From a virus (taxonomy: Duplodnaviria > Heunggongvirae > Uroviricota > Caudoviricetes): a stretch of 7,052 bases of DNA. Of this stretch, positions 1 through 7,052 are shown in pieces. Numbering within the stretch: position 1 is the first letter of the stretch; the number at the start of each line of letters is the position of its first letter. The translations under genes were made by a program, and so were the position numbers. Location of the stretch: the IMG/VR virus record IMGVR_UViG_2778261417_000006. One strand, given 5' to 3'. A model generated the notes under the pieces. That model ran no database searches. It saw nothing but the letters and a program-made list of their open reading frames with translations, and had not been told where the DNA came from.

Positions 1-130
1 GAATCTGAGGCAGCACCTGGCACGGCTGGGACGGAAGTCGCTGTCGTTCTCAAAATCGGTGGAGCTGCATGACAAAGTCATCGGGCATTATCTGAACATA
101 AAACACTATCAGTAAGTTGGAGTCATTACC
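1..130 (+). mobile_element. IS1 right end, partial and window-truncated (3' end of insB plus terminal inverted repeat)
   Basis: Positions 2-115 translate to [37 protein letters not shown]-stop, the InsB C-terminus as I recall it. The element ends ...CTATCAGTAAGTTGGAGTCATTACC at 130, matching the IS1 terminal repeat. Bases 1-130 are the exact reverse complement of 6923-7052. Confidence 0.93.
2..115 (+). CDS. insB: IS1 transposase InsB, C-terminal fragment (gene continues upstream of the window)
   Basis: Open frame from the window edge to TAA at 113-115; the translation matches the InsB C-terminus from memory. Confidence 0.85.
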
Positions 131-747
131 GGGATCGCGTTCTTAATATCAATGAAACCGCTGATGTATGGTCTTATGCTTACGGTAATAATTTGCTAAC
201 TCTGTCATCAATATATAACCGAAGAATAATGGTTATCTGCCTGGTGTTTGGTTGCCGACAGCAGGAGGCGAGGCTATCCACCTGGGACGAATGGGATTTA
301 AAAAACTGGGTATGGACAGTCCCAAAAGAGCACAGCAAAAACAAGGAGGCTATAGTAAGGCCTGTTCCTGACGGAATAAAACAATGGATCGTTAATCTTT
401 ACGCAGAAACAAAAAATCGCGGTTATGTTGTCGGTTGTGCTTTGCAAAGGGCGACAATAACAGGGGCTGCAAACAGAATATGCAGGCGTCTTGGTCATGA
501 TACTAATGGCTTGTGGTGCATACATGATTTCAGGCGCACATTTTCCACTACGCTTAATGATATGGGGGCGGATCCTTATATTGTCGAACTTCTTTTAGGT
601 CATAAAGTGAAAGGGGTTGCTGGTGTTTACAATAAAAGCAGGCATATAAAGAAAAAACTTGAGGTGCTTAATATGTGGGTTAATTACCTTAATACGATAG
701 CAGGATTTAACAACAACGTTATCGAGCTTAATAAAGAGGTGGTGTGA
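131..747 (+). pseudogene. int: Tyrosine recombinase (P4-type phage integrase), C-terminal catalytic domain only; 5' part interrupted by IS1
   Basis: The frame of the 193..747 ORF stays open back across the IS1 junction at 130/131, with no native start. The translation carries catalytic-domain hallmarks: ARLSTWDEWDL...WTVPKEHSKNK, box II HDFRRTFSTTL, and LLGH...GVAGVY with the presumed catalytic Tyr. About 205 aa are present against roughly 400 expected. Confidence 0.88.
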
Positions 748-748
748 T

Positions 749-1006
749 ATGGCAATTTATTCTCTTGTTGATGAAAACGATTTGCGCACAATGAAGGACA
801 TTGATCGGTTCATTCGTGAAAAAGAGTGCATAGCACTTACCACGCTGGCAAACTCAACACGCTGGAAAATGGAGCAGGCAGGTAAATTCCCGCGACGTAT
901 CAAGATCGGTGAACGTGCTGCAGGGTATCGACTTTCAGAGGTTCAGGCATGGATCCGTGGTGAGTGGCATCCTGGATGGAAACCTGGAAAAACAAAACAG
1001 CAATAA
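749..1006 (+). CDS. alpA: AlpA-family phage transcriptional regulator / excisionase-like DNA-binding protein
   Basis: 85 aa. The ATG lies 1 nt after the int stop and has an AGAGG-type SD. The motif IALTTLANSTRWKMEQAGKFPRRIKIGERAAGYRLSEVQAWI fits the AlpA/Xis helix-turn-helix signature (GxFP...W...ev..W). Confidence 0.8.
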   Translation: MAIYSLVDENDLRTMKDIDRFIREKECIALTTLANSTRWKMEQAGKFPRRIKIGERAAGYRLSEVQAWIRGEWHPGWKPGKTKQQ

Positions 1007-1018
1007 CCAGTAAATAAT

Positions 1019-1042
1019 GCCCCTCATCACGAGGGGTTTTTT
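1019..1042 (+). terminator. Rho-independent terminator after alpA
   Basis: Stem CCCCTC (1020-1025), loop ATCAC, stem GAGGGG (1031-1036), then TTTTTT (1037-1042). Confidence 0.75.
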
Positions 1043-1062
1043 GTCTATAAGGTAAAAACGCG

Positions 1063-1641
1063 ATGAATAAAAATATTGCCGTGACGGGCAAGGGGTACGC
1101 TCGTCCAGTGAAAAAATTCTGCGATATTCGTGATCTCGTCGTTCTGCGCTTTGATAGTGTGAACGTTCGTGTGGTGTATCTGAACGGCGATCCGTGGTTT
1201 GTTGCAAAAGATGTTTGTGCTGCGCTGGAACTAACCAATTCGCGTACGGCGTTGCAGATGCTTGATGATGATGAAAAGGGAGTAAATTTAACTTACACCC
1301 CAGGAGGAAATCAGAATATGAGAATTATCTCTGAGTCAGGTTTCTACAAACTAATAGCCCGCAGCCGCAAAGCAACGACGCCTGGCACATTTGCTCATCG
1401 TTTCAGTAACTGGGTATTCAGAAATGTGATACCAGGTATCAGAAAAACGGGGACTTATGGTATCCCGTGGGGTGCATTACAGGATTTTTCCCGCCGTAAA
1501 GAGCAATATCAAATAAGTGCCAGCGAGAAGGGGAGGGAGCTACAGGCATGTAAGCGCAAAAAGCGTGAGCTGGAGGAAGAAGAAAAAACGCTGATACGTG
1601 AATATCAGCCTGAGTTTTACTTTGGTAACCGCATTCAGTGA
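1063..1641 (+). CDS. Bro-N domain protein (phage antirepressor-like) with charged C-terminal tail
   Basis: 192 aa. Residues about 35-140 (VRVVYLNGDPWFVAKDVCAALELTNSRTALQMLDDDEKGV...TPGGNQNMRIISESGFYKLIARSRKATTPGTFAHRFSNWVFRNVIPGIRKTGTY) match the Bro-N consensus closely. The C-terminus is K/R/E-rich and looks coiled-coil-like. Confidence 0.85.
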   Translation: MNKNIAVTGKGYARPVKKFCDIRDLVVLRFDSVNVRVVYLNGDPWFVAKDVCAALELTNSRTALQMLDDDEKGVNLTYTPGGNQNMRIISESGFYKLIARSRKATTPGTFAHRFSNWVFRNVIPGIRKTGTYGIPWGALQDFSRRKEQYQISASEKGRELQACKRKKRELEEEEKTLIREYQPEFYFGNRIQ

Positions 1642-1650
1642 CAAAACAAA

Positions 1651-1671
1651 GGCGACCGCAAAAGGGTCGCC
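1651..1671 (-). terminator. Hairpin with T-run on the minus strand; candidate terminator for the leftward unit, convergent with the Bro-N gene
   Basis: GGCGACC (1651-1657), loop GCAAAAG, GGTCGCC (1665-1671). The + strand A-rich tract just upstream (1641-1650) reads as a U-run on the minus strand. Confidence 0.5.
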
Positions 1672-1737
1672 AGTGGGAACAAGGGAAAACAAAAGCATCA
1701 CCAACAATGCCACATTTGCGGCTGGTGGGCAATGTGA

Positions 1738-1917
1738 TCAGTCAGATTTGGTTCGTTCCAAGGTTTGCAACGAGAGCTTTTTCCTGTGCTCTTTAAGGAA
1801 TTTCTCAAGAGCAAACGAACAAGGTGCGAATCTTTCTGATTCATGTTCATGCGCTATATTTTTGCGTCGTCTCTTACGAGTTGGTGATGGTGTTTTGGTT
1901 GATTCTGTGTCGCTCAT
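1738..1917 (-). CDS. Hypothetical small basic protein, 59 aa (absent from the supplied ORF track)
   Basis: Hand translation of the minus strand gives MSDTESTKTPSPTRKRRRKNIAHEHESERFAPCSFALEKFLKEHRKKLSLQTLERTKSD-stop. It sits 57 bp downstream of the 101-aa minus-strand gene, has an AGGA about 8 nt upstream, and the minus-oriented hairpin lies about 70 bp beyond its stop. Confidence 0.4.
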   Translation of the reverse strand: MSDTESTKTPSPTRKRRRKNIAHEHESERFAPCSFALEKFLKEHRKKLSLQTLERTKSD

Positions 1918-1974
1918 GGTGCTGTCCTGTAAAGCAATGCGCCTGCGTTCCTCAAACTATGGCGCTGATATTGG

Positions 1975-2280
1975 CTATTCATGCTCTTTGACCTTGCGTC
2001 GCTGGAGTTCTTCACGCGCGACGGTGACGAGTTGCCCGATCTCCTCGGCTGCTTTGATGCCGATTTGTTCGACCTTAGCCAGGGCATCCAGTGACGACAC
2101 AAGGGGATTTTCTCCGCTGCCTTCTGCTTGGCGGCGGGCTATTTCTCCGCGCATGGCGGTTACGATAAATCCGGCATTGCTTTCACCGTCCAGCTTAACG
2201 GATTCCATCCCTTGCATAACATCTAGTGGGACTCTGACAGTTGTCAGTTGTGATTTTGCGTTTTTGTTAGCCGTTGCCAT
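1975..2280 (-). CDS. Hypothetical 101-aa protein; candidate DNA-binding regulator of the element (possibly ribbon-helix-helix-like)
   Basis: AGGAG SD 8 nt upstream of the ATG. It is transcribed divergently from the rightward operon across a palindromic operator region. The N-terminal segment TTVRVPLDVMQGMESVKL is compatible with a beta-strand plus helix RHH fold, but the family is not recognised with certainty. Confidence 0.5.
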   Translation of the reverse strand: MATANKNAKSQLTTVRVPLDVMQGMESVKLDGESNAGFIVTAMRGEIARRQAEGSGENPLVSSLDALAKVEQIGIKAAEEIGQLVTVAREELQRRKVKEHE

Positions 2281-2301
2281 TTCTGAAACTCCTAATCATC
2301 G

Positions 2302-2379
2302 GTGTGTTTCAGTATACACAAAAAAAGAAATACAAAAAGCCTTGACGTGTGTTTCATGCGCTCATAACATGAAACACAC
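2302..2379. promoter_or_regulatory. Divergent promoter/operator region
   Basis: Perfect inverted repeat GTGTGTTTCATG (2347-2358) / CATGAAACACAC (2368-2379) with a 9-bp spacer. A third half-site GTGTGTTTCA sits at 2302-2311. Candidate + promoter: -35 TTGACG (2342-2347), 17 bp, -10 TAACAT (2365-2370). Candidate minus promoter: -10 TATACT (complement of 2311-2316). Confidence 0.6.
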
Positions 2380-2470
2380 CGAAAGGATTGTTGAAATACA
2401 AAGAGCAACGCCCCGCAGTGCTGGGAACACATACGGGGCGTCTAACCAACAACGTAAACTAGGAGCCGTT

Positions 2471-2668
2471 ATGGTTGCTGTAAATCATATACCACACCTT
2501 GTACACACACAAACGGCCTTTGTGTGGCGTTTTCTGGCACTGAGTGCCGGAGAATCTCAAATCATCCACGTAACCGCCTGGACGGAACGCGAAGCGCGTA
2601 GCCGTTGCCCGTCCGGTTGTGTTGCTGTATTCGCTGCAAAAATCCGCCAGGGAGTGAGTCATGCTTAA
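2471..2668 (+). CDS. Hypothetical protein, 65 aa; likely first gene of the rightward operon
   Basis: AGGAG SD 5 nt upstream of ATG 2471. Its stop overlaps the start of the next ORF by 8 nt. It is the 3' end of the long 1598..2668 stop-free frame in the ORF track. Confidence 0.45.
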   Translation: MVAVNHIPHLVHTQTAFVWRFLALSAGESQIIHVTAWTEREARSRCPSGCVAVFAAKIRQGVSHA

Positions 2669-2846
2669 AACCTTCCGTGTATTTGCCCGAGCTGTTAACC
2701 CAATAGGCCACACAATTGGTATCGCTCAGAATGTGAAGGCTGTTAATGTTCAGACGGCTATTGCTGCGGTGAGAAGCGAATCATCAGAATATGGCTTATC
2801 ACAAGTCATTATTTCAGCAGTGTATGAATTAAAAGAGGTGCATTAA
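2661..2846 (+). CDS. Hypothetical protein, 61 aa
   Basis: GGGAG SD; stop TAA overlaps the next ATG as TAATG (translational coupling). Confidence 0.5.
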   Translation: MLKTFRVFARAVNPIGHTIGIAQNVKAVNVQTAIAAVRSESSEYGLSQVIISAVYELKEVH

Positions 2847-3037
2847 TGCAGGAAATTACATTACACGAAGCCGCTGAACGTGCGCACCAGACAGAAATTA
2901 TTTGCCGCCTTCTTGAGGTATACCCGAACAAAATTACAGATGCTGATATATCCGCACTGGCGAGCCTACTGGCGCGTCTTTCGGGAAGTGTCGCTAGTTT
3001 TTTGATTGAGGAAGAAAGTAAGCTGGTGGGGGATTAA
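2846..3037 (+). CDS. Hypothetical acidic protein, 63 aa
   Basis: AGAGG SD; stop TAA is immediately followed by the next ATG (coupled). Confidence 0.5.
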   Translation: MQEITLHEAAERAHQTEIICRLLEVYPNKITDADISALASLLARLSGSVASFLIEEESKLVGD

Positions 3038-3259
3038 ATGAATACAGAACGGGAAGTCTTTTTTAAATTGTTAGCATGTGCAGAAAGTTCATTAACTTTA
3101 AATAATTCAGCAAAAGCAATATTAAATATGTGGCTTGATTGCATAAATGACAATGAAGATGCAAATATTGCTTATGGCCTGTTGTCACTTATTGATGAAT
3201 CAGCAGAAAAACTCAATGACGCAATAAATAGTGCCCTGCTATCAAATAAGTCGAGTTAA
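3038..3259 (+). CDS. Hypothetical acidic protein, 73 aa, encoded in a markedly AT-rich segment (candidate moron)
   Basis: GGGGGA SD 4 nt upstream. By eye this ORF is about one-third GC, well below the flanking genes. Confidence 0.5.
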   Translation: MNTEREVFFKLLACAESSLTLNNSAKAILNMWLDCINDNEDANIAYGLLSLIDESAEKLNDAINSALLSNKSS

Positions 3260-3276
3260 GTCGAGGAATAAATAAT

Positions 3277-3576
3277 ATGGAAATGAAAAATTCTGGCTTT
3301 ATTGCCAGCGGCCCCGCTCGACCTGAATTTATGAACGGCGATATTTACCGCGATAAATACGGCGGCACGGTAACGATTAAAGGCGTGGCAGAACGGCGCA
3401 TCACTTACCGCCGTGAGGGGTATAGCTATGACTGCGTGATGCCTGTTTATCAGTTCCGGCGTGATTTTTCCCTGGTATATGCCGCACCCCGCAGTAAGCC
3501 CATCAGCAGGGAAAAAGCGTGGGGAAATATCCAGAAAATGAAAACCATGATTAACGGATTCAGAGGTAAAAAATGA
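3277..3576 (+). CDS. Hypothetical protein, 99 aa; immediately upstream of and overlapping the primase-like gene
   Basis: GAGGA SD; ATGA start/stop overlap with the 584-aa ORF. Confidence 0.55.
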   Translation: MEMKNSGFIASGPARPEFMNGDIYRDKYGGTVTIKGVAERRITYRREGYSYDCVMPVYQFRRDFSLVYAAPRSKPISREKAWGNIQKMKTMINGFRGKK

Positions 3577-5327
3577 AACTGGCACCGAACGTAAAACAGC
3601 AGTCACGCGGCATAAAACACAAAGGAACAGAAGTAATTATTTTTGCGGGTAGTGATGCCTGGGCACACGCGAAACAATGGCAGGAACATGATGCGCGTAT
3701 GGCCGGAGATAATGAGCCTCCTGTGTGGCTTGGGGAGCAGCAGCTATCCGAACTGGATAATCTGCAAATTGTGCCGGAAGGCCGAAAATCAGCACGCATA
3801 TACAGGGCCGGATATCTTGCGCCTGTAATGATAAAGGCGATTGGTCAGAAGCTGGCGGCAGCAGGCGTACAGGATGCAAATTTTTATCCTGAGGGTATGC
3901 ACGGCCAGGAGGTGCAGAACTGGCGCGAATATCTGGCCCGTGAACGCCAGAATCTTTCTGATGGTCTGGTCATTGAGCTTCCGGTAAAGCAAAAGGCGCA
4001 ACTTTCGCAGATGGCGGACAGTGAGCGCGCGCAGTTGCTTGCCGATCGCTTTGATGGCGTTTGCGTACATCCTGAAAGTGAAATCGTTCACGTATGGCGC
4101 GGCGGGGTATGGTGTCCGGTCAGCACAATGGAACTTAGCCGCGAAATGGTGGCGATCTATTCAGAGCACAGGGCCACTTTCAGCAAGCGCGTAATCAATA
4201 ACGCCGTGGAAGCGTTAAAAGTTATTGCCGAACCAATGGGCGAGCCGTCTGGCGATTTGCTGCCGTTCGCCAATGGTGCGCTTGACCTGAAAACGGGGGA
4301 ATTTTCCCCGCACACGCCGGAGAACTGGATCACCACGCACAACGGCATTGAGTACACGCCACCAGCACCAGGGGAGAACATCCGCGATAACGCGCCAAAC
4401 TTTCATAAATGGCTTGAGCACGCAGCCGGAAAAGACCCGCGCAAGATGATGCGTATATGTGCCGCGCTGTACATGATTATGGCGAACCGGTACGACTGGC
4501 AGATGTTTATTGAGGCCACCGGAGACGGCGGGAGCGGTAAAAGTACATTCACACACATAGCCAGCCTTCTGGCAGGGAAACAGAACACGGTAAGCGCTGA
4601 AATGACATCGCTTGATGATGCTGGTGGACGTGCGCAGGTTGTCGGGAGTCGTCTTATCGTCCTGGCTGACCAGCCGAAATATACAGGCGAAGGAACGGGC
4701 ATCAAGAAAATCACAGGCGGCGACCCCGTGGAAATTAACCCGAAATATGAAAAGCGTTTCACGGCGGTAATCAGGGCGGTGGTGCTGGCGACCAACAACA
4801 ACCCGATGATATTCACCGAACGGGCCGGAGGTGTGGCACGTCGTCGCGTGATTTTCCGTTTCGACAATATCGTCAGTGAGGCCGAAAAAGACAGGGAGCT
4901 ACCGGAAAAGATTGCGGCTGAAATCCCCGTTATTATCCGCCGATTGCTGGCGAACTTTACCGACCCTGAGAAGGCACGGGCTTTACTACTGGAACAGCGT
5001 GACGGTGATGAAGCACTGGCAATAAAGCAACAGACGGATCCGGTTATTGAGTTTTGCCAGTTCCTGAATTTTCTGGAGGAAGCGCGCGGCCTGATGATGG
5101 GTGGCGGTGGTGATTCAGTGAAGTACACGACCAGGAACAGCCTTTACCGCGTCTATCTGGCGTTTATGGCATACGCGGGCAGGAGCAAACCGCTAAACGT
5201 GGCTGAGTTCAGCAAGGCCATGAAGCCAGCGGCGAAAGTTTACGGGCATGAATATATTACGCGAAAAGTTAAGGGAGTAACGCAGACCAACGCAATTACA
5301 ACAGACGATTGCGACGCGTTTTTATAA
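3573..5327 (+). CDS. Replication protein: P4-family primase C-terminal domain / D5-like SF3 helicase
   Basis: 584 aa. Walker A GDGGSGKST is encoded at 4521-4547. The block LIVLADQP...KKITGGDPVEINPKYEKRFTAVIRAVVLATNNNPMIFTERAGGVARRRVIFRF resembles the phage/plasmid primase P4-family C-terminal signature. GAGG SD 6 nt upstream. Confidence 0.82.
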   Translation: MKLAPNVKQQSRGIKHKGTEVIIFAGSDAWAHAKQWQEHDARMAGDNEPPVWLGEQQLSELDNLQIVPEGRKSARIYRAGYLAPVMIKAIGQKLAAAGVQDANFYPEGMHGQEVQNWREYLARERQNLSDGLVIELPVKQKAQLSQMADSERAQLLADRFDGVCVHPESEIVHVWRGGVWCPVSTMELSREMVAIYSEHRATFSKRVINNAVEALKVIAEPMGEPSGDLLPFANGALDLKTGEFSPHTPENWITTHNGIEYTPPAPGENIRDNAPNFHKWLEHAAGKDPRKMMRICAALYMIMANRYDWQMFIEATGDGGSGKSTFTHIASLLAGKQNTVSAEMTSLDDAGGRAQVVGSRLIVLADQPKYTGEGTGIKKITGGDPVEINPKYEKRFTAVIRAVVLATNNNPMIFTERAGGVARRRVIFRFDNIVSEAEKDRELPEKIAAEIPVIIRRLLANFTDPEKARALLLEQRDGDEALAIKQQTDPVIEFCQFLNFLEEARGLMMGGGGDSVKYTTRNSLYRVYLAFMAYAGRSKPLNVAEFSKAMKPAAKVYGHEYITRKVKGVTQTNAITTDDCDAFL

Positions 5328-5340
5328 TTTTTTGTAAAAG

Positions 5341-5564
5341 CCATCTACCCCATCTACCTGAACGAAATAAACGCATATTATTCAACATGATAAGTGGGTA
5401 TAGGGCTAGGTAGAAGGCTAATAAAAGCTCTCTACCTCTTCTACCTGATTTTATCAGTTTCAGGTAGCAGGGTAGACGGCAGGTAGAGGAGTCAAAAAAG
5501 CTATCTACCCGCTGAAAGCGGCGCCATTACTGACATGATGAGCATTCGGGTAGATGGGTAGAGG
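5341..5564. repeat. Iteron cluster; candidate origin of replication
   Basis: Eleven copies of the pentamer CTACC/GGTAG in 224 bp. Tandem CCATCTACC x2 at 5341-5358 is mirrored by GGGTAGATGGGTAGAGG at 5548-5564. Other copies: 5409-5414, 5431-5436, 5440-5445, 5463-5467, 5471-5475, 5482-5486, 5504-5509. An AT-rich core lies at 5359-5394. Confidence 0.65.
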
Positions 5565-5613
5565 GGGGGAGGCACAACTAAAAACTTTTTAAACGAGGGG
5601 GGGGTGAAAATAA

Positions 5614-5928
5614 ATGCGCATACATAAAAATCACTTAACAAACATGCCAGCCGAAAACATGAATCAGGGGCGACAAATGACCAAAATTCGCAGAGACAGA
5701 ACACAGGCAAAATATAAAGCGTTAGACATGACAGAGCTTTCCTTAAAGGTGGCAATCAAAGCGATAGACCACCACACACGGGCAGGATACGCGAAGGAAC
5801 ATCCCGACCTGATAAGCGCATTCATGACCACAGCAGCGGCAAACTTTGCCACGCTGACAGAACGGGAGATTGCCGAAGCGGAACAGGTGACAACCATCAA
5901 TGTTAAAACCGGAGAGCAGACAGCATGA
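5614..5928 (+). CDS. Hypothetical protein (104 aa from ATG 5614; alternative start at 5677 gives 83 aa)
   Basis: Its stop overlaps the SSB start (ATGA). The 5677 start has an AGGGG SD at 6-nt spacing; the 5614 start follows a G8 tract. Confidence 0.55.
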   Translation: MRIHKNHLTNMPAENMNQGRQMTKIRRDRTQAKYKALDMTELSLKVAIKAIDHHTRAGYAKEHPDLISAFMTTAAANFATLTEREIAEAEQVTTINVKTGEQTA

Positions 5929-6347
5929 CAGCACAGATAGCGGCTTACGGGCGGCTGGTGGCTGACCCGCAGTTAAAGACCACCAGCAAAGGGACACAAA
6001 TGGCGATGGCGAGTATGGCGGTTCCCCTGCCGTGCAGCCAGGCAGATGACGGAACGGCGACGATGTGGTTATCCGTCCTGGCGTTTGGCAGACAGGCCGA
6101 CGCACTGGCAAAACACCACAAAGGCGAACTGGTGAGCGTGGCGGGTAACATGCAGGTAAGCCAGTGGACAGGCCAGAACGGCGAAACGCGGCGGGGCTGG
6201 CAGGTTATCGCAGACAGCGTAATCAGTGCGCGAACGGCGCGACCGGGCGGCAAAAAAGGCCAGCAGGGGCAGGCCACTGACGCACTGAACAGGGCAAAAC
6301 AACAGTCGGGGAATGATGATCCGTACGGCGATAATATACCGTTTTAA
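5925..6347 (+). CDS. ssb: Single-stranded DNA-binding protein (SSB family)
   Basis: 140 aa. The OB-fold region aligns with E. coli SSB by eye (GRL.ADP...W..V.AFG..A......KG..V...G......W). The C-terminus ends ...DDPYGDNIPF, resembling the conserved SSB tail DDDIPF. Confidence 0.85.
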   Translation: MTAQIAAYGRLVADPQLKTTSKGTQMAMASMAVPLPCSQADDGTATMWLSVLAFGRQADALAKHHKGELVSVAGNMQVSQWTGQNGETRRGWQVIADSVISARTARPGGKKGQQGQATDALNRAKQQSGNDDPYGDNIPF

Positions 6348-6364
6348 ATTCTGCAAACAAAAAG

Positions 6365-6393
6365 ATGCCGGAAAAAAATAGATTTTCCGGCAT
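6365..6393. terminator. Perfect 11-bp-arm hairpin downstream of ssb
   Basis: ATGCCGGAAAA (6365-6375), 7-nt loop, TTTTCCGGCAT (6383-6393). The U-run is on the minus-strand side; termination on the + strand is plausible but weaker. Confidence 0.5.
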
Positions 6394-6564
6394 GCTACAT
6401 AAATCCCGACCAAAGGAAGTAAATACATTAACACGAATTATCAGCACTGAAGTTGTTACGGCATATTTTATACAACATTGCACTTGGTTGCATGTGTTCG
6501 CATAGCAGACATCGGTAATAGAATATATTCACAATTATTTGTAATGAATGTAAAGAGGATGAGT

Positions 6565-6927
6565 ATGGTTGATTTATATTCGCCTACACAGCTTGTGCAG
6601 GTGGCTAATGCTGAAGATGTGCAAAAAAAATTAAATGCGTTGTTTACCAGTTTGTTTTTCACTCGCTCGGTAATGTTTGAATCGAGAGACATTATTCTTG
6701 ATACGATCGACGATCCAAATATCCCGATCGCGGCGTTTTGCTCTCCTATGGTGGGCAGTAAAGTTTCACGAGATGAGGGATACGAATCAAAAACAATTCG
6801 TCCAGGTTATATGAAGCCGAAAAGCAGCATTGATCCAAATAAGTTAGCTGTGCGCCCTGCTGGTGTGTCACCTGAGCAATACAATGCTTTTGGGGCGCGT
6901 AATATTAAAGTTAAACAGGCGAGGTAA
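6565..6927 (+). pseudogene. Lambda gpE-like major capsid protein, N-terminal about 120 codons only; truncated by IS1
   Basis: The translation from 6565 (MVDLYSPTQLVQVANAEDVQKKLNALFTSLFFTRS...FCSPMVGSKVSRDEGYESKTIRPGYMKPK...) resembles the lambda E N-terminus as I recall it (LFLRLFFRES...YVSPIVSGEVIRSRGG...TPGYVKPK). AAGAGG SD 6 nt upstream. The stop TAA (6925-6927) is supplied by the IS1 terminal sequence GGTAATGA. An alternative start at 6559 (MSMVDLY...) has no SD spacing. Confidence 0.65.
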
Positions 6928-7052
6928 TGACTCCAACTTACTGATAGTGTTTTATGTTCAGATAATGCCCGATGACTTTGTCATGCAGCTCCACCGATTT
7001 TGAGAACGACAGCGACTTCCGTCCCAGCCGTGCCAGGTGCTGCCTCAGATTC
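6923..7052 (-). mobile_element. IS1 right end, partial and window-truncated, inverted relative to the copy at 1-130
   Basis: Exact reverse complement of 1-130; begins GGTAATGACTCCAACTTACTGATAG. Confidence 0.93.
6938..7051 (-). CDS. insB: IS1 transposase InsB, C-terminal fragment (gene continues beyond the window)
   Basis: Mirror image of 2-115; the stop is the complement of 6938-6940. Confidence 0.85.

Follow-up and report, generated by a model that had tools for sequence, protein, structure and literature searches.

An IS1-bounded contig very probably carries the centre of a helper-embedded satellite known from Escherichia coli prophages

The window analysed here, 7,052 bp in length, is the complete contig NOSH01000066.1 of the draft assembly GCA_002521985.1, and both of its ends are assembly breaks inside the repeated element IS1. 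Positions 1–130 (plus strand in the transposase sense) and 6923–7052 (minus strand) form a perfect 130-nt inverted repeat. Each arm is the last 130 nt of an IS1 copy, comprising the insB end and the terminal inverted repeat, with one mismatch against the annotated IS1A copies of locus L002, and in both copies the transposase-distal end faces inward. The inverted IS1 copies had been recognized in the preliminary description; its view that the element is trimmed at both ends does not hold, as the ends are breaks of the assembly rather than demonstrated deletions and, at least on the left, the trimming is a contig-end artefact.

Inside the left IS1, the plus strand opens with the C-terminal, catalytic fragment of a tyrosine integrase gene (131–747, from about codon 209 of 413; Pfam Phage_integrase, E 4.5e-15, domain range 133–747). 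The arm-binding and core-binding domains are missing here; the full 413-aa protein of EC93 contains Arm-DNA-bind_3, Phage_int_M and Phage_integrase. The fragment is followed by alpA (749–1006, plus strand; Pfam Phage_AlpA, E 5.4e-14), encoding an HTH protein of the excisionase/activator type, by an intrinsic-terminator-like hairpin with a T run (1019–1037, plus strand), and by the gene of a Bro-N/anti-repressor-like protein (1063–1641, plus strand; Pfam Bro-N, E 4.9e-20), whose match to phrog_2593, "anti-repressor", is full-length (E 3.8e-85).

A regulatory switch comes next, as had been proposed. A YlcI/YnfO-family gene lies on the minus strand (1975–2280); its product is a candidate repressor, of ribbon-helix-helix type, for the rightward operon. 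The gene diverges from an Icd-like gene and the small-ORF operon starting at 2471. The control region between them (2301–2393, plus strand) contains a sigma-70-like promoter (−35 at 2342–2347, −10 at 2365–2370), overlapped by an inverted repeat (2333–2358/2368–2393) with repeated GTGTTTCA half-sites. The positions of promoter and half-sites are kept in 11capE (Eco567.11.E:Phage_cap_E:80 of E. coli NRG857c, the type helper-embedded satellite), where the half-site is TGTATATCA. The operon, all on the plus strand, begins with the Icd-like small protein (2471–2668; NCBIfam phage_ICD_like, E 1.2e-17) and continues with three small ORFs of 61, 63 and 73 aa (2661–3259), which are annotated as CDS in EC93, belong to PHROG 3672, 1478 and 2196 (all of unknown function) and gave no match in PADLOC. 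A DUF4222 protein gene (3277–3576; Pfam, E 9.3e-24) then overlaps the start of the helicase gene.

The latter (3573–5327, plus strand) encodes a 584-aa replication initiator/helicase of the P4-alpha family (Pfam D5_N, DUF5906 and Pox_D5). A Toprim-like head (residues 1–135) precedes D5_N, an SF3 helicase domain (DUF5906) and a C-terminal origin-binding domain related to that of P4 alpha (1KA8, E 8e-6). The N-terminal 135 residues are predicted to adopt a Toprim-like fold, from which the usual acidic motifs appear by eye to be missing, and no primase domain was detectable by sequence searches. Of the earlier label "P4-family primase/helicase", only the second half is retained. Directly 3' of the gene lies an iteron-type replication origin (5344–5562, without strand), in which TCTACC hexamers are arranged as direct and inverted doublets around an AT-rich stretch. 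All ten of the window's hexamers fall within this interval; 1.4 are expected, and none of 200 shuffles reaches ten. The same repeat architecture is seen at homologous positions in 11capE with a different, TGTTCACC-like repeat, and this conservation bears out the iteron origin together with the clustering. The 11capE iteron, TGTTCACC, is identical to the P4 type I iteron. Further along the plus strand, a gene for an 83-aa hypothetical protein (5677–5928; phrog_1231; 70% identical to its 11capE homologue) overlaps the start of ssb (5925–6347; Pfam SSB, E 5.5e-16), and the N-terminal 119 codons of a lambda-E-family major capsid gene (6565–6922, plus strand; Pfam Phage_cap_E) are cut by the right IS1. 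Pfam and other searches thus support the gene calls made from the letters alone: integrase fragment, AlpA, Bro-N, divergent regulator, small-ORF operon, P4-alpha-type helicase, iteron origin, SSB and lambda-E-type capsid fragment.

The inner 6,792 bp are 99.9–100% identical to intact elements in about 50–65 complete E. coli genomes, the direct comparison of this segment yielding about 52. The identity is 100% to the intact copy in strain 20Y000092, confirming that the core between the IS1 copies is intact. The integrase gene with its attL region is present in 65 of 5,426 genomes, and a portal-gene fragment adjoins it in nearly every listed record. The intact element measures 10,899 bp, lies within the portal gene of lambdoid prophages and runs in its direction; in EC93, PK13 and O121 it is found between both halves of that gene. 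At locus L001, where position 15001 aligns with window position 131, the identity block AAGGCGAT occurs at 14168–14175 and 25067–25074, giving the 10,899 bp. The break in the portal gene corresponds to position 238/239 of Pfam Phage_portal_2. Among lambda-like phages, 80 records have the portal gene uninterrupted and match the rejoined flanks at 98–99% identity. Both att arms carry the doubled motif GTGTATTGCAnTGTGTATTGC; a doubled motif in the attP arms has been described for HE-PICI (PMC10111431). The element, which has an integrase, att sites and arm motifs of its own, forms a discrete insertion. The embedding in the portal gene, the cognate of lambda gene B, is seen in the relatives; the window itself contains no att site, cos, terS or helper sequence. 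The synteny comparison that had been suggested thus does find intact relatives, and their att site is inside a prophage portal gene rather than at the tRNA site envisaged.

Three of these copies (CP011416.1, CP028192.1 and CP015912.1) appear under the name "11.B_Phage_portal_2_241" in Supplementary Table 1 of the helper-embedded satellite (HES) catalogue of Tommasini, Mageeney & Williams (preprint 2022, 10.1101/2022.07.18.500453; NAR Genom Bioinform 2023, PMC10111431). In the rows compared, the catalogued ranges enclose our matches H24, H7 and H8, and the identity block is given as "aaggcgat". The window contig is absent from those rows, and the pipeline of that study rejected integrase regions cut by contig ends (PMC10111431). 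The combination of Bro-N, SSB and capsid genes, which had seemed unusual and possibly outside described families, is covered by the four-zone layout in the same article: Bro-N, SSB/DUF5906 and the capsid gene define the Bro, Replication and Late zones of the HES family. We read the window, with a probability of about 0.9, as the central 6.8 kb of a helper-embedded satellite (HES/HE-PICI, site group B:Phage_portal_2:241) in which the integrase and capsid genes have been hit by IS1. The element belongs to an ordinary, published kind of satellite and does not represent a new family.

Each of the two genes would have been struck by one IS1 insertion, with the break at codon 211/212 in the integrase and at 119/120 in the capsid gene. 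From its sequence, this copy is predicted to be incapable of either excision or capsid-protein production. The insertions appear to be recent, since the regulation and replication core is still sequence-identical to intact copies. It is improbable that the window is instead an IS1 composite transposon, in which two inverted IS1 copies and the 6.8 kb between them moved the satellite's regulation and replication core elsewhere in the genome. The bracketing by inverted IS1 copies is what such a transposon would show, sequence beyond IS1 is invisible to short-read assembly, and neither junction of the window is found in any complete E. coli genome. However, a simple insertion in situ, with an inferred 9-bp target-site duplication GGGATCGCG (131–139, within int) straddling that single IS1, predicts that the N-terminal half of int reads into the other IS1 end to give codons 1–211 followed by Gly and a stop. 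Exactly this protein exists in the protein collection as WP_244588003.1 (E. coli, two contigs, the longest 8,450 bp), from a genome that may differ from the window's. Fusion products with 8-bp or 10-bp duplications are absent from the same collection. A composite transposon that had moved would have its duplication on the outer sides of the IS1 pair, and no fusion of this kind would remain. The left IS1 is best read as a simple insertion, given that the product predicted on the assumption of a 9-bp duplication is present, residue for residue, among public proteins.

Less probable still is the earlier suggestion of a new satellite, or a satellite/prophage hybrid, with capsids of its own making and no place in the described families. 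The element does encode a lambda-E-type capsid gene (346 codons when intact, L001 21434–22474), whose product shares 42% identity with the capsid protein of helper type. Intact relatives add genes for a D-type decoration protein and a small terminase. The terminase matches phrog_57 along its entire length and shares 37% identity with helper NohD; this Nu1-family TerS gave no sequence match to any solved structure. In these relatives, cosN is common to satellite and helper and cosB has diverged. However, the cf-PICI-specific markers of SatelliteFinder are all missing from their gene content: portal, prohead protease, head-tail adaptor/connector, HNH and TerL. In that scheme a capsid-like gene is one of five core PICI markers and terS is likewise a core marker; both are expected of ordinary PICIs. 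Identical copies are catalogued as HES in the table rows compared, and a true cf-PICI that has the replication module in common carries a wholly different, HK97-type late region. On gene content, the element is not capsid-forming.

A P4-like satellite is barely credible. AlpA, the Icd-like gene, the helicase with its P4-alpha-type C-terminal domain and the iteron origin would fit one, and the literature places the integrase in a wider PICI/P4 clade. However, Pfam and PHROG searches found no psu, delta or sid-type genes, a search for a C4/isrK-type CI (immunity) RNA, which some HES family members have, found none, and the helper is lambdoid with a lambda-type cos, not P2. Just as remote is the outcome that the preliminary description itself had named as refuting it, a plasmid replicon or a piece of an ordinary prophage of lambdoid or P2-like type. 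The location in lambdoid prophages, the lambda-family head and terminase homologues and one PLSDB "plasmid" that matches helicase and origin at 93.5% would speak for it. However, megablast found no match to the core in 50,697 phage records, the insertion is discrete with an empty site in 80 phage records, the int gene is found at no place on plasmids, and of 72,556 plasmid records only 5 match the core, the single full-length match being a mislabelled chromosome fragment (pntAB, mlc, clcB) that carries a cf-PICI. The original placement in the Gram-negative PICI/P4-like world, as neither prophage piece nor plasmid replicon, stands.

For 11capE only, the literature describes that upon helper induction a helper-satellite composite excises and replicates, after which the satellite excises. 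For an intact portal-type element, helper late transcription may enter int-alpA, and Int with AlpA would excise the satellite at AAGGCGAT, restoring the portal gene. The YlcI/YnfO-type repressor, probably a ribbon-helix-helix protein, would govern the rightward operon. Its last product, the P4-alpha-type helicase/initiator, may bind the TCTACC iterons just downstream and replicate the circle with the satellite's own SSB. The late zone, as read in the relatives, would then supply lambda-E-like and D-like head proteins and a Nu1-type small terminase encoded beside a cos with helper-like cosN and a different cosB side; TerS and cos together would steer the helper large terminase onto satellite DNA.

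Compared with known systems, the three catalogued members of HES B:Phage_portal_2:241 (CP011416.1, CP028192.1, CP015912.1) have a 6.8-kb core 99.9–100% identical to ours, with the same att block, doubled arm motif, 10.9-kb size and four-zone layout; unlike them, the window has its int and capsid genes interrupted by IS1, and its contig reaches neither the att sites nor the remainder of the late zone. 11capE is syntenic gene for gene except for the Bro-N gene, which it lacks, and the right-end cargo. The common order is int, alpA, YlcI/YnfO (minus strand), Icd-like gene, small ORFs, DUF4222, helicase, origin, hypothetical protein, SSB, MCP, decoration protein and AlpA-like HTH. Identities are 54% for Int, 67% for AlpA, 89% for YlcI, 79% for SSB, 99% for MCP and gpD-like protein and 100% for the second HTH. 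In contrast, its helicase is 43% identical and its iterons differ, it integrates in helper capsid gene E rather than the portal gene, and HEPN and DUF262 genes occupy its right end, in the place of the Nu1-type TerS gene that the portal-type element possesses.

P4 has a related alpha C-terminal origin-binding domain, an iteron origin, AlpA and an Icd-like gene in common with this element, which differs in the absence of sid/psu/delta and CI RNA, in its lambdoid helper, and in a primase part reduced to the Toprim-like head of about 135 aa, apparently without catalytic acidic motifs. The cf-PICIs (for example EcCIEDL933; Alqurainy et al.; de Sousa et al. 2023, PMC10085698) have the left half in common; the one in CP088587.1 contains the same DUF4222-helicase-origin-hypothetical-SSB module at 93.5% nucleotide identity. 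They encode an HK97 capsid protein, protease, portal, head-closure and connector proteins, HNH, TerS and TerL, whereas this element has lambda-E-like and D-like proteins and TerS only. Finally, EcCICFT073, the prototype Gram-negative cos-type PICI (Fillol-Salom 2018; 2019, PMC6739421), likewise combines int-alpA, a replication module with origin, a lambdoid helper and a helper-like cosN with different cosB, and redirects packaging via the small-terminase step. It adjoins a chromosomal gene (att labelled phoQ in the HES supplementary files) and uses Rpp, a small TerS-binding protein, without terS, whereas the portal-type element lies in a prophage late gene and has a full-length Nu1-family TerS.

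The window begins and ends in a perfect inverted repeat of 130 nt (1–130 and 6923–7052), each arm of which is the transposase-distal end of IS1, pointing inward, with one mismatch to annotated IS1A copies. Between the arms, Pfam identifies the C-terminal fragment of a Phage_integrase protein (133–747), AlpA (749–1006), Bro-N (1063–1641), DUF4222 (3277–3576), a 584-aa D5_N/DUF5906/Pox_D5 protein (3573–5327), an SSB (5925–6347), and the N-terminal fragment of a Phage_cap_E protein (6565–6922), and NCBIfam adds a YlcI/YnfO-family gene on the minus strand (1975–2280) and an Icd-like gene (2471–2668). Together with the inverted-repeat and iteron analyses, these searches confirm that the features named in the preliminary description are real. 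They also bear out its view that int and the capsid gene are broken, the integrase being split between its arm/core-binding and catalytic parts and the capsid gene at codon 119/120, and that the core is intact, since an intact copy (H3) matches the inner 6,792 bp at 100% identity. On the minus strand of this contig (1738–1917), past the 3' side of the YlcI/YnfO gene, the public gene-call collection lists a 59-aa basic ORF that is absent from the RefSeq annotation of intact copies; it has no family match, and the surrounding region is not kept in 11capE, the type helper-embedded satellite (HES). PADLOC returned no defence-system matches for the helicase and the window proteins of unknown or regulatory function.

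The intact relatives sought by synteny are present in complete E. coli genomes. In about 52 of these, 80% or more of the window is present with an identity of about 99.9%, and the int and attL region occurs in 65 of 5,426, never on a plasmid, adjoining an annotated portal fragment in nearly all listed records. In EC93, PK13, and O121, the element separates the N- and C-terminal halves of the lambda-family portal gene of a lambdoid prophage and shares its strand with the helper late genes. At the EC93 locus (L001), the identity block AAGGCGAT is found at 14168–14175 and 25067–25074, which gives an element of 10,899 bp; the portal gene is broken at position 238/239 of Pfam Phage_portal_2. When the flanks are rejoined at AAGGCGAT, all 252 bp match an unbroken portal gene in 80 lambda-like phage records, and the element is therefore a discrete insertion. 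From the 99.9–100% identical relatives, we infer that the copy in the window is likewise placed in a portal gene. The preliminary description had asked whether such relatives have a tRNA att site and a full packaging module; they sit in the portal gene instead and have no portal or TerL of their own. The doubled motif GTGTATTGCAnTGTGTATTGC occurs in both arms of the L001 element, at 14305–14325, about 132 bp after the attL block, and at 24972–24992, about 80–100 bp before the attR block, and both copies fall outside the window. Two further observations concern this locus. The EC93 helper's own major capsid gene (L001 27544–28569) is annotated with an internal stop, and the capsid gene of the embedded satellite is intact. 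Between the last gene and attR (L001 24506–24667) are three tandem 54-bp repeats, each with a distinct short palindrome at the same place (CCTGCAATGCAGG, CCCCCATTGGGGG, and CCTCAATTTGAGG), the stem being kept with both sides changed.

Elements of this kind have been described as HES, or HE-PICI, by Tommasini, Mageeney, and Williams (bioRxiv 10.1101/2022.07.18.500453; NAR Genom Bioinform 2023, PMC10111431). Their survey mapped 491 elements to 14 sites, which lie within cognates of lambda late genes. The integrases form one clade whose subclades follow the att site, and the attP carries a doubled motif, with one copy of tgTGTATTGCantgTGTATTGCa per arm, the upstream copy about 81 bp and the downstream copy about 132 bp from the centre (PMC10111431). 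Four zones follow in order: Integration (int, alpA), Bro, Replication (primase/DUF5906, SSB, origin), and Late, with captured head and packaging genes (PMC10111431). The intact relatives show the portal-gene embedding, the doubled arm motif, and the four-zone layout. The portion of Supplementary Table 1 available to us (10.1101/2022.07.18.500453) includes at least three "11.B_Phage_portal_2_241" elements with the identity block "aaggcgat"; its entries at CP011416.1 3698288–3709185, CP028192.1 4037383–4026485, and CP015912.1 4478746–4489644 enclose our genome matches H24, H7, and H8, respectively, and the draft assembly of the window, GCA_002521985.1, is not among the elements in that portion. 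CP015912.1 and CP011416.1, both catalogued there as B:Phage_portal_2:241 members, carry int genes 100% identical to this one, an identity that would place the integrase in the HES clade and in this subclade. The element is thus an already catalogued HES, with its type, integration site, and gene layout published in 2022–2023. Of the preliminary interpretation, the satellite stands and the new kind does not: the supposedly unusual combination of Bro-N, an own SSB, and a lambda E-like capsid gene equals the defining layout of HES, and identical copies of an element thought possibly to match no described family are in the available part of the catalogue. Its discovery value is accordingly small, and the side observations reported here overturn no current view.

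The element also fits the Gram-negative PICI model of SatelliteFinder. This model has five core components, namely int, a regulator such as alpA, a primase-replicase, a capsid-like gene, and terS, and admits no tail, holin, portal, or head-tail connector genes. The intact relative contains all five and no forbidden gene within its borders; the window lacks one of the five, and two of the four that it holds are truncated. A capsid-like gene is thus an ordinary PICI core marker. The suggestion of a capsid-encoding satellite or satellite/prophage hybrid fares no better, as cf-PICIs encode their own portal, prohead protease, head-tail adaptor and connector, and TerL, besides the capsid protein and TerS, and no portal, protease, adaptor, connector, HNH, or TerL gene lies between attL and attR of the intact element. 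The cf-PICI reading is rejected on the absence of these specific genes. A cf-PICI in CP088587.1 (L007) does contain the same DUF4222-helicase-origin-SSB module at 93.5% nucleotide identity, which fits the module sharing known between PICIs and cf-PICIs. CP088587.1 itself (32,560 bp) was deposited as a plasmid and carries the chromosomal genes pntAB, mlc, clcB, and mdtIJ along with the cf-PICI; it is probably a misassigned chromosome fragment. P4-like satellites have a psu/delta/sid capsid-size module, epsilon, a CI immunity RNA, an alpha primase-helicase, and a P2-type helper. Of these, the element has just the alpha-type helicase and origin-binding domains, and its helper is lambdoid, so this class is rejected as well; Pfam and PHROG searches gave no match to sid, psu, or delta, and Rfam, run over the whole window at E ≤ 1, returned no C4, isrK, or CI RNA and only a chance SR1-antisense match. 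The preliminary description had named a plasmid replicon and an ordinary prophage segment as the outcomes that would speak against a satellite, and both searches came out against them: 5 of 72,556 PLSDB records match, the sole full-length one being the CP088587.1 fragment with its cf-PICI, and the core has no megablast match in 50,697 phage records.

All 10 TCTACC hexamers of the window fall within 5344–5562, directly after the helicase gene, against a chance expectation of 1.4, and none of 200 shuffled sequences reaches 10. The 584-aa protein matches the SF3 primase-helicase structure 7OLA (E 3.7e-15) and the C-terminal origin-binding domain of P4 alpha, 1KA8 (E 8.2e-6). Its match to the NCBIfam model TIGR01613, "P4-family primase C-terminal," is only just above the cut-off, and what is called its "primase" part looks like a degenerate Toprim head, one exchanged between different types of helicase. 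The origin of 11capE (L006 6050–6340) has the same layout, with direct doublets, an AT-rich stretch, and inverted doublets, while the repeat changes from TCTACC to a TGTTCACC-like sequence, which we take to be the P4 type I iteron, and the initiators are 43% identical. Iteron sequence thus changes together with the initiator as the origin layout is kept, as would be expected of a cognate initiator–iteron pair.

Upstream of the helicase gene, a sigma-70-like promoter (2342–2370) is overlapped by an inverted repeat whose half-sites keep their positions in 11capE and differ in sequence. This arrangement is a candidate repressor–operator switch for the rightward Icd-like/small-ORF/DUF4222/helicase operon, in which a repressor would act at the operator overlapping the promoter to control helicase expression. 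The leader of the operon contains a hairpin (2408–2441) that is kept in 11capE with one compensatory change, and the presence of an Icd-like gene downstream of it is reminiscent of P1/P4 immunity RNA loci; with a folding z-score of just −0.9 and no C4/isrK match in Rfam, we make no claim for an RNA element. A second, terminator-like hairpin follows alpA (1019–1037). From what is known of lambda, Q-modified polymerase would be expected to read through this hairpin, and helper late transcription would enter int-alpA. Induction is known for 11capE only: once mitomycin C is added, the helper–satellite composite is the first to excise and replicate, and by about 2 h the satellite has excised in turn.

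An exact look-up of the truncated capsid product identifies the window as the complete 7,052-bp contig NOSH01000066.1 of GCA_002521985.1. Its ends are assembly breaks within a multi-copy IS, and trimming at both ends is not shown; what looked like it is an effect of the contig ends, superimposed on two real IS1 insertions. A simple insertion on the left, with a 9-bp duplication of GGGATCGCG, predicts a remnant of int codons 1–211 followed by Gly and a stop from the other IS1 end. This 212-aa Int(1–211)+G protein exists exactly, as WP_244588003.1 on two E. coli contigs, the longest of 8,450 bp, and versions for an 8-bp or 10-bp duplication have no exact match in public proteins. Because the exact product exists, the left IS1 is probably an ordinary, independent in-situ insertion with the N-terminal half of int retained. 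The product also argues, for the left side, against an IS1 composite transposon, in which the pair would move the enclosed DNA as a unit with the target duplication outside the pair; the in-situ order would carry 9-bp duplications GGGATCGCG and AACAGGCGA around the IS1 copies. The 143-aa capsid C-terminal product predicted for the right junction turns up on 52 contigs and does not single out this insertion. Both junctions are absent from the 5,426 complete E. coli genomes, and the identity of the inner 6,792 bp to H3 indicates that the insertions are recent. The attachment sites, cos, and terS of this copy are off the contig. With its integrase split, this copy should be unable to excise, and its portal gene, if it still houses the satellite, would likewise be beyond restoring. 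The case illustrates how a draft contig broken in IS1 repeats can pass for a "trimmed" novel element, and how looking up the exact sequence of a predicted IS-fusion protein can bring back a missing junction.

Independent disruptions of int are seen in relatives, including an IS3-family element in L005, IS1A in strain E41, frameshifts, and truncations. The L005 case (1–127, GCA_024755885.1) is no sister with the same IS1 junction: its IS3-family element lies at window position 181, 50 bp further in than the IS1 of the window, and produces the same 184-aa ORF by coincidence. In O121 strain 201805972 (L002 11080–12100), an IS1 without target duplication stands beside a truncated int, which points to a deletion or rearrangement next to it. 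O121 carries further IS1 copies, flanked by 9-bp duplications, in the capsid gene and ahead of the helicase gene. We think it very improbable that an IS-locked satellite is a host-retained device that disarms a lambdoid prophage, or that the inverted IS1 pair later mobilises the replication core as a composite transposon. Were it so, a non-excising satellite would split the helper portal gene for good and the prophage would never make virions, while induction could still set off the intact repressor/helicase/origin/SSB core, which would amplify the locus in place. Int is damaged in only about 7 of 65 complete genomes, a frequency compatible with ordinary decay.

The late zone of the portal-site HES, outside the window, allows its packaging to be compared with known systems. 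The satellite capsid protein is 42% identical to the helper type. Comparison of the cos regions (satellite, L001 23245–23425; helper, L001 10480–10705) shows about 66 bp at cosN and its left flank, including GGGCGGCGACCT, at 95% identity, and an unrelated cosB side. The satellite cos is followed directly by the gene for a full-length TerS of the Nu1 family, which shares 37% identity with the helper NohD, is more conserved in its C-terminal half, and would recruit the helper large terminase to satellite DNA. We rejected it as a homologue of Rpp, the small TerS-binding protein of the cos-type PICI EcCICFT073, as it gives no solved-structure match by sequence and is a full Nu1-family TerS; the portal-site element would reach the goal of Rpp with a different protein. 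With 11capE (NC_017634.1), the element is syntenic gene for gene except for the Bro-N gene and the right-end cargo genes, at identities of 54% for Int, 67% for AlpA, 89% for YlcI/YnfO, 43% for the helicase, 79% for SSB, 99% for both the MCP and the decoration protein, and 100% for the second HTH protein. At the right end of 11capE (L006 9537–11253), minus-strand genes with HEPN and DUF262 domains, which may be defence cargo in a variable right end, stand where the portal-type element has terS. Since 11capE lacks terS (PMC10111431), the portal-site group differs from it in packaging gear, having its own Nu1-type small terminase beside a cos with the helper cosN and a private cosB.

Follow-up and report, generated by a model that had tools for sequence, protein, structure and literature searches.

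Two separate IS1 insertions most likely explain the identical inverted ends of a 7-kb contig from an Escherichia coli phage satellite

Introduction

Composite transposons built on IS1 are known in the Tn1681 and Tn9 types, and in Tn1681 the two IS1 copies are inverted. Such transposons contain two complete IS copies that are competent for transposition. From the work of So, Heffron and McCarthy on Tn1681 in 1979, inverted IS1 pairs are said to be able to mobilise the DNA which they bracket. According to established transposition models, the set of four junctions is alike for independent insertions in inverted orientation, for replicative transposition with inversion and for a later recombination flip. 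Among the phage satellites, the PICI elements of Enterobacteria are characterised by an integrase-alpA-primase arrangement (SatelliteFinder families, PMC10085698), and the cf-PICIs are defined by their own portal, head-tail connector and adaptor besides the capsid (PMC10085698). A passage in the discussion of the same paper mentions that satellites within prophages have been reported previously (PMC10085698, its ref. 47).

In our study, the window, by which the whole stretch of 7,052 bp is meant, was compared with these systems. It shares with the Tn1681 and Tn9 types two IS1 copies which bracket a segment, inverted as in Tn1681. However, the bracketed DNA belongs here to a resident island that still sits at its native site, the left IS1 probably carries a duplication of its own inside the integrase gene, and nothing was found that points to past movement of the window's unit. 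The arms of the window have the terminal repeat and the insB end of simple IS1 (IS1A/IS1B) insertions in E. coli chromosomes and are 100% identical to annotated copies, and the 9-bp target duplication predicted for the left copy resembles those of IS1 copies in E. coli O121. Nothing of substance differs from such insertions, the last 130 nt of each copy being visible. The DNA between the IS1 ends has in common with the Enterobacteria PICI satellites the integrase, the alpA-like gene, a D5/P4-alpha-like primase next to iterons, and the SSB. On the other hand, its island differs from them by genes for a lambda-E-like capsid, a D-like decoration protein and a small terminase, and the island is IS1-broken in the window's strain.

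Results

Terminal arms of the window

The sequence-only reading had described the first and last 130 bp as exact reverse complements, and both the reading of the ends and a repeat finder confirmed this, positions 1-130 and 6923-7052 being 100% complementary. The identity breaks sharply at 130/131 and 6922/6923, beyond which GGGATCGCG... and TCGCCTGTT... follow. A perfect inverted match of 130 nt cannot arise by chance. The two arms are as follows.

1..130, + strand: last 130 nt of IS1 (IS1 639-768), body of the element left of the window; insB 3' end at 2-115, stop at 113-115, right terminal inverted repeat at 108-130
6923..7052, - strand: last 130 nt of a second IS1 in opposite orientation, body right of the window; right terminal inverted repeat at 6923-6945

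The match to IS1 639-768, the InsB C-terminus and the right terminal repeat agree with the earlier proposal that both arms are right ends of IS1, inverted with respect to each other and with their termini facing inward. Frame 2-115 encodes the C-terminus of InsB and its stop codon (113-115) lies inside the right terminal repeat. With reference to the 23-bp terminal inverted repeat of IS1 (GGTRATGMYKCCAACTTAYTGAT), bases 108-130 and 6923-6945 were found to read GGTAATGACTCCAACTTACTGAT on the IS1 strand, which is the reverse complement of bases 108-130. The arm matched three 768-bp IS1A copies of E. coli O121 at 129/130 positions, with the single mismatch at IS1 position 750, and it was identical (130/130) to copies annotated as IS1A or IS1B in many genomes.

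Each IS1 has a single right end and both inner junctions are right ends, so that two IS1 right ends in opposite orientation must flank the 6,792-bp segment in the source genome. The case put forward earlier, in which both ends join a single IS1, therefore does not hold. A full IS1 of about 768 bp comprises insA, a frameshift site and insB', and its insertion yields a target-site duplication of 8-9 bp. Both copies are presumably complete (768 bp), with 130 nt of each visible in the contig.

The window as a draft contig

The window was found to be the complete draft contig NOSH01000066.1 of assembly GCA_002521985.1, the two sequences being equal. The truncated capsid ORF (6565-6927), which is specific to the junction, led to this contig in an exact-protein look-up. 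This junction protein is present on four contigs of 5-10 kb each, with an identical contig in two samples, and all contigs on which the look-up found the junction share the gene content of the window. No mention of the NOSH assembly was found in the literature searched.

Of the 5,426 complete E. coli genomes, 4,965 contain the 130-nt IS1 arm, with a median of 10 and a maximum of at least 66 sites per genome. The window is a short-read contig, both ends of which stop inside the collapsed multi-copy repeat IS1. The equal length of the two arms is thus a property of the assembly and not of the biology of the element, because the assembler stopped in the collapsed repeat. It had been cautioned before that a contig ending in a repeat would look alike, and this caution proved to be justified, as the window is a whole contig and IS1 ends occur about ten times per E. 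coli genome.

The window resembles other repeat-collapsed short-read contigs in being an entire contig with both ends in a high-copy, multi-copy repeat. A sister case is the contig L006, one end of which is formed by exactly 127 nt from an element of the IS3 family. The overlap of the window differs in being 130 nt rather than the common 127, and does not match the usual k=127. It was considered whether 130 could be k 127 plus a 3-nt shared graph edge arising from a polymorphic IS1 site at 638, and this found no support, as the isoform pair compared varies at 636 and 648 and not at 638. In general, identical inverted ends of a window can merely mark where a short-read assembler halted in a repeat, and this is demonstrably so here.

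The interior is a piece of a phage-satellite island

About 50 complete E. coli genomes contain the interior (131-6922) without interruption. It is identical at 6792/6792 positions to strain 20Y000092, in which the island is uninterrupted. The island measures about 10.9 kb in its intact form, as in the relatives L001 and L005, and the IS1 termini of the window adjoin positions neighbouring the missing gene halves in this intact island. The following features lie between the arms.

131..747, + strand: 3' part of the tyrosine integrase gene, codons 209-413; first 625 nt cut off by the left IS1; intact gene at L005 5376-6617, window 131 = L005 6001
749..6347, + strand: satellite core, the sequence of genes from alpA-like to SSB
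749-1006: alpA-like excisionase/regulator
1063-1641: BRO-N anti-repressor-like
1975-2280, minus strand: ylcI/ynfO-like
2471-2668: icd-like
within 749..6347: small ORFs
3277-3576: DUF4222
3573-5327: D5_N/DUF5906 primase
5335..5565, both orientations: CATCTACCY iteron-like repeat cluster directly after the primase gene
5925-6347: SSB
6565..6922, + strand: 5' part of the lambda-E-like major capsid gene, 119/346 codons, cut by the right IS1

Beyond the capsid gene, the intact island also encodes a D-like decoration protein, a second AlpA-like regulator and the small terminase subunit, and its bounds are set by an att core of about 13 nt. The relatives L001 and L005 and the family matches show the integrase, alpA and primase/replication module of a PICI-type satellite in an island of the 10-15 kb class, without tail or lysis genes. 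Portal and head-tail connector genes, by which a cf-PICI is in part defined, were not found in the island, which has capsid, decoration and small terminase genes only and thus falls outside the cf-PICI definition.

Nine of the ten matches to CATCTACCY in the window lie within 5335-5565, as compared to 1.9 expected by chance in the whole window, and this cluster is probably the replication origin of the satellite. An imperfect palindrome was also observed at 2333-2393, with 26-nt arms of 81% complementarity and a 9-nt spacer, between the divergent ylcI/ynfO-like and icd-like genes; it may be an operator or a terminator. At the right end of the intact island, outside the window, three 38-nt repeats with a spacing of exactly 54 nt, each with a terminal short palindrome, are present at L005 15509-15654, downstream of the final island ORF. 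These repeats may form a packaging or terminase-binding site.

The portal gene of a lambdoid prophage, DLP12- or Qin-like, was seen to house the intact satellite in three unrelated strains. The portal gene is split at the codons for ...AIVKAMYA..., with the att core of about 13 nt on either side. In the literature searched, no description of a portal-gene target for this type of PICI-like island was found. The portal-gene halves or att copies are located as given below.

L005: 5168-5180 and 16068-16080
L001: 7346-8179 and 19064-19846
L003: 4346-5179 and 16839-17621

Left junction in the integrase gene

The left IS1 splits the integrase gene after 625 nt, which is codon 208 plus one base. The proposed duplication at this junction is the following.

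131..139, + strand: GGGATCGCG, probable target-site duplication (9 bp) made by the left IS1, inner copy; predicted outer-junction protein matches P0001/WP_244588003.1

Under a simple insertion, the outer-left arrangement would be ...CCGGTATAAGGGATCGCG (integrase 5' part and duplication) followed by GGTGATGCTGCCAACTTACTGAT... (IS1 left end). Integrase codons 1-208, the 9 bp GGGATCGCG and the IS1 end were modelled together, and they predict a protein of 212 amino acids which ends in ...SSGIRDRG and takes its stop from the IS1 terminus. This protein is present exactly in public data (P0001 = WP_244588003.1) on two contigs, the longest of 8,450 bp. Its ending is identical whichever IS1 end adjoins, left (GGTGA) or right (GGTAA), and the contigs which carry it may be those of another strain. 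The version of the junction protein with an 8-bp duplication was absent from public data by exact look-up. Further, a partial integrase of 211 amino acids on a 255-kb contig stops at the contig edge, at the same spot. Because the exact junction protein with the 9-bp duplication exists, the left IS1 is best read as a simple in-situ insertion with the integrase gene continuing on its outer side, and not as the boundary of a transposed unit.

The contig L006 (GCA_024755885.1), which has the same truncated-integrase ORF of 184 amino acids, was considered as a sharer of the left IS1 junction and was rejected, as its first 127 nt belong to an IS3-family element. By alignment, this element was inserted about 50 bp away from the left IS1 junction, at window 180/181, and is thus an independent hit. 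L006 has an intact capsid gene, and a shared left junction would have ordered both IS1 insertions in time. The integrase of this satellite has been hit by insertion sequences at three sites, namely by IS1 at window 130/131, by the IS3-family element at about 180/181 in GCA_024755885.1 and by IS1 at integrase nt 511/512 in E. coli O121. Three separate disruptions of the integrase suggest repeated immobilisation of the island.

Right junction in the capsid gene

The right IS1 splits the capsid gene after 358 nt, which is codon 119 plus one base, and the truncated reading frame runs on to a TAA at 6925-6927 within the IS1 terminal repeat. The presumed duplication is listed by analogy with the left side.

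6914..6922, + strand: AACAGGCGA, inner copy of a target duplication presumed for the right IS1

If the right IS1 is likewise a simple insertion, as the analogy suggests, the outer-right arrangement would be ...ATCAGTAAGTTGGCAGCATCACC (IS1 left end) followed by AACAGGCGA (duplication) and TTGTAAATCAGG... (capsid codon 120 onward). Twenty edge-partial capsid proteins predicted for this outer junction, with 0-26 IS1-derived codons and the 9-bp duplication, were all absent, their exact partial ends having been guessed. The capsid C-terminal ORF of 143 amino acids expected from a simple insertion was found in the collection and is non-specific.

Another junction was observed in a close variant of this capsid. 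P0035 (WP_244586675.1) is a partial capsid of 281 amino acids which starts with residues of the IS1 left end (ADRNRSHWSTSKTPSYTKSVSWQHH) and is fused at another codon (…PNKLAV…). It represents a further, independent insertion of IS1 into a capsid gene of this family, and its IS1 is oriented alike.

IS1 copies in the island of E. coli O121

The corresponding island of E. coli O121 contains three IS1 copies. Two of the copies, which served as the positive control, are simple insertions and carry clean 9-bp duplications. In strain 201805972, IS1 copy 1 (L002 5119-5886) is without a target duplication and is flanked by TGCAGGAAATTA and CAATTTTTCTTG. This copy fuses the 3' part of the integrase gene to other satellite-like genes, which include Rha, the TumE toxin-antitoxin, Ash, LvrA-C and an ATP-binding protein, and it is evidence of an IS1-mediated rearrangement.

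Discussion

The most likely explanation, to which we assign a probability of roughly 0.7, is that the window is a whole short-read contig in which 6,792 bp of unique DNA lie between two IS1 copies inserted in situ in a resident satellite. The resident PICI-like phage satellite of the source E. coli strain would contain two oppositely oriented IS1 copies, which interrupt the integrase gene after codon 208 and the major capsid gene after codon 119, and both right ends would face the 6.8-kb segment between them. IS1 would have entered on two separate occasions, each time as a simple insertion that made a 9-bp target duplication of its own. As both junctions are absent from all 5,426 complete E. 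coli genomes, they are rare and lineage-private events.

The same geometry, with right ends at both inner junctions, would be produced exactly by one IS1 insertion followed by intramolecular replicative transposition into the other gene, which inverts the 6.8 kb, and homologous inversion after two insertions would likewise be compatible. The four junctions are identical in the inverted and non-inverted arrangements, so that the junction data fit equally well, and O121 copy 1, which joins unrelated DNA without a duplication, is an IS1-associated rearrangement in this very island family. However, an inversion is required by nothing in the data and independent insertions are common where IS1 is abundant, as in the O121 island, where two of the three copies are simple insertions; we consider an inverted history unlikely. 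Moreover, the reverse complement of the contig is the same kind of object, and hence the direction of the 6.8-kb segment on the chromosome cannot be assigned from the contig. In principle, recombination between both IS1 copies could invert the segment, as the sequence-only reading had also pointed out. A slightly lower probability is given to the right IS1, or both copies, being the boundary of a deletion or recombination, as in O121 copy 1, so that neither the capsid 3' part nor the remainder of the island would lie beyond it. The failure of all 20 predicted outer-right proteins to appear and the duplication-free boundary in O121 point in this direction. On the other hand, this negative is weak with partial ends that had to be guessed, the expected 143-aa capsid ORF is in the collection, though non-specific, and the left side behaves as a simple insertion.

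Equal-length arms and a window that is a contig ending in a repeat would also be seen if the IS1 ends were not physically joined to the segment, through a misjoin or a mixed population. Such a pure assembly artefact is very improbable, as the junctions from unique DNA to IS1 lie within the contig, the truncated-capsid protein is found on four contigs, including an identical one in two samples, and the complementary junction protein exists; a mixed population would probably break the contig at the insertion sites and not extend it 130 nt into IS1. Still less credence is given to the movement of the 6.8-kb segment to this location as a unit by a Tn1681-type composite. The geometry is compatible with it and inverted IS1 pairs are capable of it, and from the Tn1681-type reading proposed earlier the two inverted right ends were retained. 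Its composite-transposon origin was not, as the interior is collinear with and 100% identical to an island which other strains carry unbroken at its native site, and of which the cargo is an internal piece with both boundary genes cut mid-codon. A composite is marked by a single duplication that encloses the whole unit, in surroundings which have no relation to the cargo, whereas beyond the left IS1 the same integrase gene probably goes on, next to a 9-bp duplication belonging to that copy. The same IS-bounded unit would further be expected in different genomic contexts, and neither junction was found in another context among the 5,426 complete genomes. The Tn1681-type reading thus fails two testable defining features.

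Under two separate in-situ insertions, the integrase would be split so that its N-terminal arm-binding part is apart from the catalytic part, and a third of the capsid gene would be left. Excision, through the split integrase, and an own capsid protein have probably been lost by the satellite, which would keep the regulators, the primase, the probable origin (5335-5565) and the SSB. It is very doubtful that the satellite core (alpA, bro, icd-like, primase, origin, ssb) is now an IS1-bounded cassette able to invert or transpose without the split integrase; if true, such a cassette would be a route for the replication module of the satellite onto plasmids or other prophages. The only practical consequence is that the orientation of the contig relative to the chromosome is to be assigned by long reads.

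By knocking out the integrase and capsid genes, IS1 has probably left a defective satellite fixed at its site, and the locus reflects a routine case of the decay of mobile elements by insertion sequences, which is already known biology.

What the first reader, a model, noticed from the sequence alone, without database searches (positions are those of the whole stretch)
131..747. Integrase reading frame runs open into the IS1 junction: 5' half of int missing
The catalytic domain is complete but there is no native start, and the frame is open right up to the IS1 terminal repeat. The element probably cannot excise with its own integrase, which would make it an immobilised island unless Int is supplied in trans or the 5' part lies beyond the IS1. 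The att site and any flanking tRNA are therefore not in this window.
Basis: partly seen in the sequence, partly recalled or inferred. Interest (0 to 1): 0.45.

Follow-up and report, generated by a model that had tools for sequence, protein, structure and literature searches.

The report
IS1-split integrase of a phage satellite
An ordinary IS1 insertion has cut the integrase gene of an already described phage satellite in two; the missing front half lies on another contig of the same E. coli draft genome, so this is routine decay, not a new kind of gene.

Summary
Window 131-747 holds only the 3' half of a tyrosine-integrase gene (part of codon 209 to the stop). It has no native start, and its frame stays open into the IS1 end at 1-130. 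The window is a whole 7,052-bp draft contig (E. coli GCA_002521985.1, NOSH01000066.1). Both ends are the same 130 nt of IS1, in inverted orientation.

The missing 5' half is in the same genome. The 1,140-bp contig NOSH01000102.1 carries portal-gene fragment, attL, int nt 1-634 and the IS1 left end. A 9-bp duplication, GGGATCGCG, flanks the IS1. Removing IS1 and one duplicate rebuilds a 1,242-nt int identical to the intact 413-aa gene of complete genomes. This is a simple IS1 insertion in the linker between the core-binding and catalytic domains, not a deletion and not a natural short variant.

The element is a published helper-embedded PICI (site group B:Phage_portal_2:241, PMC10111431). It sits inside the portal gene of a lambdoid prophage, not beside a tRNA. 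A second IS1 truncates its capsid gene at 6922/6923.

Inferred, not shown: the satellite cannot excise on its own, so the helper's portal gene stays split. The finding is ordinary and of low interest.

The parts
1..130 (+). 3' end of IS1 (IS1A-like): InsB C-terminal codons 2-112, stop TAA 113-115, terminal inverted repeat about 108-130. It lies at the contig edge as a collapsed repeat.
   Evidence: PF03400, E 7e-17; 100% to annotated IS1 copies; perfect 130-nt terminal inverted repeat of the window.
131..139 (+). One copy of the 9-bp IS1 target-site duplication, GGGATCGCG. The other copy is at L006 1055-1063, directly before the IS1 left end.
131..747 (+). 3' remnant of the satellite integrase gene: nt 626-1242 of 1242, that is the last 2 nt of codon 209 through the stop. 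It holds the complete catalytic domain. It lacks the start codon, the arm-binding domain and the core-binding domain.
193..747 (+). The 184-aa ORF (TTG start) that gene callers report for the remnant. It is an annotation artefact, not a natural short integrase.
   Evidence: The same 184-aa call arises in L004 behind a different (IS3-family) insertion. No promoter-like site above chance lies upstream.
749..1006 (+). alpA (AlpA-family regulator/excisionase), followed by a terminator-like hairpin at 1019-1037.
1063..1641 (+). Bro-N domain protein (the 'Bro zone' of the satellite).
1975..2280 (-). YlcI/YnfO-family protein, the only annotated minus-strand gene in the window.
   Evidence: RefSeq annotation of the identical gene; no Pfam hit.
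2471..2668 (+). Icd-like cell-division-inhibitor gene, followed by three small hypothetical genes (2661-3259).
3277..5327 (+). Replication zone: DUF4222 protein (3277-3576) and primase/helicase-like protein with D5_N, DUF5906 and Pox_D5 domains (3573-5327).
5335..5560 (.). Cluster of short CTACC/GGTAG-type repeats just downstream of the primase gene. Probable replication origin (inferred).
   Evidence: families D2, D10. PMC10111431 states that an ori lies downstream of pri in such elements.
5925..6347 (+). Single-stranded-DNA-binding protein, preceded by a small hypothetical gene (5677-5928).
6565..6922 (+). 5' remnant of the satellite's lambda-E-type major capsid gene: codons 1-119 plus 1 nt, of 346. 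The ORF ends at a TAA supplied by IS1 (6925-6927).
6923..7052 (-). Second IS1 copy, showing the same (InsB/IRR) end, inverted relative to the first. It lies at the contig edge.

Best explanation
Window 131-747 is the downstream half of the integrase gene of a helper-embedded PICI, a phage satellite that lives inside the portal gene of a lambdoid prophage. The gene was split by a simple IS1 transposition.

Shown: IS1 entered after nt 634 of int, in the same orientation as int, and duplicated 9 bp (GGGATCGCG). The upstream fragment sits on another small contig of the same draft genome, NOSH01000102.1. It contains portal 5' fragment, attL, the Int arm-site repeats, int nt 1-634 and the IS1 left end. 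Its predicted product is Int residues 1-211 plus Gly then stop (212 aa), which holds only the arm-binding and core-binding domains. The downstream fragment, in this window, holds only the catalytic domain and has no start codon. No promoter-like site above chance lies upstream of it. A second IS1, inverted, cuts the satellite's capsid gene. Because short reads collapse IS1, the 6.8 kb between the two copies assembled as a separate contig with 130 nt of IS1 at each end.

Inferred: neither int fragment can carry out site-specific recombination, so the satellite cannot excise unless a matching Int is supplied in trans. In this kind of satellite, excision is what restores the helper's portal gene. 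The helper prophage is therefore probably locked in a portal-less state as well.
For: - The window is the complete contig NOSH01000066.1 of GCA_002521985.1. Its ends are a perfect 130-nt inverted repeat that is IS1.
- Window 131-6922 is 100% identical to an uninterrupted element in CP138217, and 99.8-100% identical in the 30 listed records. In 53 complete genomes a match covers at least 80% of it.
- The intact int is 1,242 nt / 413 aa: Arm-DNA-bind_3 at 7-94, Phage_int_M at 114-196, Phage_integrase at 234-378. The break falls in codon 209, in the linker.
- I predicted the upstream product from a 9-bp duplication (Int 1-211 + G). It exists as WP_244588003.1 and is encoded on NOSH01000102.1 of the same assembly. 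The junction reads ...GGTATAAGGGATCGCG|GGTAATGGTGCCAACTTACTGAT.
- L006 430-1063 joined to window 140-747 is identical to the intact gene.
- Element identity: CP011416 and CP015912 match the window at 99.9%. Both are listed as B_Phage_portal_2_241 HE-PICIs with identity block aaggcgat in Supplementary File 1 of PMC10111431.
- attL and attR share AAGGCGAT, and joining the two portal fragments there gives an uninterrupted 533-aa lambda-type portal protein.
- The doubled TGTATTGC motif that the paper reports as unique to HE-PICIs is present at both ends.
Against:
- An Int of the same subclade elsewhere in the genome could act in trans; this was not testable.
- I did not find the partner contig of the right-hand (capsid) junction. 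A simple insertion there, and the presence of attR in this genome, are assumed.
- The two inverted IS1 copies could have inverted the 6.8-kb segment. Short-read contigs cannot tell. This would not change the state of int.
Confidence: 0.93

Rival explanations
1. IS1-mediated adjacent deletion or rearrangement removed the 5' half of int, and with it attL, from the genome.
For: From the window alone this cannot be excluded. IS1 flanks both sides, and IS1 is known to cause adjacent deletions (established knowledge).
Against: The 5' half, with attL and the portal 5' fragment, is on contig NOSH01000102.1 of the same assembly. It ends in the IS1 left end with a 9-bp duplication that matches window 131-139, and the two halves rebuild the intact gene exactly.
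Confidence: 0.02
2. A natural short integrase of 184 or 204 aa, consisting of the catalytic domain only, is encoded here. The IS1 merely lies upstream.
For: A 184-aa 'site-specific integrase' with exactly this sequence is in the protein databases (WP_258782924.1).
Against: That record comes from contigs in which int is cut by an IS: IS1 here, and an IS3-family element 50 bp further downstream in L004. In each of the 53 complete genomes with at least 80% of the element the matched stretch is continuous across the breakpoint, and the two I opened (L001, L002) encode the full 413-aa protein. The remnant has no native start, and no promoter-like site above chance lies upstream.
Confidence: 0.01
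3. Assembly artefact: the IS1-int junction is a chimeric join made by the assembler at a repeat, and int is intact in the real genome.
For: The window is a short-read contig that ends in a collapsed repeat on both sides.
Against: Both reciprocal junctions exist, with a duplication of the length typical for IS1 (9 bp). The same left junction occurs in an independent Logan assembly, SRR32285519. A 255-kb contig of GCA_026412265.1 stops exactly at the duplicated 9 bp. The truncated capsid junction is carried by 4 contigs.
Confidence: 0.02
4. The 6.8-kb segment between the two inverted IS1 copies behaves as a composite IS1 transposon, or has been inverted by IS1-IS1 recombination. Its present neighbours would then not be the two gene halves expected from simple insertions.
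For: Two IS1 copies in inverted orientation bracket the segment. The right-hand partner junction was not found.
Against: None of 5,426 complete E. coli genomes carries either junction, so there is no sign that the segment has moved. The left IS1 has a clean 9-bp duplication with the int 5' half, which points to a simple insertion. An inversion would leave both inner junctions, and the disrupted state of int, unchanged.
Confidence: 0.1

Closest known systems
HE-PICI site group B:Phage_portal_2:241 (for example Eco2613.11.B_Phage_portal_2_241, CP011416.1/3698288-3709185), Tommasini, Mageeney & Williams 2023, PMC10111431
   Same: It is the same element. The window interior is 99.9% identical to CP011416 and CP015912 over 6,792 nt. 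It has the same attL sequence and AAGGCGAT identity block, the same doubled TGTATTGC motif, the same order (int-alpA / Bro / replication / late), and is about 10.9 kb.
   Different: In this copy int is split by IS1 after nt 634 and the capsid gene is split by a second IS1. Neither junction is present in any of 5,426 complete E. coli genomes. The source assembly was not found in the paper's supplementary files; the copy of the element table held here is truncated.
HE-PICI 11capE of E. coli NRG857c (site E:Phage_cap_E:80), the experimentally induced prototype (PMC10111431)
   Same: Same satellite type and integrase clade according to the paper. It is embedded in, and co-oriented with, a helper late gene that cannot be expressed until the satellite excises.
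   Different: Its target gene is capsid E rather than portal B. Excision was shown experimentally for 11capE, not for this element.
Gram-negative PICI EcCICFT073 (Fillol-Salom et al. 2019, PMC6739421)
   Same: Shares int-alpA, a primase-type replication module, late-zone genes and a cos-type lambdoid helper.
   Different: EcCICFT073 sits in the chromosome, apart from its helper. I did not compare the Nu1-like protein of this element with Rpp.
IS1 insertional gene disruption with a 9-bp target duplication (textbook IS1 behaviour; established knowledge)
   Same: Terminal repeats, InsB and a 9-bp direct duplication flanking the insertion.
   Different: Nothing unusual, except that the IS1 left end in L006 (GGTAATGGTGCC...) differs from the left end at the same junction in L005 (GGTGATGCTGCC...).

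Membership tests
Helper-embedded PICI (HE-PICI), group B:Phage_portal_2:241 | [quoted passage not shown] | tested here: met
   Intact copies L001 and L002 split a portal gene that lies between terminase/W and the C, D and E cognates. In the source genome, L006 shows portal 5' fragment, attL and int on one strand. Joining the fragments gives a 533-aa Phage_portal_2 protein. attR in the source genome was not seen.
Helper-embedded PICI (HE-PICI), group B:Phage_portal_2:241 | att identity block aaggcgat and the attL sequence of the group | tested here: met
   The longest attL/attR identity in L001 is AAGGCGAT (11168 / 22068). The attL string matches 32 attL entries in the paper's Supplementary File 3.
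Helper-embedded PICI (HE-PICI), group B:Phage_portal_2:241 | Doubled motif tgTGTATTGCantgTGTATTGCa in two copies flanking the attP centre (about 81 bp upstream, about 132 bp downstream) | tested here: met
   TGTATTGC occurs at L001 21974 and 21986 (right end, about 80-100 bp before the core). It also occurs at 11306 and 11318 (left end; the motif starts about 133 bp after the core), with a further single copy at 11348. It is also present in L006 at 358-381. None of these lies in the window.
Helper-embedded PICI (HE-PICI), group B:Phage_portal_2:241 | Four ordered zones: Integration (int, alpA), Bro, Replication (primase, DUF5906, SSB), Late (phage late genes) | tested here: met
   Pfam hits in this order in the window. 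In the intact copy the late zone is Phage_cap_E, HDPD, AlpA-like and Nu1-like.
Helper-embedded PICI (HE-PICI), group B:Phage_portal_2:241 | Integrase belongs to the HE-PICI clade or subclade | tested here: met
   Tested by identity rather than by phylogeny. The rebuilt int is identical to that of L001. The window is 99.9% identical to CP011416 and CP015912, which the paper lists in this group.
Helper-embedded PICI (HE-PICI), group B:Phage_portal_2:241 | Helper-dependent induction, excision and packaging | not testable with these tools
   Needs experiments. It was shown only for 11capE in PMC10111431.
Tyrosine recombinase with N-terminal arm-binding domain (P4 / CP4-57-type integrase architecture) | Catalytic domain with R...K...H-x-x-R...H...Y | tested here: met
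   PF00589, E 4.5e-15. HDFRR, LLGH and GVY align with XerC/XerD Box II residues and the tyrosine, though weakly (E 0.05-0.7). R251 and K280 were read from the sequence by motif only.
Tyrosine recombinase with N-terminal arm-binding domain (P4 / CP4-57-type integrase architecture) | Arm-DNA-binding domain and core-binding domain on the same polypeptide as the catalytic domain | tested here: not met
   In this genome they are encoded upstream of the IS1, on L006: a 212-aa product with PF13356 and PF22022. The window encodes the catalytic domain alone. The intact relative meets this feature.
IS1 family insertion sequence | IS1 terminal repeat, InsB transposase and a 9-bp target-site duplication | tested here: met
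   identity and PF03400; GGGATCGCG on both sides. The full length of this IS1 copy is not assembled.
P4-like satellite | P4-specific genes (sid, psu, delta, cnr/eps; CI RNA) and a P2-type helper | tested here: inconclusive
   No Rfam family, including the C4/isrK type, reached threshold in the window. The Pfam hits are int, AlpA, Bro-N, D5_N-type primase and SSB, with lambda-type late genes, and the helper is lambdoid. I made no dedicated search for sid, psu or delta.

The most novel reading that the evidence does not exclude
The int gene of this satellite type may be a recurrent target of inactivation, and hitting it 'grounds' two mobile elements at once: the satellite cannot excise, so the helper prophage's portal gene can never be restored. 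Three observations would fit independent IS1 hits at one hot spot, or selection for locked composites. First, the same IS1 site and 9-bp duplication appear next to portal sequences that differ by 2-3 SNPs in 215 nt. Second, the IS1 left ends at that site differ. Third, other strains carry an IS3-family insertion 50 bp away and int deletion fusions. The alternative is a single neutral event followed by recombination.
Probability: 0.1. Interest if true: 0.4.

Novelty: already known. Interest (0 to 1): 0.13.

Why it matters
It matters mainly for annotation. The 184-aa 'site-specific integrase' and the 212-aa 'tyrosine-type recombinase' records are two halves of one IS1-split gene, and the 120-aa capsid ORF is a second IS1 truncation. 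The contig is a fragment of a known helper-embedded satellite, not a separate island bounded by IS1.

The biological point is modest. In a helper-embedded satellite, loss of int should also leave the helper's portal gene permanently split, so one IS hit probably disables two mobile elements. That is inferred from published work on the prototype, not shown here.

Tried and rejected
- Both IS1 junctions were searched against 5,426 complete E. coli genomes. No genome has either one, so complete genomes could not show the far side of the IS1.
- My first predicted upstream product carried a reading-frame slip (tail GDAANLLI, which corresponds to an 8-bp duplication). It was used as the homologue-search query and returned only other truncated variants. 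The corrected 9-bp prediction (Int 1-211 + G) was then found by exact look-up.
- The 8-, 10- and 11-bp predictions are not in the collection. The 211-aa form is a contig-end partial.
- Partner of the right junction: five predicted capsid C-terminal products were looked up. Only a generic 143-aa fragment exists, and its contigs belong to other strains that have frameshifted capsid genes.
- P0057 looked promising because its accession is close to that of the 212-aa protein. It proved to be a different IS1 insertion, about 84 nt further upstream in the capsid gene of a related element that lies beside clpS.
- PDB sequence search with the catalytic half gave only weak XerC/XerD matches.
- Rfam found nothing in the window.
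- The source assembly was not found in the HE-PICI paper's supplementary files; the copy of the element table held here is truncated.
- Not attempted: structure prediction, fold search and the large representative-protein search. The gene is 100% identical to an annotated, published one, so they were not needed.

Full report
**1. The observation**

The first 130 bases of the window are the InsB-proximal end of IS1.
- They are 100% identical to annotated IS1/IS1A copies in thousands of E. coli records.
- Window 2-112 translates to the InsB C-terminus (PF03400, E 7e-17).
- The terminal repeat ends ...GGAGTCATTACC at base 130.

From base 131 the sequence continues as the interior of an integrase gene.
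- The reading frame is open from 73 to the TGA at 745-747. The nearest upstream in-frame stop is at 70-72, inside IS1.
- No ATG/GTG/TTG occurs in frame before the TTG at 193.
- InsB stops at 113-115 in a different frame, so no fusion protein is made.
- The remnant carries the complete Pfam Phage_integrase match.
- HDFRR, LLGH and GVY align, weakly (E 0.05-0.7), with the Box II residues and the tyrosine of XerC/XerD structures.

**2. What the window is**

The window is the entire record NOSH01000066.1 (7,052 bp) of E. coli assembly GCA_002521985.1. Its two ends are a perfect 130-nt inverted repeat. The same IS1 end faces inward on both sides. This is what a short-read assembler produces when a unique segment lies between two copies of a collapsed repeat. 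The second IS1 cuts a lambda-E-type capsid gene after codon 119, at window 6922/6923.

**3. The intact gene and the breakpoint**

- Window 131-6922 is 100% identical to an uninterrupted stretch of CP138217 (L001), and 99.8-100% identical in the 30 listed records. In 53 complete genomes a match covers at least 80% of it.
- There int is 1,242 nt / 413 aa: Arm-DNA-bind_3 at 7-94, Phage_int_M at 114-196 and Phage_integrase at 234-378.
- Window 131 corresponds to nt 626 of the gene. The cut lies in codon 209, in the linker between the core-binding and catalytic domains. "5' half missing" is accurate almost to the base.

**4. Where the 5' half is**

No complete E. coli genome carries either IS1 junction. 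I therefore predicted the product of the upstream fragment for different duplication lengths and looked each up by exact sequence.
- The prediction for a 9-bp duplication is Int 1-211 plus Gly, with the stop supplied by GG|TGA of the IS1 left end. It exists as WP_244588003.1.
- It is encoded on NOSH01000102.1, a 1,140-bp contig of the same assembly.
- That contig reads: portal-gene fragment, attL, TGTATTGC repeats, int nt 1-634, then GGTAATGGTGCCAACTTACTGAT..., which is the IS1 left end.
- GGGATCGCG lies on both sides of the IS1 (L006 1055-1063 and window 131-139).
- Joining L006 430-1063 to window 140-747 gives a 1,242-nt gene identical to the intact one.

This is a simple IS1 insertion with the 9-bp duplication typical of IS1. 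It is not a deletion, not a short variant and not an assembly chimera. The same left junction occurs in an independent Logan assembly (L005). A 255-kb contig of GCA_026412265.1 stops exactly at the duplicated 9 bp.

**5. What the element is**

In intact copies the roughly 10.9-kb element interrupts the portal gene of a lambdoid prophage. The gene order is terminase, W, portal 5' | int ... | portal 3', then the C, D, E ... tail genes.
- attL and attR share AAGGCGAT. Joining the portal fragments there restores an uninterrupted 533-aa Phage_portal_2 protein.
- The gene order of the element is int, alpA, Bro-N protein, small genes, DUF4222 protein, D5_N/DUF5906 primase, SSB, capsid E, decoration D, an AlpA-like protein, a Nu1-like protein.

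This is the helper-embedded PICI class described by Tommasini, Mageeney and Williams (PMC10111431).
- Their Supplementary File 1 lists CP011416.1/3698288-3709185 and CP015912.1/4478746-4489644 as B_Phage_portal_2_241 HE-PICIs with identity block aaggcgat. Those are my hits H23 and H6, at 99.9% identity.
- The doubled motif tgTGTATTGCantgTGTATTGCa, which they report as unique to HE-PICIs, is present at both ends.

"P4-type" holds only in the broad sense of an integrase with this arm-binding domain.

**6. Mechanism and consequences**

Shown:
- The gene is split into a 212-aa arm-binding plus core-binding fragment and a start-less catalytic fragment.
- No promoter-like site above chance precedes the catalytic fragment.

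Inferred from the established requirement that the DNA-binding and catalytic domains of a tyrosine integrase act within one protein:
- Neither fragment can recombine att sites.
- The satellite cannot excise unless a matching Int acts in trans.

Inferred from the published prototype, in which the interrupted helper gene cannot be expressed until the satellite excises:
- The helper's portal gene probably stays split.
- The helper prophage is then also defective.

The second IS1, in the capsid gene, may matter less. The paper states that PICI capsid genes are not needed for transfer, and many relatives carry split capsid genes.

**7. Rivals**

- Deletion of the 5' half, a natural short integrase and an assembly chimera are each contradicted by the reciprocal junction and by the intact relatives.
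- Inversion or composite-transposon behaviour of the IS1-bracketed segment cannot be excluded from short-read contigs. There is no sign that the segment has moved, and neither would change the state of int.

**8. Unresolved**

- The partner contig of the capsid junction was not found.
- The three assemblies with the int::IS1 junction have identical satellite sequence (0 mismatches in 845 nt), but their adjoining portal sequences differ by 2-3 SNPs in 215 nt.
- Their IS1 left ends differ where they can be read, in L005 and L006. This could mean independent hits at one site, or one event followed by recombination.

**9. Verdict**

The feature is an ordinary IS1 disruption of a gene in an already described satellite, seen through a fragmented draft assembly. 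Interest is low and novelty is "already known".

Noticed in passing
window 6565-7052: A second IS1 copy, inverted, truncates the satellite's lambda-E-type capsid gene after codon 119. The resulting 120-aa ORF ends at a TAA supplied by IS1. The truncated protein is carried by 4 contigs in the collection, all 5-10 kb long.
   Followed up: partly
window 1-130 and 6923-7052: The window is a complete draft contig (NOSH01000066.1). Its ends are a perfect 130-nt inverted repeat of IS1, the signature of a collapsed repeat. The partner contig L006 stops 77 nt into IS1.
   Followed up: yes
L004 1-140 (GCA_024755885.1, JANTNE010000083.1): In another strain the same int gene is cut about 50 bp further downstream (window position about 181) by the end of an IS3-family element. 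Gene callers then report the same 184-aa ORF, which is how that 'protein' entered RefSeq (WP_258782924.1).
   Followed up: partly
proteins P0002, P0003, P0004: Further independent wrecks of this int gene: a deletion fusing int codon 244 to the C-terminal part of the Bro gene, a fusion to a collagen-like tail-fibre protein, and a truncation that reads into another IS end.
   Followed up: no
L005 8411-8450, L006 1048-1140, L007 10619-10634: The same IS1 site and 9-bp duplication occur in three assemblies. The first 12 nt of IS1 differ between L005 and L006 (GGTGATGCTGCC against GGTAATGGTGCC). The adjoining helper portal sequences differ by 2-3 SNPs in 215 nt, while the satellite part is identical (0 of 845).
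   Followed up: partly
window 5335-5560: A dense cluster of short CTACC/GGTAG-type repeats in both orientations lies just downstream of the primase gene. It is probably the satellite's replication origin.
   Followed up: no
L010-L019: Many related satellites have the capsid gene split into two ORFs. The same 143-aa C-terminal fragment is indexed in 110 blocks of the collection. Their right ends carry variable cargo such as Abi_C, or HEPN_RiboL-PSP with GmrSD_N, which look like anti-phage defence genes.
   Followed up: no
L009 1-3700 (GCA_013404195.1): A related element with a different IS1 insertion in its capsid gene (about 84 nt upstream of the site in the window) lies next to clpS-clpA rather than in a portal gene. 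It may be an off-target or a different site group.
   Followed up: no
L001 21507-21668: Three tandem 54-nt repeats (61-80% identity to the first copy) lie in the non-coding right arm of the intact satellite, between the last ORF and attR. This is outside the window, and their function is unknown.
   Followed up: no

What the first reader, a model, noticed from the sequence alone, without database searches (positions are those of the whole stretch)
1063..1641. Bro-N domain protein placed between alpA and the regulatory switch
Bro-N proteins are usually antirepressors or phage-interaction modules. Its position next to the island regulator suggests a role in sensing or manipulating a helper phage, or in an accessory or defence function. 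It has no room for its own promoter, since the alpA terminator ends only 20 bp before its ATG, which hints at read-through or attenuation control.
Basis: partly seen in the sequence, partly recalled or inferred. Interest (0 to 1): 0.5.

Follow-up and report, generated by a model that had tools for sequence, protein, structure and literature searches.

The report
Bro-N gene of a phage satellite
The ORF is a real, conserved Bro-N-domain gene at the already described "Bro zone" position (after integrase and alpA) of an E. coli phage satellite; its function is still untested, and the only new points are comparative details about how it may be expressed.

Summary
ORF 1063-1641 (192 aa) matches Pfam Bro-N (E 4.9e-20, residues 34-124). 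A hairpin plus T6 (1019-1042) lies between alpA and its ATG, and no sigma-70-like site was found in between.

The window is a fragment of a phage-inducible chromosomal island (PICI), cut at both ends by IS1. An island whose Bro region is 100% identical sits inside the portal gene of a lambdoid prophage. [quoted passage not shown]

The protein is a Bro-N domain plus a conserved helical C-terminal module of about 60 aa that has no Pfam family. This full-length family is almost confined to int-alpA islands of Enterobacterales, Aeromonas and bee-gut Orbaceae. There it is usually translationally coupled to alpA or to an intervening orfX, with no terminator.

All seven E. coli HE-PICIs examined carry the terminator, with a compensatory stem change. 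Bro stays 85-95% identical while the islands' own repressor and operators differ completely.

Best reading: a trans-acting regulator, expressed by read-through from int-alpA, probably by the helper's Q-antiterminated late transcription. The labels "antirepressor" and "defence" are unsupported. Low novelty.

The parts
1..130 (.). IS1 terminal 130 bp. It is the inverted copy of the IS1 end at 6923-7052 and truncates the integrase gene.
   Evidence: Read from the sequence. Island homology in other genomes starts at window 131.
131..747 (+). 3' part of a tyrosine integrase gene. The N-terminal half is lost to IS1.
   Evidence: Pfam Phage_integrase E 4.7e-15. The intact 1242-nt gene is present in L001 at 12500-13741.
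749..1006 (+). alpA (85 aa), an AlpA-family HTH regulator/excisionase.
   Evidence: Pfam Phage_AlpA E 5.4e-14. PDB 8c3t 'AlpA family phage regulatory protein' E 1.3e-7.
1019..1042 (+). Intrinsic-terminator-like hairpin (7-bp stem, 5-nt loop) followed by T6, 12 nt after the alpA stop codon.
   Evidence: It is conserved in 7 of 7 E. coli HE-PICIs across three alpA alleles, with the compensatory change CCCCTC/GAGGGG to CCCCGC/GCGGGG.
1049..1052 (+). Shine-Dalgarno-like AAGG, 10 nt upstream of the ATG.
   Evidence: Read from the sequence. AGG is kept in all aligned alleles.
1063..1641 (+). bro: 192-aa Bro-N protein, same length as RefSeq WP_001038675.1.
1162..1434 (+). Bro-N domain (residues 34-124).
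1219..1338 (+). Swapped variable cassette inside the Bro-N domain (residues 53-92; helix 60-65 plus beta-hairpin 72-89). Three types were seen among E. coli alleles.
   Evidence: dS is saturated (above 1) and dN about 0.35 here, against dS 0.1-0.5 and dN 0.01-0.06 in the flanks. Alignments. A 105-nt piece recurs at 91.7% identity in unrelated islands.
1450..1638 (+). Family-specific C-terminal module (residues 130-192), with two long helices at 136-155 and 160-181.
   Evidence: AlphaFold2. No Pfam family even at E 10. Conserved down to relatives of 50-60% identity. dN/dS about 0.07-0.1.
1651..1671 (-). Terminator of the leftward (minus-strand) operon. Its T-rich tail (1650-1641) abuts the bro stop codon. 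There is no T-run on the + strand.
   Evidence: and the sequence. The same hairpin is present in a Bro-less PICI, L002.
1738..1917 (-). 59-aa ORF, second gene of the leftward operon.
   Evidence: phrog_21027 E 5.2e-15.
1975..2280 (-). YlcI/YnfO-family protein (101 aa), the likely island repressor.
   Evidence: NCBIfam YlcI_YnfO_N E 1.6e-17. Its N-terminal region and the operators both differ completely between the islands compared.
2299..2382 (.). Switch region. Three copies of GGTGTGTTTCA (two direct, one inverted) surround a + strand promoter-like site, TTGACG-17-TAACAT, at 2342-2370.
2471..2668 (+). Icd-like protein (65 aa), first gene of the rightward operon that leads to DUF4222 and the primase.
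   Evidence: NCBIfam phage_ICD_like E 1.2e-17..

Best explanation
The ORF is the 'Bro-zone' gene of a helper-embedded phage-inducible chromosomal island (HE-PICI). In this window the island is decayed and cut by IS1 at both ends. The protein has a Bro-N domain with a winged-helix/APSES-like DNA-binding-type fold. It also has a family-specific helical C-terminal module that probably mediates oligomerisation or partner binding. The gene has no promoter of its own and is transcribed as the distal gene of the int-alpA unit. In E. coli HE-PICIs a conserved intrinsic terminator between alpA and bro keeps it off under ordinary transcription. In the intact configuration it would be read by the helper prophage's terminator-resistant, Q-modified late transcription, which enters the island through int, and by any leak through the terminator. 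Its target is something shared among islands, such as the helper or co-resident phages or the host, and not the island's own immunity switch. How firm each step is: identity, domain, synteny, terminator conservation, purifying selection and the lack of co-variation with the switch are shown here; co-transcription is inferred from comparative anatomy; Q-dependent read-through, DNA binding and action in trans are inferred. Rough likelihoods: identity above 0.95; expression by read-through from upstream about 0.6; trans-acting nucleic-acid-binding regulator, as opposed to a classical protein-sequestering antirepressor, about 0.4.
Confidence: 0.45

Rival explanations
1. It is a classical antirepressor. 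Bro binds and inactivates the CI-type repressor of the helper or of co-resident prophages, inducing them or locking in their induction, as the Gifsy and P22-type antirepressors do.
For: Source names and PHROG families call the relatives 'antirepressor'. Trans-acting antirepressor crosstalk between prophages is documented (PMC3121763, listed). The lack of co-variation with the island's own switch fits an external target.
Against: The names are propagated annotation, and no experimental work on this family was found. The ANT/KilAC, AntA and P22_AR domains of characterised antirepressors are absent. There is no LexA box. In a helper-embedded island the gene would be transcribed after the helper is already induced.
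Confidence: 0.25
2. It regulates the island itself. Bro antagonises the YlcI/YnfO-like repressor or binds the switch operators to start island replication.
For: It lies next to the switch and converges on the leftward ylcI operon. YlcI-like proteins keep a conserved GES..FIV.A..GEI.RRQ motif that could be a common docking surface.
Against: Bro is 85-95% identical across islands with unrelated operator triplets and divergent YlcI alleles. PICIs with the same kind of switch exist without bro (L002).
Confidence: 0.1
3. It is an interference or defence effector. Bro blocks the helper or competing phages, for example by repressing their late or capsid genes as PLE CapR does, or by abortive infection as BstA-type proteins do.
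For: PMC10111431 cites PLE CapR, a Bro-network protein, as a repressor of the helper capsid promoter. The island carries its own lambda E-like capsid, decoration and TerS genes, so repression of helper counterparts would make sense. The swapped helix-plus-hairpin cassette looks like a specificity determinant.
Against: No PADLOC model matches Bro or its neighbours. No nuclease, toxin or NTPase domain is present. There are no experimental data.
Confidence: 0.1
4. In this particular copy the gene is silent cargo of a dead island.
For: int and the capsid gene are cut by IS1. A terminator precedes bro, and no promoter is predicted.
Against: The ORF is intact and the 1007-1700 query that contains it is 100% identical to copies in intact islands. 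The family is under purifying selection. alpA and any promoter within the retained part of int are still present.
Confidence: 0.1

Closest known systems
'Bro zone' genes of Gram-negative PICIs and helper-embedded PICIs (Tommasini, Mageeney & Williams 2023, PMC10111431)
   Same: The gene order is the same: int, alpA, Bro-network gene, immunity/Icd region, DUF4222-primase-SSB, then captured late genes. Integration is inside a lambdoid late gene and co-oriented with it. Segment swapping within Bro genes is also seen here.
   Different: The main-text passages retrieved by term searches of that paper do not mention the alpA-bro terminator, its restriction to the E. coli helper-embedded islands sampled here, or the lack of co-variation with the switch; the full text and supplements were not read. 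The function remains uncharacterised both there and here.
Satellite P4 vis(orf88)-eta/kil arrangement
   Same: A gene directly downstream of the alpA homologue, translationally coupled to it according to PMC10111431. Relatives of this Bro in other genera show the same coupling.
   Different: There is no detectable sequence similarity between this Bro and P4 Eta. No C4/isrK-type immunity RNA was found in the window. In the window a terminator replaces the coupling.
Phage 'Ant' antirepressors with a Bro-N N-terminus (PHROGs 130, 2899, 245; for example phi11 Gp07, which is Bro-N plus KilA-C)
   Same: They share the Bro-N domain at 30-60% identity over residues 25-133.
   Different: Those proteins carry ANT/KilAC or other C-terminal domains. 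This one has a distinct helical module of about 60 aa that is almost confined to int-alpA islands.
Baculovirus BRO proteins / CpGV Orf22 N-terminal domain (PDB 4ye7)
   Different: Sequence identity is 16%, the host is a eukaryotic virus, and the C-terminal parts are unrelated.
PLE CapR (Vibrio satellite repressor of the helper capsid gene)
   Same: It is a satellite-encoded Bro-network protein that acts in trans on the helper (as cited in PMC10111431). It serves as a functional analogy for the preferred reading.
   Different: CapR was not compared directly here. PMC10111431 places it in the Bro network through other domains, not through Bro-N.

Membership tests
Pfam Bro-N (PF02498) | Profile match above the gathering score that covers the whole domain | tested here: met
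   72.4 bits against 25.6, profile positions 1-96 of 96, residues 34-124.
Pfam Bro-N (PF02498) | Bro-N fold | tested here: met
Bro zone of GN-PICI / HE-PICI (PMC10111431) | A Bro-network gene located after int-alpA and before the primase/SSB replication zone | tested here: met
   Gene order in the window and in L001, L003, L004 and L090-L093.
Bro zone of GN-PICI / HE-PICI (PMC10111431) | [quoted passage not shown] | tested here: inconclusive
   Met in the relative with an identical Bro region, L001 (portal gene split at 12351 and 23197). It cannot be tested in the window, because IS1 replaces both ends.
Phage antirepressors (Ant/KilAC, AntA/AntB, P22 Ant) | Presence of an ANT/KilAC, AntA or P22_AR domain | tested here: not met
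   Only Bro-N was found. The C-terminal 68 aa match no Pfam family at E up to 10.
Phage antirepressors (Ant/KilAC, AntA/AntB, P22 Ant) | Binds and inactivates a phage repressor | not testable with these tools
   This needs interaction and induction assays.
Phage antirepressors (Gifsy type) | LexA-controlled expression | tested here: not met
   No LexA-box-like site lies near int, alpA or bro.
P4 Eta/Kil | Sequence homology to Eta | tested here: not met
   BLASTP best E 0.54.
P4 Eta/Kil | Embedded CI/seqA-type immunity RNA (Rfam C4, isrK) | tested here: not met
   No Rfam match in the window at E up to 1 apart from a chance SR1 hit.
Known anti-phage defence systems (PADLOC-DB v2) | Match to a defence-protein model | tested here: not met
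   No family for Bro or for six neighbouring ORFs.
Rho-independent terminator (feature at 1019-1042) | GC-rich hairpin directly followed by a U-run on the transcribed strand | tested here: met
   7-bp stem with 5 GC pairs, 5-nt loop, T6. Conserved with a compensatory change.
Rho-independent terminator (feature at 1019-1042) | Terminates transcription in vivo, and is bypassed by Q-modified RNA polymerase | not testable with these tools
   This needs Term-seq or reporter assays.

The most novel reading that the evidence does not exclude
The alpA-bro terminator may act as a sensor of Q antitermination that is specific to helper-embedded islands. Only terminator-resistant late transcription from the helper would pass it. 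That transcription would express Bro. Because no + strand terminator follows bro, it would also run antisense through the convergent orf59-ylcI repressor operon. Transcriptional interference would then flip the island's switch. This would be a purely cis-acting induction mechanism for a satellite, and Bro would be a co-expressed trans effector on the helper.
Probability: 0.15. Interest if true: 0.6.

Novelty: already known. Interest (0 to 1): 0.25.

Why it matters
Bro-N proteins are among the commonest uncharacterised genes of phages and satellites, and most are labelled 'antirepressor' without evidence. This case adds nothing categorically new. The gene is annotated in RefSeq, and its position in PICIs is published. 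The comparative results do narrow the question in three ways. First, a satellite-specific subfamily is defined: Bro-N plus a conserved helical tail. Second, its target is probably not the island's own switch. Third, in helper-embedded islands it sits behind a conserved terminator that only antiterminated transcription should pass. These are cheap, direct hypotheses for anyone who works on HE-PICI induction.

Tried and rejected
- **Immunity RNAs:** an Rfam scan for the C4/isrK-type immunity RNAs reported in some Bro zones found none.
- **Solved structures by sequence:** only chance TonB hits for Bro.
- **Defence systems:** PADLOC gave no hit for Bro or its neighbours.
- **NCBIfam:** no family for Bro.
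- **Capture from the helper:** I tested whether Bro is a copy of the helper's own late-region 'antirepressor N-terminal domain' protein (L003 269-838). There is no similarity.
- **P4 Eta homology:** none. The window's Icd-like ORF also gave no BLASTP alignment to P4 Eta.
- **AlpA as antiterminator:** I asked whether the island's AlpA could itself be a processive antiterminator like P. aeruginosa AlpA (PMC7969949, PMC9371919). A PDB sequence search with the window's AlpA found only 8c3t, an 'AlpA family phage regulatory protein'; none of the other three hits is named AlpA. Homology is therefore not supported, and the idea was dropped as untestable here.
- **LexA control:** no box.
- **Own promoter overlapping the hairpin:** the hexamer TATAAG at 1047-1052 is not conserved. 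It reads TGTGAG in other alleles, and as a -10 it would leave no leader for the Shine-Dalgarno sequence.
- **AFDB50 fold search:** the library was not available.
- **Source locus:** no complete E. coli genome holds either IS1 junction.

Full report
**1. What is in the window**

The 7052-bp window begins and ends with the same 130-bp IS1 terminus in inverted orientation (1-130 and 6923-7052). Between the two IS1 ends lies one co-linear set of genes:
- the 3' part of a tyrosine integrase (to 747);
- alpA (749-1006);
- the ORF in question (1063-1641);
- a leftward pair, orf59 (1738-1917) and a YlcI/YnfO-family gene (1975-2280);
- an intergenic switch;
- a rightward operon that starts with an Icd-like gene (2471-2668) and runs through small ORFs, DUF4222, a D5_N/DUF5906 primase (3573-5327) and SSB (5925-6347);
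- the first 122 codons of a lambda E-like major capsid gene, cut by the second IS1.

No complete E. coli genome in the collection holds either IS1 junction. The window therefore looks like a short-read contig bounded by repeats.

**2.

The ORF is 192 aa and matches Pfam Bro-N over the whole profile (E 4.9e-20). It also matches PHROG 2593 (E 3.8e-85).

The hairpin GCCCCTC/GAGGGGT plus T6 occupies 1019-1042. It starts 12 nt after the alpA stop codon and ends 20 nt before the ATG. The consensus scan finds no sigma-70-like site on the + strand upstream of bro.

The gene is under purifying selection. Against five E. coli alleles, dN/dS is about 0.1 for residues 1-52 and 93-192.

**3. What element this is**

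A 694-bp query around the gene (1007-1700) matches 380 of 5426 complete E. coli genomes. In strain CFSAN018748 the match is 100% identical and the island is intact. It lies between two fragments of the portal gene of a lambdoid prophage. It is co-oriented with that prophage's Q, lysis, terminase and portal genes. Downstream it continues with capsid, decoration, HTH and TerS genes.

Six further E. coli islands that carry this Bro sit in portal or large-terminase genes.

This is the helper-embedded PICI described by Tommasini, Mageeney and Williams (PMC10111431). They also describe four ordered zones, namely Integration (int, AlpA), Bro, Replication and Late. They hypothesise that helper late transcription continues into the island. 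Other papers list BRO proteins among PICI accessory genes without functional data. The position of the gene is therefore already known.

**4. The protein**

- **Model.** AlphaFold2 with a 62-sequence alignment gives mean pLDDT 82.9. It shows a beta-sheet/helix Bro-N domain (residues 26-129) followed by two long helices (136-155 and 160-181).
- **C-terminal module.** The last 60 aa or so match no Pfam family even at E 10 and no PDB sequence.
- **Distribution of the Bro-N domain.** Among 1.84 billion representatives, 24,598 match at E up to 0.001.
- **Distribution of the full-length protein.** About four of the 150 listed representatives extend through the C-terminal module. Phage genomes match essentially only residues 25-133; the four records with at least 80% coverage are Paenibacillus phages at 38-40% identity.

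The full-length architecture is thus a narrow subfamily.

**5. Where that subfamily lives**

A scan of one genome per species returned 26 loci with near-full-length relatives. The genera include Providencia, Aeromonas, Leclercia, Yersinia, Kosakonia, Enterobacter, Xenorhabdus, Rouxiella, Lonsdalea, Budvicia, Serratia, Proteus, Gilliamella and Frischella.
- In 24 of the 26 an AlpA-like ORF lies upstream on the same strand.
- In 23 of the 26 an integrase lies further upstream.
- YlcI-like (minus strand), Icd-like, DUF4222 or primase genes are detected downstream of bro in 16 of the 26.
- 10 of the 24 scanned have a tRNA or tmRNA gene just upstream of int, which indicates ordinary chromosomal integration.

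In seven of these loci, and in two further metagenomic or genomic places, bro starts between -20 and +18 nt from the alpA stop codon. In about thirteen loci a conserved ORF of roughly 140 aa (orfX) fills the gap. It overlaps or abuts the alpA stop codon and ends 6-14 nt before bro in most of them. My hairpin-plus-T-run scan found nothing between alpA and bro in these loci, apart from one weak site inside an ORF in L024. Two Proteus loci have a 122-128-nt AT-rich spacer that could hold a promoter.

Co-transcription with alpA is therefore the rule for the family.

**6. The terminator**

All seven E. coli HE-PICIs examined have the hairpin and T6 between alpA and bro. This holds across three unrelated alpA alleles. 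The stem is CCCCTC/GAGGGG in the portal-type islands and CCCCGC/GCGGGG in the terminase-type islands, which is a compensatory double change.

Downstream of the T-run the sequence is conserved. The only -10-like hexamer of the window (TATAAG) reads TGTGAG in the other alleles, while the AGG of the Shine-Dalgarno sequence is kept. This argues for a ribosome-binding site and against a promoter.

In the intact island the scan lists no other + strand terminator-like site between the end of the helper's portal fragment and the alpA stop. A weak 5-pair site lies at the very start of the portal fragment.

After bro there is no + strand terminator. The hairpin at 1651-1671 has its T-tail on the minus strand and ends the leftward operon.

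**7. What Bro is unlikely to act on**

Each island has its own triplet of operator-like repeats around the rightward promoter:
- GGTGTGTTTCA in the window;
- GTGGCTGACA, CTGGAATCCA, GTGTAAGACA and others elsewhere.

The YlcI-like protein is correspondingly divergent, at 8-68% identity. Bro stays 85-95% identical. PICIs with the same kind of switch also exist without bro. The target of Bro is therefore probably common to these islands, meaning the helper or other phages, or the host.

Variation within Bro is concentrated in residues 53-92, a helix plus a beta-hairpin. Three cassette types occur there, with saturated synonymous divergence. A 105-nt piece of the window's type recurs at 91.7% identity inside decayed, chimeric Bro-zone ORFs of chromosomal PICIs. 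This matches the segment swapping reported in PMC10111431.

**8. Most likely mechanism**

What is shown: identity, synteny, the conserved terminator, selection, and the lack of co-variation with the switch.

What is inferred:
- bro is the distal gene of the int-alpA transcription unit;
- in helper-embedded islands the terminator blocks ordinary transcription, while the helper's Q-modified late transcription reads through it;
- Bro then acts in trans as a nucleic-acid-binding regulator.

The rivals are a protein-sequestering antirepressor, a regulator of the island's own switch, an interference or defence effector, and a silent gene in this decayed copy. They are scored separately in the report sections.

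The database label 'antirepressor' has no support beyond naming. No ANT/KilAC/AntA/P22_AR domain is present. There is no LexA box, no PADLOC hit, and no similarity to P4 Eta or to the helper's own late-region antirepressor-like protein.

**9. Verdict**

This is a correct but ordinary observation: an annotated gene at a published position in a published element type. The small additions are:
- the satellite-specific subfamily definition;
- the conserved terminator in the helper-embedded E. coli islands, against tight coupling elsewhere;
- the lack of co-variation with the island switch;
- the swapped cassette.

The most novel reading that the evidence still allows is that the terminator makes Bro expression, and antisense transcription of the repressor operon, conditional on helper Q antitermination. 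It is testable, but nothing here shows it.

Noticed in passing
window 1-130 and 6923-7052: The same 130-bp IS1 terminus lies in inverted orientation at both ends. It cuts the integrase gene (island homology starts at 131) and the lambda E-like capsid gene (homology ends at 6922). No complete E. coli genome has either junction, so the window is probably a short-read contig bounded by repeats.
   Followed up: partly
L001 11470-23970 (E. coli CFSAN018748): The island with the identical Bro region sits inside the portal gene of a lambdoid prophage. Portal fragments lie at 11470-12351 and 23197-23970. The island carries its own major capsid, head decoration, HTH and small terminase genes, next to the helper's own copies.
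   Followed up: partly
window 2299-2382; L003 5910-6103; L004 5913-6108; L090 3638-3836; L092 4096-4293: Each island has its own triplet of operator-like repeats of 10-11 nt around the rightward promoter. Where the three copies could be placed (window) they are two direct and one inverted. Each island also has a matching divergent YlcI/YnfO-family N-terminus. This looks like a set of immunity types with YlcI-like proteins as the repressors.
   Followed up: partly
window 5330-5560: There are many short repeats of the type CTACC/GGTAG(A/G) in the gap between the primase gene and the next ORF, seen by eye. They look like replication-origin iterons.
   Followed up: no
L010, L012, L013, L016, L017, L019, L020, L022-L026, L029 (between alpA and bro): A conserved ORF of about 140 aa (motifs PKKHRAR, RLSSGRNY, ERIDE.NPDGIGSH.RYRF) is coupled to alpA upstream and, in most of these loci, to bro downstream. 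Its only Pfam hit is a weak winged-helix match (HTH_91, E 0.19). It is absent from the E. coli helper-embedded islands.
   Followed up: partly
L095 2863-3110 (E. coli THO-008); also H16-H23: In chromosomal PICIs a decayed chimeric ORF follows alpA. It joins an AntA-like N-terminus to a 105-nt piece of this window's Bro variable cassette (91.7% identity to window 1249-1356). These are remnants of Bro-zone shuffling.
   Followed up: partly
L002 5867-7654; L095 3223-4155; L092 3257-3856: RefSeq annotates very long 'Icd-like' ORFs that run antisense across the ylcI-like gene and the switch. They are most likely over-extended calls; the real Icd-like gene is only the last 65 codons or so.
   Followed up: no
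window 977-997 and 1674-1694: Imperfect 21-nt direct repeats (TGGAAACCTGGAAAAACAAAA and TGGGAACAAGGGAAAACAAAA, 81% identical) flank the terminator-bro-terminator cassette. The right-hand copy is also present in a Bro-less PICI (L002). They could be a recombination scar or chance in A-rich sequence.
   Followed up: no
window 1037-1069 versus 2293-2325: The bro 5' region (TTTTTTGTCTATAAGG...) resembles the reverse complement of the ylcI leader/promoter region (TTTTTTGTGTATACTG...), at 73% over 33 nt. The significance is unknown.
   Followed up: no
L006 6679-7443; L020 715-1557; L024 3118-3960: Some relatives carry a second Bro-network gene (AntA/ANT-type, 254-280 aa) directly before or after the Bro-N gene in the same operon. 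The Bro zone can therefore hold several such genes.
   Followed up: no

What the first reader, a model, noticed from the sequence alone, without database searches (positions are those of the whole stretch)
1738..1917. Unannotated 59-aa basic ORF downstream of the minus-strand regulator
This ORF is below the size cut-off of the supplied track. It forms a two-gene leftward unit with the 101-aa protein and is followed by a minus-oriented terminator hairpin. Its basic TRKRRRKN stretch suggests nucleic-acid binding. A regulator followed by a small partner is reminiscent of a toxin-antitoxin or co-repressor pair, though the sequence fits no toxin family I recognise.
Basis: inference. Interest (0 to 1): 0.45.

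Follow-up and report, generated by a model that had tools for sequence, protein, structure and literature searches.

The report
Small gene antisense inside satellite read-through ORF
The 59-codon reading frame is real, conserved and probably translated as the second gene of a phage satellite's repressor operon, and it lies back-to-back inside a long gene on the opposite strand that also seems to be kept open by selection.

Summary
A 59-aa basic ORF (1738-1917, minus) has an AGGA ribosome site. It lies 57 nt downstream of the 101-aa gene and upstream of an intrinsic terminator (1671-1651).

The window is an IS-flanked piece of an E. coli PICI/P4-type phage satellite. The 101-aa protein is a YlcI/YnfO-family, probably ribbon-helix-helix, immunity repressor. 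Its operator repeats in the divergent promoter region change together with its N-terminal strand.

The small ORF is intact in every variant sampled:
- 59/59 distinct DNA variants from 81 viral/Shigella loci are intact.
- 10/10 E. coli genomes picked by DNA match are intact.
- pN/pS is 0.34 overall and 0.15 in the core ERFAPCxFALEKFLKE.
- At least 101 substitutions created no stop (P about 0.004).

It belongs to phrog_21027 and is deposited as 'hypothetical protein'. No toxin family matches, and repressor homologues in other genera lack it, so a toxin-antitoxin pair is unlikely.

Unexpectedly, both minus-strand genes lie antisense inside a 356-codon plus-strand ORF (1598-2668). They sit in its shared-wobble frame. 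This ORF ends in a homologue of P4 Kil and resembles P4 eta. Function of the small protein remains inferred: an auxiliary nucleic-acid or repressor-binding factor made in the quiescent state.

The parts
1738..1917 (-). 59-aa basic small ORF (ATG 1917, TGA 1740-1738); member of phrog_21027
1925..1928 (-). AGGA Shine-Dalgarno-like motif 7 nt upstream of the ATG. CAGG is conserved in all variants while the 8 nt between it and the ATG vary.
   Evidence: read
1918..1974 (-). 57-nt intercistronic spacer. Its length is invariant in relatives, it shows no coding signal in any frame, and it holds a weak hairpin.
1975..2280 (-). 101-aa YlcI/YnfO-family protein. It is a probable ribbon-helix-helix immunity repressor with a C-terminal long helix, and the first cistron of the leftward operon.
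1641..1671 (-). Intrinsic terminator of the leftward operon (stem 1671-1651, U-run 1650-1641). It has no U-run when read on the plus strand.
1696..1734 (-). 3'-UTR stem-loop directly after the small-ORF stop codon
2299..2382 (.). Three copies of the operator motif (TCG)GTGTGTTTCA at 2299-2311, 2347-2356 and, inverted, 2370-2382. They bracket the rightward promoter and overlap the leftward leader.
2342..2370 (+). Rightward sigma-70-like promoter TTGACG-17-TAACAT, the counterpart of P4 PLE. The TTGAC hexamer is conserved at a fixed position in relatives.
2311..2316 (-). TATACT -10-like hexamer of the leftward promoter (GTATAC conserved in most relatives); inferred, not flagged by the scan
   Evidence: read
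1598..2668 (+). 356-codon eta-like ORF, stop-free from 1595. It is antisense to both minus-strand genes in the shared-wobble frame and ends with the Kil/Icd-like domain.
2471..2668 (+). 65-aa Icd-like protein, homologue of P4 Kil, nested at the 3' end of the eta-like ORF with its own AGGAG ribosome site
1063..1641 (+). BRO-N/anti-repressor-like gene immediately upstream of the eta-like frame (context)
749..1006 (+). AlpA-family regulator (context; the satellite's activator in related elements)

Best explanation
The 59-aa ORF is a genuine, translated second cistron of the leftward 'immunity' operon of an Escherichia PICI/P4-type phage satellite.

Proposed operon. Transcription starts at a promoter next to the operator repeats. 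It runs through the YlcI/YnfO-family repressor gene (1975-2280), the 57-nt spacer and the small ORF. It stops at the terminator at 1671-1651. The repressor binds three operator copies that cover the rightward promoter, which keeps the Kil/Icd-like gene and the replication genes off.

Antisense arrangement. The whole operon lies antisense inside a long rightward ORF that ends in the Kil homologue. By analogy with P4 eta, this ORF is translated only on transcripts that read through from the upstream AlpA/Bro genes after induction. It must stay open so that those transcripts are not terminated prematurely.

The small protein. It is made together with the repressor in the quiescent state. It is a soluble basic protein with a Lys/Arg-rich N-terminal segment and a conserved amphipathic helix (ERFAPCxFALEKFLKE). 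I think it most likely binds nucleic acid or the repressor to reinforce the OFF state. It is not a toxin.

What is shown: the ORF, its operon anatomy, its conservation, and the antisense overlap. What is inferred: translation, repressor activity, and the small protein's role.
For: ORF maintenance:
- The ORF, ATG and SD-like CAGG are kept in 59/59 distinct variants and 10/10 DNA-selected E. coli genomes.
- At least 101 substitutions created no stop in this frame (P about 0.004).

Protein-level selection:
- pN/pS is lowest in this frame of all six. It is 0.34 overall and 0.15 in core codons 24-44, against 0.52 and 0.42 for the antisense shared-wobble frame.
- Events synonymous here but not in the antisense frame outnumber the reverse 14 to 6.
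- Basic character is kept although the N-terminal sequence changes.
- No RNA-structure covariation explains the core.
- The family is recognised as phrog_21027 (E = 5e-15).

Operon context:
- The terminator hairpin is supported by a compensatory change.
- The spacer length is fixed at 57 nt.
- The repressor identity rests.

Eta-like ORF:
- It has 0 stops against 12-22 in the other plus frames over 940 nt. The Icd-like gene is in the same frame in 45/59 module combinations.
- P4 Kil and the window's 65-aa protein both hit NF033153.
- An annotated 324-aa counterpart exists in a Klebsiella satellite.
- The same open frame occurs in Yersinia, Photorhabdus and Klebsiella.
- P4 eta biology is as summarised in PMC10111431.
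Against: - Selection is weak outside the core. The N-terminal and C-terminal thirds do not discriminate between the two overlapping frames.
- C-terminal tails differ between modules, and a few database entries are frameshifted (P0002, P0007, P0018, P0022, P0029, P0032, P0034).
- The family is tiny. There are 8 clusters at 50% identity among 1.8 billion representatives, essentially all Escherichia/Shigella.
- The ORF is missing from related satellites with the same architecture, so it is not a core part of the switch.
- An open frame in the shared-wobble shadow of another open frame is easier to get by chance.
- The AF2 model is only moderate (pLDDT 68.6).
- No expression or binding data exist here.
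Confidence: 0.5

Rival explanations
1. Shadow ORF. Only the plus-strand eta-like frame and the repressor gene matter. The 59-codon minus frame is an untranslated by-product of lying in the shared-wobble frame of an ORF that selection keeps open.
For: - The ORF sits exactly in the shadow frame.
- The N- and C-terminal thirds show equal pN/pS in both frames.
- The C-terminal tail tolerates frameshifts and module swaps.
- The family is lineage-restricted.
- Other genera have the same architecture without any ORF there.
- PGAP often omits it or calls the other strand.
Against: - The ATG and SD-like motif are invariant although flanking bases vary.
- The stop position is conserved.
- No stop arose in at least 101 substitutions (P about 0.004).
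- Core pN/pS is 0.15 against 0.42.
- Discordant substitutions favour the minus frame 14 to 6.
Confidence: 0.2
2. Translated spacer. The ORF is translated, but only the act of translation matters. It shields the roughly 340-nt tail of the repressor mRNA from Rho, so that the transcript reaches the terminator and covers, as antisense RNA, the 5' part of the eta-like mRNA. The peptide itself has no role.
For: - This is symmetrical to what is reported for P4 eta.
- The leftward terminator lies at the very start of the eta-like frame.
- Constraint on most of the peptide is weak.
Against: - A 24-residue core is strongly conserved at the protein level.
- Related satellites in other genera have a 224-689-nt untranslated tail in the same place.
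Confidence: 0.12
3. Cargo gene. The protein is real but is an accessory 'moron' expressed from the repressor operon in the quiescent state, as rexAB is with lambda cI. It would act on the helper phage, competing phages or the host rather than on the satellite's own switch.
For: - It is restricted to Escherichia/Shigella elements.
- It is independent of the repressor's operator specificity.
- It is absent from otherwise similar satellites.
Against: - No match to any PADLOC defence model.
- It is very small and has no recognisable domain.
- It forms one recombination module with the repressor's 3' end.
Confidence: 0.15
4. Toxin-antitoxin pair. The 101-aa ribbon-helix-helix protein is the antitoxin and the 59-aa protein is the toxin.
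For: - The gene order is RHH protein first, small protein second.
- There are weak Pfam similarities of some repressor variants to RHH antitoxin families (PSK_trans_fac E = 0.004).
Against: - No toxin family matches.
- The protein is hydrophilic, basic and helical.
- The intergenic gap is 57 nt.
- The short 59-aa repressor forms leave no room for a toxin-binding domain.
- The partner is absent in other genera.
- The operators sit on the promoter of the replication operon, not only on the pair's own promoter.
Confidence: 0.03

Closest known systems
Bacteriophage P4 eta/kil nested genes downstream of vis (Forti et al. 1999, J Bacteriol 181:5225, as summarised in PMC10111431)
   Same: - A 65-aa Kil/Icd-like protein of the same NCBIfam family (NF033153) forms the 3' end of a much longer ORF in the same frame.
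- That longer ORF begins upstream of an internal promoter, next to the AlpA/Vis-type gene.
- In several relatives its ATG abuts the stop of the upstream gene, as in P4.
   Different: - P4 uses the CI RNA for immunity, and no C4/IsrK-type RNA was found here.
[quoted passage not shown]
- The eta-like ORF is 356 codons here against 197-199 in P4.
- Outside the Kil domain there is no sequence similarity.
YlcI/YnfO family (NF041551; DUF3950) small prophage proteins
   Same: The 101-aa neighbour matches the family model (63.3 bits, cutoff 30). It is widespread in Enterobacterales, and some members are labelled 'Arc-like DNA binding domain' by UniRef.
   Different: This concerns the neighbour, not the 59-aa ORF. 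No function is published for the family in the library searched. The operator covariation seen here is new evidence for a repressor role.
Repressor-linked accessory genes of temperate phages (lambda cI-rexA-rexB operon; own knowledge)
   Same: A gene co-transcribed with the immunity repressor and therefore expressed in the quiescent state.
   Different: There is no sequence or size similarity. No exclusion phenotype is known for the small ORF. The operon is antisense to another ORF.
Type II toxin-antitoxin modules with ribbon-helix-helix antitoxins (e.g. ParD/ParE, CcdA/CcdB)
   Same: The order is a small RHH DNA-binding protein followed by a second small protein in one operon.
   Different: - The second protein matches no toxin family.
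- The pair is not obligatory.
- The spacing is 57 nt.
- The operators control a divergent replication operon.
Arginine-rich-motif RNA-binding peptides of lambdoid N proteins (own knowledge; resemblance only)
   Same: An N-terminal run of Arg/Lys (RKRRRK) in a small phage-element protein, within a system governed by transcription termination.
   Different: No homology was detected, no boxB-like target was identified, and nothing was tested.
Excludons / convergent antisense operons
   Same: Two oppositely oriented transcription units overlap extensively, and their expression should be mutually exclusive.
   Different: Here the overlap is coding-on-coding over about 490 nt in a fixed frame relation, not a UTR overlap.

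Membership tests
phrog_21027 (phage ORF family, unknown function) | Significant match to the family profile | tested here: met
   E = 5.2e-15, 56.5 bits, residues 5-46 on profile positions 4-45 of 65
Type II toxin-antitoxin system (small ORF as toxin) | Toxin belongs to a recognised toxin superfamily | tested here: not met
   No Pfam, NCBIfam or PADLOC match; no PDB sequence match
Type II toxin-antitoxin system (small ORF as toxin) | Toxin and antitoxin are an obligatory, co-inherited pair | tested here: not met
   The same small-ORF module follows repressor genes of 59, 65, 72, 89, 101, 103 and 106 aa. Repressor homologues in Klebsiella, Yersinia and Photorhabdus have no homologue downstream.
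Type II toxin-antitoxin system (small ORF as toxin) | Toxicity on expression, neutralised by the partner | not testable with these tools
   Needs an expression experiment
Type I toxin (small membrane peptide with antisense RNA) | Hydrophobic transmembrane segment | tested here: not met
   GRAVY -1.42, 24 of 59 residues charged, pI 10.0
YlcI/YnfO family (the 101-aa neighbour) | Match to NF041551 above the curated cutoff | tested here: met
   63.3 bits against cutoff 30, residues 9-50; 216 homologues across Enterobacterales
Ribbon-helix-helix DNA-binding repressors (the 101-aa neighbour) | N-terminal strand-helix-helix fold | tested here: inconclusive
   - The AF2 model (pLDDT 81.4) has short strands at 6-11 and helices at 19-28 and 35-55, then a long helix at 59-100.
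- Foldseek found nothing.
Ribbon-helix-helix DNA-binding repressors (the 101-aa neighbour) | Sequence-specific binding to repeated operators at its own or a divergent promoter | tested here: inconclusive
   Three operator copies are present. At least 10 different repeat motifs occur at fixed positions, each with a different N-terminal strand sequence, and the same motif goes with the same strand (win and L014). This is covariation only; binding was not tested.
P4 eta/kil nested-gene arrangement (the plus-strand ORF) | Terminal about 65-aa Kil/Icd-like protein | tested here: met
   Window 2471-2668 hits NF033153 at 63.7 bits, and P4 Kil hits it at 76.1 bits, cutoff 25. A direct BLASTP of the two found no alignment.
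P4 eta/kil nested-gene arrangement (the plus-strand ORF) | Longer ORF in the same frame, starting upstream of the internal promoter and next to the alpA/vis-type gene | tested here: met
   - The frame is open over 1595-2668.
- It is open in all 81 loci and continuous with the Icd-like gene in 45/59 module combinations.
- An ATG with SD lies at the stop of the upstream gene in several variants and in L086.
- In the window itself only GTG/TTG starts are available.
P4 eta/kil nested-gene arrangement (the plus-strand ORF) | Translation of the long ORF prevents premature transcription termination | not testable with these tools
   Needs nonsense mutants and transcript mapping, as done for P4
P4-type RNA immunity (CI / C4 / IsrK RNA) | Match to Rfam C4 or isrK models | tested here: not met
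   The whole window scanned at E <= 1 gave only a chance SR1 match

The most novel reading that the evidence does not exclude
The region is a true two-strand coding overlap that is conserved across Enterobacterales satellites. A rightward eta-like ORF is kept open only so that ribosomes can escort read-through transcripts. The satellite's protein immunity repressor is encoded antisense within it, in the shared-wobble frame. In the Escherichia lineage a second gene, the 59-aa ORF, arose de novo by overprinting in this sequence-unconstrained but stop-free stretch, and has since acquired a conserved helical core. This would also supply the 'missing' master repressor of Gram-negative PICIs, with many immunity types.
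Probability: 0.35. Interest if true: 0.75.

Novelty: new variant of a known kind. Interest (0 to 1): 0.55.

Why it matters
Three points would matter if confirmed.

1. A candidate master repressor. [quoted passage not shown] The leftward operon studied here, with operator repeats that change in step with the repressor's N-terminal strand, gives a concrete and testable candidate. The 59-aa gene is its only co-transcribed partner in Escherichia elements.

2. An unusual antisense overlap. Two protein-coding minus-strand genes are embedded in a plus-strand ORF that appears to be selected for openness rather than for sequence. This is a rare, clean case of antisense gene overlap in bacteria. It extends the P4 eta/kil anti-termination logic to a protein-repressor setting.

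3. A possible young gene. The small ORF may be a gene born in the shadow frame of another ORF. That would make it a useful model for de novo gene birth.

As a plain annotation matter, the ORF is already deposited as 'hypothetical protein', so on its own it is modest.

Tried and rejected
- Rfam scan of the whole window at E <= 1 found no C4/IsrK/CI-type RNA or any other family.
- RNAalifold on nine diverse copies of the ORF gave -9.5 kcal/mol and no compensatory pair. An RNA element therefore does not explain the conserved core.
- PDB sequence searches with the 59-aa profile, the 101-aa protein and its profile found nothing significant.
- The AF2 model of the 59-aa protein is just two helices at pLDDT 68.6, so I ran no fold search on it.
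- PADLOC gave no hits for any of the four local proteins.
- The genome-contig scan returned only one locus, because the collection holds one genome per species.
- The profile search of 1.8 billion representatives added only a few Escherichia-type relatives and one chance hit to a repeat protein, P0031.
- Stop-codon read-through fusion of the 101-aa and 59-aa ORFs was considered because they share a frame. I rejected it because the window has two in-frame stops in the spacer, the spacer shows no coding signal, and the shared frame is explained by both lying in the shadow frame of the plus ORF.
- The plus ORF as the only real gene was rejected because the minus frame has the lower pN/pS in the repressor gene (0.28 against 0.39) and in the small ORF.
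- Direct BLASTP of P4 Kil against the window's Icd-like protein found nothing. The link rests on the shared NCBIfam model.
- The Forti et al. 1999 paper is not held, so P4 biology is cited through PMC10111431 and my own knowledge.
- The 408-aa members of one protein cluster are an unrelated DnaJ/TPR protein, a clustering artefact.

Full report
WHAT THE WINDOW IS

The 7052-nt window is bounded by a perfect 130-nt inverted repeat (1-130 and 6923-7052). That repeat is a multicopy element found in 4975 of 5426 E. coli genomes; from its sequence I read it as IS1 ends.

Between the repeats lies a fragment of a phage satellite of the Gram-negative PICI/P4 kind:
- a 5'-truncated tyrosine integrase (193-747)
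- AlpA (749-1006)
- a BRO-N/anti-repressor-like gene (1063-1641)
- the two minus-strand ORFs of the finding
- an Icd-like gene (2471-2668)
- several small ORFs and a DUF4222 protein
- a D5/primase (3573-5327)
- ten GGTAGA iterons (5344-5562)
- an SSB
- a truncated major capsid gene

Identical DNA occurs in E. coli CFSAN018748. There the intact satellite splits a lambdoid prophage portal gene. This is the helper-embedded PICI configuration described in PMC10111431.

THE OBSERVATION

The ORF exists as described. ATG is at 1917, TGA at 1740-1738, and it encodes 59 aa with pI 10.0 and GRAVY -1.42. An AGGA motif lies 7 nt upstream of the ATG.

The ORF lies 57 nt downstream of the 101-aa gene. A stem-loop follows it, and then a canonical intrinsic terminator (stem 1671-1651 plus U-run). 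In twelve variant terminators 98.8% of stem positions pair. One pair switches from G-C to C-G. Read on the plus strand, the hairpin has no U-run, so it stops only leftward transcription.

IS THE ORF A GENE?

Database status.
- Neither Pfam nor NCBIfam recognises it, but it matches phrog_21027 (E = 5e-15).
- A word-indexed search of 5.8 billion proteins found 29 clusters, all Escherichia.
- An exhaustive profile search of 1.8 billion representatives added only a handful more.
- The exact protein is in GenBank as 'hypothetical protein' on at least 1000 contigs, from E. coli and Shigella sonnei.

ORF integrity.
- I collected 80 loci from IMG/VR and one from Shigella. They give 59 distinct DNA variants of the region. 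All have an ATG at the same place and an ORF of 57-60 aa.
- The sampling above was protein-seeded, so I also took ten E. coli complete genomes spread down a DNA-based hit list. All ten have the ORF intact.
- PGAP annotation is inconsistent. Of these ten genomes, five have the ORF annotated as 'hypothetical protein'. Three have a plus-strand pseudogene annotated instead, one has an overlapping ORF in another frame (L093), and one has nothing.

Substitution pattern.
- Among 29 distinct ORF alleles, pN/pS is lowest in the proposed frame of all six: 0.34 overall, and 0.15 for codons 24-44, which encode the nearly invariant ERFAPCxFALEKFLKE.
- At least 101 substitution events are needed to explain the alleles, and none makes a stop (P about 0.004 with uniform mutation).
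- Events that are synonymous in this frame but not in the overlapping antisense frame outnumber the reverse 14 to 6.

Weaknesses.
- The N- and C-terminal thirds show no frame preference.
- C-terminal tails differ between modules.
- A few deposited proteins are frameshifted, several at an A-run.

Other explanations.
- No RNA structure with covariation explains the conserved core.
- AlphaFold2 gives two helices (12-29 and 31-58) at moderate confidence.

I conclude that the ORF is probably a real gene, at about 0.7. It has a constrained 24-residue core and loosely constrained basic flanks.

THE PARTNER GENE

The 101-aa protein matches the YlcI/YnfO family (63.3 bits, cutoff 30). It has 216 detectable homologues across Enterobacterales, some named 'Arc-like DNA binding domain' by UniRef.

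More telling is the divergent region. It carries three copies of (TCG)GTGTGTTTCA:
- one in the leftward leader
- one abutting the -35 hexamer of the rightward promoter TTGACG-17-TAACAT
- one, inverted, just after its -10 hexamer

In relatives the positions of these repeats are fixed, but the motif differs in at least ten ways. Each motif is paired with a different sequence in the repressor's N-terminal strand. Two loci with the same strand sequence have the same motif. This is the signature of an immunity repressor with multiple specificities. The PICI literature held here states that a global repressor in Gram-negative elements was unclear (PMC6092414). I found no paper that links this family to PICI repression.

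THE UNEXPECTED CONTEXT

The plus strand has a stop-free frame from 1595 to 2668, 356 codons from GTG 1598. It runs antisense across the small ORF, the spacer, the repressor gene and the promoter region, and it ends at the stop of the Icd-like gene. Over 1500-2750 that frame has 5 stops, none of them between 1595 and 2665. The other two plus frames have 19 and 22.

Both minus-strand ORFs lie in the frame whose third codon positions coincide with those of the plus frame.

The open frame is present in all 81 loci, at 232-576 codons.
- Over the 940 nt examined it has no stop for at least 700 nt in most loci, against 12-22 stops in the other two plus frames.
- In 45 of 59 module combinations it is continuous and in frame with an Icd-like gene that is only 43-57% identical to the window's. 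This holds despite repressor genes of 59-106 aa and essentially unalignable promoter regions. Shared descent cannot explain this.
- The same open antisense frame (237-391 codons, 0 stops against 10-34) surrounds YlcI/YnfO genes in Yersinia, Photorhabdus and Klebsiella elements.
- A Klebsiella satellite record annotates a 324-aa counterpart whose ATG overlaps the stop of the upstream gene.
- In several E. coli variants an ATG with a good ribosome site sits at the stop of the upstream gene.

The spacer shows no protein-level selection in any frame. Within the repressor gene the minus frame has the lower pN/pS (0.28 against 0.39). The plus ORF therefore looks selected for being open, not for its sequence.

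The precedent is P4. Its 65-aa Kil is the terminal part of the longer eta ORF, which begins next to vis, the AlpA homologue. Translation of eta on late-promoter transcripts prevents premature termination (PMC10111431 section 'Gene content'; Forti et al. 1999, not held). P4 Kil and the window's 65-aa protein both match NF033153. P4's eta frame with its three Met starts is visible in the record.

The difference from P4 is that no CI/C4-type RNA is detectable here. Instead, a protein repressor operon is written on the other strand of the eta-like ORF.

HOW IT MOST LIKELY WORKS

Quiescent state (inferred). The leftward promoter drives the repressor and the 59-aa protein. The transcript ends at 1651-1671, which is at the very beginning of the eta-like frame. 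The repressor occupies the operators and shuts the rightward promoter, and with it the Kil/Icd-like gene and the replication genes.

After helper induction (inferred, by analogy with P4 and with AlpA-dependent induction of E. coli PICIs). Transcription from the AlpA/Bro side reads through the one-way terminator. It is escorted by ribosomes translating the eta-like ORF and collides with the repressor operon. The two states should be mutually exclusive.

The small protein. It is made with the repressor. It has an Arg/Lys-rich segment next to a conserved amphipathic helix. My preferred role is therefore an auxiliary nucleic-acid- or repressor-binding factor that reinforces the OFF state.

Its restriction to Escherichia-type elements, and its independence from repressor specificity, fit a cargo function equally well. 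They also fit, less well, a purely 'translated spacer' role. A non-functional shadow ORF remains possible at about 0.2.

NOVELTY AND VERDICT

As an ORF, this is already in the databases as a hypothetical protein and a PHROG of unknown function. What appears undescribed in the library I could search is the arrangement: a protein immunity operon, including this small gene, embedded antisense in the shared-wobble frame of an eta-like read-through ORF, conserved across genera. I rate it a new variant of a known kind (P4-type eta/kil control) and of moderate interest.

Noticed in passing
window 1-130 and 6923-7052: A perfect 130-nt inverted repeat lies at the two ends of the window. The sequence is multicopy in E. 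coli (4975 of 5426 genomes, median 10 places) and reads as IS1 ends. It truncates the satellite integrase and the major capsid gene. No complete E. coli genome in the collection holds the junction.
   Followed up: partly
L001 5837-6718 and 17564-18337 (E. coli CFSAN018748): The intact version of this satellite is inserted in a lambdoid prophage portal gene, which is annotated as two pieces. This is the helper-embedded PICI configuration of PMC10111431.
   Followed up: partly
window 5344-5562: Ten copies of GGTAGA on both strands, all within 220 nt just downstream of the primase gene (1.7 expected in the whole window). This is a probable iteron-type replication origin.
   Followed up: partly
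window 2299-2382 and the equivalent region of L006-L085: Operator repeats occur at fixed positions but with at least ten different sequences. Each goes with a different N-terminal strand of the YlcI/YnfO protein, which suggests many immunity types among Escherichia satellites.
   Followed up: partly
L088 365-1267, L089 2329-3501, L090 2320-3030: Yersinia, Photorhabdus and Klebsiella elements also have a 237-391-codon stop-free frame antisense to their YlcI/YnfO gene. There it ends just before the next rightward gene instead of being fused to an Icd-like domain.
   Followed up: partly
window 4403-5128 (minus): A 241-codon ORF lies antisense to the primase gene. It is probably an ordinary shadow ORF, but it was not examined.
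   Followed up: no
window 1975-2010 and relatives: The last roughly 10 codons of the repressor gene (QRRKxKExE), the 57-nt spacer and the small ORF behave as one recombination module. That module is joined to otherwise unrelated repressor bodies. Homology to the window starts about 30 nt before the repressor stop in many loci.
   Followed up: partly
window 1840-1856 (minus-strand GAATCAGAAAGATTCGC): Within the conserved core, five consecutive codons, including their wobble bases, are almost invariant across copies that differ by about 25% elsewhere. They can form a 5-6-bp hairpin. No covariation is available to test it.
   Followed up: partly
L003 2807-3364, L004 2905-3274, L092 107-664: PGAP annotates part of the plus-strand eta-like frame as an incomplete 'hypothetical protein' pseudogene overlapping the YlcI/YnfO gene. 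Reference proteins for that frame therefore exist in RefSeq.
   Followed up: no

What the first reader, a model, noticed from the sequence alone, without database searches (positions are those of the whole stretch)
1975..2280. Unassigned 101-aa regulator candidate divergent from the replication operon
It occupies the position of a master repressor. If it is one, this element combines protein-based repression with an AlpA activator, which would be worth testing because Gram-negative satellites are thought to rely largely on AlpA-type activation or RNA-based immunity.
Basis: inference. Interest (0 to 1): 0.5.

Follow-up and report, generated by a model that had tools for sequence, protein, structure and literature searches.

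The report
Ribbon-helix-helix repressor candidate of a PICI satellite
The 101-aa gene is real and very probably encodes a ribbon-helix-helix DNA-binding repressor that shuts off the replication genes of an E. coli phage satellite. This class of satellites was thought to rely on the AlpA activator, and whether it has a repressor at all was an open question.

Summary
The ORF at 1975-2280 (minus strand) is a real gene under purifying selection. It is not "unassigned": it passes NCBIfam's YlcI/YnfO model, a named family with no known function.

The window is an IS1-bracketed remnant of an EcCICFT073-type Gram-negative PICI.

- **Operators:** the 190-bp divergent intergenic region carries five copies of TGTGTTTC, phased about 22 bp apart. 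They bracket the -10 of the rightward icd-like/primase promoter and of an inferred leftward promoter.
- **Covariation:** across 184 related loci, about 9 variants of the DNA-contacting beta-strand each come with their own repeated 8-mer at the same positions.
- **Mosaic pattern:** E. coli elements of other classes match the flanks at 90-100% but diverge in the RHH codons and operators. A Xenorhabdus element of the same class keeps the operators although its synonymous sites are saturated.

This is the signature of a repressor-operator immunity module, comparable to P22 Mnt. No half-sites lie elsewhere in the window, so "master" repressor is not shown. No binding has been measured. I found no paper proposing this role.

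The parts
1975..2280 (-). ylcI/ynfO-family gene, 101 aa. Residues ~9-52 form a predicted ribbon-helix-helix DNA-binding domain (strand 11-17, helices 19-28 and 35-52). Residues ~59-100 form a conserved helical C-terminal domain.
2289..2293 (-). Shine-Dalgarno AGGAG, 8 nt before the ATG of the 101-aa gene.
   Evidence: Read directly from the sequence.
2303..2334 (.). Left operator OL. Half-sites are H1 TGTGTTTC (2303-2310, +) and H2 GAAATACA (2327-2334, inverted, 1 mismatch). They bracket an inferred leftward -10, TATACT (complement of 2311-2316). Proposed role: autoregulation.
   Evidence: Half-site coordinates. A TAnnnT hexamer is conserved at this place in all classes (sequences). The leftward promoter is inferred; the consensus scan did not detect it.
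2342..2378 (+). Rightward promoter and right operator OR. Order: -35 TTGACG (2342-2347), H3 TGTGTTTC (2348-2355), -10 TAACAT (2365-2370), H4 GAAACACA (2371-2378, inverted).
   Evidence: Promoter scan, 9/12 with 17-nt spacer. Inverted repeat. Half-sites. The TTGAC plus half-site arrangement is conserved in all classes.
2393..2400 (-). Fifth half-site H5, GAAATACA (1 mismatch), 22 bp after H4.
2409..2448 (+). Conserved leader hairpin followed by invariant TCTAACCA, in the 5' leader of the icd-like gene. Lower stem is 2409-2415 / 2434-2440 and upper stem is 2417-2420 / 2428-2432. Function unknown.
   Evidence: Conserved in nearly all loci. 3 of 8 predicted pairs show compensatory changes. No Rfam family matched.
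2471..2668 (+). icd-like gene (65 aa), first gene of the rightward operon that runs on to DUF4222 and the primase at 3573-5327. This is the presumed target of repression.
   Evidence: RefSeq annotation of the identical sequence in L001. PHROG hits. Divergent icd-like gene present in 161 of 181 loci.
1738..1917 (-). Conserved 59-aa basic ORF starting 58 nt after the stop of the 101-aa gene. Probable second gene of the leftward operon. Function unknown.
   Evidence: phrog_21027 at 5e-15. Homologue annotated in CFT073. Present at the same offset in 55 of 91 distinct contexts.
1651..1671 (-). Intrinsic-terminator-like hairpin GGCGACCCTTTTGCGGTCGCC followed by TTTGTTTTGT. Probable end of the leftward transcript. 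It has no T-run when read on the + strand.
   Evidence: Terminator scan. Sequence.

Best explanation
The 101-aa protein is a ribbon-helix-helix transcriptional repressor of a Gram-negative phage-inducible chromosomal island (PICI).

Proposed mechanism:
- Dimers insert their N-terminal beta-ribbon (residues ~11-17) into the major groove at TGTGTTTC half-sites. Contact positions are inferred by analogy to Arc as L12, T14 and R16.
- Five half-sites lie about 22 bp apart between 2303 and 2400.
- One pair brackets the -10 of the rightward promoter and abuts its -35. Occupancy should therefore block RNA polymerase and keep the icd-like / DUF4222 / primase operon silent in the resting island.
- Another pair brackets the -10 of the gene's own leftward promoter, giving autoregulation.
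- The conserved C-terminal helical domain probably links dimers bound two helical turns apart (cooperativity), or is a docking surface for an inducer.

The RHH domain and its operators evolve and are exchanged together as an immunity cassette, with about 9 specificities seen.

What is shown in silico: the gene, the fold, the repeat architecture, the covariation and the synteny. What is inferred: binding, the direction of regulation, the leftward promoter, and how AlpA overcomes repression. My guess for the last point is transcription from the alpA promoter, or from the helper's antiterminated late operon in the embedded configuration, reading through antisense across the repressor gene into the operon.
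For: **Fold.**
- AF2 gives strand / H19-28 / H35-52 at pLDDT 87.
- Some homologues are named 'Arc-like DNA binding domain-containing protein' by UniRef.

**Operators.**
- Five copies of the 8-mer are phased at 22, 44, 65, 88 and 110 nt from the start codon. 0 of 1000 shuffles reach that count.
- The exact 9-mers occur only in this region of the window.
- They overlap the only sigma-70-like promoter found.

**Covariation.**
- Each beta-strand class has its own repeated 8-mer at the same positions: QLTTVRV with TGTGTTTC, QMTTIRV with TGTATATC, QSLTARI with TGTAAGAC, KQISIRI with TGTGATTC, QQLNARF with GGTATTCA, and the KN(I/V)R classes with GTGTGTA.
- The promoter backbone (TTGAC, TATAnT, A-tract) stays the same across classes.

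**Double dissociation.**
- E. coli elements of other classes are 90-100% identical in the flanks and 57-65% identical across 2141-2340.
- A Xenorhabdus element of the same class is 35-70% identical in the flanks but 92% identical at 2301-2340, although its synonymous sites are saturated (pS 0.72).

**Not iterons.** The same operators occur with different primase types.

**Synteny.** The order int-alpA-(variable zone)-this gene on the opposite strand-~190 bp-icd-like...primase holds in 184 loci and in the prototype EcCICFT073.
Against: - No binding or expression data exist.
- Sequence-level links to Arc/Mnt are not significant: hhalign probability 1-8%, no Pfam Arc hit, and the Foldseek Arc hit has E=6.8.
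- The protein's N-terminal codons and the operators are adjacent. Co-inheritance alone therefore produces some correlation. The argument rests on concerted change of 3-5 repeats and on the double dissociation, not on independent events.
- The leftward promoter has a poor -35 and was not detected by the scan.
- In EcCICFT073, AlpA alone induces the island (PMC6092414), so repression is either bypassable or weak. That island's copy lacks the C-terminal domain.
- RHH proteins can also activate transcription.
Confidence: 0.72

Rival explanations
1. It is the RHH antitoxin of a two-gene toxin-antitoxin or addiction-type module. The downstream 59-aa basic ORF (1738-1917) would be its partner. The repeats would serve only to autoregulate that operon.
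For: Many of the closest structural matches are RHH antitoxins: Rv0298, MazE4/6/9, VapB12, ParD, TacA and HicB. There is a weak Pfam hit to PSK_trans_fac (E=0.022). A small gene follows at a fixed 58-nt distance in 55 of 91 contexts, and the antitoxin-like layout is N-terminal DNA binding plus a C-terminal partner-binding region.
Against: The 59-aa ORF is absent from about 40% of contexts in which the 101-aa gene is intact. It matches no toxin family. Half of the sites sit on the promoter of the opposite, replication operon. The position between alpA and the replication genes is what is conserved.
Confidence: 0.08
2. It binds the repeats but is not a repressor. It could be an activator or architectural factor of the rightward operon, or a partition or replication accessory protein of the ParG, omega or TraM type acting on phased repeats.
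Against: The sites abut the -35 and cover the -10 and +1 of the rightward promoter, which is the geometry of occlusion. No ParA-like partner is encoded. The PICI origin is reported downstream of pri (PMC10111431, PMC6092414). The operators do not track primase type.
Confidence: 0.12
3. It has no role in island regulation. It would be a prophage-derived accessory protein, as its short relatives YlcI/YnfO sit next to cos and the terminase genes of lambdoid prophages, and the repeats would belong to the promoter region for other reasons.
For: The family is named after prophage genes of unknown function. The helper prophage in EC93 carries its own ylcI, divergent from nohD. A 2026 survey lists YlcI/YnfO merely as a 'prophage-associated protein' (PMC13612085).
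Against: This does not explain the concerted change of repeats with the beta-strand, the mosaic boundaries, or the fixed position opposite the replication operon in 184 loci.
Confidence: 0.05

Closest known systems
Mnt (and Arc) repressors of the immI region of Salmonella phage P22
   Same: A small RHH protein with an R-x-P beta-strand motif in the same register (Arc R13-W-P, Mnt R10-M-P, here R16-V-P). Like Mnt, it has an extra C-terminal helical domain. The gene is divergent from the operon it controls, and the operator overlaps that operon's promoter with an inferred autoregulatory promoter on the other side.
   Different: No significant sequence similarity (hhalign probability 1-8%; no Pfam Arc hit). 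Mnt binds one 17-21-bp operator as a tetramer, whereas here five half-sites lie about 22 bp apart. The target operon is replication (icd-like, primase) rather than an antirepressor. The host is a satellite, not a phage.
Stl / Rpr master repressors of SaPIs and Gram-positive PICIs
   Same: The same position and logic: a repressor gene divergent from the replication operon of a phage satellite that keeps the island quiescent (description in PMC6092414).
   Different: Stl/Rpr are helix-turn-helix proteins inactivated by binding helper-phage proteins. This protein is RHH, and its inducer is unknown. The Gram-negative islands also need the AlpA activator, and no half-sites were found at alpA or int.
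YlcI (DLP12) and YnfO (Qin) of E. coli K-12 prophages
   Same: The same NCBIfam family (NF041551). The short versions share phrog_949 and the N-terminal domain.
   Different: The K-12 proteins are about 64-77 aa, lack the conserved C-terminal domain, and lie next to cos and terminase genes rather than opposite a replication operon. Their function is unknown, so membership gives no mechanism.
P4 CI RNA / P1 C4 RNA immunity upstream of icd-type genes
   Same: Control of an early operon that starts with an icd-like gene in an enterobacterial satellite. A conserved structured leader is present here too.
   Different: No match to Rfam C4 or IsrK, even at E<=10 on the 420-nt region. The repressor proposed here is a protein.

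Membership tests
NCBIfam NF041551 YlcI/YnfO family | Score above the curated cutoff of the YlcI_YnfO_N model | tested here: met
   63.3 bits against a cutoff of 30, residues 9-50 covering model positions 1-42 of 42. RefSeq gives the identical protein this name.
Ribbon-helix-helix (MetJ/Arc) superfamily | N-terminal beta-strand followed by two helices, about 45 residues | tested here: met
Ribbon-helix-helix (MetJ/Arc) superfamily | Obligate dimer forming a two-stranded antiparallel ribbon that contacts the major groove | not testable with these tools
   Only single-chain prediction was available. Indirect support comes from the strand residues covarying with the repeated DNA motif.
Arc/Mnt family (Pfam PF03869) | Significant sequence match to Arc/Mnt | tested here: not met
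   No Pfam Arc hit at E<=1. hhalign probability is 8% against Arc and 1% against Mnt, although the R-x-P register is the same (the Mnt sequence was verified against 1mnt). The Foldseek Arc hit has E=6.8.
Mnt-type architecture | C-terminal helical domain that oligomerises RHH dimers | tested here: inconclusive
   AF2 predicts one long helix, 59-100, at pLDDT 74-93. The region is the most conserved part of the protein. There is also a weak helix-hairpin-helix-like match to Hef 1x2i at E=0.0056. The oligomeric state was not computed.
Satellite master repressor (Stl/Rpr type) | Divergent from, and with operators on, the promoter of the replication operon | tested here: met
   Gene order and operator positions.
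Satellite master repressor (Stl/Rpr type) | Controls the whole island and is lifted by a helper-phage protein | not testable with these tools
   No half-sites lie near alpA or int. The published data concern only AlpA (PMC6092414).
Type II toxin-antitoxin antitoxin | Obligate adjacent toxin gene | tested here: not met
   The downstream 59-aa ORF is present in only 55 of 91 distinct contexts. It matches no Pfam family and only a PHROG of unknown function.
Gram-negative PICI (EcCICFT073 type), for the element as a whole | int, alpA, primase, lambda-type capsid and decoration genes, unidirectional, about 11 kb | tested here: met
   The same layout, including a YlcI/YnfO gene, is found in EcCICFT073 itself.
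C4 / IsrK RNA immunity (Rfam RF01695, RF01394) | Covariance-model match | tested here: not met
   No match at E<=1 on the whole window or at E<=10 on 2281-2700.

The most novel reading that the evidence does not exclude
The YlcI/YnfO-family RHH protein would be the missing global repressor of enterobacterial PICIs.
- It would define at least nine heteroimmune specificity groups through a swappable strand-plus-operator cassette.
- Unlike SaPI Stl, it would be overcome not by an anti-repressor but by transcription that AlpA switches on. In helper-embedded copies, the helper's Q-antiterminated late transcript would do the same.
- That transcription would run antisense through the repressor gene and into the replication operon.
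Probability: 0.2. Interest if true: 0.8.

Novelty: new member of a known kind. Interest (0 to 1): 0.6.

Why it matters
[quoted passage not shown] Later surveys treat this gene as an unnamed or accessory 'prophage-associated' protein (PMC10111431, PMC13612085).

If the RHH protein represses the replication operon, these islands have two tiers of control: a resident repressor and the AlpA activator. The specificity classes would predict immunity groups among co-resident islands. The uncharacterised YlcI/YnfO family would also gain a function.

The prediction is cheap to test because the operator, the promoter and the specificity residues are all named here.

Tried and rejected
- **Rfam on the whole window and on 2281-2700:** no C4/IsrK or other credible family. 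P4/P1-type RNA immunity is therefore not supported here.
- **Sequence search of the PDB** with the protein and with a 31-sequence profile: no RHH hit, only a weak HhH-like match of the C-terminal half to Hef.
- **hhalign against Arc and Mnt:** same register but not significant.
- **Foldseek against the PDB with the full model:** nothing significant; Arc ranked 3rd at E=6.8.
- **tblastn against 50,697 deposited phage genomes:** no match, so this is a satellite or prophage-remnant gene rather than a gene of sequenced phages.
- **Iteron or origin reading of the repeats:** rejected, because the same repeats occur with different primase types and the PICI origin is reported downstream of pri.
- **The 356-aa ORF at 1598-2668 (+):** rejected as the antisense shadow of the real genes.
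- **Literature:** searches for YlcI/YnfO, RHH plus PICI, and a Gram-negative PICI repressor found no functional study. Subscription journals are not covered by the library.

Full report
**What the window is.**

The window is a fragment of a Gram-negative phage-inducible chromosomal island (PICI) of the EcCICFT073 type.
- Both ends (1-130 and 6922-7052) are IS1.
- Between them lie:
  - a truncated tyrosine integrase (193-747);
  - AlpA (749-1006);
  - a Bro-N protein (1063-1641);
  - the 101-aa ORF on the opposite strand (1975-2280);
  - an icd-like gene (2471-2668) and small ORFs;
  - DUF4222;
  - a P4-family primase (3573-5327);
  - SSB;
  - the start of a lambda-E-type capsid gene.
- An intact, 100% identical copy in E. 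coli EC93 is inserted in the portal gene of a lambdoid prophage. This is the helper-embedded configuration described in PMC10111431.

- It has an AGGAG 8 nt before its ATG.
- It has 216 homologues.
- It is under strong purifying selection, with dN/dS 0.05-0.24 against six relatives.
- The palindrome is real.

Two corrections apply.
- The gene is not unassigned. It passes NCBIfam's YlcI/YnfO model at 63.3 bits against a cutoff of 30 and is so named in RefSeq. That family has no known function.
- The first gene of the opposing operon is an icd-like ORF starting at 2471, so the intergenic region is 190 bp.

**Fold.**

- AlphaFold2 on a 31-sequence alignment gives an extended N-terminal segment, helices 19-28 and 35-54, and a long helix 59-100 (pLDDT 81).
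- The N-terminal 56 residues modelled alone reach pLDDT 87.
- Sequence-level comparison with Arc and Mnt gives the same R-x-P register but is not significant, and Pfam's Arc model does not hit.
- I therefore place the protein in the RHH fold class by prediction, not in the Arc/Mnt family.
- The C-terminal half is the most conserved part of the protein. It has only a weak helix-hairpin-helix-like match to Hef.

**Operators.**

The intergenic region holds five copies of the core TGTGTTTC:
- 2303-2310 (+)
- 2327-2334 (-, 1 mismatch)
- 2348-2355 (+)
- 2371-2378 (-)
- 2393-2400 (-, 1 mismatch)

They are spaced 21-24 bp apart.
- No shuffle out of 1000 reaches this count.
- The exact 9-mers occur nowhere else in the window.
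- H3 abuts the -35 (TTGACG, 2342-2347) and H4 abuts the -10 (TAACAT, 2365-2370) of the only sigma-70-like promoter the scan found.
- H1 and H2 bracket a conserved TATACT on the other strand. I take this to be the -10 of the gene's own promoter. This is inference, because its -35 is poor.

**Comparative evidence.**

I collected 184 loci carrying a relative.

Synteny is constant:

| Neighbour | Position relative to the gene | Loci |
|---|---|---|
| icd-like gene | divergent, upstream | 161 of 181 |
| DUF4222 | upstream operon | 149 of 158 |
| primase | upstream operon | 146 of 157 |
| alpA | far side, opposite strand | 106 of 139 |
| int | far side, opposite strand | 108 of 127 |

The prototype EcCICFT073 has the same layout.

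The protein alignment shows a variable beta-strand (residues 11-17) in an otherwise conserved protein. Each strand variant comes with its own 8-mer, repeated 3-5 times at the same positions:

| Beta-strand class | Repeated 8-mer |
|---|---|
| QLTTVRV | TGTGTTTC |
| QMTTIRV | TGTATATC |
| QSLTARI | TGTAAGAC |
| KQISIRI | TGTGATTC |
| QQLNARF | GGTATTCA |
| KN(I/V)R classes | GTGTGTA-type |

The TTGAC, the TATAnT and the A-tract between the half-sites stay the same across classes.

Because the strand codons and the operators are adjacent, linkage alone would give some correlation. Three observations go beyond linkage.
- All copies within a region change together.
- E. coli elements of other classes are 90-100% identical to the window in the C-terminal codons, the downstream ORF and the icd-like gene. 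They are only 57-65% identical across 2141-2340, which is the RHH codons plus the left operator.
- A Xenorhabdus element of the same class is 35-70% identical in the flanks but 92% identical at 2301-2340, although synonymous sites in the gene are saturated (pS 0.72).

The repeats do not follow the primase type, which argues against iterons.

**Mechanism proposed.**

- RHH dimers occupy the phased half-sites.
- The right pair occludes the icd-like/primase promoter, and the left pair autoregulates.
- The C-terminal domain links dimers bound two helical turns apart, or receives an inducing signal.
- The closest analogue in architecture and logic is P22 Mnt. The closest in biological role is the Stl/Rpr repressor of Gram-positive islands.

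How repression is lifted is unknown.
- AlpA overproduction alone induces EcCICFT073 (PMC6092414).
- Bro-N genes are present in only 38 of 143 loci, so a Bro-N anti-repressor cannot be the general answer.
- The only intrinsic terminator between bro and the repressor gene points leftward.
- AlpA-driven transcription could therefore read antisense through the repressor gene and into the operon. This is speculation.

**Limits.**

- Nothing here measures binding.
- 'Master' is not justified, since no sites lie at alpA or int.
- The EcCICFT073 copy is a 59-aa in-frame deletion without the C-terminal domain. This may explain why the gene was not noticed in the only experimentally studied island of this type.

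**Novelty.**

- RHH repressor-operator modules are a well-known kind.
- This family is small: 71 clusters at 50% identity among 1.84 billion proteins. It is confined largely to Enterobacterales.
- In the searchable literature it has no assigned function.
- I rate the finding as a new member of a known kind. It is of real interest to the satellite field and directly testable.

Noticed in passing
window 1-130 and 6922-7052: Both ends of the window are IS1 sequence. They cut off the N-terminal part of the integrase and most of the capsid gene, so this copy of the island is an IS1-bracketed remnant that probably cannot excise.
   Followed up: partly
L001 10346-11179, 11376-21900, 22064-22846: In E. 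coli EC93 the intact, identical island splits the portal gene of a lambdoid prophage. This is a helper-embedded PICI of the kind described in PMC10111431, here at a portal-gene site.
   Followed up: partly
L001 7118-7312: The surrounding helper prophage carries its own short (64 aa, Pfam DUF3950) ylcI gene. It is divergent from nohD/terminase across the cos region. Helper and satellite therefore each encode a member of the same family in different contexts.
   Followed up: no
window 1738-1917 (-): A conserved 59-aa basic ORF lies 58 nt after the stop of the 101-aa gene. It is not annotated in the RefSeq record of the identical DNA, but its homologue is annotated in CFT073. It matches phrog_21027 (unknown function) and is present in 55 of 91 distinct contexts.
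   Followed up: partly
window 2409-2448: A two-tier hairpin followed by an invariant TCTAACCA lies in the leader of the icd-like gene. It is conserved from E. coli to Xenorhabdus with some compensatory changes, and it matches no Rfam family, including C4 and IsrK. Its function is unexplained.
   Followed up: partly
L186 3474-3653 (EcCICFT073): The prototype island's copy is only 59 aa. It is an in-frame deletion joining ...GEIKRRQ to RRKAKEQE, which removes the whole conserved C-terminal domain. Its own repeats (GTGGGCCACACC, twice, 22 bp apart after TTGAC) are kept.
   Followed up: partly
window residues 45-86 of the 101-aa protein (about 2023-2148): The conserved motif SSLDALAKVEQIGIKAAEEIGQL gives a weak helix-hairpin-helix-like match to the Hef HhH2 domain (1x2i, E=0.0056 with the profile). 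AlphaFold2 instead draws one continuous helix here.
   Followed up: no
window 2471-2668: The icd-like protein matches PHROGs labelled 'transcriptional repressor' (phrog_1743, phrog_6196). I did not trace the source of that label, and it should not be read as evidence that this protein is the repressor. The gene is hidden inside a spurious 356-aa ORF (1598-2668) in the mechanical ORF list.
   Followed up: no
L008 965-1258 and 5604-5897: Xenorhabdus vietnamensis carries two copies of the gene 4.6 kb apart on opposite strands. Their operator repeats differ slightly (GTGTGTTTCA against GTGTGTTACA / GTGTATTTCA). This suggests adjacent or tandem islands.
   Followed up: no

What the first reader, a model, noticed from the sequence alone, without database searches (positions are those of the whole stretch)
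2302..2379. Perfect 33-bp palindromic operator overlapping back-to-back divergent promoters
Two 12-bp arms (GTGTGTTTCATG / CATGAAACACAC) flank a 9-bp spacer and sit exactly over the spacer and -10 of the rightward promoter. A third copy of the half-site overlaps the -10 and start region of the leftward promoter. This is the architecture of a dimeric repressor controlling the operon and its own gene at once.
Basis: seen in the sequence. Interest (0 to 1): 0.55.

Follow-up and report, generated by a model that had tools for sequence, protein, structure and literature searches.

The report
Satellite-island repressor operator array
The palindrome is real and is part of a row of four or five short binding sites over two back-to-back promoters, most likely the operator of a small Arc/Mnt-like repressor encoded next to it, which would give E. 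coli phage-satellite islands (PICIs) a repressor that the papers I read did not identify.

Summary
GTGTGTTTCATG (2347-2358), a 9-nt spacer, CATGAAACACAC (2368-2379) and a third copy (2302-2311) are all present. The palindrome lies over the only sigma-70-like promoter found, TTGACG-17-TAACAT at 2342-2370.

The window is a fragment of a Gram-negative phage-inducible chromosomal island (int, alpA, Bro-N, primase, SSB), cut by IS1 at both ends.

In 161 related loci the layout stays fixed relative to the -35 and -10. There are 11-bp sites centred about -36, -12, +10, +33 and sometimes +55 from the first -35 base, 21-24 bp apart. The site sequence changes in concert. It maps one-to-one onto residues 9-18 of the divergent 101-aa YlcI/YnfO-family protein. 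It does not track AlpA, Icd-like or Bro-N alleles.

The protein models as a ribbon-helix-helix domain plus a long C-terminal helix.

Site orientation flips between classes, so the palindrome itself is not the conserved feature.

The prototype island EcCICFT073 carries the same module. Its 2018 description called the existence of a repressor in these islands unclear.

Best reading: a multi-site operator through which this repressor shuts off the early/replication operon and its own gene. No binding or transcript data exist.

The parts
1975..2280 (-). Gene for the 101-aa candidate repressor (YlcI/YnfO family): N-terminal ribbon-helix-helix domain plus a long C-terminal helix
2209..2280 (-). First 24 codons (N-terminal arm, beta-strand, start of helix 1): the specificity-determining head, which travels with the operators as one cassette
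   Evidence: Differences between classes are concentrated here: 9 of 24 against 3 of 77 residues for L132, and 15 of 24 against 5 of 77 for L058. DNA identity is 88-95% over 2021-2220 and falls to 52-80% over 2221-2400.
2302..2312 (+). Site A, GTGTGTTTCAG, over the end of the leftward -10 and the predicted leftward start
   Evidence: It is invariant in all 14 distinct class-1 intergenic sequences. A class-specific motif occupies the same position in most other classes tested.
2311..2316 (-). Leftward promoter -10 (TATACT on the minus strand); the -35 is weak
   Evidence: The TATAnT pattern is kept in most classes and stays -10-like in the rest, with variation mostly at the fifth position. The consensus scan does not report it. 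This part is inferred.
2326..2336 (-). Site B, AGAAATACAAA, a degenerate site just upstream of the rightward -35, in the -35/spacer region of the leftward promoter
   Evidence: It is repeated at 2393-2406 (family D3). It is conserved within class 1, including in Photorhabdus. In most other classes a class-specific motif sits at the same position, centred about -12.
2342..2370 (+). Rightward promoter: TTGACG (2342-2347), 17 nt, TAACAT (2365-2370)
   Evidence: Promoter scan. The -35 and -10 hexamers, 17-18 bp apart, are conserved in nearly all specificity classes although the surrounding sequence differs.
2347..2357 (+). Site C, GTGTGTTTCAT (left arm of the palindrome), in the promoter spacer directly after the -35
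2369..2379 (-). Site D, ATGAAACACAC (right arm of the palindrome), overlapping the end of the -10 and the predicted start near 2377
   Evidence: The flanking CCGA (2380-2383) extends the match to site A.
2392..2402 (-). Site E, TGAAATACAAA, a possible fifth, weaker site in the early transcribed region
   Evidence: It has two mismatches to the core. The ATACAA core is conserved in all 14 class-1 sequences. An equivalent site centred at +55 is seen in class 2.
2471..5327 (+). Rightward early/replication operon presumed to be controlled: Icd-like gene, three small ORFs, DUF4222 and the D5_N/DUF5906 primase
   Evidence: Pfam and NCBIfam matches and RefSeq annotation of the identical island in GPEC1210.

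Best explanation
The 33-bp palindrome is two members (C and D) of a row of four or five 11-bp operator sites, A to E, centred at about 2307, 2331, 2352, 2374 and 2397.

These sites are most likely bound by the island's own 101-aa protein, an Arc/Mnt-type ribbon-helix-helix repressor. Each site would take one dimer, whose paired beta-strands enter the major groove. Neighbouring dimers, about two helical turns apart, could be linked through the long C-terminal helix.

Occupied C and D would cover the spacer, -10 and start of the rightward promoter. That would keep the Icd-like, DUF4222 and primase operon, and so island replication, silent. Occupied A and B would cover the -10/start and the -35 region of the repressor's own leftward promoter, giving negative autoregulation.

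Shown here:
- the sites, their fixed register on the promoter elements and their concerted change across classes;
- the one-to-one match to the protein's N-terminal strand;
- the lack of coupling to AlpA, Icd-like and Bro-N alleles;
- the RHH-like model.

Inferred:
- binding itself, stoichiometry and the direction of regulation;
- both transcription starts;
- how repression is lifted. One possibility is AlpA-driven transcription converging on the repressor gene, or the Bro-N 'anti-repressor'-like protein.
For: 1. Fixed layout. When 161 loci from E. coli, Photorhabdus, Yersinia, Pantoea, Lelliottia, Xenorhabdus, Scandinavium and a Pseudomonas-labelled contig are anchored on the -35, class-specific motifs fall at centres of about -36, -12, +10, +33 and sometimes +55.

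2. Concerted change. Each strand class has its own motif in about 3-4 copies and none of the others' motifs. KSQLTTVRVP goes with GTGTGTTTCA, KSQMTTIRVP with GTATATC, KSQSLTARIP with TGTAAG, KSKQISIRIP with TGTGATT and KSQIKNVRVP with GTGTGCAT. For these five classes the matrix is diagonal apart from a few stray matches of the short TGTAAG core. EcCICFT073 adds KSQALKARVP with TGGGCCACAC.

3. Purifying selection. Within class 1 the GTGTGTTTC cores are invariant from E. coli to Photorhabdus, apart from single-base changes in two sequences, while the sequence between C and D varies freely apart from the -10.

4. Location of the differences. Protein differences between classes sit in residues 3-23, and C-terminal alleles are shared across classes.

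6. Other island regulators are uncoupled. Eight of 19 AlpA clusters and 7 of 14 Icd-like clusters pair with several operator classes.

7. Specific placement. The exact 10-mer occurs nowhere else in 19 kb of island plus helper prophage.
Against: - There are no binding, footprint, reporter or transcription-start data.
- The gene head and the operators are physically adjacent, so their co-variation could partly reflect linkage. No locus separates them.
- No curated RHH family in Pfam is matched above threshold. PSK_trans_fac is sub-threshold in 22 of 29 members, and Foldseek against the PDB found nothing.
- Sites B and E are degenerate in this window.
- Published work shows that AlpA over-expression alone induces EcCICFT073 replication (PMC6092414). 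Any repressor must therefore be overridable by AlpA, by a route not shown here.
Confidence: 0.7

Rival explanations
1. The sites are bound by a trans-acting factor other than the 101-aa protein, for example a helper-phage regulator, and the adjacent gene head merely hitch-hikes with them.
For: The head and the operators are contiguous in the DNA, so linkage alone could produce the one-to-one mapping seen. Helper phages do switch these islands on (PMC6092414).
Against: No other island gene tracks the motif. The variable residues fall in and just before the strand that hhalign places on Arc's DNA-binding ribbon, and R16 is invariant. Strands sharing L12 or M12 have related motifs in unrelated backgrounds, for example E. 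coli class 2 and the Xenorhabdus-type class 6. Recombination breakpoints recur at about codon 24 in several classes.
Confidence: 0.1
2. The leftward pair (101-aa RHH protein plus the 59-aa ORF at 1738-1917) is a toxin-antitoxin-like or otherwise self-contained autoregulated operon, and the sites serve only its own promoter.
Against: The 59-aa ORF was detected in few or no loci of several classes that keep the full site array, for example 3 of 37 loci in class 2, although some contigs are truncated. The best-conserved sites, C and D, sit on the -35, spacer, -10 and start of the rightward promoter, and the register is anchored there. The ORF has no toxin-family or defence-family match.
Confidence: 0.1
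3. One reading: one repressor dimer recognises the 33-bp palindrome as a two-fold symmetric operator, with one extra half-site.
For: The symmetry is perfect in this window, and the C and D sites are likewise inverted in classes 1, 3, 4 and 6.
Against: In EcCICFT073, L005, L006 and class 2 the two sites over the promoter are direct repeats at the same positions. Half-site centres 22 bp apart are too far for one small RHH dimer; this rests on established Arc, Mnt and MetJ structures. Additional sites B and E exist.
Confidence: 0.05
4. AlpA, the island's known activator, binds these repeats.
Against: An AlpA allele 95-100% identical to the window's occurs with two different operator motifs. This operator motif occurs with 9 AlpA clusters.
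Confidence: 0.03

Closest known systems
Phage P22 immI region: Mnt and Arc ribbon-helix-helix repressors at the divergent Pant/Pmnt promoters (established knowledge)
   Same: A small RHH repressor gene is transcribed divergently from the operon it silences, and its operators overlap the promoter cores. The layout of RHH domain followed by a C-terminal helix resembles Mnt. The strand motif R-x-P-x-[DE]-V aligns with Arc.
   Different: Sequence similarity is only marginal (E 0.004 to Arc, 0.05 to Mnt). This locus has four or five 11-bp sites 21-24 bp apart, rather than two subsites about 11 bp apart in a single 21-bp operator. Site orientation is free. The downstream operon encodes an Icd-like protein and a primase, not arc-ant. 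The host element is a satellite, not a phage.
Lambda OR (OR1-OR3 between PR and PRM) and lambdoid immunity regions (established knowledge)
   Same: Several operators about 23-24 bp apart lie between back-to-back promoters. The repressor controls both the early operon and its own gene. Specificity classes are exchanged by recombination as cassettes of operators plus DNA-reading head.
   Different: The DNA-binding fold is different (RHH rather than helix-turn-helix). Sites are 11 bp rather than 17 bp. There is no evidence for positive autoregulation or for RecA-dependent cleavage.
Stl/Rpr master repressors of Gram-positive PICIs (PMC6092414)
   Same: The regulator is encoded divergently between the integration and replication modules of a phage-inducible island, and it is positioned to keep replication genes silent.
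   Different: The proteins are unrelated. The route of de-repression is unknown. Gram-negative islands are known to need the activator AlpA, and the 2018 paper describing them called the existence of a repressor in them unclear.
P1 immI (c4-icd-ant) and P4 CI/seqA RNA immunity
   Same: An Icd-like gene is preceded by a structured leader under a repressor-controlled promoter. A related island (L132) carries Rfam C4 and isrK elements downstream of the same kind of promoter.
   Different: The window has no C4 or isrK match. Its control element is made of protein-type operator repeats.

Membership tests
YlcI/YnfO family (NCBIfam NF041551) | Match to the 42-residue N-terminal model above the curated cut-off | tested here: met
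   63.3 bits against a cut-off of 30, residues 9-50. RefSeq uses the same name.
Ribbon-helix-helix (MetJ/Arc) superfamily | N-terminal strand followed by two helices that superpose on solved RHH domains | tested here: met
Ribbon-helix-helix (MetJ/Arc) superfamily | Significant sequence match to a curated RHH family | tested here: not met
   Pfam gives only sub-threshold PSK_trans_fac matches (best E 0.0011, 22 of 29 members). hhalign gives E 0.004 to Arc and 0.049 to Mnt. No PDB sequence match was found.
Ribbon-helix-helix (MetJ/Arc) superfamily | Dimer with an intermolecular antiparallel beta-sheet that binds the major groove | not testable with these tools
   Only monomer prediction is available. 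It needs a multimer/DNA model or an experiment.
Repressor-operator pair (autoregulated divergent switch) | Repeated sites in fixed register with the -35, -10 and start of both promoters | tested here: met
Repressor-operator pair (autoregulated divergent switch) | Site sequence co-varies with the DNA-reading residues of the proposed binder and not with other regulators | tested here: met
   The caveat is physical linkage of the gene head and the sites.
Repressor-operator pair (autoregulated divergent switch) | Specific binding and repression in vivo or in vitro | not testable with these tools
   No experimental data were found in the searched literature.
Gram-negative PICI / helper-embedded PICI | int, alpA and a D5-type primase in one direction, plus a capsid gene, with integration in a prophage late gene | tested here: met
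   Pfam matches. The intact copy in GPEC1210 splits a lambdoid portal gene and carries capsid, decoration and terS genes. This matches the description in PMC10111431. In the window itself the island is truncated by IS1.
P4/P1-type RNA immunity (Rfam C4, isrK) | Covariance-model match | tested here: not met
   There is no match in the window, even at E up to 10 on 2330-2700. Both families are found in the related locus L132.

The most novel reading that the evidence does not exclude
This module is the missing master repressor and immunity switch of Gram-negative phage-inducible chromosomal islands, including the prototype EcCICFT073. A small RHH protein holds the replication operon off through a periodic operator array. 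At least nine specificity classes have been created by swapping a cassette of about 190 bp (operators plus the first 24 codons), so that co-resident islands do not cross-repress. Induction would work by AlpA-dependent transcription running convergently through the repressor gene, or by a Bro-N anti-repressor, rather than by an Stl-type protein-protein trigger.
Probability: 0.35. Interest if true: 0.72.

Novelty: new member of a known kind. Interest (0 to 1): 0.52.

Why it matters
[quoted passage not shown] Later genomic surveys treat the islands as essentially unidirectional and do not discuss the leftward gene (PMC10111431).

A divergently encoded RHH repressor whose operator array lies over the early promoter is present in EcCICFT073. 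This exact operator region is found in 260 of 5,426 complete E. coli genomes, with related modules in other enterobacterial genera. It gives a concrete, testable candidate for how these islands stay quiescent, and for why several related islands can share a cell.

The natural series of strand-plus-operator swaps is also a ready-made data set for RHH recognition rules.

In the RefSeq genomes listed in the search, the operator region has no annotated feature.

Tried and rejected
- Rfam scans of the window (E up to 1 on the whole window, E up to 10 on 2330-2700) found no known RNA family over the region. The palindrome is therefore not a described RNA element, and it lies upstream of the predicted start.
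- Foldseek of the full model against the PDB gave nothing useful. PDB sequence searches gave only spurious helix matches.
- Pfam on the single protein gave only weak, irrelevant matches.
- AlpA, Icd-like and Bro-N were each tested as alternative binders through allele-operator contingency, and all were rejected.
- The prophage ylcI gene next to cos in L001 was inspected for similar repeats. None were seen.
- PADLOC and Pfam searches on the 59-aa companion ORF found nothing.
- Folding the single leader sequence gave an unremarkable z-score of -1.17. Only covariation supports the hairpin.
- A tRNA scan of the window was negative.
- Literature searches for YlcI/YnfO, RHH in satellites, and EcCICFT073 regulation found no characterisation of this gene or of the repeats.

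Full report
**What is there.**
- The left arm GTGTGTTTCATG is at 2347-2358, the spacer CGCTCATAA at 2359-2367 and the right arm CATGAAACACAC at 2368-2379.
- A third copy, GTGTGTTTCA, is at 2302-2311. Extended to 13 nt, it is a perfect inverted match to 2370-2382.
- This is the only perfect inverted repeat in the window with arms of at least 12 nt and a loop of at most 20 nt. One of 300 Markov shuffles reached that length.
- In a 19-kb intact copy of the element with flanking DNA, the exact 10-mer occurs only at these three places, against 0.04 expected.
- The consensus scan finds a single promoter-like site in 1900-2900: TTGACG (2342-2347), 17 nt, TAACAT (2365-2370) on the plus strand. The palindrome therefore runs from the last -35 base to about +2.

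**Context.** The window is a fragment of a Gram-negative phage-inducible chromosomal island (PICI).
- On the plus strand it carries a truncated integrase, alpA, a Bro-N protein, an Icd-like gene, three small ORFs, DUF4222, a D5_N/DUF5906 primase and SSB.
- A 101-aa gene (1975-2280) and a 59-aa ORF (1738-1917) lie on the minus strand.
- Both window ends are IS1.
- An intact, near-identical island in E. coli GPEC1210 sits inside the portal gene of a lambdoid prophage. It continues with capsid, decoration, HTH and terS genes. This is the helper-embedded PICI arrangement described in PMC10111431.
- RefSeq names the 101-aa product 'YlcI/YnfO family protein'. NCBIfam NF041551 matches residues 9-50 at 63 bits against a cut-off of 30.

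**Comparative test.** I collected 161 loci that encode a relative of the 101-aa protein together with its upstream region. They came from species-representative genomes, metagenomes and IMG/VR.
- Anchored on the rightward -35, nearly all keep the same skeleton: TTGAxx, 17-18 bp, TAxxxT. Most also keep a TATAnT -10 on the opposite strand about 25 bp upstream of the -35.
- Short motifs occupy fixed positions around this skeleton, centred at about -36, -12, +10, +33 and in some classes +55 relative to the first -35 base. They are 21-24 bp apart.
- In the window these are A 2302-2312, B 2326-2336 (AGAAATACAAA, degenerate), C 2347-2357, D 2369-2379 and E 2392-2402 (TGAAATACAAA, degenerate).
- The motif sequence differs between groups of loci, and all copies within a locus change together.
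- The groups coincide with the sequence of residues 9-18 of the protein. KSQLTTVRVP goes with GTGTGTTTCA, KSQMTTIRVP with GTATATC(T)CAC, KSQSLTARIP with GTGTAAG, KSKQISIRIP with TGTGATT and KSQIKNVRVP with GTGTGCAT.
- For these five classes the count matrix is diagonal, with about 3-4 copies per 125 nt on the diagonal and essentially none elsewhere, apart from a few stray matches of the short TGTAAG core.
- Within the window's class the cores are invariant from E. coli to Photorhabdus, apart from single-base changes in two sequences. The sequence between C and D is free to vary apart from the -10, and the outermost TG/CA of the 12-nt arms is not conserved.

**Orientation is not conserved.** C and D are inverted in the window's class and in three others. 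They are direct repeats in EcCICFT073 (TGGGCCACACC twice, 23 bp apart), in the Pantoea and Lelliottia loci and in class 2. The perfect palindrome is therefore a lineage-specific arrangement of two sites. It is not the unit under selection.

**Who binds.**
- Differences between protein classes are concentrated in residues 3-23: 9 of 24 against 3 of 77 for L132, and 15 of 24 against 5 of 77 for L058.
- C-terminal alleles are shared between classes.
- DNA identity to other-class loci is 88-95% over 2021-2220 and drops to 52-80% over 2221-2400.
- The exchangeable unit is thus the operators plus the first 24 codons.
- AlpA alleles are shuffled relative to operator class. Eight of 19 clusters pair with several classes, and the window's operator class occurs with nine AlpA clusters.
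- Icd-like alleles are shuffled in the same way (7 of 14 clusters). Bro-N is absent from most loci.

**Fold.**
- The AF2 model (pLDDT 82) has an extended N-terminus, two helices (19-28 and 35-55) and a long helix (59-100).
- In that alignment the class-variable positions 12-14 correspond to Arc Q9, F10 and N11, its DNA-contacting residues by established knowledge. The N-terminal arm also varies between classes.
- The invariant arginine goes with the near-invariant GTG/CAC ends of the sites.
- That the RHH ribbon is the main determinant of DNA specificity is stated in the abstract of PMC3413123.

**Caveats.**
- No curated RHH family is matched above threshold, and Foldseek found nothing.
- The gene head and the sites are physically linked.
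- Nothing has been measured.

**Mechanism proposed.** An Arc/Mnt-like repressor occupies a periodic array of sites.
- C and D block the rightward early/replication promoter.
- A and B block the repressor's own promoter.
- Dimers two helical turns apart may be bridged by the C-terminal helix. Natural 59-60-aa forms lacking that helix, as in EcCICFT073 and L007, keep the same site spacing.
- Published data show that AlpA over-expression alone triggers EcCICFT073 replication, which requires pri, and that helper phages switch on alpA (PMC6092414).
- Repression must therefore be lifted downstream of AlpA. Convergent read-through from alpA and bro into the repressor gene, or a Bro-N anti-repressor, are possibilities I could not test.

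**Comparison with known systems.**
- The closest analogue is P22 immI, where the Mnt and Arc RHH repressors act at divergent promoters. Lambda OR is a functional analogue for the spacing and the double control, and Stl/Rpr for the role within a PICI.
- This locus differs in having 11-bp sites about 22 bp apart with free orientation, in its head-plus-operator cassettes, and in being carried by a satellite.
- The PICI literature I could search does not describe this gene or these repeats. PMC6092414 says a repressor in Gram-negative PICIs is unclear.
- EcCICFT073 itself carries the module.
- The window's exact operator region is present in 260 of 5,426 complete E. coli genomes, with no annotated feature under it in the genomes listed.

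**Verdict.** The feature is real and functional-looking. It is a new member of a well-known kind (an RHH repressor with its operators) in a system where no repressor had been assigned.

Noticed in passing
window 2408-2448: A conserved leader hairpin lies between the rightward promoter and the Icd-like gene. It has an outer stem ACGCCCCG/CGGGGCGT and an inner stem GTG/CAC, followed by a conserved CTAACCA tail. Across 20 diverse loci, 6 of 10 predicted pairs show compensatory changes. There is no Rfam match, and the single-sequence z-score is only -1.17. Its function is unknown. Hairpin alleles are shuffled relative to operator classes.
   Followed up: partly
window 1738-1917 (minus strand): A conserved 59-aa basic ORF (phrog_21027, function unknown) lies directly downstream of the repressor gene, on the same strand. 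It is present in 87 of 161 related loci and in EcCICFT073 (C_RS30800). It is not annotated in GPEC1210. A toxin-like or co-regulator role is not excluded.
   Followed up: partly
L164 9474-9853 (E. coli CFT073, NC_004431.1 1380473-1380852): The prototype Gram-negative PICI, EcCICFT073, has the same module in a short form. Its 59-aa YlcI/YnfO protein has the strand KSQALKARVP. Two direct TGGGCCACACC repeats 23 bp apart lie over TTGACG...TATAGT.
   Followed up: yes
window 1-130 and 6922-7052: Both window ends are IS1 sequence in the same orientation (99% identity). They truncate the integrase gene on the left and the island's major capsid gene on the right. The island fragment is therefore bracketed by two IS1 copies.
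   Followed up: partly
L001 5577-18004 (E. coli GPEC1210): The intact island is inserted inside, and co-oriented with, the portal gene of a lambdoid prophage, giving the helper-embedded PICI configuration. That prophage also carries its own 64-aa ylcI gene next to cos.
   Followed up: partly
L132 2496-2681 (minus strand): In a class-3 island, Rfam C4 (77.6 bits) and isrK (66 bits) elements lie downstream of the same kind of operator-controlled promoter, overlapping or following the Icd-like gene. Some islands therefore appear to combine a protein repressor with P4/P1-type RNA immunity. The window has neither element.
   Followed up: no
L002 9326-9394, L005 9770-9838, L008 9283-9352, L077 3273-3341: The Rfam int-alpA RNA motif (RF02996) is present in several related islands. 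It is absent from the window, where int and alpA abut.
   Followed up: no
window 1063-1641: A Bro-N protein with strong matches to PHROG 'anti-repressor' families lies between alpA and the convergent repressor gene. It is present in only a minority of related loci. It is a candidate de-repressor but was not tested.
   Followed up: no

What the first reader, a model, noticed from the sequence alone, without database searches (positions are those of the whole stretch)
2471..3576. Translationally coupled operon of six small ORFs upstream of the replication gene, including an AT-rich insert
Five consecutive gene junctions are overlapping or abutting (8-nt overlap, TAATG, TAA-ATG, ATGA), and every start has a Shine-Dalgarno sequence. 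That is strong evidence for real genes despite sizes of 61-99 aa. The 73-aa gene at 3038-3259 is far more AT-rich than its neighbours, suggesting recent acquisition as a moron. Two of the products are small acidic helical proteins, a profile seen in anti-defence and phage-interference proteins. The 99-aa gene occupies the position that epsilon (the helper derepressor) holds immediately upstream of the primase gene in P4.
Basis: partly seen in the sequence, partly recalled or inferred. Interest (0 to 1): 0.6.

Follow-up and report, generated by a model that had tools for sequence, protein, structure and literature searches.

The report
Phage-satellite early operon of small genes
This is a real, tightly packed operon of five (not six) small genes at the head of the replication operon of an E. 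coli phage satellite. It is a common arrangement of partly known function, and the AT-rich gene is a standard member of it, not a recent add-on.

Summary
The sequence features are largely as described. There are five small ORFs (65, 61, 63, 73 and 99 aa) plus the primase gene, all with Shine-Dalgarno motifs. Four of the five junctions overlap or abut; the fifth is a 17-nt spacer. The 73-aa gene has 32% GC.

The window is a helper-embedded PICI satellite (int, alpA, Bro, primase, SSB, capsid). This copy is truncated by two IS1 elements.

The block Icd-like, variable small genes, 73-aa family, DUF4222, replicase recurs in 19 other E. coli loci. It is the counterpart of the P4 left operon.

The "moron" reading fails. 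The 73-aa family sits at the same position in every relative examined, and all alleles are AT-rich. The window carries a divergent allele exchanged by recombination.

The epsilon analogy also fails. In P4, orf151 and orf106 separate epsilon from alpha, and DUF4222 is unrelated to epsilon.

A preprint mapped suppressors of phage-triggered cell death in E. coli ECOR61 to an Icd-like gene and to 186-nt and 192-nt genes with the same overlaps as here.

DUF4222 models as a Tudor/KOW-like barrel. It is always coupled to the replicase and absent from 50,697 phage genomes.

Verdict: ordinary member of a known kind, with biochemically uncharacterised small proteins.

The parts
1975..2280 (-). Divergently transcribed YlcI/YnfO-family gene (101 aa), the candidate repressor of the operon
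   Evidence: NF041551 E=1.6e-17 and phrog_6522. Strong third-position substitution bias. Its positional equivalent in L009 is annotated as a HicB-family antitoxin. The repressor role is inferred.
2299..2382 (+). Promoter/operator region: box O1 TCGGTGTGTTTCA (2299-2311), -35 TTGACG (2342-2347), box O2 GTGTGTTTCA (2347-2356), -10 TAACAT (2365-2370), inverted box O3 TGAAACACACCGA (2370-2382)
   Evidence: Promoter-like site. Perfect 13-nt inverted repeat and 10-nt direct repeat. The -35 is conserved while the boxes differ between elements.
2408..2448 (+). Conserved 5'-leader RNA hairpin (2408-2441) followed by invariant TCTAACCA (2441-2448)
   Evidence: 93.8% of cells paired against at most 53% with slid partners. 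Compensatory changes at 3 pairs across 12 distinct leaders. Present in the MFE and centroid folds.
2471..2668 (+). Icd-like gene (65 aa), first gene of the operon; homologue of the C-terminal domain of the P4 Kil/Eta ORF
   Evidence: NF033153 63.7 bits against a cut-off of 25. The P4 'cI137' ORF is Ash plus the same Icd-like domain. SD GGAG at 2462-2465.
2661..2846 (+). 61-aa basic protein (phrog_3672); 8-nt overlap with icd
   Evidence: Same length and overlap as a Tn5 suppressor gene in ECOR61.
2846..3037 (+). 63-aa acidic protein (phrog_1478); TAATG junction
   Evidence: Same length and overlap as a Tn5 suppressor gene in ECOR61.
3038..3259 (+). 73-aa acidic helical-hairpin protein (phrog_2196); AT-rich allele of a family that is always directly upstream of DUF4222
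3277..3576 (+). DUF4222 protein (99 aa, pI 10.1): Tudor/KOW/SH3-like beta-barrel plus a basic C-terminal helix; ATGA overlap with the primase gene
3573..5327 (+). D5_N/DUF5906 P4-family primase-helicase, the distal gene of the operon
5344..5562 (.). Iteron cluster (10 TCTACC hexamers in both orientations); putative ori downstream of the primase gene
   Evidence: All 10 copies in the window lie here; chance mean 1.4. GN-PICI ori lies downstream of pri (PMC10111431).

Best explanation
The segment is the promoter-proximal half of the early (replication) operon of a Gram-negative PICI of the helper-embedded type (HE-PICI). It is organised like the left operon of satellite P4.

Inferred regulation. 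One sigma-70-type promoter (2342-2370) is flanked and overlapped by three element-specific operator boxes. It is probably held off by the divergently encoded YlcI/YnfO-family protein. When it fires, it produces a transcript with a conserved leader hairpin.

Shown anatomy. Six cistrons follow and are translated as a coupled train: Icd-like, 61 aa, 63 aa, 73 aa, DUF4222, primase.

Inferred functions. The Icd-like protein is a homologue of the P4 Kil/Eta C-terminal domain and, at profile level, of P1 Icd, which binds FtsZ. It most likely arrests host cell division and is the toxic output of the operon. The middle genes (61 and 63 aa here; other cassettes in other elements) are exchangeable modulators. 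In E. coli ECOR61, genes of identical size and geometry are required, together with Icd-like and the rest of the six-gene block, for cell death triggered by a T7-family accessory protein. The 73-aa helical hairpin and DUF4222 are constant partners of the replicase whatever its type (primase, DUF927 or RepA helicase). They most likely act as protein-protein adaptors for satellite replication or its coupling to expression.
For: Element identity: int, alpA, Bro-N, primase, SSB and capsid gene. Identical copies lie inside a lambdoid portal gene. This matches the four-zone HE-PICI organisation of PMC10111431.

Operon conservation: 9 diverged loci and 10 further contexts.

Coupling and SDs. No + strand promoter, and only one weak + strand terminator-like site (2506-2526, inside icd), between 2471 and 3700.

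Operators and leader hairpin.

Icd-like homology to P4 and to the N15, PY54 and D6 icd loci. P1 Icd targets FtsZ through a 40-aa core (PMC11897509).

ECOR61 genetics: Tn5 suppressors in an Icd-like gene, a 186-nt gene with an 8-nt overlap and a 192-nt gene with a 1-nt overlap. [quoted passage not shown] An analogous result exists for a P4-like element in ECOR15.

DUF4222-replicase coupling in distant relatives. Absence of DUF4222 from 50,697 phage genomes.
Confidence: 0.6

Rival explanations
1. One reading: the small genes, especially the AT-rich 73-aa gene, are recently acquired accessory cargo (morons) encoding anti-defence or helper/competitor-interference proteins. The 99-aa gene is a positional analogue of the P4 derepressor epsilon.
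For: Two products are small, acidic and helical. The middle of the block shows cassette turnover between elements. The 73-aa allele is a recombinational replacement relative to EDL933. Nonsynonymous changes match or exceed synonymous ones among close alleles of the 73-aa family (small counts).
Against: The 73-aa family is present at the same position in all 19 relatives examined. It abuts its neighbour, with no promoter or terminator of its own. The block stays constant while the upstream Bro zone varies. There are no PADLOC or Pfam anti-defence hits. Epsilon is not adjacent to alpha in P4, and DUF4222 is not an epsilon family member.
Confidence: 0.1
2. All the small proteins are replication accessory factors of the satellite (origin binding, helicase loading, copy-number control). 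Toxicity is only a side effect of runaway replication.
For: They are co-translated with the replicase. DUF4222 is coupled by a 4-nt overlap to three unrelated replicase types, including in distant relatives. An iteron ori lies just downstream. In ECOR61 the primase-containing six-gene block was needed for the phenotype.
Against: The first gene belongs to a family whose founding member (P1 Icd) binds FtsZ rather than DNA. Removal of Icd-like abolished death in ECOR61. The middle cassettes are interchangeable between elements that share the same replicase type, which is unexpected for core replication factors.
Confidence: 0.2
3. The block is a dedicated abortive-infection defence system (phage sensor plus Icd-like toxin) that merely resides in satellites and has no role in the satellite life cycle.
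For: ECOR61 and ECOR15 show cell death triggered by phage accessory proteins and suppressed by insertions in these genes.
Against: The block is inseparable from the replicase gene in every locus. It occupies the position of the P4 left operon, which is needed for the P4 lytic and plasmid cycle. It has no PADLOC model. Reconstitution outside the native host gave only a muted effect.
Confidence: 0.1

Closest known systems
Left (early) operon of satellite phage P4: Kil/Eta (Ash + Icd-like ORF), epsilon, orf151, orf106, alpha primase
   Same: It follows the alpA/vis homologue. Its first gene carries the same Icd-like domain (NF033153 in both). Several small overlapping ORFs lead into a P4-family primase (TIGR01613). 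Expression is toxic and is linked to immunity control (PMC10111431).
   Different: No Ash domain and no CI/C4/IsrK RNA was detected. A divergent YlcI/YnfO gene and DNA operator boxes are present instead. There are no homologues of epsilon, orf151 or orf106. DUF4222 and the 61-, 63- and 73-aa families are absent from P4. The late region has capsid, decoration and TerS genes, not sid, delta and psu.
ECOR61 prophage-encoded cell-death / superinfection-exclusion locus (Silas et al., bioRxiv 10.1101/2023.04.06.535777)
   Same: An Icd-like gene is followed by a 186-nt gene (8-nt overlap) and a 192-nt gene (1-nt overlap). The locus is a six-gene block ending in a DNA primase.
   Different: The ECOR61 Icd-like CDS is annotated as 121 aa with an N-terminal extension. 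The window has no start codon at that position, so the upstream region differs. Sequence identity was not checked.
Helper-embedded PICIs (HE-PICI, e.g. Eco567.11capE; Tommasini, Mageeney and Williams 2023, PMC10111431) and cf-PICI EcCIEDL933
   Same: The zone order is the same: Integration, Bro, Replication, Late. Identical copies interrupt a lambdoid portal gene. EDL933 carries the same icd, 61-aa and 63-aa genes at 94-100% DNA identity.
   Different: This copy is truncated by two inverted IS1 elements. EDL933 has a different 73-aa-family allele (80 aa), a DUF927 replicase and a full capsid module. The published papers do not analyse the small genes.
P1 immI operon (c4 RNA, icd, ant) and N15/PY54 secondary-immunity loci
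   Same: An Icd-family ORF opens a translationally coupled operon under immunity control (the coupling in P1 is from my own knowledge).
   Different: Here the downstream genes are small satellite-specific proteins and a primase, not an antirepressor. No c4-type RNA was found.

Membership tests
Gram-negative PICI / helper-embedded PICI | Co-oriented int, alpA and primase genes with ori downstream of pri | tested here: met
   int fragment 193-747, alpA 749-1006 (PF05930), primase 3573-5327, iterons 5344-5562. In this copy int is truncated by IS1.
Gram-negative PICI / helper-embedded PICI | Integration inside a late gene of a lambdoid prophage | tested here: met
   Copies identical over 131-6922 split a portal gene (EC93; L011, L013, L018). 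It cannot be seen in the window itself because IS1 elements replace the ends.
Gram-negative PICI / helper-embedded PICI | Helper-dependent induction, excision and packaging | not testable with these tools
   Needs induction experiments.
P4-like satellite | sid, delta and psu capsid-hijacking module and the epsilon derepressor | tested here: not met
   The late region of the intact copy has lambda-type capsid E, decoration, AlpA-like HTH and Nu1-type TerS genes. No PF25738 hit for any small protein.
P4-like satellite | CI/C4-type immunity RNA in the operon leader | tested here: not met
   Rfam scan at E <= 1 gave no C4, IsrK or CI match. A different conserved hairpin is present.
Icd family (NF033153; P1 Icd, P4 Kil/Eta) | Match to the Icd-like domain model above its cut-off | tested here: met
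   63.7 bits against a cut-off of 25, covering model positions 1-48. The P4 ORF scores 73.9 bits.
Icd family (NF033153; P1 Icd, P4 Kil/Eta) | Inhibition of cell division / binding of FtsZ | not testable with these tools
   Shown for P1 Icd only (PMC11897509).
DUF4222 (PF13973) | Match above the Pfam gathering score | tested here: met
   83.2 bits against 27.
Moron (independently acquired accessory gene) | Absent from close relatives at the same position | tested here: not met
   The 73-aa family is present directly upstream of DUF4222 in 9 of 9 diverged loci and 10 of 10 further contexts.
Moron (independently acquired accessory gene) | Own promoter and/or terminator | tested here: not met
   TAAATG junction with the upstream gene. 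The only promoter-like hit in 3038-3259 is on the - strand, and there is no + strand terminator.
Moron (independently acquired accessory gene) | Atypical base composition | tested here: met
   GC 0.32 and GC3 0.23 against 0.48 for the window. However, all alleles of the family have low GC (0.38-0.41).
Known anti-phage defence systems (PADLOC) | Match to a defence-system protein model | tested here: not met
   No hit for any of the five proteins at E <= 0.1.

The most novel reading that the evidence does not exclude
The small-gene block may be a phage-sensing module built into the satellite's replication operon. In this reading the exchangeable 61- and 63-aa-type cassettes set which incoming phage protein unleashes the Icd-like FtsZ inhibitor. 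The constant pair, the 73-aa hairpin and the Tudor/KOW-like DUF4222, would tie the replicase (of any type) physically to a host machine such as RNA polymerase or the replisome. That would make DUF4222 a satellite-specific replication-coupling adaptor with no phage counterpart. A further open possibility is that the unusually long open frame upstream of icd (1595-2470) is translated from upstream transcripts, as for P4 eta, to prevent termination.
Probability: 0.15. Interest if true: 0.6.

Novelty: new member of a known kind. Interest (0 to 1): 0.33.

Why it matters
About a quarter of complete E. coli genomes (1442 of 5426) carry at least part of this block next to a satellite replicase. Yet four of its five proteins have no known biochemical function. 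Genetic data from one preprint suggest the block can kill the cell in response to a phage accessory protein. If that holds generally, it is a widespread link between satellite activation and abortive infection. For this particular finding the main value is corrective. The operon is real, but it is core satellite equipment, not newly acquired cargo, and the P4 epsilon analogy does not hold.

Tried and rejected
1. Rfam scan for C4, CI or IsrK immunity RNAs: nothing at E <= 1.
2. PADLOC scan: no hits.
3. DNA search of the phage collection: no match. tblastn of DUF4222 against phages: no match.
4. Homology of DUF4222 to P4 orf151: a weak BLAST hint (E about 0.02) was not confirmed by hhalign (7.8% probability).
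5. The idea that the 61-aa protein is a paralogue of the Icd-like domain because both seem to follow a beta-beta-alpha-beta pattern: hhalign probability 0.1%. Rejected.
6. The long ORF 1598-2668 as a real 356-aa Icd protein with an N-terminal extension. The extension matches no family. The 2281-2470 stretch shows no codon periodicity in substitutions. The translation has an antisense-like S/C/R/L-rich composition. It is treated as probably non-coding, but the conserved openness of the frame is unexplained.
7. Complementarity of the leader-hairpin loop to another site in the window, as for P4 seqA/seqC: none beyond chance.
8. PDB sequence searches for Icd-like, DUF4222, the 63-aa and 73-aa proteins and YlcI/YnfO: nothing significant.
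9. Fold search with the 73-aa hairpin: only generic helical hairpins, E > 0.3.
10. The genome-contig scan with DUF4222 returned only 2 loci because the derived patterns were too narrow.
11. Two large proteins with repeated DUF4222-like stretches (P0156, P0161) turned out to be InlB B-repeat proteins and are uninformative.
12. Sequence verification of the ECOR61 locus was not possible with the collections at hand (one search shows only that the window lacks the start codon of the 121-aa form).

Full report
**1. What is in the sequence**

The + strand between 2471 and 3576 holds five ORFs. They are 2471-2668 (65 aa), 2661-2846 (61 aa), 2846-3037 (63 aa), 3038-3259 (73 aa) and 3277-3576 (99 aa). 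A 584-aa primase gene follows at 3573-5327.

The junctions are an 8-nt overlap, TAATG, TAA|ATG, a 17-nt spacer and ATGA. So four of the five junctions overlap or abut, not five, and there are five small genes, not six.

Each start has a purine-rich Shine-Dalgarno motif. The 73-aa gene has GC 0.32 and GC3 0.23, against 0.41-0.52 for its neighbours. The 63- and 73-aa products are acidic (pI 4.66 and 4.21). The 73-aa product models as a two-helix hairpin, with pLDDT 90.8 in the two best of five models.

The genes are real. PGAP annotates all five in identical copies, and all five match PHROG families. Comparisons with diverged alleles show third-position-biased substitution for icd, orf61, orf63 and DUF4222. 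The 73-aa gene shows no such bias: it is saturated against other alleles, and counts within its related clade are small.

**2. What the element is**

The window carries an integrase fragment, alpA (PF05930), a Bro-N protein, a minus-strand YlcI/YnfO gene, the operon, a D5_N/DUF5906 P4-family primase, SSB and the start of a lambda-E-type capsid gene.

Copies identical over 131-6922 occur in 52 complete E. coli genomes. In EC93 and others the element sits inside the portal gene of a lambdoid prophage. It continues with capsid, decoration, AlpA-like and Nu1-type TerS genes.

This is the helper-embedded PICI (HE-PICI) described by Tommasini, Mageeney and Williams (PMC10111431), with its Integration/Bro/Replication/Late zone order.

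In the window itself, positions 1-130 and 6925-7052 are inverted ends of IS1. They truncate int and the capsid gene, so this copy is an immobilised remnant.

**3. The block is conserved, modular core equipment**

Part of the block matches in 1442 of 5426 complete E. coli genomes, and 86 carry at least 80% of it.

Nine diverged loci share the architecture Icd-like, then 2-4 small genes, then the 73-aa family, then DUF4222, then the replicase. One of these loci is the cf-PICI EcCIEDL933. The replicase is a primase, a DUF927 protein or a RepA helicase.

BLASTP clustering puts Icd-like, the 73-aa family and DUF4222 in all nine loci at fixed positions. The middle is a cassette: either the 61- and 63-aa families or two other families.

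Ten further contexts of the exact 63-aa protein show the same block. The upstream Bro zone varies freely among them.

DUF4222 relatives of only 31-34% identity still overlap a DUF927 or D5_N replicase gene by 4 nt in int+alpA islands.

DUF4222 has no tblastn match in 50,697 phage genomes. Icd-like has only one, in a 16.5-kb "induced prophage". These are satellite genes.

**4. The AT-rich gene**

Its family is present in every relative, always with low GC (0.32-0.41). It abuts the upstream gene and has no promoter or terminator of its own.

The window allele is nevertheless distinct. It is 21-30% identical to other alleles and has only relatives of at least 89% identity in a 5.8-billion-protein database. 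Against EDL933, DNA identity is 94-100% from 2447 to about 2930. It falls to about 40% over 2960-3270 and returns to about 80% in DUF4222. So this is allelic replacement by recombination within a mosaic operon.

Among close alleles of the family, nonsynonymous changes match or exceed synonymous ones. The counts are too small to conclude anything.

**5. Comparison with P4**

In P4 the order is vis/orf88, the "cI137" ORF, epsilon, orf151, orf106 and alpha. Epsilon is therefore not next to alpha.

The P4 cI137 ORF is Ash (PF10554) plus the same Icd-like domain (NF033153) found in the window's first gene. This ORF is the P4 Kil/Eta gene (PMC10111431).

None of the other small proteins has a P4 homologue. 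The BLAST hint of similarity between DUF4222 and orf151 fails under hhalign.

No C4, CI or IsrK RNA is detected.

**6. Regulation (inferred)**

The only + strand promoter-like site is TTGACG-17-TAACAT at 2342-2370. Three copies of an element-specific box surround it: TCGGTGTGTTTCA at 2299, GTGTGTTTCA at 2347, and the inverted copy at 2370-2382.

In other elements the -35 hexamer is conserved, but the boxes are replaced by other repeated sequences. That is the pattern expected of immunity-specific operators. The divergent YlcI/YnfO protein is the obvious candidate repressor; in one relative its place is taken by a HicB-family gene.

The leader carries a hairpin (2408-2441) followed by an invariant TCTAACCA. 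Across 12 distinct leaders, 93.8% of cells pair, against at most 53% for slid partners, and three pairs show compensatory changes. Its role is unknown.

**7. Function**

P1 Icd blocks Z-ring formation by binding FtsZ through a 40-aa core (PMC11897509). Relatives head immunity-controlled operons in N15, PY54 and D6.

Silas et al. (bioRxiv 10.1101/2023.04.06.535777) found that a T7-family accessory protein (orf24) kills E. coli ECOR61. Tn5 suppressors mapped to three genes:
- an Icd-like gene;
- an adjacent 186-nt gene with an 8-nt overlap;
- a 192-nt gene with a 1-nt overlap.

All six linked genes, including a primase, were needed to reconstitute the effect. Removing Icd-like abolished it.

Those sizes and overlaps are exactly those of orf61 and orf63 here. 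I could not compare the sequences, so the equivalence is an inference. A P4-like element in ECOR15 gave an analogous result.

**8. Verdict**

The operon is real and tightly coupled. It is an ordinary, widespread component of a known class of satellites, annotated in RefSeq and partly characterised genetically.

The moron and epsilon interpretations are wrong. The anti-defence idea is untested.

What remains open is the biochemistry of the four small satellite-specific proteins. The meaning of the conserved leader hairpin and of the long open frame upstream of icd is also unresolved.

Noticed in passing
window 1-130 and 6925-7052: Both ends of the window are the same end of IS1 in inverted orientation. 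They truncate the satellite integrase (only about 184 C-terminal aa remain) and the capsid gene. This copy is a composite-transposon-like, immobilised remnant. A related O121 strain has a third IS1 between DUF4222 and the primase gene.
   Followed up: partly
window 1595-2470 (+ frame of icd): The icd reading frame stays open for 292 codons upstream of its ATG. It runs across the promoter region and antisense to ylcI and to a minus-strand ORF. The same holds in L003, L005, L006 and L008 (171-369 codons) but not in L002, L004, L007 or L009. There is no codon periodicity in 2281-2470, and the translation looks antisense-like. P4 eta is a comparably long ORF coupled to the alpA homologue, so whether the open frame matters is unexplained.
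   Followed up: partly
window 2408-2448: A conserved leader hairpin plus an invariant TCTAACCA, with compensatory base changes across 12 distinct satellite leaders. A second copy precedes another ORF in L004 and L006 and lies in the Ash region of L005. It matches no Rfam family.
   Followed up: partly
window 5344-5562: All ten TCTACC hexamers of the window cluster here in both orientations (chance mean 1.4). This is a likely iteron-type origin just downstream of the primase gene.
   Followed up: partly
window 2506-2555: Two strong hairpins lie inside the 5' coding region of icd. One is terminator-like (2506-2526, followed by GCGTTTTCTG). The other has a 12-bp stem (2529-2555). Both occur only in the HTQTAFVWRFLALSAGES variant of icd. 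They might act as a translation-sensitive attenuator.
   Followed up: no
window 1738-1917 (- strand): An unannotated 59-aa basic ORF between the Bro gene and ylcI shows third-position-biased substitutions against L008 (8/10/19). Other elements have annotated small minus-strand genes at this place.
   Followed up: no
L009, L012, L014-L017, L019, L020: The same icd-to-primase block also occurs in satellites with a different integrase that are inserted in the capsid-E gene of lambdoid prophages. Some of them carry defence-like genes (HEPN, TIR, AF_1680) downstream.
   Followed up: no
L005 2336-3634 and L008 1483-2619: PGAP annotates fragments of one continuous open frame as separate "Icd-like" and "ash family" pseudogenes. 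In L005 the frame encodes an N-terminal stretch, an Ash domain and an Icd-like domain, which is an Eta-like architecture starting right after alpA.
   Followed up: partly

What the first reader, a model, noticed from the sequence alone, without database searches (positions are those of the whole stretch)
5341..5564. Iteron-type candidate origin bracketed by inverted tandem repeats, immediately 3' of the primase/helicase gene
Eleven CTACC/GGTAG pentamers occur in 224 bp, against fewer than one expected by chance. A tandem CCATCTACC pair at one edge is mirrored by GGGTAGATGGGTAGAGG at the other, with an AT-rich core between them. An ori placed next to its initiator gene is typical of satellites and small replicons.
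Basis: partly seen in the sequence, partly recalled or inferred. Interest (0 to 1): 0.6.

Follow-up and report, generated by a model that had tools for sequence, protein, structure and literature searches.

The report
Replication origin of an E. coli PICI

Summary
Eleven CTACC/GGTAG pentamers, ten of them TCTACC, lie at 5345-5561. Only two other copies occur in the 7 kb window, and no such cluster appeared in 1000 simulated sequences.

The window is part of an E. coli phage-inducible chromosomal island (PICI): int fragment, alpA, bro, DUF4222, pri-rep, the repeat cluster, ssb and capsid. Its 584-aa Pri-Rep is 98% identical to that of EcCICFT073. The region after the EcCICFT073 gene carries eleven TCTACC copies; eight keep their position and orientation. 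Fillol-Salom et al. 2018 described iteron origins downstream of pri in E. coli PICIs. Their primers show that the "delta-ori" plasmid lacks exactly this region.

The Pri-Rep C-terminus matches the solved origin-binding winged-helix domain of phage P4 alpha. Relatives in Serratia, Morganella, vB_KppS-Ant and P4 keep iteron clusters just downstream of the initiator gene but use TGTTCAC/T, and Scapp uses AAAGTGCA. The iteron class follows the C-terminal domain.

The likely mechanism is that Pri-Rep binds the iterons, melts the 73% AT tract at 5359-5395 and loads itself as an SF3 helicase. Binding and melting are inferred, not shown.

Novelty: already known. Noticed in passing: IS1 ends bracket the window, and the Pri-Rep N-terminal domain is only weakly Toprim-like.

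The parts
3573..5327 (+). pri-rep gene (584 aa), the presumed initiator and replicative helicase. It has an N-terminal domain of about 150 aa, D5_N (residues 153-282), an SF3 P-loop helicase (about 295-460) and a C-terminal winged-helix domain.
   Evidence: ORF list. Pfam D5_N, DUF5906 and Pox_D5. TIGR01613 'phage/plasmid primase, P4 family'. PDB 7ola 'DNA primase' chain (797 aa), E 3.7e-15. 98% identical to EcCICFT073 Pri.
5034..5300 (+). Codons 488-576 of pri-rep: a homologue of the P4 alpha origin-binding winged-helix domain and the presumed iteron reader.
   Evidence: PDB 1ka8 matches at E 7e-7 to 8e-6 over residues 488-576. This domain is 96-100% identical among TCTACC elements but only 29-36% identical to those of TGTTCAY elements.
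5341..5564 (.). Iteron cluster, the origin of replication of the island.
   Evidence: homology with the EcCICFT073 ori.
5341..5358 (+). Iteron pair 1: tandem CCATCTACC x2, cores at 5344-5349 and 5353-5358.
   Evidence: Cores invariant in all 9 aligned relatives.
5359..5395 (.). AT-rich tract (73% AT), the candidate DNA-unwinding element. It lies between iteron pair 1 and the opposed copies at 5397-5414.
   Evidence: The equivalent tract is 79-89% AT in the CFT073, L009, Serratia and Morganella loci, and a 27-nt tract in the P4 crr unit is 74% AT.
5396..5405 (-). Decayed iteron GGGTATAGGG, which reads GGGTAGAGGG in close relatives.
   Evidence: L004 and L008 have the intact copy.
5409..5414 (-). 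Iteron core (GGTAGA).
5431..5445 (+). Iteron pair 2, cores at 5431-5436 and 5440-5445.
   Evidence: Cores invariant in relatives.
5446..5462 (.). Second short AT-rich tract (76% AT).
5463..5487 (-). Three opposed iterons: 5463-5468 (GCTACC variant), 5471-5476 and 5482-5487.
5504..5509 (+). Single iteron core.
   Evidence: Kept as TCTACC in eight of the nine aligned loci; in L009 it has decayed to TCTACT.
5512..5532 (.). Conserved non-iteron block CTGAAAGCGGCGCCATTACTG. Function unknown.
   Evidence: Near-invariant across E. coli and Shigella relatives.
5548..5564 (-). Terminal opposed iteron pair, cores at 5549-5554 and 5557-5562.
5581..5604 (.). Conserved AAAACTTTTTAAACGA block followed by a G-run, just before the ATG at 5614. 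It is possibly the origin boundary plus the ribosome-binding site of the next gene.
   Evidence: Invariant in the alignment. A similar A/T tract follows the last opposed pair in the Serratia and Morganella loci and in P4 crr.
5677..6347 (+). Downstream genes of the replication module: a small protein of unknown function (5677-5928, or from 5614) and an SSB homologue (5925-6347).
   Evidence: RefSeq annotation of the identical locus; Pfam SSB; TIGR00621; PHROGs.

Best explanation
Window 5341-5564 is the replication origin of an EcCICFT073-type phage-inducible chromosomal island (PICI) of E. coli. The proposed mechanism has five steps. (1) When the island is induced, Pri-Rep is made from the gene that ends 14 nt upstream. 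(2) Its C-terminal winged-helix domain binds the short iterons, which have a TCTACC core and the extended consensus (G/C)CCnTCTACC(C/T). (3) The iterons are arranged as opposed sets, two forward copies, an AT-rich tract, then reverse copies, and the pattern repeats. Protomers therefore assemble on both sides of the AT-rich tract at 5359-5395 and melt it. (4) The SF3 ATPase core closes into hexamers around the strands and acts as the replicative helicase without a separate loader. (5) The island's SSB and host polymerase functions complete replication, which yields concatemers for cos packaging by the helper phage. What is shown here is the repeat cluster, its conservation, its homology with an experimentally required ori region, the domain make-up of the initiator and the covariation of iteron with reader domain. 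Steps 2-4 (binding, melting and double-hexamer loading) are inferred from P4 alpha and the SaPI Rep proteins. The source of primers is open.
For: The cluster is far beyond chance. The identical locus in E. coli 20Y000092 has the gene order int-alpA-bro-...-DUF4222-pri-[cluster]-hyp-ssb-capsid-decoration-alpA-like-terS. Pri-Rep is 571/584 identical to EcCICFT073 Pri. The EcCICFT073 intergenic region also has 11 TCTACC cores, eight of them at positions and orientations matching the window and three inner copies that differ, although the spacers have diverged to about 74% identity. Core columns are invariant in 50 of 72 cases, against 80 of 220 for other columns. [quoted passage not shown] The published primers place the delta-ori truncation at L003 14000 and the end of the ori-plus clone at 14308, which brackets all 11 iterons at 14013-14234. 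Residues 488-576 match the crystal structure of the P4 alpha origin-binding domain, 1ka8. Relatives at 40-53% identity (Serratia L011, Morganella L012, vB_KppS-Ant and P4) keep an iteron cluster just downstream of the initiator gene; Serratia, Morganella and vB_KppS-Ant share the window's layout, and P4 crr resembles it only loosely, behind a terminator. They use TGTTCAC/T, and phage Scapp uses AAAGTGCA. C-terminal-domain similarity groups follow the iteron class. The island has only one such cluster. The SaPI precedent is six to twelve penta- or hexanucleotide iterons immediately downstream of rep, a central AT-rich region, a C-terminal winged-helix reader and a self-loading helicase (PMC9371898).
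Against: No experiment has been done on this allele. The EcCICFT073 test deleted the whole 308-bp intergenic region rather than the iterons, and the paper says only that colony numbers were significantly reduced. I could not see Fig. 2a of that paper, so I cannot confirm that the authors' drawn iterons are TCTACC. Binding of this Pri-Rep to TCTACC has not been shown in anything I could read. The conservation statistics are not phylogenetically independent. One iteron copy is decayed and one is a GCTACC variant. In the source genome the island fragment is bracketed by IS1 ends and int is truncated at the left-hand IS1 end, so this copy may no longer complete a satellite life cycle. No catalytic primase domain could be identified in the protein.
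Confidence: 0.9

Rival explanations
1. The cluster is a crr-like cis-acting enhancer that binds the initiator, as P4 crr does, while unwinding and priming actually start at another site.
For: In P4 the iteron array downstream of alpha, just beyond its terminator, is crr (4291-4590). The annotated ori lies 4.5 kb away. The window cluster therefore sits in the crr position rather than the P4 ori position.
Against: There is no second TCTACC cluster anywhere in the island of L001 or in EcCICFT073. Only isolated single copies occur. The pri gene plus this intergenic region sufficed for plasmid maintenance in EcCICFT073, so any second site would have to lie inside pri.
Confidence: 0.05
2. The repeats are operator or activator sites for a transcription factor, for example AlpA or the second AlpA-like protein, that controls the downstream ssb-capsid-terS genes.
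For: The cluster lies in a 349-bp intergenic gap upstream of co-oriented genes. PICI expression is AlpA-dependent (PMC6092414).
Against: No sigma-70-like promoter or terminator was found in 5250-5750. TCTACC is absent from the alpA and int region, where AlpA is said to act. The motif class tracks the C-terminal domain of Pri-Rep, not any regulator. A dual role is not excluded.
Confidence: 0.03
3. The cluster is a packaging (cos or pac) or recombination (att arm) site.
For: Terminase and integrase sites are also arrays of short repeats.
Against: An exact lambda-type cosN (GGGCGGCGACCT) lies elsewhere in the island, at L001 15109 just upstream of terS, and in the helper prophage at L001 2343. 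The cluster lies about 5.8 kb from the island's int end, whereas in P4 the att arm repeats flank the attP core next to int.
Confidence: 0.01
4. The repeats arose by chance or slippage and have no function.
For: None beyond the short length of the motif.
Against: 0 of 1000 simulations reached the observed cluster. Most iteron positions and orientations are kept across diverged relatives, and the layout is kept even when the iteron sequence differs.
Confidence: 0.01

Closest known systems
Replication origin of the Gram-negative PICI EcCICFT073 (Fillol-Salom et al. 2018, ISME J, PMC6092414)
   Same: Initiator 98% identical. Same position right after pri. Same TCTACC core and same number of copies (11); eight copies keep their order and orientation. 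Same AT-rich tract after the first pair, same conserved non-iteron blocks, and same downstream hyp-ssb genes.
   Different: Spacers and iteron flanks have diverged: CCATCTACC here, CTGTCTACC there, about 74% identity over the region. The inner part has a different mix of copies: two reverse then two forward here, one reverse then three forward there. The window has about 60 extra bases before the next gene. This allele has not been tested.
Phage P4 alpha protein with its type-1 iterons in crr and ori
   Same: The initiator shares the D5_N-SF3-winged-helix part (40% identity over residues 141-573) and a homologous origin-binding domain (1ka8). An iteron array lies downstream of the initiator gene. 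Adjacent iterons are 8-11 bp apart, sets are opposed, and an A/T tract follows the last pair.
   Different: The iteron is TGTTCACC, not TCTACC. P4 needs two separated cis sites (ori and crr), whereas this island has one cluster. P4 alpha is 777 aa with a different, longer N-terminal primase region. The reader domain is only about 30% identical.
SaPI origins and Rep/PriRep self-loading helicases of Staphylococcus aureus (PMC9371898 and the work it cites)
   Same: Penta- or hexanucleotide iterons, 6-12 copies, immediately downstream of rep. A central AT-rich region with opposed iterons on each side. A C-terminal winged-helix reader and no separate loader. The ATPase core matches PDB 7ola (a 797-aa 'DNA primase' chain) at E 3.7e-15.
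   Different: Only distant sequence similarity, different iteron sequences and a different host phylum.
Helper-embedded PICIs (Barth et al. 2023, PMC10111431)
   Same: The 100%-identical copy in E. coli 20Y000092 splits the portal gene of a lambdoid prophage and is co-oriented with it. This matches the B:Phage_portal_2 class of sites. That paper also notes a primase and an ori downstream of pri.
   Different: That work does not dissect the ori. Here the window is additionally bracketed by IS1 ends.
Classical plasmid iteron origins (Rep_3/RepA, pi and TrfA types)
   Same: Repeated initiator-binding sites next to an AT-rich tract and next to the initiator gene.
   Different: Those iterons are about 17-22 bp direct repeats read by Rep_3-type proteins, with conserved DnaA boxes and host DnaB loading. 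Here the core is 6 bp in both orientations, the initiator is itself an SF3 helicase, and no conserved DnaA box is present. The plasmid features are stated from general knowledge.

Membership tests
Gram-negative PICI (EcCICFT073-type) replication origin | Lies immediately downstream of the pri (pri-rep) gene | tested here: met
   The stop codon ends at 5327 and the first iteron core is at 5344. The relation is the same in L003.
Gram-negative PICI (EcCICFT073-type) replication origin | Sets of short iterons in opposed orientation flanking an AT-rich region | tested here: met
   Two forward copies (5344, 5353), a 73% AT tract (5359-5395), then reverse copies (5397 decayed, 5409). A second unit runs 5431-5487.
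Gram-negative PICI (EcCICFT073-type) replication origin | Sequence homology with the experimentally delimited EcCICFT073 ori | tested here: met
   Both loci have 11 TCTACC cores, eight of them in matching positions and orientations, and shared conserved blocks. The delta-ori deletion spans L003 14001-14308.
Gram-negative PICI (EcCICFT073-type) replication origin | Sits in a PICI: int, alpA, pri, unidirectional genes, helper cos site, about 10-20 kb | tested here: met
   Annotation of the identical locus in L001: about 10.7 kb between the two portal-gene fragments, with cosN at 15109.
Gram-negative PICI (EcCICFT073-type) replication origin | Supports Pri-dependent autonomous replication | not testable with these tools
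   Shown only for EcCICFT073 (PMC6092414). This allele has not been tested.
P4 alpha / type-1 iteron replication system | Initiator with a P4-type C-terminal origin-binding winged-helix domain and an SF3 helicase core | tested here: met
   1ka8 at E 7e-7. tblastn to P4 alpha gives 40% identity over residues 141-573. TIGR01613.
P4 alpha / type-1 iteron replication system | Iteron TGTTCACC | tested here: not met
   The core here is TCTACC. The P4 type-1 repeat sites and the GTTCAC cores within them are shown.
P4 alpha / type-1 iteron replication system | Bipartite cis requirement: ori plus a distant crr | tested here: not met
   Only one cluster in the island. P4 has two, 4.5 kb apart.
P4 alpha / type-1 iteron replication system | N-terminal DnaG-like primase domain with catalytic acidic residues | tested here: inconclusive
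   [not shown]
SaPI-type ori | 6-12 penta- or hexanucleotide iterons just downstream of rep, a central AT-rich region, and at least two opposed iterons on each side | tested here: met
   compared with the description in PMC9371898. This is an architectural match only and not evidence of common descent of the DNA.
Classical plasmid iteron origin (Rep_3 type) | Rep_3-type initiator, 17-22 bp direct iterons and DnaA boxes | tested here: not met
   No Rep_3 domain. The core is 6 bp and occurs in both orientations. A DnaA-box-like GTGGATAAA is present in the CFT073 type but not in the window.

The most novel reading that the evidence does not exclude
The TCTACC cluster is the island's only cis replication element, so it merges what P4 splits into ori and crr. 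The iteron and its winged-helix reader have been exchanged together on a conserved origin scaffold: TCTACC, TGTTCAC/T and AAAGTGCA classes at similar positions. This would create orthogonal replication-specificity groups that let several satellites share one cell or one helper without cross-initiation; up to 3 copies of this ori type occur per E. coli genome. A further possibility is that the so-called primase domain is a catalytically dead Toprim-like module, so priming would be outsourced to the host.
Probability: 0.4. Interest if true: 0.35.

Novelty: already known. Interest (0 to 1): 0.15.

Why it matters
The finding shows that a reader working from sequence alone can recognise a satellite replication origin. 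Biologically it adds little. This origin type, its position and its dependence on the neighbouring pri gene were published for the near-identical EcCICFT073 island in 2018. The modest added value is comparative. The same origin layout recurs directly after the initiator gene in three distant relatives, with a looser version in P4 crr and phage Scapp, and it appears with three different iteron sequences. The iteron class follows the initiator's C-terminal domain. This gives a concrete, testable prediction of which domain reads the DNA. It also offers a set of natural specificity variants for building orthogonal satellite replicons or studying satellite incompatibility.

Tried and rejected
- **Rfam:** a scan of the whole window at E up to 0.1 found nothing, so no P4-type CI/seqA immunity RNA was detected here.
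- **Promoters and terminators:** the scan of 5250-5750 found nothing.
- **cos site:** no cosN lies in the window. The only near match has 2 mismatches and lies inside pri. The island's cosN is outside the window.
- **Genome-contig scan with Pri-Rep:** this returned only 3 loci. They were still useful.
- **Global MAFFT alignment of the origins:** it mis-registers the inner iterons between the window type and the CFT073 type, because copy number and orientation differ there. The core versus non-core Fisher tests are therefore descriptive only.
- **First cluster null:** it was inflated by overlapping homopolymer k-mers. I replaced it with a non-overlapping count.
- **Sequence searches of the N-terminal 152 aa:** Pfam at E up to 10 and PDB at E up to 10 both found nothing.
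- **Pasteurella Pmp7:** no clear iteron cluster lies in the 170 bp between its primase and integrase genes, so it was not used.
- **Fig. 2a of PMC6092414:** the figure is not held, so I could not check the iteron sequences the authors drew. I used their primers instead.

Full report
**1. The observation**

Window 5341-5564 contains eleven CTACC/GGTAG pentamers. Five are on the + strand (5345, 5354, 5432, 5441, 5505) and six on the - strand (5409, 5463, 5471, 5482, 5549, 5557). The rest of the 7,052-base window has two copies.

Ten of the eleven extend to TCTACC, and those ten are the only TCTACC copies in the window. None of 200 shuffles reached ten.

I therefore asked how large the biggest non-overlapping cluster of any 5-mer or 6-mer is in any 224-bp span of simulated sequence. 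The null was 5.8 +/- 0.65 (maximum 9) for 5-mers and 3.9 +/- 0.45 (maximum 6) for 6-mers. The observed values are 11 and 10, reached 0/1000 times each.

The tandem CCATCTACC pair is at 5341-5358, and its mirror GGGTAGATGGGTAGAGG is at 5548-5564. The copies share a wider consensus, about (G/C)CCnTCTACC(C/T).

The "AT-rich core" needs qualifying. The whole span is 55% AT. What exists are two short AT-rich tracts, 5359-5395 (73% AT) and 5446-5462 (76% AT), set among further iterons. Reading left to right the layout is:

- two forward copies;
- the first AT tract;
- two reverse copies, one of them decayed (GGGTATAGGG at 5396-5405);
- two forward copies;
- the second AT tract;
- three reverse copies;
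- one forward copy;
- a conserved non-iteron block;
- two reverse copies.

**2. What the window is**

The ORFs encode the following:

- the C-terminal part of a tyrosine integrase;
- AlpA;
- a Bro-N protein;
- a DUF4222 protein;
- a 584-aa D5_N/DUF5906/Pox_D5 protein (3573-5327);
- a small protein of unknown function;
- an SSB;
- the start of a lambda-E-type capsid protein.

Window 131-6922 is 100% identical to E. coli 20Y000092. There the element is a 10.7-kb island that splits the portal gene of a lambdoid prophage. Beyond the window the island continues with capsid, decoration, a second AlpA-like gene, an exact lambda-type cosN and terS.

This is a Gram-negative phage-inducible chromosomal island (PICI) in the helper-embedded configuration described by Barth et al. 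2023 (PMC10111431).

The ori region is present in 414 of 5,426 complete E. coli genomes. All 437 places are chromosomal and none is on a plasmid.

**3. Link to an experimentally tested origin**

I located EcCICFT073 in the CFT073 chromosome. Its Pri protein is also 584 aa and is 571/584 identical to the window's protein.

The 288-bp gap after that gene carries eleven TCTACC cores. Eight of them keep the window's position and orientation; three inner copies differ. The surrounding bases have diverged to about 74% identity.

I aligned nine E. coli and Shigella loci. Core columns were invariant in 50 of 72 cases, against 80 of 220 for other columns. This comparison is descriptive, because the sequences are related and the inner part aligns poorly. 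The window type and the CFT073 type differ there in copy number and orientation, which indicates iteron turnover.

Fillol-Salom et al. 2018 (PMC6092414) state that E. coli PICI origins lie downstream of pri. [quoted passage not shown] They also report that a thermosensitive plasmid carrying EcCICFT073 pri-ori is maintained at 44 degrees only with intact pri, and that deleting ori significantly reduces colony numbers.

Their primers map as follows:

- The delta-ori clone ends at L003 14000, four bases after the pri stop codon.
- The ori-plus clone ends at 14308.
- The fragment removed therefore contains all eleven iterons (14013-14234).

Only one other TCTACC occurs in that island, and none occurs elsewhere in the L001 island.

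**4. Who reads the iterons**

Residues 488-576 of Pri-Rep match PDB 1ka8 at E about 1e-6. The deposit is named 'putative P4-specific DNA primase'; from the literature I take it to be the origin-binding winged-helix domain of P4 alpha. Residues 190-432 match PDB 7ola (a 797-aa 'DNA primase' chain, probably the SaPI5 PriRep).

The P4 record annotates type-1 repeats in ori and in crr. crr lies downstream of alpha, just beyond its terminator.

Relatives of Pri-Rep keep an iteron array just downstream of the initiator gene. In the Serratia, Morganella and vB_KppS-Ant loci it follows the stop codon with almost the same order, spacing and orientation as here. In Serratia, Morganella and P4 crr an A/T tract follows the last opposed pair. 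The iteron itself differs:

| Element | Identity to the window's Pri-Rep | Iteron |
|---|---|---|
| Serratia aquatilis locus | 53% | TGTTCAC |
| Morganella morganii locus | 52% | TGTTCAT |
| vB_KppS-Ant | 41% | GTTCACC |
| P4 | 40% | TGTTCACC |
| Phage Scapp | 38% | AAAGTGCA |

The C-terminal domain follows these classes:

- It is 96-100% identical among TCTACC elements, even where the N-terminal domain is only 68% identical.
- It is 44-50% identical among the TGTTCAY elements.
- It is 29-36% identical between the TCTACC and TGTTCAY classes, although their SF3 cores are 52-73% identical.
- The Scapp domain is 17-24% identical to all the others.

This covariation is the best in-silico evidence that the winged-helix domain is the iteron reader.

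**5. Mechanism**

By analogy with P4 alpha and the SaPI Reps (PMC9371898), the likely sequence of events is as follows. Pri-Rep binds the opposed iteron sets. It melts the AT-rich tract between them. It then assembles as SF3 hexamers that serve as the replicative helicase without a loader. The island's SSB coats the strands.

Binding, melting and loading are inferences. The homology, architecture and covariation are shown.

**6. Rivals**

- **A crr-like enhancer with initiation elsewhere.** This is unlikely, because there is no second cluster and pri plus this region sufficed in EcCICFT073.
- **A transcriptional operator array.** This is unlikely as the main role. No promoter was detected, the motif is absent from other control regions, and it tracks Pri-Rep rather than a regulator.
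- **A cos or att role.** This is excluded by the location of cosN and by the about 5.8 kb between the cluster and the island's int end.
- **Chance.** This is excluded.

**7. Verdict**

The feature belongs to a published kind: the ori of EcCICFT073-type PICIs, in a helper-embedded island. Novelty is "already known" and interest is low.

The comparative points have modest value as testable predictions. These are the single cluster where P4 has ori plus crr, the three iteron classes on one scaffold, and the covariation with the reader domain.

Noticed in passing
window 1-130 and 6923-7052: The two ends of the window are 100% complementary to each other and match IS1 ends (IS1 family transposase in thousands of plasmid records). 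The PICI sequence (131-6922) is therefore bracketed by inverted IS1 copies. One interrupts int and the other interrupts the capsid gene. This may be two simple IS1 insertions, a composite unit carrying alpA-pri-ori-ssb, or a short-read contig that ends in repeats.
   Followed up: partly
L001 5177-6010 and 16896-17678 (identical island in E. coli 20Y000092): The island splits the portal gene of a lambdoid prophage and is co-oriented with it. This is a helper-embedded PICI of the kind described by Barth et al. 2023. The helper cosN is at L001 2343 and the island's own cosN at 15109.
   Followed up: partly
[not shown]
   Followed up: partly
window 5512-5532 and 5581-5604: Two non-iteron blocks inside the origin region are nearly invariant across diverged relatives: CTGAAAGCGGCGCCATTACTG, and AAAACTTTTTAAACGA followed by a G-run. 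A comparable A/T tract follows the last opposed iteron pair in the Serratia and Morganella loci and in P4 crr. Their role is unknown; the second may include the ribosome-binding site for the ATG at 5614.
   Followed up: partly
window 5614-5928 versus 5677-5928: The start of the gene after the origin is ambiguous. RefSeq calls 5677 (83 aa, matching the length of PHROG 1231). In EcCICFT073 the annotated start corresponds to the upstream ATG at 5614, which sits behind the conserved G-run.
   Followed up: no
window 1598-2668 (+), 1975-2280 (-), 2471-2668 (+): The long 356-aa GTG ORF has no family hit and is not annotated in RefSeq. RefSeq instead calls a YlcI/YnfO gene on the minus strand and an Icd-like gene on the plus strand. 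No P4-type immunity RNA (C4/isrK) was detected by Rfam anywhere in the window.
   Followed up: partly
L016 (Serratia phage Scapp) 2750-3050; L014 (vB_KppS-Ant) 2985-3270: Both elements carry iteron clusters just downstream of their alpha-like primase genes. Scapp uses a third repeat, AAAGTGCA. vB_KppS-Ant uses the P4-type GTTCACC in almost the same layout as the window.
   Followed up: partly
L009 (E. coli VL40) 1-2528: In this relative the primase gene is broken by an IS110-family element, and several origin iterons have decayed to GTCTACA, GTCTACT and GAGTAGAC. This is consistent with relaxed selection once the initiator is lost.
   Followed up: no

What the first reader, a model, noticed from the sequence alone, without database searches (positions are those of the whole stretch)
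5614..6347. Element-encoded SSB with a host-like C-terminal tip, coupled to an unknown upstream ORF
The SSB is short but keeps the C-terminal tip that host SSB uses to recruit replisome and repair proteins. This suggests the element can plug into, or compete for, host replication factors. The overlapping upstream ORF of unknown function may be an SSB partner.
Basis: partly seen in the sequence, partly recalled or inferred. Interest (0 to 1): 0.4.

Follow-up and report, generated by a model that had tools for sequence, protein, structure and literature searches.

The report
Satellite (PICI) SSB gene with small partner ORF
This is the ordinary single-stranded-DNA-binding protein gene of a known type of E. 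coli phage satellite (a PICI), translationally coupled to a small conserved protein of unknown function; the SSB is already catalogued, and only the small protein is an open question.

Summary
Window 5925-6347 encodes a 140-aa bacterial-type SSB (Pfam SSB E=5.5e-16). It has a short linker and a C-terminal DDPYGDNIPF tip, against MDFDDDIPF in E. coli SSB. D-x-I-P-F is kept in about 107 of the 120 best homologues. A small ORF ends in an ATGA overlap with the SSB start. Its likely start is 5677, not 5614.

The window is a Gram-negative phage-inducible chromosomal island (PICI). In the identical E. coli chromosome it sits inside the portal gene of a lambdoid prophage, a published "helper-embedded PICI". 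The model PICI EcCICFT073 has the same pair directly after primase and ori. SSB is already listed in the literature as a PICI replication gene, and mobile-element SSBs with host-like tips have precedent.

The small ORF belongs to phrog_1231, an uncharacterised helical-hairpin family with no Pfam or PDB relative. In enterobacterial PICIs it forms a mosaic cassette with SSB behind three unrelated replication initiators. Distant relatives lack any neighbouring SSB, and some PICI SSBs lack it. A dedicated SSB partner is therefore not supported.

Most likely role: accessory SSB supply for satellite replication that uses the tip to engage host replisome proteins. Low interest.

The parts
3573..5327 (+). 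P4-type primase/helicase, the satellite's replication initiator. It lies immediately upstream of the origin and the cassette.
   Evidence: Pfam D5_N E=1.1e-15, DUF5906 E=5.1e-10 and Pox_D5 E=3.5e-4. TIGR01613 'phage/plasmid primase, P4 family' 109 bits. phrog_864 DNA primase E=2e-175.
5335..5567 (.). Iteron field, the probable origin of replication. Repeated CCATCTACC / GGTAGA(N)GGGTAGA motifs occur in both orientations.
   Evidence: Direct and inverted repeat families. The position 3' of the initiator gene and the iteron organisation match the experimentally tested GN-PICI ori described in PMC6092414. Function in this element is inferred.
5677..5928 (+). Small ORF of 83 aa, a phrog_1231 family member of unknown function. 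The model is an alpha-helical hairpin. A Shine-Dalgarno-like AGGGG lies at 5666-5670.
   Evidence: phrog_1231 E=5e-49. No Pfam, NCBIfam, PADLOC or PDB sequence match. 156 close homologues and 621 representatives by profile search. AF2 model pLDDT 86, helices 3-33 and 43-80. Start-site argument.
5911..5928 (+). Translational-coupling junction. GGAGAG (5911-5916) lies inside the 3' end of the small ORF. ATGA (5925-5928) holds the overlapping stop and start.
   Evidence: Read directly from the sequence. The same 4-nt overlap occurs in 55 of 58 complete related loci.
5925..6347 (+). SSB gene, 140 aa plus stop.
   Evidence: 100% identical DNA is annotated as a single-stranded DNA-binding protein, WP_000126640.1.
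5937..6221 (+). OB-fold ssDNA-binding domain (residues 5-99).
   Evidence: Pfam SSB envelope. E. coli W54, F60 and W88 equivalents are conserved. The W40 equivalent is Cys/Ser and the H55 equivalent is Leu.
6222..6314 (+). Short linker (residues 100-130), basic and Gln-rich with no PxxP motif. It varies in length between homologues (total lengths include 136, 140, 141 and 149 aa).
   Evidence: Alignments. Length distribution.
6315..6344 (+). C-terminal tip DDPYGDNIPF, the host-like SSB-Ct motif.
6365..6393 (.). Perfect 11-bp-stem hairpin 18 nt after the SSB stop. It marks the end of the cassette. Its role is unknown, and a T-run follows it only on the minus strand.
   Evidence: RNA fold -17.7 kcal/mol, z=-3.1.

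Best explanation
The region is the replication-accessory cassette of a Gram-negative phage-inducible chromosomal island (PICI). The element is of the EcCICFT073 type. In the identical E. coli chromosome it is embedded in the portal gene of a lambdoid helper prophage.

Shown:
- The downstream gene is a bacterial-type OB-fold SSB with a short linker and a conserved D-x-I-P-F tip.
- It lies directly behind the satellite's primase-helicase and iteron origin.
- Together with the small upstream gene it forms a mosaic block that recurs behind three unrelated initiator families.

Inferred mechanism. After induction the satellite initiator melts the iteron origin and unwinds DNA. The satellite SSB is made from the same rightward transcript and coats the exposed ssDNA, at a time when helper and satellite replication together could strain the host SSB pool. 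Through its host-like tip it recruits host SSB-interacting proteins, so that host enzymes copy the satellite. Likely partners are the Pol III chi subunit and primosome or repair factors.

The SSB is accessory rather than essential, because pri plus ori alone sustain plasmid replication in E. coli (PMC6092414).

The small protein is co-translated with SSB through the ATGA overlap. It is most likely a helical, oligomerising accessory of the mobile-element replication or early module, acting with the initiator or origin or as a regulator. It is probably not a dedicated SSB-binding subunit. Its biochemical activity is unknown.
For: SSB identity.

Tip conserved while the OB domain is only 26% identical to host SSB.

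Element identity and position:
- The window is 100% identical to NZ_CP138217.1. The genes are int, AlpA, BRO, Icd-like, DUF4222, primase, [iterons], small ORF, SSB, lambda-E-type capsid, decoration protein, AlpA and TerS. They lie between the two halves of a split portal gene.
- Iterons.
- HE-PICIs in lambdoid late genes, with SSB listed as a PICI replication gene co-localised with ori: PMC10111431.
- The ori lies 3' of rep, and pri-ori is sufficient for replication: PMC6092414.
- EcCICFT073 carries the same pair with a 4-nt overlap. The small ORF is 81% identical and the SSB 69% identical.

Cassette behaviour:
- About 140 of 144 related loci align over 5750-6250. Only 22 align over the primase end and ori, and 56 beyond the SSB stop.
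- The pair follows P4-type primase, RepA-family helicase or DUF927 initiators, and precedes lambda-E-type or HK97-type capsid modules.
- The ATGA overlap is present in 55 of 58 complete loci.

Distant relatives of the small ORF sit beside primase-helicases of other families without any SSB.
Against: - Nothing here tests ssDNA binding, tetramer formation or tip-partner binding.
- The linker is short, basic and not glycine-rich. A published study reports that the glycine-rich region of SSB is crucial for PriA stimulation (PMC9087215, seen by title and abstract only). Binding of a partner therefore need not mean productive stimulation.
- pri-ori alone replicates, so the benefit of an extra SSB is unproven and could lie outside replication.
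- No published deletion or phenotype for these two genes turned up in the papers searched.
- For the small ORF, only about 7 of about 21 non-redundant distant loci show an adjacent primase-helicase. The 'replication accessory' assignment is therefore weak.
- The related-locus samples are dominated by near-identical E. coli sequences and are not independent.
Confidence: 0.6

Rival explanations
1. Decoy or interference role. The satellite SSB uses its host-like tip mainly to compete with host SSB, or with the helper, for SSB-interacting proteins such as ExoI, RecQ, PriA and chi. This would perturb host or helper DNA metabolism, for example slowing helper replication or protecting satellite ssDNA and concatemers from nucleases. 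Supporting satellite replication would be secondary.
For: The tip is conserved while the OB domain and linker are far from the host's. The short non-Gly linker may bind but not stimulate partners, if the finding of PMC9087215 carries over (title and abstract only). A phage SSB-like protein with an FDDDIPF tip is proposed to compete with or displace ExoI (bioRxiv 10.64898/2026.04.29.721553). PICIs are known to interfere with helpers (PMC6092414). pri-ori replicates without it.
Against: The gene is always placed with initiator and ori, not in the interference/packaging module downstream. The known EcCICFT073 interference factor is Rpp, which acts on packaging and left helper replication unaffected (PMC6739421). 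There is no direct evidence of competition.
Confidence: 0.15
2. Dedicated two-subunit unit. The small ORF is a specific SSB partner, such as a chaperone, loader, or regulator that masks the tip or the ssDNA-binding surface. It would be made in fixed stoichiometry through translational coupling.
For: The 4-nt ATGA overlap is conserved in 55 of 58 complete loci. The two genes travel together as one mosaic block behind three different initiators. The enterobacterial subfamily has a near-invariant C-terminal segment TLTEREIAEAEQVTTINVK that the most distant relatives lack.
Against: The wider family has no SSB within 4 kb in 25 distant loci; a Pfam scan of neighbours in 20 of them agrees. The SSB clade occurs without it in L093, L119, L157 and L167. 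An unrelated 101-aa ORF can be inserted between the two. A paralogue with a similar C-terminal segment sits elsewhere in one element with no SSB called after it: it is the last annotated feature in the L038 gene order ('P4prim>FAM>SSB>SSB>PerC>FAM'; same copy at L175 4001-4255). Part of the 3' conservation is explained by the embedded Shine-Dalgarno and coupling signals. No interaction test could be run.
Confidence: 0.15
3. The small ORF is a regulator at the early/late boundary rather than a replication protein, and SSB merely shares its transcript.
For: In distant relatives it lies directly upstream of antiterminator Q (L020, L024) or of the capsid module (L019). In PICIs it sits between the ori and PerC/capsid genes. 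The small helical hairpin is compatible with an oligomeric adaptor.
Confidence: 0.1

Closest known systems
The SSB and preceding hypothetical gene of the model Gram-negative PICI EcCICFT073 (E. coli CFT073, C_RS06990 and C_RS06995)
   Same: The gene order is the same: DUF4222, a 584-aa primase, ori gap, small ORF, SSB. The 4-nt overlap is the same. The small ORF is 81% identical and the SSB 69% identical, with a DDPYGDDIPF tip. Capsid and head-decoration genes lie downstream in both.
   Different: EcCICFT073 is integrated next to phoQ in the chromosome, not inside a prophage gene. Its SSB linker differs (136 aa). A PerC gene follows its SSB, whereas here the capsid gene follows directly.
Helper-embedded PICIs (HE-PICIs; PMC10111431)
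   Same: A roughly 10.7-kb unidirectional satellite with int, alpA, primase, SSB and a capsid gene. [quoted passage not shown] That paper puts 97% of HE-PICIs at five sites in lambda genes A, B, C and E, and lists SSB among the replication genes.
   Different: The type example 11capE sits in capsid gene E, whereas this copy splits the portal gene. I did not compare integrase clades or att sites.
E. coli chromosomal SSB (b4059)
   Same: The same domain plan of OB fold, flexible linker and acidic-hydrophobic tip. The last residues are D-N-I-P-F against D-D-I-P-F, with an aromatic residue 7 from the end (Y against F). W54, F60 and W88 equivalents are kept.
   Different: Only 26% identity over the OB domain. 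The W40 and H55 equivalents are replaced. The linker is about 30 residues against about 55, is basic rather than Gly/Pro/Gln-rich, and has no PxxP motif. Total length is 140 against 178 aa.
Phage- and plasmid-borne SSBs with host-like tips (for example BASEL phage Bas52_0087, FDDDIPF; Gram-positive temperate-phage SSBs)
   Same: A mobile element carries its own SSB ending in the host SSB-Ct motif. Short SSBs of similar length in Staphylococcus and Streptococcus phages are the nearest cultured-phage relatives, at 27-30% identity.
   Different: No cultured phage record has a close relative of either gene. On plasmids the family appears only sporadically: 52 records matched, 10 of them at 60% identity or more (one, at 97.9%, is 4.9 Mb long and so probably a chromosome), and 44 of the 52 are typed non-mobilizable. 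Bas52_0087 has two OB folds.
SCCmec replication operon (helicase Cch2, primase CcPol with the small protein MP, and an SSB; PMC7581432)
   Same: A mobile-element replication operon that combines an initiator/helicase, a small accessory protein and an SSB. This is an analogy only. The paper's title and abstract appeared; the component names come from my own recollection.
   Different: No sequence relationship was tested or expected. There the small protein partners the primase, not the SSB.

Membership tests
Bacterial-type SSB (Pfam PF00436 / TIGR00621) | OB-fold ssDNA-binding domain that matches the family profile above the curated cutoff | tested here: met
   PF00436 58.9 bits against 26. TIGR00621 59.8 bits against 53.95. 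27 solved SSB chains at E<0.01.
Bacterial-type SSB (Pfam PF00436 / TIGR00621) | Conserved aromatic ssDNA-stacking residues (E. coli W40, W54, F60, W88) | tested here: inconclusive
   W54, F60 and W88 equivalents are conserved across the family. The W40 position is Cys/Ser. Three of four are kept. The effect on binding is unknown.
Bacterial-type SSB (Pfam PF00436 / TIGR00621) | Flexible linker followed by an acidic tip ending in Ile-Pro-Phe (SSB-Ct, DDDIPF) | tested here: met
   The sequence ends in ...DDPYGDNIPF. D-x-I-P-F is kept in about 107 of 120 homologues. The linker is short, about 30 aa.
Bacterial-type SSB (Pfam PF00436 / TIGR00621) | Homotetramer that binds ssDNA, and a tip that binds host SSB-interacting proteins | not testable with these tools
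   This needs biochemistry. The H55 equivalent, a tetramer-interface residue in E. coli SSB, is Leu here.
Gram-negative PICI / helper-embedded PICI | Small (10-20 kb) unidirectional element with int, alpA and primase/rep, followed by an iteron ori | tested here: met
   The element is about 10.7 kb (L001 9107-19796) with int, AlpA, primase and iterons, and genes co-oriented except one YlcI/YnfO gene. Criteria as given in PMC6092414 and PMC10111431.
Gram-negative PICI / helper-embedded PICI | [quoted passage not shown] | tested here: met
   Portal gene fragments lie at L001 8077-8910 and 19796-20578 and flank the element. Terminase lies upstream, and protease, decoration and capsid genes downstream. 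Att repeats were not mapped.
Gram-negative PICI / helper-embedded PICI | Induction, replication and packaging that depend on a helper phage | not testable with these tools
   Experimental.
phrog_1231 (small ORF) | Full-length match to the family profile and the shared core motif A-I-x-x-I-D ... G-Y-A-K-x-H-P-E-L-I-A-A-F-M-x-T-A-A | tested here: met
   E=5e-49 over 82 of 83 positions. All 45 diverse relatives hit the same PHROG. Motif shown. The family has no assigned function.
Conjugative-plasmid leading-region SSB (F Ssf type) | Close similarity to chromosomal SSB and a location in a plasmid leading region | tested here: not met
   Only 26% identical to E. coli SSB. The context is a satellite replication module. 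Of 52 matching plasmid records, only 2 are typed conjugative.

The most novel reading that the evidence does not exclude
The small helical-hairpin protein (phrog_1231, 621 or more representatives across Proteobacteria and beyond, with no Pfam or PDB relative) could be an unrecognised general accessory factor of mobile-element primase-helicase replicons. It might, for example, couple the element's initiator or origin to ssDNA handling. In enterobacterial satellites it would have become physically and translationally tied to a tip-bearing SSB, forming a portable 'SSB plus adaptor' cassette that lets any of three unrelated initiators hook into the host replisome.
Probability: 0.15. Interest if true: 0.5.

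Novelty: already known. Interest (0 to 1): 0.2.

Why it matters
The SSB itself adds little. It is annotated in RefSeq. It occurs in about a third of complete E. coli genomes (1666 and 1742 of 5426 in two overlapping megablast searches), is present in the model PICI EcCICFT073, and is already classed as a PICI replication gene. Host-like tips on mobile-element SSBs have precedent.

Two modest points are worth keeping.

1. In the papers I searched, nobody has tested what the PICI SSB contributes, given that pri-ori alone replicates. EcCICFT073 offers a ready genetic system for that test.
2. The small upstream gene belongs to a large, uncharacterised family tied to phage and satellite early or replication regions. 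The SSB-linked cassette behind three different initiators is a clean handle for finding its function.

Tried and rejected
- **Function of the small ORF by sequence.** Pfam, NCBIfam and PADLOC gave nothing. A PDB profile search gave only noise, E of 0.16 or worse.
- **Direct test of a small-ORF/SSB interaction.** I planned to fold the natural in-frame fusion P0121 with an alignment of both families. MAFFT placed the small-ORF sequences onto the SSB half in both attempts, so the alignment was unusable. The tool also returns no inter-domain error map.
- **Cultured phages.** No hit for the small ORF, and only 30% identity or less for the SSB.
- **Genome-wide context search.** The diverse alignment failed for lack of a conserved block. 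A narrower alignment gave only 8 loci. IMG/VR gave 80. P0250 gave nothing.
- **Defence-system reading.** Rejected, with no PADLOC match.
- **Known RNA genes in the window.** No Rfam family reached its gathering score.
- **Recent host-derived ssb copy.** Rejected at 26% OB-domain identity.
- **Conjugative-plasmid ssb.** Rejected on context and similarity.

Full report
**What is at the coordinates.** The window has two co-oriented ORFs, at 5614-5928 and 5925-6347, that overlap in the sequence ATGA. The downstream ORF (140 aa) is a bacterial-type SSB. Pfam PF00436 scores E=5.5e-16 over residues 5-99. TIGR00621 scores above its curated cutoff. phrog_44 scores E=1e-39. Twenty-seven solved SSB chains match at E<0.01.

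The protein ends in DDPYGDNIPF. The E. coli K-12 ssb gene, fetched for comparison, ends in PPMDFDDDIPF. The two proteins share only 26% identity over the OB domain, so this is not a recent copy of the host gene. Even so, D-x-I-P-F is nearly invariant among the 120 best homologues: N 55, D 20, G 19, E 11 and S 2 at position x, with the remainder mostly truncated or fused entries. The linker between OB fold and tip varies in sequence and length. The equivalents of E. coli W54, F60 and W88 are kept. W40 is replaced by Cys/Ser and H55 by Leu.

**Start of the upstream gene.** The 104-aa reading from 5614 is the longest ORF, but 5677 (83 aa) is the more likely start. RefSeq annotates it there. The 83-position PHROG profile aligns from residue 1 of that version. 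Lineages differ completely upstream of the conserved Met-Thr-Lys/Arg, and residue 2 of the extension varies freely as R, C, H, G or W. AGGGG lies 6 nt upstream of 5677.

**What the element is.** The window is 100% identical to a stretch of E. coli 20Y000092. There, a roughly 10.7-kb block splits the portal gene of a lambdoid prophage whose terminase, protease, decoration, capsid and tail genes flank it. The block carries these genes in order:
- integrase, AlpA, BRO, YlcI/YnfO (opposite strand), an Icd-like gene and small ORFs
- DUF4222 and a P4-type primase
- the small ORF and the SSB
- a lambda-E-type capsid gene, a head-decoration gene, a second AlpA-family gene, TerS and a further hypothetical gene

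This is a published configuration, the helper-embedded PICI. That paper reports insertions concentrated in lambda genes A, B, C and E. It explicitly places 'Primase, SSB and DUF5906' in the PICI replication category, co-localised with the origin (PMC10111431).

Between the primase stop and the small ORF lies a dense field of GGTAGA-type iterons in both orientations (5335-5567). Gram-negative PICI origins have been mapped at this position, and pri plus ori was shown to drive plasmid replication (PMC6092414). The model PICI EcCICFT073 has the same order of DUF4222, 584-aa primase, gap, 85-aa ORF and 136-aa SSB. The 4-nt overlap is the same. The small ORF is 81% identical and the SSB 69% identical, with a DDPYGDDIPF tip. 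I found no functional analysis of either gene in the PICI papers I searched.

**How the two genes behave across related loci.** DNA similar to the pair occurs in about a third of complete E. coli genomes: 1666 and 1742 of 5426 in two overlapping megablast searches.

- In 60 IMG/VR loci of the enterobacterial subfamily, SSB follows the small ORF in all 58 that are not cut by a contig end. The ATGA overlap is present in 55 of them. Two, L064 and L065, carry a 312-nt insertion, as does the GTDB Shigella locus L007.
- Over 140 loci, the pair follows a P4-type primase, a RepA-family helicase or a DUF927 primase-helicase. It precedes either lambda-E-type or HK97-type capsid modules.
- In a base-by-base comparison, about 140 of 144 loci align with the window over 5750-6250. 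Only 22 align over the primase 3' end and origin, and 56 beyond the SSB stop.

The two genes therefore form one mosaic cassette that recombines as a unit between satellite backbones. These samples are dominated by closely related E. coli sequences, and some contigs occur in both sets. The independent evidence is the variety of flanking modules, not the raw counts.

In 25 loci of distant relatives (Nitrosomonas, Achromobacter and uncultured viral contigs) a local jackhmmer search found no SSB within 4 kb. A Pfam scan of 85 neighbouring ORFs from 20 of those loci also showed no SSB among the 25 most frequent families listed. About seven of about 21 non-redundant loci place the gene next to a primase-helicase of yet other families: DUF927 with Toprim, VapE with Prim-Pol, DUF5906, and a family-A polymerase. 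Several place it just before antiterminator Q or a capsid module. Conversely, the PICI SSB clade occurs without the small ORF (L093, L119, L157, L167), and an unrelated 101-aa ORF can sit between the two (L094, L064, L065). The association is strong in one lineage but obligatory in neither direction.

**Interpretation.** The best-supported reading is that this SSB is an accessory of satellite replication. It is transcribed with the initiator and made where and when the satellite origin is unwound. It keeps the one short motif through which E. coli SSB docks its many partners (SSB-Ct hub, PMC10164576). The tip has been conserved against a background of OB-domain and linker divergence. That is what one expects if the protein must talk to host proteins such as the Pol III chi subunit or primosome factors.

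This last step is inference. The short, basic, non-glycine-rich linker could alter partner stimulation (PMC9087215, title and abstract only). The sufficiency of pri-ori for replication shows that the SSB is not essential.

The competing 'decoy' reading has a recent parallel in a phage SSB-like protein with an FDDDIPF tip, proposed to interfere with ExoI. It cannot be excluded. The gene's constant placement in the replication module, rather than the interference/packaging module, speaks against it as the main role.

For the small ORF I favour a helical, oligomerising accessory of the mobile-element early or replication module that is co-translated with SSB. The evidence does not support a dedicated SSB partner, although the coupling and cassette behaviour keep that idea alive at low probability.

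**Verdict.** The finding is real but ordinary. It is a known gene in a known class of satellite, annotated in RefSeq and noted in the PICI literature. The open item is the function of the phrog_1231 family and what an extra SSB buys a PICI. Both are directly testable in EcCICFT073.

Noticed in passing
L001 8077-8910 and 19796-20578 (NZ_CP138217.1); the window lies inside the insert: The whole satellite is inserted in, and co-oriented with, the portal gene of a lambdoid prophage next to ompC. The helper's portal cannot be made until the satellite excises. This matches the published helper-embedded PICI configuration (PMC10111431).
   Followed up: partly
window 5335-5567: A dense iteron field, CCATCTACC / GGTAGA(N)GGGTAGA with at least 10 copies in both orientations, lies directly 3' of the primase gene. 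It is the probable satellite origin. Only 22 of 144 related loci share this segment, consistent with the origin co-varying with initiator type.
   Followed up: partly
window 6365-6393: A perfect 11-bp-stem hairpin (ATGCCGGAAAA / TTTTCCGGCAT) lies 18 nt after the SSB stop. RNA fold is -17.7 kcal/mol, z=-3.1. A T-run follows it only on the minus strand, so it looks like a terminator for antisense transcription or a plain structural boundary of the cassette.
   Followed up: partly
L094 3749-4054; also L064, L065, L007: In some PICIs a 101-aa ORF of unknown function (no PADLOC hit; other libraries not tested) is inserted between the small ORF and the SSB. In L094 it overlaps the small ORF by 4 nt and lies 9 nt upstream of the SSB start. 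In L110 it takes the place of the small ORF.
   Followed up: partly
P0121, P0217, P0140 (homologues): P0121 (220 aa) is an in-frame fusion of the small ORF and the SSB in a Logan assembly. P0217 is a deletion fusion. P0140 is an SSB whose tip is replaced by an unrelated C-terminus with a PF20441 match. These may be assembly or frameshift artefacts or rare natural variants.
   Followed up: no
L038 / L175 (IMGVR_UViG_2529293142_000032), second copy at L175 4001-4255: One satellite carries a second, diverged paralogue of the small ORF (P0245-like) a few kb downstream of the first, after PerC. No SSB follows it.
   Followed up: partly
window 1975-2280 (- strand) and 1598-2668 (+ strand): The only annotated minus-strand gene in this stretch is a YlcI/YnfO family gene (phrog_6522). 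It is overlapped by a 356-aa plus-strand ORF that is unannotated in RefSeq, so probably spurious. No Rfam family, including P4 CI/isrK-type RNAs, reached its gathering score anywhere in the window.
   Followed up: partly
window 6478-6927 and L001 16166-17557: The satellite carries its own lambda-E-type major capsid and head-decoration genes, paralogous to those of the prophage it interrupts. In the published EcCICFT073 work the equivalent genes (c1499, c1500) were deleted to test for a role in helper interference. [quoted passage not shown]
   Followed up: no

What the first reader, a model, noticed from the sequence alone, without database searches (positions are those of the whole stretch)
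6565..6927. Lambda E-like capsid gene cut by IS1, with the stop codon donated by the IS1 terminal repeat
Only about 120 of an expected 340 or so residues remain. A satellite carrying its own lambda E-family capsid gene would itself be notable. The truncation means any capsid-forming ability is lost in this copy, and the rest of a packaging module, if it existed, lies beyond the IS1 or was deleted.
Basis: partly seen in the sequence, partly recalled or inferred. Interest (0 to 1): 0.5.

Follow-up and report, generated by a model that had tools for sequence, protein, structure and literature searches.

The report
IS1-broken capsid gene in a PICI
This is the first third of a lambda-type capsid gene carried by a well-known kind of E. 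coli phage satellite, cut by an IS1 insertion; it is real but ordinary gene decay, not a new kind of element.

Summary
ORF 6565-6927 holds 119 native codons of a 346-codon lambda E-family capsid gene (Pfam PF03864, above the curated cut-off). Identity to intact genes stops at base 6922. IS1's terminal repeat starts at 6923 and supplies GG of codon 120 and the TAA stop.

The window is a whole short-read contig. Both ends are the same 130-nt IS1 end in inverted orientation, and the integrase is also cut, at codon 209.

The 6.8 kb between them is 99.9-100% identical to a ~10.9 kb Gram-negative PICI present whole in dozens of complete E. coli genomes. There it sits inside the portal gene of a lambdoid prophage, the published "helper-embedded PICI" arrangement.

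Capsid homologues in such PICIs have been known since 2018: EcCICFT073 c1499, which matches PDB 3BQW, and 21 of 29 reference elements. They were dispensable for transfer and interference.

Intact relatives carry only capsid, decoration protein, an AlpA-like regulator, a cos-like site and a small terminase. That is not a full head module.

The integrase 5' half, with a matching 9-bp target duplication, lies on another contig of the same assembly, so this IS1 looks like a plain insertion. The capsid 3' part was not located.

Verdict: already known, low interest.

The parts
1..130 (+). Last 130 nt of an IS1 copy (the IRR end, outer base at 130). The contig ends inside the repeat.
   Evidence: Exact reverse complement of 6923-7052. 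Matches IS1 copies annotated as IS1 family transposase.
131..139 (.). 9-bp target-site duplication GGGATCGCG of the left IS1 insertion.
   Evidence: The same 9 bp precede the IS1 IRL on contig NOSH01000102.1 of the same assembly, at L009 1055-1063.
131..747 (+). 3' part of the PICI tyrosine integrase (second base of codon 209 to codon 413). The 5' part is separated from it by IS1.
   Evidence: Alignment to L001 starts at L001 5783, inside the 413-aa integrase gene 5158-6399. Pfam Phage_integrase.
749..1006 (+). AlpA-family regulator/excisionase.
   Evidence: PF05930, E = 5.4e-14.
1063..1641 (+). Bro-N domain protein (the PICI 'Bro zone').
   Evidence: PF02498, E = 4.9e-20.
3277..6347 (+). Replication zone: DUF4222 protein (3277-3576), D5_N/DUF5906 primase (3573-5327), a hypothetical gene, and SSB (5925-6347). 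All are intact.
   Evidence: Pfam hits. Same gene lengths as in L001.
6348..6564 (+). AT-rich (35% GC) spacer upstream of the capsid gene. It holds a hairpin at 6365-6393 and a Shine-Dalgarno AGAGGA at 6554-6559.
   Evidence: The single promoter-like site (6497-6524) is not above chance.
6565..6922 (+). Native 5' part of the PICI lambda E-family capsid homologue: codons 1-119 plus the first base of codon 120.
   Evidence: PF03864 above the gathering score. 100% identical to intact 346-codon genes. 32% identity to lambda gpE and 51% to the EcCICFT073 homologue.
6914..6922 (.). Presumed 9-bp target (AACAGGCGA) of the right IS1 insertion. This is inferred, not verified.
   Evidence: By analogy with the left IS1 and with the O121 insertion. 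The complementary junction was not found.
6923..7052 (-). First 130 nt of a second, inverted IS1 copy (IRR end, outer base at 6923). The contig ends inside it.
6925..6927 (+). TAA stop codon of the truncated ORF, lying inside the IS1 terminal repeat (GG TAA TGA).

Best explanation
The window is a complete short-read contig. It holds the central 6.8 kb of a ~10.9 kb Gram-negative phage-inducible chromosomal island (PICI) of the EcCICFT073 / helper-embedded type, bounded on both sides by IS1.

The gene at 6565 is the PICI's own paralogue of the lambda major capsid protein E. An IS1 element inserted after the first base of codon 120. The transcript therefore reads A+GG (Arg) and then the TAA inside the IS1 terminal repeat, giving a 120-aa product.

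That product keeps only about the first third of the family profile (Pfam positions 4-101 of 329). By inference from the HK97 fold this is the N-arm, the E-loop and the start of the spine helix. It lacks the A-domain and most of the P-domain, so this copy is a pseudogene with no capsid role.

A second IS1, in inverted orientation, splits the integrase at codon 209. Together the two insertions leave the island unable to excise on its own. They also separate its replication genes from the late zone found in intact relatives (decoration protein, AlpA-like regulator, cos-like site, small terminase).

Shown: the family, the exact breakpoints, the identity to intact islands, and the plain-insertion nature of the left IS1 (9-bp duplication, with the other half in the same assembly).

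Inferred: that the right IS1 is also a plain insertion with the capsid 3' part just beyond it (about 70% likely), and that the fragment has no function.
For: - Breakpoint and stop codon.
- Family: Pfam PF03864 at 28.4 bits for the fragment and 142 bits over the full length for the intact 346-aa protein. The intact protein is 42% identical to the helper prophage's E protein over its whole length. PDB hits are 3BQW and the lambda capsid 7VI9.
- Satellite identity: the gene order int, alpA, Bro-N, ylcI, icd-like, DUF4222, primase, SSB, capsid, decoration, AlpA-like, Nu1-like TerS is seen in L001, L003, L004 and L007. In L001, L004 and L007 the island splits a portal gene; in L003 only the 3' portal fragment is annotated beside it. 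In L001 that portal is 99% identical to lambda gpB up to residue 274.
- The doubled TGTATTGC motif that marks HE-PICIs is present at both att flanks (PMC10111431).
- The window is the whole contig and has inverted identical IS1 ends.
- I predicted a 212-aa integrase remnant: 211 integrase codons, then Gly, then a stop in the IS1 IRL, assuming a 9-bp duplication. It exists as WP_244588003.1 on contig NOSH01000102.1 of the same assembly, together with the portal 5' end and attL.
- The internal genes are all intact, and the segment is 100.0% identical to NZ_CP138217.1. The IS1 events are therefore recent.
- The same gene is independently broken elsewhere: by IS1 at about codon 206 with a 9-bp duplication in an O121 strain, and by Q105*, Q118*, W174* and a 1-nt deletion in other assemblies.
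Against: - The capsid 3' remnant of this genome was not located. The edge-of-contig translations I predicted for it are absent from the 15-billion-protein collection, so an IS1-mediated deletion of the late zone is not excluded.
- The two inverted IS1 copies could equally result from one insertion followed by intramolecular replicative transposition (an inversion). That would give the same junction sequences.
- Non-function of the 120-aa product is inferred, not tested.
- No convincing promoter was found upstream, so even its expression is unknown.
Confidence: 0.92

Rival explanations
1. This is a variant of the main explanation. The right-hand IS1 did not simply insert. An IS1-mediated adjacent deletion or other rearrangement removed the capsid 3' part and the whole late zone (decoration, AlpA-like regulator, cos, TerS, attR) from this genome.
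For: No contig with the complementary junction was found. The predicted edge-partial proteins of 234-255 aa are not in the collection. The 125-aa and 143-aa C-terminal ORFs that do exist were shown only on contigs of other samples: all 8 places shown for the 125-aa ORF, and the 10 shown of at least 24 contigs for the 143-aa ORF.
Against: - The left IS1 is a plain insertion: it has a perfect 9-bp duplication and its other half is present in the same assembly.
- The look-up needs an exact protein string and a guessed contig start, so a miss is weak evidence.
- With a 9-bp duplication the remnant has no in-frame start codon until the 143-aa ORF, which it shares with other lineages.
Confidence: 0.25
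2. The fragment is the E gene of a decayed lambdoid prophage and is not a satellite gene.
For: It belongs to the same Pfam family as lambda E. Lambdoid prophage DNA lies next to the island in the relatives.
Against: - It is contiguous, at 99.9-100% identity, with integrase, alpA, primase and SSB in an island that interrupts a prophage portal gene.
- It is only 42% identical to the helper's own E protein, which is present intact about 5 kb downstream in L001.
- It is closer to the EcCICFT073 homologue: 51% versus 32% over the fragment.
Confidence: 0.02
3. The element is a capsid-forming PICI (cf-PICI) whose full head module lies beyond the IS1.
For: It carries capsid, decoration and small-terminase homologues.
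Against: Intact relatives end about 3.3 kb after the breakpoint. They have no large terminase, portal, protease, head-tail adaptor or connector of their own. PMC10085698 lists large terminase, head-tail adaptor and connector as the markers that separate cf-PICIs from PICIs.
Confidence: 0.01
4. The capsid/IS1 junction is an assembly chimera and not a real insertion.
For: The contig comes from a short-read assembly and ends in a multicopy repeat.
Against: - The break falls exactly on the terminal base of the IS1 inverted repeat.
- The same 120-aa product is on 4 contigs from NCBI and Logan assemblies.
- The other junction of the same contig is validated by its partner contig and the 9-bp duplication.
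Confidence: 0.02
5. The truncated 120-aa protein has acquired a function. For example, it could act as a dominant-negative piece (N-arm plus E-loop) that interferes with helper capsid assembly or with decoration-protein binding.
For: - The start codon and Shine-Dalgarno sequence are intact.
- In lambda, the N-arm and E-loop are the gpE parts that bind gpD (PMC5701804).
- The allele is shared by several samples.
Against: - The same gene is broken at many different positions by unrelated mutations. That looks like loss of function, not selection for one particular fragment.
- The integrase of the same island is also broken.
- No promoter evidence was found.
Confidence: 0.03

Closest known systems
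EcCICFT073 capsid homologue c1499 (crystal structure PDB 3BQW) with decoration homologue c1500
   Same: - It is a lambda E-family capsid paralogue followed directly by a lambda D-family decoration gene, in the late zone of an E. coli PICI.
- 3BQW is the best PDB hit for the intact relative, E = 1e-121.
- The window fragment is 51% identical to it.
   Different: - It is a different PICI lineage: a chromosomal site near phoQ rather than a prophage portal gene, and no terS according to PMC10111431.
- The window copy is truncated to 119 native codons.
Helper-embedded PICIs (Eco567.11capE and relatives, Mageeney et al. 2023, PMC10111431)
   Same: - The island sits inside a late gene of a lambdoid prophage and is co-oriented with it.
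- It has the doubled tgTGTATTGCantgTGTATTGCa motif at both att flanks.
- It shows the same four zones: integration, Bro, replication, late.
- It carries its own E-family capsid gene.
   Different: - The relatives here are in gene B (portal), a published site class, not in gene E.
- They also carry a Nu1-like terS, which 11capE lacks.
- The window copy is split by two IS1 elements.
SaPIbov5 Ccm (a capsid-protein homologue that redirects capsid size)
   Same: It is a satellite-encoded paralogue of the helper's major capsid protein. This is the usual analogy offered for what PICI capsid genes might do (PMC6092414, PMC8569155).
   Different: No size redirection has been shown for E. coli PICIs. 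EcCICFT073 is packaged as phage-sized DNA, and deleting c1499 did not relieve interference with lambda (PMC6092414). Nothing here tests it.
Bacteriophage lambda gpE
   Same: Same Pfam family and same length class: 341 versus 346 aa. The helper prophage's own E protein, which is also 341 aa, is 42% identical to the intact PICI protein over the full length. The window fragment is 32% identical to lambda gpE itself.
   Different: The PICI gene is a diverged paralogue in a satellite that has no portal, protease or scaffold genes of its own.

Membership tests
Phage major capsid protein E family (Pfam PF03864) | Significant match to the family profile. | tested here: met
   Fragment: 28.4 bits against a cut-off of 22.9, E = 1.1e-6, profile positions 4-101 of 329. 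Intact relative: 142 bits, profile positions 4-327 of 329.
Phage major capsid protein E family (Pfam PF03864) | A complete HK97-type fold, meaning the full-length domain needed to build capsomers. | tested here: not met
   Only 119 of 346 native codons remain. The alignment to the helper prophage's lambda-type E protein ends near its residue 114.
Gram-negative PICI (SatelliteFinder core set; PMC10085698) | Integrase, AlpA-type regulator, primase-replicase, capsid homologue and small terminase, co-localised in a ~10-20 kb island that lacks the other structural genes. | tested here: met
   The window holds int (3' part), alpA, primase and capsid (5' part). Intact relatives 99.9-100% identical over the shared 6.8 kb have all five in about 10.9 kb. 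terS itself is not in the window.
Helper-embedded PICI (PMC10111431) | [quoted passage not shown] | tested here: met
   The portal (lambda B) gene is split at about residue 275 in L001, L004 and L007. The source assembly has portal 5' end, attL and int 5' part together on contig NOSH01000102.1.
Helper-embedded PICI (PMC10111431) | The doubled TGTATTGC motif flanking the att core. | tested here: met
   Present at L001 5080-5140 and 15752-15775, and at L009 358-412. Absent from the window itself because both att-proximal regions lie outside it.
Capsid-forming PICI (cf-PICI) | Its own large terminase, head-tail adaptor and connector (the markers that PMC10085698 says separate cf-PICIs from PICIs), together with portal and protease. 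| tested here: not met
   None of these is annotated or detected inside the island in four complete genomes.
P4-like satellite | P4 core genes such as sid, psu and delta alongside int and the alpha primase. | tested here: not met
   No such families appear among the Pfam hits of the window ORFs or in the relatives' annotation. No C4/isrK RNA was found. The test is limited to Pfam and Rfam.
IS1 | The terminal inverted repeat GGT(A/G)ATG..CCAACTTACTGAT, a 9-bp target duplication, and the insA/insB transposase. | tested here: met
   The terminus and its homology to annotated IS1 copies are shown. The 9-bp duplication GGGATCGCG is shown for the left copy. Only 130 nt of each copy is in the window, so the transposase genes are seen only as a 23-aa end.

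The most novel reading that the evidence does not exclude
The 120-aa N-terminal fragment would comprise, by inference, the N-arm and E-loop, which are the parts of lambda-type capsid protein that contact neighbouring subunits and the decoration protein. It might be expressed from its intact ribosome-binding site and act as a dominant-negative inhibitor of lambdoid helper capsid assembly. In that case an IS1 truncation would have turned a dispensable satellite gene into an anti-phage factor.
Probability: 0.03. Interest if true: 0.45.

Novelty: already known. Interest (0 to 1): 0.1.

Why it matters
It matters little as a discovery. Satellite-borne lambda E-type capsid genes, and helper-embedded PICIs, are already published, and this copy is a broken one.

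Its modest value lies in three points:
- It shows how IS1 expansion dismantles a PICI. The integrase and capsid genes are both split, and in both cases the stop codon comes from the IS1 ends.
- It is a caution for annotation. A 7-kb contig bounded by IS1 can look like a truncated element when the rest may sit one IS1 away.
- It adds to a pattern of repeated, independent inactivation of this PICI capsid gene. This fits the experimental finding that the gene is dispensable and keeps open the question of what it is for.

Tried and rejected
- I searched 5,426 complete E. coli genomes and PLSDB plasmids for the capsid/IS1 junction. None has it. The two hits that seemed to cover window 1-6922 carry IS1 copies at other positions.
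- My first exact look-up of predicted integrase remnants failed. I had used the L001 integrase, which differs at residue 55 (F versus S). Repeating it with the sequence of the 100%-identical relative succeeded.
- I predicted capsid 3' remnants in several forms: IS1-fusion starts for 8- and 11-bp duplications, and edge-of-contig translations for a 9-bp duplication. None is in the collection.
- The 125-aa and 143-aa C-terminal ORFs are in the collection, but every place shown was in another sample. For the 143-aa ORF only 10 of at least 24 contigs were shown.
- I considered a cf-PICI, a P4-like satellite, a decayed prophage E gene and an assembly chimera. All were rejected on gene content and context (see the rival explanations).
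- The promoter scan upstream of the gene gave nothing above chance.
- The Rfam scan of the window gave no hit.
- A literature search found no later paper assigning a function to E. coli PICI capsid homologues.

Full report
**1. The observation**

The ORF at 6565-6927 on the + strand is real and encodes 120 residues. A blastn of the whole window against an intact relative (L001, E. coli CFSAN018748) gives one alignment, window 131-6922, at 99.93% identity. In a search of 5,426 complete E. coli genomes, the 30 best of 366 matches to window 6350-7052 all end at 6922.

The intact gene continues ...AAA CAG GCG ATT GTA AAT.... The window reads ...AAA CAG GCG A|GG TAA TGA CTC CAA CTT ACT GAT AGT G. 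So 119 codons plus one base are native. The GG of codon 120 (Ile to Arg) and the TAA at 6925-6927 belong to the IS1 terminal inverted repeat.

From 6923 onward the sequence matches thousands of IS1 copies annotated as IS1 family transposase. In other loci the same terminus sits directly against 9-bp target duplications.

The donated stop is correct but unremarkable. This IS1 end closes the three possible incoming frames after 0, 6 and 26 codons.

**2. Family**

The 120-aa fragment passes Pfam's curated threshold for Phage_cap_E (PF03864: 28.4 bits against 22.9, E = 1.1e-6, profile positions 4-101 of 329). The intact 346-aa protein of relatives matches the whole profile (142 bits). It is 42% identical over its full length to the E protein of the adjacent helper prophage.

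The fragment is 32% identical to lambda gpE and 51% identical to the EcCICFT073 protein. The closest solved structure for the intact protein is 3BQW (E = 1e-121), followed by the lambda capsid structure 7VI9. 3BQW matches the capsid-like protein of the EcCICFT073 locus over all 351 residues at 801 bits.

**3. What the window is**

The window is the entire 7,052-bp contig NOSH01000066.1 of assembly GCA_002521985.1. Bases 1-130 are the exact reverse complement of 6923-7052. Both contig ends therefore run into the same (IRR) end of IS1, in inverted orientation, and the short-read assembler stopped there.

Between them lie the integrase 3' part (cut within codon 209 of 413), alpA, a Bro-N gene, ylcI/ynfO on the opposite strand, an icd-like gene, three small ORFs, DUF4222, a D5_N/DUF5906 primase, a hypothetical gene, SSB, and then the capsid fragment. 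All internal genes are intact, and the segment is 100.0% identical to NZ_CP138217.1. The IS1 events are therefore recent.

**4. Intact relatives**

In four complete genomes the island is about 10.9 kb. After the capsid gene it continues with five features:
- a lambda D-family decoration gene (PF02924);
- a second AlpA-like regulator;
- an 83-bp stretch 87% identical to the helper region upstream of nu1, which I read as a cos-like site;
- a small terminase that matches only the C-terminal part of Nu1;
- one hypothetical gene.

There is no portal, protease, large terminase or connector. This is not a full head module and not a capsid-forming PICI.

In L001, L004 and L007 the island splits a portal gene. 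In L003 only the 3' portal fragment is annotated beside it, and IS1 lies upstream. In L001 the portal is 99% identical to lambda gpB up to residue 274, and in PK13 the prophage is Qin-like. Both att flanks carry the doubled TGTATTGC motif.

This is the helper-embedded PICI configuration described by Mageeney et al. 2023. They report sites in genes A, B, C and E, the same doubled motif, and the same four-zone layout (PMC10111431).

**5. Is a satellite capsid gene notable?**

No. Four sources show it is already documented:
- Fillol-Salom et al. 2018 described EcCICFT073's putative capsid protein (c1499) and decoration protein (c1500). Deleting either did not restore lambda plaque formation, and the island is packaged as phage-sized DNA (PMC6092414).
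- Mageeney et al. state that 21 of 29 reference Gram-negative PICIs carry a capsid gene and that it is not required for helper-assisted transfer.
- SatelliteFinder uses the capsid homologue as one of five PICI core markers (PMC10085698).
- I found no later paper that assigns it a function.

**6. What lies beyond the IS1 copies?**

I predicted that, if the left IS1 were a plain insertion with a 9-bp duplication, the other half would encode 211 integrase codons, then Gly, then a stop inside the IS1 IRL. That exact 212-aa protein exists (WP_244588003.1).

It lies on contig NOSH01000102.1 of the same assembly. That contig carries the portal 5' fragment, attL with the doubled motif, the integrase 5' half, GGGATCGCG, and then the IS1 IRL GGTAATGGTGCC.... 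The same 9 bp open the satellite part of the window (131-139). So the left IS1 is an insertion with a target duplication, and the integrase remnant's stop is also donated by IS1.

The same test for the capsid 3' part was uninformative. With a 9-bp duplication there is no in-frame start until a 143-aa ORF that other lineages also produce. The edge-of-contig predictions were not found. The contigs shown for the 125-aa and 143-aa ORFs come from other samples.

I judge retention of the 3' part next to IS1 about 70% likely, by analogy with the left side. Deletion is not excluded. An IS1-mediated inversion would give the same junction sequences as two independent insertions, and short reads cannot tell them apart.

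**7. How it works**

For this copy, the gene is a pseudogene. The product keeps only about the first third of the fold. By inference from the HK97 fold order and the alignment, this is the N-arm, the E-loop and the start of the spine helix. It cannot form capsomers.

With the integrase split as well, the island cannot excise by its own means. Its replication genes are also separated from the late zone that holds the cos-like site and terS in intact relatives.

For the intact gene, the function is not established. Published ideas are a Ccm-like size-redirecting paralogue, or a backup copy captured from helpers (PMC6092414, PMC10111431). The experimental evidence so far is that it is dispensable.

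**8. A related pattern seen in passing**

The same gene is independently inactivated elsewhere:
- by IS1 at about codon 206, with duplication TGGGTGGTA, in an O121 strain whose island carries three IS1 copies;
- by Q105*, Q118* (eight samples), W174* and a 1-nt deletion in other assemblies.

This sample was selected for broken genes, so it gives no rate. The intact protein is on at least 1,000 contigs.

**9. Verdict**

The identification as a lambda E-family satellite gene cut by IS1 is correct, but the claimed notability is not. It is an ordinary, recent IS1 disruption of a known PICI gene: already known, low interest.

Noticed in passing
window 1-130 and 6923-7052; L009 (NOSH01000102.1) 1055-1140: Both contig ends are the same IS1 end in inverted orientation. 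The integrase is also split by IS1, at codon 209. Its 5' half lies on another contig of the same assembly with a 9-bp duplication, GGGATCGCG. Its stop codon (TAA) is likewise donated by the IS1 IRL, a variant reading GGTAATGGTGCC.
   Followed up: yes
L001 4128-5009 and 15855-16628; L004; L007; L008: Intact copies of this island sit inside the portal (lambda B-like) gene of a lambdoid or Qin-like prophage, flanked by the doubled TGTATTGC motif. This is the published helper-embedded PICI arrangement.
   Followed up: yes
L003 (E. coli O121 201805972) 6134-6886, 10647-11344, 14990-15755: The same island in an O121 strain carries three IS1A copies. One is an independent insertion in the capsid gene at about codon 206, with the 9-bp duplication TGGGTGGTA.
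   Followed up: partly
L020, L022, L023, L027 (capsid gene at ~892-1932 of each): The same capsid gene carries independent nonsense or frameshift alleles in other assemblies: Q105*, W174*, a 1-nt deletion at nt 324, and Q118* (the last in 8 samples). This suggests recurrent pseudogenisation. The sample was selected for broken genes, so no rate can be given.
   Followed up: partly
L001 14021-14103 versus L001 1256-1338: An 83-bp stretch between the island's AlpA-like gene and its terS is 87% identical to the helper region just upstream of nu1. It is probably the island's cos site, and it lies outside the window.
   Followed up: partly
L001 14204-14746: The island's small terminase matches only the C-terminal part of the Nu1 profile (positions 80-162 of 164). 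Its first ~65 residues are unrelated, as if a different DNA-binding head were fused to a helper-TerL-binding tail.
   Followed up: no
L001 13619-14002: A second AlpA-family protein (127 aa) is encoded directly after the decoration gene in the late zone. Its role is unknown.
   Followed up: no
window 6348-6564: A 217-bp AT-rich (35% GC) spacer lies between SSB and the capsid gene, with an 11-bp-stem hairpin at 6365-6393. There is also an in-frame ATG at 6559 that would give MSMVDLY..., resembling lambda gpE's MSMYTT start.
   Followed up: no
window 1641-2470 (Bro zone): No Rfam family reached threshold anywhere in the window. This includes the P4 CI/seqA-type RNAs (C4, isrK) that PMC10111431 reports in the Bro zones of several PICIs.
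   Followed up: partly
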